Source of the DNA: a virus
Lineage: Duplodnaviria > Heunggongvirae > Uroviricota > Caudoviricetes
IMG/VR virus record: IMGVR_UViG_3300010355_001317
Span: 64,001-75,554 of that record
Direction: 5' to 3' (one strand)
Length of the DNA stretch: 11,554 bases
Below the pieces are notes generated by a model. That model was not told where the DNA came from, did no database searches, and was given only the letters and a program-made list of their open reading frames with translations. Positions 1 through 11,554 of this stretch are shown here, piece after piece; position 1 is the stretch's first letter; the number at the start of each line of letters is the position of its first letter. Both the position numbers and the translations under genes were made by a program.

Positions 1-278
1 CTCCTAAAGCCTCATGCTATTGTTCAGGCAAATAGCAAGGATTTATCGACAACTAAGTGGTACTCCCGTTAGTCCGTCAGTCAGTCAATTAAGGGCTTTC
101 AATGGGTGTGACAACCCCTTGCAAAGTTATCCCTAACTACTACCACCGATGTCCGGTTTTGAACTCGCCCAAAGTTCCTTTCCAATTTACTTCCATCAAG
201 GAATATAAATAAGAAGGCATGGTAACATAGCTGTCGTCCCCTTGCCTCAAATGCAAGGGGAATGGTGTAAAAGAACAG
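1..278 (-). ncRNA. Putative structured non-coding RNA or long 5' leader (family unidentified; may continue left of the window)
   Basis: About 44% GC (hand count, 1-270) against an AT-rich background, with no credible ORF. Seven helices can be drawn by hand on the minus strand, several containing G-U pairs. An AGGAG at 5..1 may be the RBS of a gene starting just outside the window. Confidence 0.5.
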
Positions 279-311
279 ATATATTTATATTTAAGTTAAA
301 TATAAATATAT
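279..311. promoter_or_regulatory. Perfect AT-rich inverted repeat (16-bp arms, central G), possible operator or promoter element
   Basis: ATATATTTATATTTAA-G-TTAAATATAAATATAT. The palindrome is seen directly; its function is inferred. Confidence 0.5.
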
Positions 312-360
312 ATTTATAATATAATAAAAATATCGAAAATAAAAAACTAGCACTAAAAAA

Positions 361-579
361 TTATCGTCTTATTATTCTTATATAACCTTCTCTAAGAAAT
401 TGTCTAAAAGTAGTAGTATATACAGATTGATTTGCCCTATCGTTAGATATTTCTATCCAGATATTATCATGTAAATGATCATCTACGTGTCTAACTCTAA
501 CTTCATATTCTCCTTCATTTAAATCGCAGTTACAATCGTTTTCTTTTCCTTTTATTTCTTTTATAACTTGTATAATCAT
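361..579 (-). CDS. Hypothetical protein, family F1 (72 aa)
   Basis: N-terminus MIIQVI and C-terminus FRQFLREGYIRII match the F1 motif. It starts 2 nt after the upstream stop. Confidence 0.85.
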   Translation of the reverse strand: MIIQVIKEIKGKENDCNCDLNEGEYEVRVRHVDDHLHDNIWIEISNDRANQSVYTTTFRQFLREGYIRIIRR

Positions 580-581
580 AA

Positions 582-875
582 TTAGTTCTTCATTATTTTG
601 TTAAAATTATCTGCCGTGATCCAGCAATCTTTACCATGTTGTTCTTTAGCTAGTAAAAAGATATAAGTTGCATGAGCTAGAGTACTTTTATCTACTTCTT
701 TCTCAAGAAACTTTCTTTGATTTCTTAAGCCGCATTTAGCTAGTTTACTATCTGAATATTTCATAGCACAGAGTTCTGATCTACATGAAGAACCGGGTTC
801 ACCACAAAATAAGTCCCTACCTTCTGAAACCCAGTTTAATGCAATTCTAATTTTATTGTAAAGATTTGTATCCAT
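582..875 (-). CDS. Cys-rich hypothetical protein, family F2 (97 aa)
   Basis: IRIALN, CGEPGSSC-x4-C-x11-C and WITADNF are shared with the two adjacent paralogs. Confidence 0.85.
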   Translation of the reverse strand: MDTNLYNKIRIALNWVSEGRDLFCGEPGSSCRSELCAMKYSDSKLAKCGLRNQRKFLEKEVDKSTLAHATYIFLLAKEQHGKDCWITADNFNKIMKN

Positions 876-877
876 AG

Positions 878-1192
878 TTAAATATCACTATTAATAATCT
901 TAGATTTAAATTCTTTTGCTGTAATCCATAGTTCATGGTCTGTTGAAAAGAATTCTTTCTTTATCCCATATAACTTAAGAAATCTTATTGTTAGTTCTCG
1001 TAATTCTTTTTTATTTGATAACTGATTCAAATAGTGTTCTGCACTTGCTTTACGTAATAGACAAGAAGCTCGTTGGCGGCGAAAGTTACATCTATATGCA
1101 GTACAATTTTCTCCTGGTTCATAGCACTGATCATCTCTTTGACAAGCAAGTGCGTTTAGAGCTATTCGAATAGTGTTTAGTTTCTTTTTCAT
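878..1192 (-). CDS. Cys-rich hypothetical protein, family F2 (104 aa)
   Basis: IRIALN, CYEPGENC-x4-C-x8-C and WITAKEF. ATGA overlap with the upstream gene. Confidence 0.85.
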   Translation of the reverse strand: MKKKLNTIRIALNALACQRDDQCYEPGENCTAYRCNFRRQRASCLLRKASAEHYLNQLSNKKELRELTIRFLKLYGIKKEFFSTDHELWITAKEFKSKIINSDI

Positions 1193-1485
1193 ATTCCTAG
1201 TAATTCAAATTCAGCAACCCAGTAATCTTTTAATCCAGAATGTTTTTGTAATACCTGTAAATATTTAAAGGTAACTTTAAATAAATCTTCTTTAGAAATA
1301 CTTTCTAAATATTGTATTATGTTTCTTCTGGAAACAGTAGAACAAATTGAAATAAAAGCGCAAGTATTGCTACTACAAGAATCACCGGGTTCTATACACA
1401 CACATGTTCTTTCTGAATTTCTATTAACAGAATACGATAATAAATTAAGAGCAATTCGAATAGAATTTTTAGTTTTATTATTCAT
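1189..1485 (-). CDS. Cys-rich hypothetical protein, family F2 (98 aa)
   Basis: IRIALN, CIEPGDSC-x4-C-x5-C and YWVAEF. 1-nt overlap with the upstream stop. Confidence 0.85.
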   Translation of the reverse strand: MNNKTKNSIRIALNLLSYSVNRNSERTCVCIEPGDSCSSNTCAFISICSTVSRRNIIQYLESISKEDLFKVTFKYLQVLQKHSGLKDYWVAEFELLGI

Positions 1486-1769
1486 TATTTTATTCTTGTA
1501 ATTGTATAATATCTCCTATTTTGAATTAGCTTAACATATCCTATTTTATCCATCATGAGCAAGAATCTCTTCCATCTATCGGAATATTCTGTAATTGTAT
1601 TTTGCCTATAACACTCTTTAGTATATTTTTTATGACAATCTATAAGAAGAGAATCTGTATGGATAAGGTTTTTAAGTTCGTTTGAAGTATACGCTCTTCC
1701 AATCTCCATTTTTGAGGCAAGAAATATAGCAAGCATCTTTCTATATTTTTCTCGATCTATATGTGACAT
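1485..1769 (-). CDS. Hypothetical basic protein, possible winged-helix DNA-binding protein (94 aa)
   Basis: Fits the operon packing. The pattern GRAYTSNEL...FLLMMDKIGYVKLIQNRRYYTITR resembles a winged helix plus wing hairpin (inference only). Confidence 0.75.
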   Translation of the reverse strand: MSHIDREKYRKMLAIFLASKMEIGRAYTSNELKNLIHTDSLLIDCHKKYTKECYRQNTITEYSDRWKRFLLMMDKIGYVKLIQNRRYYTITRIK

Positions 1770-1771
1770 AA

Positions 1772-2026
1772 TTACCCCTCTATTATTTTACAAATTCCTT
1801 GTCTTAAATATTCTTTAAATCTCTTAGGAGAAAGAGCTCTACTTCTGGAATAGTCTTCTTCTTCATCTAACATTAAGCAATTATACACAGAAGATTTAGC
1901 TGATCCAGGATTGTGTTGTCTATACTCAGGGTTCTTTTCATTCCAAATACTAACTATATATATAACACCCTTTCGAATATGATTGTTTTTTTCAGATTTA
2001 ATATTTTCTGTAAATATAATTTTCAT
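1772..2026 (-). CDS. Hypothetical protein, family F1 (84 aa; alternative start at 2038)
   Basis: MKIIFT start matches the family N-terminus. C-terminus FKEYLRQGICKII. Confidence 0.85.
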   Translation of the reverse strand: MKIIFTENIKSEKNNHIRKGVIYIVSIWNEKNPEYRQHNPGSAKSSVYNCLMLDEEEDYSRSRALSPKRFKEYLRQGICKIIEG

Positions 2027-2030
2027 ATTA

Positions 2031-2120
2031 TTAATCATTCCTGTTTCTATAGAAGATAGAAAGAAAAATCATAAGGATTACTGCTAAACCAAGATCCAAT
2101 AATTCTCTAATCTTTTTCAT
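2031..2120 (-). CDS. Small membrane peptide MKKIRELLDLGLAVILMIFLSIFYRNRND (29 aa, not in ORF track)
   Basis: AAGGAG RBS upstream of the ATG at 2120, one hydrophobic segment, and it fills the gap between genes. Confidence 0.6.
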   Translation of the reverse strand: MKKIRELLDLGLAVILMIFLSIFYRNRND

Positions 2121-2161
2121 AGTAGCTCTCCTTATTATTTTCAAGTTCATTAAGAACGAAT

Positions 2162-2425
2162 TTATTCTTCAATTCTTATATAGCCGTATCTCAATAATAG
2201 TCTGAAATCATATTCTGTTATATCCTGATGATAACAAGCTCTATCTTCTGTATCAGTTAATCTAAGTAACTCTTTTCCTTTACATGGTGGGATACAACTT
2301 TTATCTACTGTCTTATATAAAACTCTTATTTTATAAGTTTTATCTTTATCAAAACAACACTGATAATCAAAACCAAGATTAGCAGATTTTTGAAAAGATA
2401 AATTTTCTAAAAATTTAACTATCAT
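2162..2425 (-). CDS. Hypothetical protein, family F1 (87 aa)
   Basis: MIVKFL...FRLLLRYGYIRIEE. The start overlaps the upstream gene end, with an AAGGA RBS. Confidence 0.85.
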   Translation of the reverse strand: MIVKFLENLSFQKSANLGFDYQCCFDKDKTYKIRVLYKTVDKSCIPPCKGKELLRLTDTEDRACYHQDITEYDFRLLLRYGYIRIEE

Positions 2426-2657
2426 ATTCCTTTATAATTTTAAAGTATCCTTTTCTGTACCAGTCTCGAAAATTTTTAATAGATATAAATCTACCCTTAT
2501 TAGTATCAGAAAAAATATACAAATTACCTATCATGTTTTTATTACCAGATTTTTCAAAGTCCTCTTCTGTCCAAATAGTAACTTTATAATATCCTTGTGT
2601 TTCGATAGGACCATCTAATAGACTGCGAAGATCTTGTTTAAGAAATTTTATTTTCAT
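2415..2657 (-). CDS. Hypothetical protein, family F1 (80 aa)
   Basis: MKIKFL...FRDWYRKGYFKII. Confidence 0.85.
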   Translation of the reverse strand: MKIKFLKQDLRSLLDGPIETQGYYKVTIWTEEDFEKSGNKNMIGNLYIFSDTNKGRFISIKNFRDWYRKGYFKIIKEYDS

Positions 2658-2660
2658 AGA

Positions 2661-2879
2661 TTAATAACATTCGATAGTATCGTAGCATCCATAGATATTA
2701 CAATAGGTATTATGATAGCAGCAAGTAGCATTGATACAATATTCTAATATCTGATGCTCCAGTTGATATTGTAAAAGATTAAAAAGAATATAATCTTTAT
2801 TGCAACATGGATCTTGATAGTGATAACATCCTGTTAACACTATAAAAACAAAAGAAATAATTACTATAAGTTTTTTCAT
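2661..2879 (-). CDS. Small Cys-rich predicted lipoprotein (72 aa)
   Basis: Start re-placed at the ATG at 2879, 2 nt after the upstream stop. Signal peptide MKKLIVIISFVFIVLTG-C18 with a lipobox. Eight further Cys in the mature part. Confidence 0.75.
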   Translation of the reverse strand: MKKLIVIISFVFIVLTGCYHYQDPCCNKDYILFNLLQYQLEHQILEYCINATCCYHNTYCNIYGCYDTIECY

Positions 2880-2881
2880 AT

Positions 2882-3568
2882 TTACCATCCAAAAAATTCT
2901 GCATACATATTCATAACCTTTTGACAATCTATGATAGAAGGATGCTCAAACTGAAGATTTTCTGGCACAGTTCTAACAAACTCAGCAATTGTTTCTTCTG
3001 GGTACATCATAATGCTGGAGCTATCAAAAGGATATTTTTCTATATCATAAAATATTGGTTTTTTTGGTACAAACTGATATTGAATAATTGCTGGTAATAC
3101 CTTTATATAATCAGTATCAAAATCTAAATATAAAGAAGCATCTATTCTTTGAAATTCATGTATATCTAAACCTATTATATGTCCTAATTCATGACAAAAA
3201 CCACCTACAGAAATTTCTTTATAAGATACATCTACAAACATTTGCATATTTGTATACTGTTTGTATCCATTAATGCTTGATGCTAGAGGTGCTCCTTCGA
3301 CAAAACCGTTTGGAAGACCTATTATTCTGAGAACTCTATCTTCGTCATCCAGCGATCTTCCAGTAACATTATCAAAATAAATAACACCGTTAGTAAGAGT
3401 ATTCCACATGCACATTGCCATTACAAGATTCTTTGTTTGTGCAGGCGGCAAGGGACTTACAAACATAAAAGGAATTCTTCCTTGATTCCAAAGATAGGGA
3501 TCTTTATCAGTTGCACAACCTATGAAAATAAAAGAAAGAAGTATTATGATAAATCCTAGCTTTTTCAT
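2882..3568 (-). CDS. Predicted lipoprotein, astacin-like (peptidase M12A-type metzincin) zinc metalloprotease (228 aa)
   Basis: Lipobox IFIG-C18. HELGHIIGLDIHEFQRID resembles the astacin motif HExxHxxGFxHExxRxD. Met-turn-like FDSSSIMMYP. AGGAG RBS. Confidence 0.8.
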   Translation of the reverse strand: MKKLGFIIILLSFIFIGCATDKDPYLWNQGRIPFMFVSPLPPAQTKNLVMAMCMWNTLTNGVIYFDNVTGRSLDDEDRVLRIIGLPNGFVEGAPLASSINGYKQYTNMQMFVDVSYKEISVGGFCHELGHIIGLDIHEFQRIDASLYLDFDTDYIKVLPAIIQYQFVPKKPIFYDIEKYPFDSSSIMMYPEETIAEFVRTVPENLQFEHPSIIDCQKVMNMYAEFFGW

Positions 3569-3595
3569 ATTGAAGATCTCCTTTTAATATTATAG

Positions 3596-3667
3596 TTATC
3601 CTTTAGTAAAAATCCAAATAAAACCTGAAACAAGAAACACAATAAAAAATATTTGAAGAATAATCAT
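3596..3667 (-). CDS. Small membrane peptide MIILQIFFIVFLVSGFIWIFTKG (23 aa, not in ORF track)
   Basis: AAGGAG RBS, ATGA overlap with the upstream micro-ORF, and almost entirely hydrophobic. Confidence 0.55.
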   Translation of the reverse strand: MIILQIFFIVFLVSGFIWIFTKG

Positions 3668-3792
3668 TTCGATTTCTCCTTTTTATCTCTTTTGTTAATT
3701 CTTTCTCTATCTTTAAATCCAAGATAGTATCCAGAAAAAAAGATACAAAGTGCCCCACATAATATAAGAAATACAATTGGTATTGAATTCAT
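3664..3792 (-). CDS. Small membrane protein MNSIPIVFLILCGALCIFFSGYYLGFKDRERINKRDKKEKSK (42 aa, not in ORF track)
   Basis: ATGA overlaps at both ends. One transmembrane segment followed by a basic tail. Confidence 0.65.
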   Translation of the reverse strand: MNSIPIVFLILCGALCIFFSGYYLGFKDRERINKRDKKEKSK

Positions 3793-4016
3793 ACTTCACT
3801 TCCTTTTTCGTCTAGAATAATTAAATCACCTGTTCGTAGATAATAACGAAATTCTTCTGCTGTTATGGTGTAATAATCTGTATCAGTATATAGACGAATA
3901 TTTTTTCCAGATAAAAGAGTATCCTTTTTAACTTCCAAAACTTCAGGATCATCTTTATCATAGACAAAATCACCATGATAAGATCTAAAAAAATCTGTAG
4001 TTCGTTTTACTTTCAT
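3789..4016 (-). CDS. Hypothetical protein, family F1 (75 aa)
   Basis: MKVKRT...TAEEFRYYLRTGDLIIL. Confidence 0.85.
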   Translation of the reverse strand: MKVKRTTDFFRSYHGDFVYDKDDPEVLEVKKDTLLSGKNIRLYTDTDYYTITAEEFRYYLRTGDLIILDEKGSEV

Positions 4017-4265
4017 TTACTCACTCACAATAACAAAAATTCCTTTTCTAAGATAAGAACGAAACTCTTCTTTAGTAAAATACTTTACACGAAAATTACC
4101 ATATTTACCATATTCTATCGGAATATGTAATGTTACTATATCGCATTTTGTGCTTTCTGAATACTCCTTTCCAATAGTAACTAGTGTTCCTTCTTTATAG
4201 TAACCTTCTATTGAGAAGTCACCGAATATTGATTCAAATTCTGTATCTTTAATAATAATCTTCAT
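4017..4265 (-). CDS. Hypothetical protein, family F1 (82 aa)
   Basis: MKIIIK...TKEEFRSYLRKGIFVIV. Confidence 0.85.
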   Translation of the reverse strand: MKIIIKDTEFESIFGDFSIEGYYKEGTLVTIGKEYSESTKCDIVTLHIPIEYGKYGNFRVKYFTKEEFRSYLRKGIFVIVSE

Positions 4266-4627
4266 TATTCTTTTCCTTGTTTAGAGAAAGATAATTCTTT
4301 TCCTTCTCGAGCTTGCATCATGAATTCTGCTTCCATAAACTTCAAATGCGAACGAAATTCAAGCACTTGATTTATAGTAGGTTTTTCTATTCCATACTCA
4401 ATTTTAAAAATTGCAAGAATATCTTCCATAGGAAAGTTACAATGCATCGCAAACTCATCTGTAAGAGTCTTTGTGGCAGTATGCAATCTCATTGAAGCAG
4501 ATTCAGAACTCTTTTCTCTCGGTTGAAAGTTTTTATACTCTTCTTCGTCGCCACAAGATTTGCAGATTCCTTCCTCGTATGGAACAAAGACATGAACGCA
4601 ATCTATACATTGTTTAGTTTCTTTCAT
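4265..4627 (-). CDS. Hypothetical protein with N-terminal CxxC...CxxC putative zinc finger (120 aa)
   Basis: CIDC-x11-CKSC at residues 7-25. ATGA overlap with the upstream gene. Confidence 0.8.
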   Translation of the reverse strand: MKETKQCIDCVHVFVPYEEGICKSCGDEEEYKNFQPREKSSESASMRLHTATKTLTDEFAMHCNFPMEDILAIFKIEYGIEKPTINQVLEFRSHLKFMEAEFMMQAREGKELSFSKQGKE

Positions 4628-4827
4628 AATTCTAACTCCTTTCTCCAGATAGTTGCTTTTCTCTTTGCAGCAGAAAGAGTTAAAGCAGATTGTATTTCTT
4701 TTGTATCCCCTTTATAACAAGCGATGTTATAAAAAAGAGAATTTTCTATATGGGAGATAGTGAATAACCCATTATCCCATTCTTCTAAATCACCTATTTT
4801 GCTATATGTCCAATCTCTACGTTGCAT
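4624..4827 (-). CDS. Hypothetical protein (67 aa, MQRRDWTYSK...)
   Basis: Start re-placed at 4827, with an AGGAGG RBS and 1 nt after the upstream stop. Confidence 0.75.
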   Translation of the reverse strand: MQRRDWTYSKIGDLEEWDNGLFTISHIENSLFYNIACYKGDTKEIQSALTLSAAKRKATIWRKELEL

Positions 4828-4828
4828 G

Positions 4829-5041
4829 TTATTCCTCCTTACACAACTCATCACGAAACATCTTTTCGATTCTGTCTTCATATGCTTGGTAGTATTGATT
4901 ATGAAATACATCTTTAAAGCTCAGTTCTCCACGAAGGCGACGAAGCATCTTTAACCAATCGTTAACTGTCATACCTGGAGAAACCAGAATACATTTGTTG
5001 GAAATACTTTCAAGTTTATTAATAGCATCAGTTACTATCAT
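4829..5041 (-). CDS. Hypothetical protein (70 aa)
   Basis: AGGAG RBS and fits the operon packing. No motif recognised. Confidence 0.75.
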   Translation of the reverse strand: MIVTDAINKLESISNKCILVSPGMTVNDWLKMLRRLRGELSFKDVFHNQYYQAYEDRIEKMFRDELCKEE

Positions 5042-5043
5042 AT

Positions 5044-5292
5044 CTATTCTCCTTTTGTTATAATAACTAAAGTTCCATCAAGAATATATCTTTTAAATTC
5101 TTCTGGCAAAATTAACCAACCCGTATCACCATGTTCACCTTCTTCACACAAACTAATTCGTTTATGTTTTCCTGTTAAATGTGGTGCCGGTGAAGTCTGA
5201 TAAAAATATTCAACTCTAAATATAGTACCTGGCTGCCTAGCAAAGGAACCACATTCAGAATAGATTTCACCAATTGTATTATATACTTTCAT
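5044..5292 (-). CDS. Hypothetical protein, family F1 (82 aa)
   Basis: C-terminus GWLILPEEFKRYILDGTLVII (LDGT subtype). Confidence 0.85.
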   Translation of the reverse strand: MKVYNTIGEIYSECGSFARQPGTIFRVEYFYQTSPAPHLTGKHKRISLCEEGEHGDTGWLILPEEFKRYILDGTLVIITKGE

Positions 5293-5503
5293 CTTCCTGT
5301 ATTATTATAAGAGATTGTTCTCTTAATGCTTTTCTGAATTCATCTTTACGCATACGATATATAGTTGTGAGTGTTTTTATATGAATAAGACTGGTGGTTG
5401 AAATCGTAATAGTTCCTTCCTCACCGTGCATTTTAAACGAACCATATGAAGTGCAAGTTATTAATCTATTGTCTTTATTCCCTTTTACTCTCATAGTTAG
5501 CAT
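5279..5503 (-). CDS. Hypothetical protein, divergent F1 member (74 aa; alternative start at 5494)
   Basis: Start moved to avoid the long overlap with 5497..5718. C-terminus KDEFRKALREQSLIII (G replaced by Q). Confidence 0.75.
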   Translation of the reverse strand: MLTMRVKGNKDNRLITCTSYGSFKMHGEEGTITISTTSLIHIKTLTTIYRMRKDEFRKALREQSLIIIQEDESI

Positions 5504-5718
5504 ATCGATTGAGAAGTAAGTACTACTTCGAATCTGTCTTCTGGACAATAAGCAAAAGTGCCACATTCATCAACAAGAATAAGAGAACCATCTTCTTGTA
5601 AAGCAAACCCTTCCATGTCACAATAAATAAGATTCTTTGCCCATTCTTCTTTAAGAGCTATCTCATAAGTATCTGCTTCTTTTCCTGTAAGCTTATCTAT
5701 AACATGGAAAGTAATCAT
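5497..5718 (-). CDS. Phage-type hypothetical protein, possibly YopX-like (73 aa)
   Basis: AGGAG RBS. The pattern F-x-V-x-D-x2-TG...D-x-EGF...DG-x-L-x-L-x-D...RFEV recalls YopX-like phage proteins (from recall, unverified). Confidence 0.8.
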   Translation of the reverse strand: MITFHVIDKLTGKEADTYEIALKEEWAKNLIYCDMEGFALQEDGSLILVDECGTFAYCPEDRFEVVLTSQSIC

Positions 5719-5750
5719 TTGATTCTCCTATATATACTTATAGTTATTTT

Positions 5751-6020
5751 CTAGCTATTTTGGTTTAAAACAATTTGTTCTTCATCATTAACAAAAAGAA
5801 ACACATTCTCTTTTAAAAACTGTTTTGCTAGACGCACTTTATCCTCAGCTGTTATGTCATATCCCATACATATCTTATGACCCTTATACTTAAACATTTT
5901 TTCACAAACTTTACAAGAACAGTATGTACATGACCCACCTAGATCTATGATAGTTAAAAGTATTTCTTTTGGATCAGTTATTTCTCTTGGACTTGTTACT
6001 CTTCTATTTCTTGAAGACAT
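5751..6020 (-). CDS. Cys-cluster hypothetical protein, family F3 (89 aa)
   Basis: CTYCSCKVC-x11-C and tail DEEQIVLNQNS. AAGGA RBS before the ATG at 6020. Confidence 0.85.
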   Translation of the reverse strand: MSSRNRRVTSPREITDPKEILLTIIDLGGSCTYCSCKVCEKMFKYKGHKICMGYDITAEDKVRLAKQFLKENVFLFVNDEEQIVLNQNS

Positions 6021-6036
6021 GATTAACATCCTTTGT

Positions 6037-6264
6037 CTAGTTAGTTTGATTTAGAATAATTTGTTCCTCATCTGAGGAAGTAAGCATTGAATTAGATAAA
6101 AGCTTCTTAGCTTTTTCAACTAATATTTTACTATGTCCTATATCATAACAAAGCTTCTTCTCCCCTTCTCCGAAAGCATTATAGCAGTTTCCACAACCGA
6201 TATAATTGCATGAGTTTTTCTCTACTATCTCATCAAGTATCTCTTTCTGTTTTTTAGTAAGCAT
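6037..6264 (-). CDS. Cys-cluster hypothetical protein, family F3 (75 aa)
   Basis: CNYIGCGNC-x11-C and tail DEEQIILNQTN. AAGGAG RBS before the ATG at 6264. Confidence 0.85.
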   Translation of the reverse strand: MLTKKQKEILDEIVEKNSCNYIGCGNCYNAFGEGEKKLCYDIGHSKILVEKAKKLLSNSMLTSSDEEQIILNQTN

Positions 6265-6275
6265 ATTAAAACTCC

Positions 6276-6617
6276 TTATTGTATTTCTTTGAATATTCGA
6301 GTTAAAACCCTTCTGCATGTCTTAAACTTCTTTTCTTCTTCTTTAGAAACTCGAGAACCTCTTGCACCATAAGCAATGTTATATATAAGCTCGAGAGCAT
6401 CATATTCTTTCTTAGTCATTATTTTCTCAACTTTAGTATCTCGAAGATCAGCAGTGTCATAGGATGATTCAAAAAATAATAACTCTTGTATAACTTCATC
6501 ATCATACAGCTGATCAACATCGCATACATCGAATAGCATAGATCTTGCTTTATTAAATTCTTTTTCGTCTTGTATAGTAAGTTTAAAAACCTTCTTTCTC
6601 TTTGCCATTGTTTTCAT
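6276..6617 (-). CDS. Hypothetical helical protein (113 aa; alternative start at 6608)
   Basis: AAGGA RBS. Charged, helix-like composition. No family recognised. Confidence 0.75.
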   Translation of the reverse strand: MKTMAKRKKVFKLTIQDEKEFNKARSMLFDVCDVDQLYDDEVIQELLFFESSYDTADLRDTKVEKIMTKKEYDALELIYNIAYGARGSRVSKEEEKKFKTCRRVLTRIFKEIQ

Positions 6618-6652
6618 CCTTCTTTCAGTTTTTCAGTGTGACCGAATTTCTT

Positions 6653-7054
6653 TCAGATTATTTCGCTTTCATGAAACTCTGAATCAAGAACATTCTTACA
6701 CTTAGAACAAATGTAAAGATGTTCTCCAGGAAAACCAGAAACCCATTCTCCTTCTTGGCAACCACATTCACAAGAAGGAGGAGTATGCATGGTTTCATCT
6801 ACTTCAGAAAGAAACTCAGAAAGAGTAATGGTATGATTAAACCTATCAGCAAAAGCAATAGTAATATTATCATAACCATATGTCTTTGAAGAACCAATAA
6901 TCATCTCTTCTCTGAGGCCGAGATGAATTACAATGTCTTCTCCTTTATGAGTAAAAGAATATTCTGTATATCCATAAGGATCATGCTTAGGACCTTCTGT
7001 ACCAGTAGTAATAGATACTGTACCAATATTAATAAGAGTTAGATTCTTTTCCAT
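6653..7054 (-). CDS. Hypothetical protein with C-terminal putative zinc ribbon (133 aa)
   Basis: AGGAGG RBS. CECG...CSKC near the C-terminus. Confidence 0.8.
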   Translation of the reverse strand: MEKNLTLINIGTVSITTGTEGPKHDPYGYTEYSFTHKGEDIVIHLGLREEMIIGSSKTYGYDNITIAFADRFNHTITLSEFLSEVDETMHTPPSCECGCQEGEWVSGFPGEHLYICSKCKNVLDSEFHESEII

Positions 7055-7080
7055 TTACATTCCTCCTATTCTTAATTAAA

Positions 7081-7245
7081 TTACATAACCATATTAATAT
7101 CATAGAGAGTACCCATATACTGCTCATATGCAGACTTACCAAGATAACCATTTTGATAAAGTATAGTTATCTTATCTTTAGCTTCAGGATAAGTAAGTTT
7201 ATCAGCAATGAAGTCATTAAGAATATCTCTTACTTGAATAGACAT
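7081..7245 (-). CDS. Hypothetical protein MSIQVRDILNDFIADKLTYPEAKDKITILYQNGYLGKSAYEQYMGTLYDINMVM (54 aa, not in ORF track)
   Basis: AAGGAG RBS. Starts 3 nt after the upstream stop and fills the gap. Confidence 0.7.
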   Translation of the reverse strand: MSIQVRDILNDFIADKLTYPEAKDKITILYQNGYLGKSAYEQYMGTLYDINMVM

Positions 7246-7248
7246 AAT

Positions 7249-7497
7249 TTAAATCTCCTTTGGATCAACTATTTTGATAGTACCATCTAAAAGAAACTTT
7301 CTAAATTTCTCCTTAGATAGAAAATAACCATCACGCCCTCCAACCCTTGAAACCACAAGCATATTAGATTGCATAGAACGTTCTCTGTGCGTCATGTAGT
7401 TTCTATGATTCTTCCAGAGCAAAATCTGCTTATTTGCATACTCTGTTCTTTGAACTCCATCTTCATCCCGAAAAGTTTTTGTAAATTTTATTATCAT
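7249..7497 (-). CDS. Hypothetical protein, family F1, LDGT subtype (82 aa)
   Basis: MIIKFT, DEDG, LWKNHRNY and FRKFLLDGTIKIV. Close paralog of 9753..10019. Confidence 0.85.
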   Translation of the reverse strand: MIIKFTKTFRDEDGVQRTEYANKQILLWKNHRNYMTHRERSMQSNMLVVSRVGGRDGYFLSKEKFRKFLLDGTIKIVDPKEI

Positions 7498-7523
7498 AGC
7501 ATCCTTTGGTTACTATAAGTGAA

Positions 7524-7566
7524 TTAAGTATGTACTCACTATATAAGATAGAGAGTACATAGTTAA
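7524..7566. other. Intergenic imperfect inverted repeat (possible terminator, processing site or operator)
   Basis: TATGTACTC (7529-7537) pairs with GAGTACATA (7553-7561), with further inner and outer pairs. No clean U-tract. Confidence 0.4.
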
Positions 7567-7567
7567 A

Positions 7568-7999
7568 TTACTTATAAGTAATATTATTGTTCTCATCGAC
7601 AGCAAAGTGACAATGATACTTATCCGAAGATGTGTAATCTCCAGGAGTAAGTACTTTAAGATATTCTTGGGTACCGAGGCAATCACTCTTATAATAAGCA
7701 ACAAGAGTACTATCAGGCAATCGAATAAGCACTTCTCCATCTGTATTACCGCAGACATGAATAACCTCTATGGAAGCATCATTACCATCTTCTCCATCCT
7801 GACCATCTTCTCCGTTATAAATAGTAACCGTCTGATCCCCGCACTTGAGAGTATAACCATCCTGAATCTTTGTTGCTTTACATTGCTCCATCTGAATGAT
7901 TGGAAGAAGCACTTGCTTCTCCTCTGCATCGCAGGCAAAGAAAAGAAAACTCAGATTCATCAAAAGCATGAGAGAAAGAATAGATAAAGTAAACTTCAT
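7568..7999 (-). CDS. Predicted lipoprotein or exported protein with a short collagen-like (G-x-D)4 segment (143 aa)
   Basis: AAGGAG RBS before the ATG at 7999. Hydrophobic signal ending FFA-C23. GEDGQDGEDGND encoded at 7778-7813. Four further Cys. Confidence 0.8.
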   Translation of the reverse strand: MKFTLSILSLMLLMNLSFLFFACDAEEKQVLLPIIQMEQCKATKIQDGYTLKCGDQTVTIYNGEDGQDGEDGNDASIEVIHVCGNTDGEVLIRLPDSTLVAYYKSDCLGTQEYLKVLTPGDYTSSDKYHCHFAVDENNNITYK

Positions 8000-8066
8000 A
8001 AAGCACTCCTTTTGTATAGTAGTATAAAAGACCAATCTTTAGATAAGATAAAGACAATAGAAAGTC

Positions 8067-8123
8067 TATATACTTATAGTTATTTTCAAGGTAACTTGAT
8101 TTAGAAAGAATTTGTTGCTCATC
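8067..8123 (-). pseudogene. Frameshifted relic of an F3 C-terminal tail plus downstream intergenic sequence
   Basis: 48 of 57 aligned positions are identical to 5731-5786. Removing one T gives the reading DEQQILLNQ. Confidence 0.5.
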
Positions 8124-8128
8124 CTTCT

Positions 8129-8341
8129 TCATGGTATAATAGTTATGATTCCTTCTCTAAGCCATTTTCTTAGATATTCAGGACCAGCAGTAAATGCAAA
8201 AGTTATTCTTATATCCTCGGGTGTAAATCTAAGTAAGAACCATTCCTTATCATTTACAGTTTGCGTTGTAGCACTAACTTTCCATACCCCACAAACTACC
8301 TCAGCTTCAATACGATAAGGTTTATTAAATTGTATTTTCAT
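8129..8341 (-). CDS. Hypothetical protein, family F1 (70 aa)
   Basis: MKIQFN...YLRKWLREGIITII (F replaced by L). Confidence 0.8.
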   Translation of the reverse strand: MKIQFNKPYRIEAEVVCGVWKVSATTQTVNDKEWFLLRFTPEDIRITFAFTAGPEYLRKWLREGIITIIP

Positions 8342-8353
8342 AATATTTATCTT

Positions 8354-8602
8354 TTAGTTAGATTGATTAAGAATTATCTGATCTGCATCAGCAAGGATAC
8401 ATATACCAACAGAAGAACTAGCAAGTTCAGCTAATCTTCTTTTTGCAGTATGCAATCTAGAACGTCGATCTTTTGCAATACATTCACATAAAGGTCTATC
8501 AAATAAAGCAGCAAGACAATGAGTGCAGCTAATGTTTCTACAATCACCCTCTTGTATGATAAACTTTGTAAGTATTTCTATCTTCTCTTCTTTTGAAAGC
8601 AT
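8354..8602 (-). CDS. Cys-cluster hypothetical protein, family F3 (82 aa)
   Basis: Start re-placed at MLSKEEKIE to match the paralog MISKEKKIE. CRNISCTHC-x9-C and tail DADQIILNQSN. Confidence 0.85.
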   Translation of the reverse strand: MLSKEEKIEILTKFIIQEGDCRNISCTHCLAALFDRPLCECIAKDRRSRLHTAKRRLAELASSSVGICILADADQIILNQSN

Positions 8603-8615
8603 ATAGCATATTCCT

Positions 8616-8846
8616 TTAGATATAAAGAATAGTATCAATAATAGATAACTTCTTGAGTTTAAAAGCTTTACCAAGGTGTTCATCAAAGGAACATCCTAAT
8701 ATAGTTTCTAACTTCTTAAGCTTAGAAGAAGAAAGAATATAAGCATCTCTCTTCTTGAAAGAATAAGCAGTATTGGGATTCTCAACATCAAAGTTCTTGC
8801 AAAAGTATCCTTTATTGCAGGTGATAAAGTAATAAGTATTCCTCAT
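8616..8846 (-). CDS. Hypothetical protein (76 aa)
   Basis: Fits the packing between two F3 genes. No family recognised. Confidence 0.7.
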   Translation of the reverse strand: MRNTYYFITCNKGYFCKNFDVENPNTAYSFKKRDAYILSSSKLKKLETILGCSFDEHLGKAFKLKKLSIIDTILYI

Positions 8847-8858
8847 AGTATTTCTCTT

Positions 8859-9101
8859 TTAGATAGATTGATTAAGAATGATAGGTGCTTCCTCATTATC
8901 AAAAGAGATAGAACCAGTGAGTTCAGCTAATCTCTTCTCAGCTAATTCCAGCCTACGAGAATGATACTTTTCTTTACAAGGACCAGGACGATCCTCATTG
9001 AATAGAGCAGGAAAACAGTGGAAACAATCAATACCGAGACATGCACCCTTTTGCTTAATGATATTTTTAAGCGTTTCTATTTTCTTTTCTTTTGAAATCA
9101 T
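8859..9101 (-). CDS. Cys-cluster hypothetical protein, family F3 (80 aa)
   Basis: CLGIDCFHC-x12-C, RLAEL and tail EEAPIILNQSI. Confidence 0.85.
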   Translation of the reverse strand: MISKEKKIETLKNIIKQKGACLGIDCFHCFPALFNEDRPGPCKEKYHSRRLELAEKRLAELTGSISFDNEEAPIILNQSI

Positions 9102-9107
9102 AAGTAA

Positions 9108-9416
9108 TTACTTCCTTTTAGCTAGAATTAAAATTGATTTGATAAGTTCTTCAGGAGTATGATACTTAAGCAAAACATTTAACTCATCTTCAAGATTAAG
9201 ATAATCTCTCTCTTCGAAGTAATCAAGATCACCCCATGCCCACATATATTCCGGATCAGGACTATCATAAAAAGAAGCACTAGGTCCACCTGCTTTCTTA
9301 CATTTATGCCAGTTACCATCTAACATGAAGTCCATTTCACCGTCTTCGTTCCATTCCTGTGATCTTTCAGAAAGAGAACATTTATAATATCTACCTGCTA
9401 CAAATCTTGTAATCAT
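9108..9416 (-). CDS. Hypothetical protein (102 aa)
   Basis: AAGG RBS and fits the operon packing. Trp/Asp-rich N-terminal part with a helical C-terminus. Confidence 0.75.
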   Translation of the reverse strand: MITRFVAGRYYKCSLSERSQEWNEDGEMDFMLDGNWHKCKKAGGPSASFYDSPDPEYMWAWGDLDYFEERDYLNLEDELNVLLKYHTPEELIKSILILAKRK

Positions 9417-9431
9417 ACCTTTGTCTTTCCT

Positions 9432-9521
9432 TTATCTTATATAAGTAGATATATGAGCAGACTTAAGAGTAAAGATAATGATAAGAATAGAACAAAAGAG
9501 AATACCAATGAGATAAATCAT
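9432..9521 (-). CDS. Small membrane peptide MIYLIGILFCSILIIIFTLKSAHISTYIR (29 aa, not in ORF track)
   Basis: Fills the gap between genes and has a single hydrophobic segment. The RBS is weak. Confidence 0.5.
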   Translation of the reverse strand: MIYLIGILFCSILIIIFTLKSAHISTYIR

Positions 9522-9531
9522 ATATTAGTAC

Positions 9532-9756
9532 CTATTCCTTTTCTAGAGCTATAAGACCTGTTCGTATAGATAATCTAAAATCAGAATCATTGACAAACAT
9601 TGTTGGGGCATCAGCAGTTATAGGATCAAGCTGTATAATATCACCATTCTTCTTCTTAAAGATAGAAACAGAATATTTAATTCCCTTCTTAATACGAGGA
9701 GCAGTTTCATGCCCAGGATTAGTATTCTTATAATCACGAAGAAAGATAACTATCAT
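9532..9756 (-). CDS. Hypothetical protein, family F1 (74 aa)
   Basis: MIVIFL...DFRLSIRTGLIALE. ATGA overlap with the upstream gene. Confidence 0.8.
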   Translation of the reverse strand: MIVIFLRDYKNTNPGHETAPRIKKGIKYSVSIFKKKNGDIIQLDPITADAPTMFVNDSDFRLSIRTGLIALEKE

Positions 9757-10019
9757 ATTGAATCACCTTGAGTAAGAATGATAATAGTACCATCCAAAAC
9801 AAACTTCCTAAATCTAGTAATAGAAAGAAACCATCCAGCAAATTTAGTATCAGGATAAGGACGACCAATAATAAGCATATCCTGTTGTCCATGACGACGA
9901 TGAGTGACAGAGTGATAGTTAGGATGATCCTTCCAAAGAAAGACCAACCATATCTTCTTTAAATCATCTCTATTATAACCATCTTCGTCTTTAATAGGTG
10001 AAGTGAATCTTATTTGCAT
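9753..10019 (-). CDS. Hypothetical protein, family F1, LDGT subtype (88 aa)
   Basis: MQIRFT, DEDG, LWKDHPNY and FRKFVLDGTIIIL. Confidence 0.85.
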   Translation of the reverse strand: MQIRFTSPIKDEDGYNRDDLKKIWLVFLWKDHPNYHSVTHRRHGQQDMLIIGRPYPDTKFAGWFLSITRFRKFVLDGTIIILTQGDSI

Positions 10020-10177
10020 AAGTTAGTACCATGACAGATAGGACATCTTTTAGAATAGAAAGGAATGATAAGAATCCAAACACCAGAAGTAAAGAGACAG
10101 AGAATAAGAGTACCTATTCCAATCTTTCTATGAGGATGAACTCTTTGATTACAATTAGAACAAAATTTAGTAGACAT
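10010..10177 (-). CDS. LITAF-like zinc-ribbon membrane peptide MSTKFCSNCNQRVHPHRKIGIGTLILCLFTSGVWILIIPFYSKRCPICHGTNLCK (55 aa, not in ORF track)
   Basis: AAGGAG RBS. CxxC and CPxC knuckles flank a ~22-residue hydrophobic segment. It overlaps the next start codon. Confidence 0.75.
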   Translation of the reverse strand: MSTKFCSNCNQRVHPHRKIGIGTLILCLFTSGVWILIIPFYSKRCPICHGTNLCK

Positions 10178-10197
10178 AGTACTAAGAATCTCCTTAA

Positions 10198-10608
10198 TTA
10201 CTCTTCAATAAAAGCACCTAATAATTCTAGACCAGATTTGAGTAGTAAAGCATTTTCTATATTAGAAGATTTAATTGATAGCAAATATTGTGAGAATATA
10301 TAATTAAGAAAATCTACATATTCCCTCTGAACAAAAGAAAAAGTATTTCTAGGGGTAGCTTTTATTAACTCAAAGCAAGTGGAATGATAAGTATCCCTAT
10401 AATCACCAATAGATAAAGTATAGATTGTATAAGGTTCAGAACTTAAATCAACAGATTTAATGTAACCAATATCATTTATCTTAGGAAGAGAAGTATTTCT
10501 TTTAGATTTATCACATTCCCAAAGAGTAGCTTGTGATAAAGAAGTTATCTTAACAAGATCACCAGTTCTAAAAGCTTTATACTTATATTCATCATAGTTA
10601 AGATGCAT
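10198..10608 (-). CDS. Hypothetical protein, N-terminal half possibly an SH3/KOW-like barrel (136 aa)
   Basis: FRTGDLVKIT...IGYIKSVD...YTIY...FELI pattern (inference). AAGG RBS. Confidence 0.8.
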   Translation of the reverse strand: MHLNYDEYKYKAFRTGDLVKITSLSQATLWECDKSKRNTSLPKINDIGYIKSVDLSSEPYTIYTLSIGDYRDTYHSTCFELIKATPRNTFSFVQREYVDFLNYIFSQYLLSIKSSNIENALLLKSGLELLGAFIEE

Positions 10609-10772
10609 TATTCACCTTCTATGTGTTAGATATAGAACAAAGTAAGTTTGATTTATAATATATAACTTGATTAAGATTAATGAGTAGATTTACGCGATTT
10701 GGGCGTAGATGCGCCGTCTCCCGCATGCCCTACAACATTAAAACTTTACAAATTATTACCATCTATCCGAAT

Positions 10773-10946
10773 TTACTCATTCATCTTATCAAGACTATCG
10801 AGAATCATGAATCCTACAAGGAGAATTGCTTCTACGATGAATAGTGTCCTTCTTCCTTCAATAGTTATAGTAGTACTAATTAGATTTCCTATACTAAAAA
10901 CAAGAAGAAAGATGATTATAATACTTCTGTATATCTTGATTCTCAT
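10773..10946 (-). CDS. Small two-helix membrane protein (57 aa, MRIKIYRSIIII...)
   Basis: Start re-placed at 10946 behind an AAGGAG RBS. Two hydrophobic segments. Confidence 0.7.
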   Translation of the reverse strand: MRIKIYRSIIIIFLLVFSIGNLISTTITIEGRRTLFIVEAILLVGFMILDSLDKMNE

Positions 10947-10995
10947 TATAATCTCCTTATTTCTGCACGTTATTAAAAAAGCGTTGAATGATTCA

Positions 10996-11127
10996 TGGGC
11001 AAGAACCGCCATTTTCTCTTCTTCTTGACCTTCCACCAGGACCGAATTTCATATGTTTTCGGTCCTTTTTCTATGATTTTTAAAAGATAAAATGGTTATA
11101 CTTTGACTGGGCAAGAACCGCCATTTT
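10996..11127. repeat. Exact 20-bp direct repeat TGGGCAAGAACCGCCATTTT (10996-11015 and 11108-11127)
   Basis: Both copies were read directly and are 112 nt apart. Confidence 0.9.
11038..11070 (+). terminator. Possible intrinsic terminator for plus-strand (antisense) transcription
   Basis: AGGACCGAA pairs with TTCGGTCCT (9 bp, 11-nt loop), followed by TTTT on the plus strand only. Confidence 0.4.
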
Positions 11128-11316
11128 TTAATGAATAGATACTATAAGTTTTGCTTCTATCTTCTTGATCATCTCTCTCGTCTCTTCTACTACTTTCCAT
11201 TGTTCTTTGAAGAATTCTAGAGTAATCTGCTTCTTTGAAAGTTTATGAAGAAGACGATTCTCTACTTCTTTAAGACTTGACCTTAGTATTTGTATGTCTT
11301 GTTTTGTTGCTTTCAT
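11128..11316 (-). CDS. Hypothetical coiled-coil-like protein (62 aa)
   Basis: AAGGAG RBS. Heptad-like charged helical sequence. Confidence 0.75.
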   Translation of the reverse strand: MKATKQDIQILRSSLKEVENRLLHKLSKKQITLEFFKEQWKVVEETREMIKKIEAKLIVSIH

Positions 11317-11349
11317 TTATATCTTTCTCCTTTTCAGAAGTTTTGATTC

Positions 11350-11399
11350 AAAAAAAGTTGCTCCTTACTAAGAATTACGCTATCATCCTAGTAAGGAGC
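11350..11399 (-). terminator. Rho-independent terminator downstream of the tRNA
   Basis: GCTCCTTACTA pairs with TAGTAAGGAGC (11 bp, extendable with G-U pairs), followed by AACTTTTTTT on the minus strand. Confidence 0.75.
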
Positions 11400-11431
11400 T
11401 CACATGGAGTATTTAAGGGGGTTAAAGCATT

Positions 11432-11504
11432 CGTCCCGAGAAGGAATCGGACCTTCGACCGACTGCTTAGAAGGCAGTTGCTCTATCCACTGAGCTACCG
11501 GGAC
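11432..11504 (-). tRNA. tRNA-Arg (anticodon UCU), 73 nt, CCA not encoded
   Basis: Full cloverleaf: acceptor GTCCCGG/TCGGGAC, D stem GCTC/GAGC, anticodon arm ACTGC-CTTCTAA-GCAGT, T arm GAAGG-TCCGATT-CCTTC, discriminator G followed by AAT. Confidence 0.95.
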
Positions 11505-11546
11505 AAAGAACTAGTGGCTGACCCTTTTTATCAGATCAGCCACTAG
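11505..11546 (-). terminator. Hairpin immediately upstream of the tRNA (terminator-like or processing signal)
   Basis: CTAGTGGCTGA pairs with TCAGCCACTAG (11 bp, 14-nt loop), followed by TTCTTT and then the tRNA 5' end. Confidence 0.5.
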
Positions 11547-11554
11547 GTAAAACT

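Follow-up and report, generated by a model that had tools for sequence, protein, structure and literature searches.

A lineage-specific expansion of small phage proteins with a predicted SH3-like fold

Results

Twelve members of one small-protein family in the window

The window, the whole 11,554-nucleotide stretch analysed here, carries 12 small genes of one family, termed F1 (Table 1). Their products end in a motif of the form F-(R/K)-x2-(L/I/V/Y)-(R/L)-x-G-x-hydrophobic-x-(I/L), whose positions are counted below from the F. The first-pass annotation had listed these reading frames and motifs, and all 12 were found again, all on the minus strand, with the low coordinate of each marking the stop side. 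The annotated starts were kept except for that of member 5279, which was corrected from 5566 to, probably, 5494, where the strain-B orthologue has its first Met, and possibly that of member 1772, for which a start at 2026 is called in L087 and P0010. The virus is large and uncultured and comes from sewage-sludge digesters. Its 75.5-kb contig is part of a phage of ~238 kb, the same sequence being present on a contig of 237,933 bp. In tandem arrays, neighbouring F1 copies show tight overlaps.

Table 1. F1 genes of the window, with support from the leave-one-out profile and comparison with relatives
Position	Strand	Length (aa)	Leave-one-out E	Orthologue identity	Remarks
361..579	-	72	8e-11	strain B 89%	AlphaFold pLDDT 88, SH3-like barrel, helix 55-64
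1772..2038	-	88 (84 if from 2026)	2e-13	strain B 94%, P0010 78%	
2162..2425	-	87	7e-9	strain B 97%	
2415..2657	-	80	5e-13	strain B 52%	middle swapped in relatives, ends retained (run X12: joint 2493->2626, 135 other letters)
3789..4016	-	75	2e-7	strain B 75%	
4017..4265	-	82	2e-7	strain B 67%	middle diverged in relatives (X12: joint 4091->4169)
5044..5292	-	82	5e-7	strain B 73%	
5279..5494	-	71 (from ATG at 5494)	3e-4	strain B 85%	weakest member; Q replaces motif G; longest ORF reaches 5566
7249..7497	-	82	4e-14	L085 54%	L-W-x-x-H subfamily; cleanly missing from two related strains (joint 7248->7511 in X11 and X12)
8129..8341	-	70	3e-6	L085 58%	ESM Atlas model pTM 0.78
9532..9756	-	74	1e-5		
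9753..10019	-	88	5e-14		L-W-x-x-H subfamily; AlphaFold pLDDT 93, topology as in 361, helix 67-75

The family extends beyond the window

The strict motif had been defined post hoc on sequences already seen, and we therefore added a leave-one-out profile test, in which each of the 12 members was recovered by the others (E 3e-4 to 4e-14). Reversed sequences reached a best E of only 0.13 against a 78-sequence profile. The strict motif itself occurred in 17 of the 113 minus-strand reading frames of 60-100 aa on the contig, within their final 30 residues, compared to a mean of 0.02 and a maximum of 1 in 1000 shuffles. A profile search of the whole contig revealed that the family is wider than the 12 members initially described: 31 intact copies, including those of the window, scored at E <= 2e-9, clearly separated from the next hit at 0.19, and one further copy is apparently truncated. 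Since the 75-kb stretch holds ~214 minus-strand reading frames, about one gene in seven is an F1 gene. F1 is a genuine, uncatalogued protein family of ~75 residues. Its paralogues have a median identity of 23%. A looser sister group of ~11 genes matches F1 over the helix and last strand only (HHalign probability 64%, 24 columns) and keeps the helix pattern without its basic pair; these genes were excluded from the count. Deep branches of the F1 tree are unresolved and no order of duplication is claimed.

Relatives were found via protein look-ups. Among 1.84 billion proteins, the profile matched 61, of which 59 are F1 members, and those that could be traced sit in phage-like arrays of small genes. 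Copy-number comparison across related phages revealed the same expansion, with 13 copies within 11.8 kb in the related phage L008, and F1 subfamilies recur across different phages. With many paralogues, a genome >200 kb and confinement to one phage lineage, F1 qualifies as a lineage-specific jumbo-phage expansion. Pattern scans of IMG/VR and JGI retrieved no relatives, and tblastn with one member had no match among cultured phages. The family had not been recognised on first inspection and, indeed, no characterised family in Pfam, PHROGs, PADLOC or the PDB sequences matched it consistently; Foldseek against BFVD and PDB gave no match at E <= 0.001.

Two divergent members are predicted to share one fold

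AlphaFold models of members 361 and 9753, which are 21-23% identical, revealed one common topology, rather than the differing folds that a convergent motif would suggest. Both are modelled as a five-strand SH3-like barrel with a long loop linking strand 1 to strand 2, the first and last strands within the barrel, and a full helix of 9-10 residues between strands 4 and 5, in place of the short 3-10 turn of SH3-like domains. The conserved motif corresponds to this helix plus strand 5. The chains end ~2-12 residues past strand 5, i.e., they are predicted stand-alone barrels. Of the 50 best PDB neighbours of either model, most are SH3-like, and FeoA, DUF1653 and SH3 domains are common to both. The best matches had Z 5.1 (rmsd 2.7, 54 aligned) for the 361 model and Z 4.3 (rmsd 4.0, 73 aligned) for the 9753 model. 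F1 is by these models a variant of the SH3-like fold, where Z values of only 4-5 speak for a common fold and nothing beyond. The models and their neighbours support the initial proposal of a small beta-rich scaffold with a variable surface, the first and last strands being part of the barrel. The description of the middles as almost unalignable was overstated, since the hydrophobic pattern of strands 2-3 is kept and members 7249 and 9753 are 43-45% identical.

The motif is constrained and the middle evolves fast

Comparison of 25 orthologue pairs with strain B gave a dN/dS of 0.51 (0.42-0.61) for F1, against 0.24 (0.19-0.29) for other small genes with similar dS. Two other local groups of small genes had likewise raised values (0.47 and 0.53). 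Within F1, dN/dS was 0.55 in the middle and 0.30 in the motif; 25% of middle residues changed between strains, compared to 12% of motif residues (Fisher p 4e-10), and the F and position +4 were unchanged in 25/25 pairs. As the middle value lies below 1, relaxed constraint fits as well as diversifying selection. In relatives, whole F1 copies have been lost or their middles replaced, with clean copy loss in abundant strains (Table 1). The first-pass annotation had also considered a set of interchangeable subunits. The copies look non-interchangeable, as every one has retained an orthologue of its own in the other strain and some subfamilies occur in more than one phage.

Pairs of identical motif residues shared a codon in 57% of cases (1487/2591), where 50% (1289) is expected from genome codon usage, and AGA predominates among the motif arginines. 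With codon identity near genome usage and the dN/dS values given above, the motif is conserved mainly at the protein level, as had been proposed. A DNA-repeat origin of the motif is rejected on the same codon data.

Conservation of polar positions is limited to a K near the start, an S/T preceding the helix, the R/K positions +1 and +5, and the G. Position +1 is basic in 77 of the 78 sequences, and +5 in 83% of them; the two lie on one helix face (i, i+4). The alignment contains no conserved catalytic-type residue and no invariant acidic partner for the basic pair elsewhere in the protein. The alignment suggests core packing for most positions of the motif; the basic face may be a docking site for a common partner.

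Host and expression

TnpB has relatives in species genomes, of mixed taxonomy and no more than 57% identity; a second TnpB yielded none. Searches with SGNH, AAA and deformylase did not inform on the host. RNA run X19 gave only short contigs over coding parts at depth 2-3, which may be DNA. Sigma-70 promoter matches were not enriched (47 vs 58.7 in shuffles).

Discussion

One of the closest phage systems is the 'LSm-like fold' family of Tevenvirinae, comprising T4 GoF (ComC-alpha), MotB.1 and Frd.2, five-strand barrels of dissimilar sequence and largely unknown function, for which FeoA and IdeR-type domains are the nearest solved structures (PMC12152347). F1 proteins are likewise small, sequence-dissimilar accessory phage proteins predicted to form barrels, and FeoA, IdeR and ScaR are among the tied PDB matches of the F1 models (Z 3-5). 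On the contrary, the T4 family has three copies with C-terminal domains after the barrel, whereas F1 has at least 31 stand-alone copies and a helix motif not described for the T4 proteins. The FRD2 profile PF03197 found nothing on the contig at E <= 10, the 31 members had no match at E <= 1 to Pfam PF03197, ComC-alpha or FeoA, and the BFVD lists for the F1 models name none of the three T4 proteins. With FeoA, the C-terminal domain of DtxR/IdeR/ScaR, DUF1653, the CarD N-terminal domain and eukaryotic SH3 domains, F1 shares the five-strand topology and the extended loop that follows strand 1 (Z 3-5), but differs in its helix and has 2-18% identity with no sequence match. In Sm/Hfq proteins a helix precedes strand 1, whereas both F1 models begin with strand 1. 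The nearest predicted structures of two different members are those of the TP_0927 family (PF27440; TM 0.55-0.59) and of unnamed bacterial ESM Atlas clusters of 68-74 aa (TM up to 0.69); these are only model-to-model likenesses to functionally uncharacterised families, and a literature search found no paper naming TP0927.

Expansion of small domains has a precedent in Bacillus phage G, which has ~35 zinc-ribbon copies whose function is inferred only (PMC7824862). F1 resembles it in carrying dozens of copies of one small domain, not in the fold, and the same review describes no SH3-like expansion and mentions SH3 once (PMC7824862). Nip of Bacillus phage Phi3T, with predicted SH3-like domains, acts by binding a host protein (PMC11984713), but is a single-copy protein of 279 aa with two SH3-like domains and an HU-like domain, unlike the stand-alone, multicopy F1.

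Most likely, the F1 copies are small binding modules used in infection. More specifically, we favor, with a probability of roughly 0.5, a set of intracellular binders or adaptors, specific to this lineage, that arose by expansion of an SH3-like miniprotein. A diversified repertoire of binders, as first suggested, would agree with the rapid, patchy evolution of the family and with its gained and lost copies; nothing points specifically to an anti-defence role. F1 would then be a cytoplasmic miniprotein, non-enzymatic given the lack of a conserved catalytic-type residue, expanded in an accessory region of the phage. Strand 1, strand 4, the amphipathic helix and strand 5 would form a fixed frame, in which the alignment pattern suggests that F, +3, +4, +9 and +11 pack the core and G terminates the helix; the binding surface would consist of the variable loops, namely the long one that follows strand 1 and those flanking strands 2-3. 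Old duplications would have produced many copies, each retained for its own target, most likely a host or phage protein met during infection (host takeover, counter-defence or host range). Presumably expressed early, the copies would be swapped, gained and lost as single-gene cassettes.

Assigning a fold to F1 brings annotation to a large part of this lineage's dark matter, and the selection, gene loss and middle replacement make F1 a measured case of SH3-like miniprotein amplification in a large phage. If the proteins are binders, they could serve as a ready panel for discovering counter-defence and host-takeover targets, and as a small natural scaffold whose loops tolerate change. For the present the impact is moderate.

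The binder repertoire is compatible with a tentative extension in which all copies dock through the basic helix face on a machine common to them all (protease, chaperone, RNA polymerase or ribosome, of the host or the phage), while the loops recruit clients or tune the machine. What this adds is the common partner. The near-invariant basic pair, lacking an invariant acidic counterpart, is consistent with such docking, as are two R/K swaps among the three strain changes at +1. However, the third change is to Ile in one strain-B orthologue, another has Gly at +5, the sister group lacks the pair, and the arginine stems could merely be packing against the conserved strand-2 aromatic. The N-terminal domain of CarD, an RNA polymerase binder, is among the tied top matches of the 361 model (Z 5.1, with DUF1653 and FeoA), but is outside the top 50 for the 9753 model, where only the related CdnL domain appears (Z 2.7). 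A bolder version, a natural library in which the basic helix face of at least 30 copies docks on one machine and hypervariable loops, swapped between strains by recombination inside the conserved ends, pick the clients, seems a long shot; if true, the phage would encode a programmable substrate-adaptor system.

RNA and DNA are also known ligands of SH3-like barrels. The conserved basic face, together with the tRNAs and GC-rich non-coding segments of the genome, would suit Sm/KOW-like post-transcriptional regulators of phage mRNAs or structured RNAs, yet we consider this rather unlikely: the 31 members range in net charge from -4 to +8 and in pI from 4.9 to 10.0, ten being net negative, and the 50 best PDB neighbours of either model include no Sm/Hfq chain, which is no exclusion. 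T4 GoF(D25Y) belongs to a similar fold class and stabilises RNA, but wild-type GoF and MotB.1 have little effect on it (PMC12152347). Least probable, and by a wide measure improbable, is near-neutral filler: recombination within a region organised like cassettes would have multiplied a stable fold that tolerates mutation, and most copies would do little. The clean copy loss, the apparently truncated copy, the tight overlaps and the slight excess of identical motif codons would correspond to this, but against it stand the dN/dS with its upper bound of 0.61, the invariant F and +4, the old yet intact paralogues and the subfamilies recurring in different phages.

A Family of Divergent Miniproteins

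The 12 F1 ORFs described in the first-pass annotation, with their C-terminal F-(R/K)-x2-...-G motifs, were all found in the window. A strict form of the motif lies near the C-terminus in 17 of 113 small ORFs of the contig, compared with 0.02 in shuffles, and leave-one-out profiles recovered each window member (E 3e-4 to 4e-14). An iterated profile search of the contig converged on 31 members with a score gap from E 2e-9 to 0.19, and revealed one additional, apparently truncated copy. Besides the window, three regions of the contig (31.9-34.0, 51.7-52.8 and 58.4-60.3 kb) hold clusters of members, with a single copy at 10.3 kb; the 10 kb past the window contained no core members. Median pairwise identity is only 23%. 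Where members share a motif residue, they use the same codon at close to the expected rate (57% vs 50%), and therefore the motif is conserved as protein and not as a DNA repeat, as had been proposed from its synonymous codons.

Searching 1.84 billion representative proteins with the F1 profile yielded 61 hits. About half belong to this phage or strains of it, nearly all others are new F1 members (identity from weak up to 47%), and the remaining two, both long proteins, are probably chance matches. Traced relatives sit in comparable small-gene arrays on metagenome contigs (see table). Sequence searches of Pfam, PHROGs, PADLOC and the PDB matched F1 to no named family. In the F1 tree the deep branches lack resolution. 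Some subfamilies, such as the one including 7249 and 9753, span different phages, and hence the expansion is old. We conclude that F1 is a genuine but uncatalogued family in which SH3-like miniproteins have undergone lineage-specific expansion, a pattern known in large phages; its size is comparable to that of the zinc-ribbon family in phage G, with ~35 copies (PMC7824862).

Predicted Fold and Conserved Positions

AlphaFold2 modeled 361-579 (pLDDT 88, pTM 0.74) with strands at residues 2-5, 23-31, 40-45 and 50-54, a helix at 55-64 and a last strand at 67-71. The same order of elements was obtained for 9753-10019 (pLDDT 93, pTM 0.82), which is only 21-23% identical in sequence, in agreement with the shared scaffold suggested earlier. 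PDB neighbors of both are mostly SH3-like (CarD Z 5.1, DUF1653 5.1 and FeoA 5.0 for 361-579; ZO-1 SH3 4.3 and FeoA 3.9 for 9753-10019), Z values that indicate a common fold and nothing beyond. ESM Atlas models of 361-579 (pTM 0.72) and of a third member, 8129-8341 (pTM 0.78), were likewise confident and have TP_0927 as a common structural neighbor.

An alignment of 78 F1 sequences revealed conserved hydrophobic columns in the helix and all five strands, an S/T preceding the helix, and, counted from the motif F, R/K at +1 (99%), R/K at +5 (83%) and G at +7 (72%). It contained neither a catalytic-type nor an invariant acidic residue, and by inspection F1 proteins have no signal peptide or membrane segment. 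The motif is thus probably mostly a structural lid of the barrel.

Selection Between Strains

A second strain, strain B (loci L080, L083 and L084), is syntenic with much of the contig and allowed the dN/dS comparison across relatives proposed in the first-pass annotation (Nei-Gojobori counts pooled across genes, with bootstrap intervals). For 25 F1 pairs, median identity was 82%, dS 0.24 and dN/dS 0.51 (0.42-0.61), compared with 94%, 0.22 and 0.24 (0.19-0.29) for 45 other small genes (rank test per gene, p 4e-5); dS differs widely from gene to gene, hence the strains are mosaic and the dN/dS figures are rough averages. Within F1, dN/dS was 0.55 in the variable middle and 0.30 in the strand 4-helix-strand 5 part carrying the motif, whose F and +4 positions did not change in any of the 25 pairs. 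F1 genes are under purifying selection, each retained individually, and evolve fast in loops. Even in the middles dN/dS is below 1, a value for which relaxed constraint and diversifying selection are equally good explanations. The difference between F1 and other genes is plain at short range: the astacin lipoprotein is 100% identical between the strains, while nearby F1 genes are 52-75% identical, which suggests a recent transfer or sweep.

Gain, Loss and Swapping of Cassettes

F1 copy number differs among relatives. Gene 7249-7497 is precisely absent from contigs of two other runs, which carry 34 different bases instead, and the more distantly related L085 carries two additional copies, with 9532 and 9753 missing at that site. 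In one run, 135 different bases replace the middle of 2415-2657, with the ends conserved. F1 genes are mobile as cassettes. Near-identical gene-junction sequences of 40-53 bp (window 5731-5770 and 8067-8106; 8338-8390 and 8843-8895) and a deletion in run X12 (8390->8893), which joins one such pair, are consistent with cassette shuffling.

Possible Functions

Judged from modeled fold, gene anatomy, evolution and precedent, from which binding, targets and timing are all inferred, F1 is most likely a repertoire of putative intracellular binders built on a common scaffold, with a separate target for every copy (probability about 0.5). Individual copies would then be useful under certain hosts or conditions. 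As precedent, SH3-like domains occur in Nip, a protein able to act in counter-defence (PMC11984713). The +1 and +5 residues probably form one basic face of the helix, and through it F1 proteins could instead be adaptors sharing one docking partner, a tentative and clearly less probable reading. RNA binding is unlikelier still; the net charge of F1 proteins runs from -4 to +8. That F1 should be near-neutral filler is very improbable.

Neighboring Genes and Genome Setting

At least ten genes with unrelated bodies (KOW/SH3-like, Cys-cluster and others) end in the same tail of acidic residues, QIILNQ, and one or two residues before the stop. The tail recurs in related phages and has the look of a portable tag for addressing or docking; six of the tailed genes together give a pooled dN/dS of 0.53. 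A looser sister group (dN/dS 0.47) apparently has the F1 layout of strand, G-E/D-V turn, late helix and last strand, without the basic pair, and may bring the barrel total to ~45.

The window is the final 11.5 kb of a 75,554-bp virus record (30% GC, completeness estimate 32%). Genes here are nearly all small and encoded on the minus strand. A 237,933-bp metagenome contig contains window 1128-11554 at 100% identity, and the virus is therefore a jumbo phage. The runs that contain its DNA belong to several studies and sampled anaerobic digesters, biofilm, wastewater and sludge.

Features in the window, on the contig and at metagenome loci (L numbers) of this phage, its strains or related phages
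Feature	Location	Remark
F1 array	L008	13 members in 11.8 kb
F1 array	L005	5 members in 3.9 kb
QIILNQ-tail genes	window 5751-6029, 6037-6318, 8354-8686, 8859-9101	
QIILNQ-tail genes	contig 54355, 60797, 61024, 61551, 62272, 63253	
QIILNQ-tail genes	L008 1251, 4522, 5206; L085 2225	
Three tandem ~100-aa genes	window 582-1485	common IRIALN start, four-cysteine pattern; 75-89% identical in strain B
Sister group, ~11-14 small genes	contig 31724-41563, 53858, 57868, 60313; L086 4392-4604	
Astacin-type (PF01400) lipoprotein	window 2882-3568	nearby genes strongly diverged in strain B
Other larger neighbors: AAA ATPase with VWA protein, DHH protein, peptide deformylase, PolX-like gene, radical SAM protein, two TnpB genes		
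IS605 TnpB element	L004 ~1-1119 (contig 55917-57119)	
IS605 TnpB element, strain B	L083 6912-8102	
tRNA-Arg(TCT) and hairpin site	window 11432-11546	tRNA matches dominant AGA codon
Terminator-like site	window 11511-11546	14-bp hairpin
Two mutually related ~130-aa helical proteins	L086 7303-7695, 9338-9742	just past window, where long same-strand gene block begins
Non-coding segment	window 1-278	GC-rich

The non-coding segment had no match in Rfam. Leaving tRNAs aside, no other part is deeply covered by contigs in an RNA run (46.8 vs 2-3), and the segment is also deeply covered in X12; it is a candidate structured RNA, though the covering contig may stem from another organism. In strain B the TnpB element lies on the opposite side of the radical SAM gene, and the element has therefore been mobile inside the phage.
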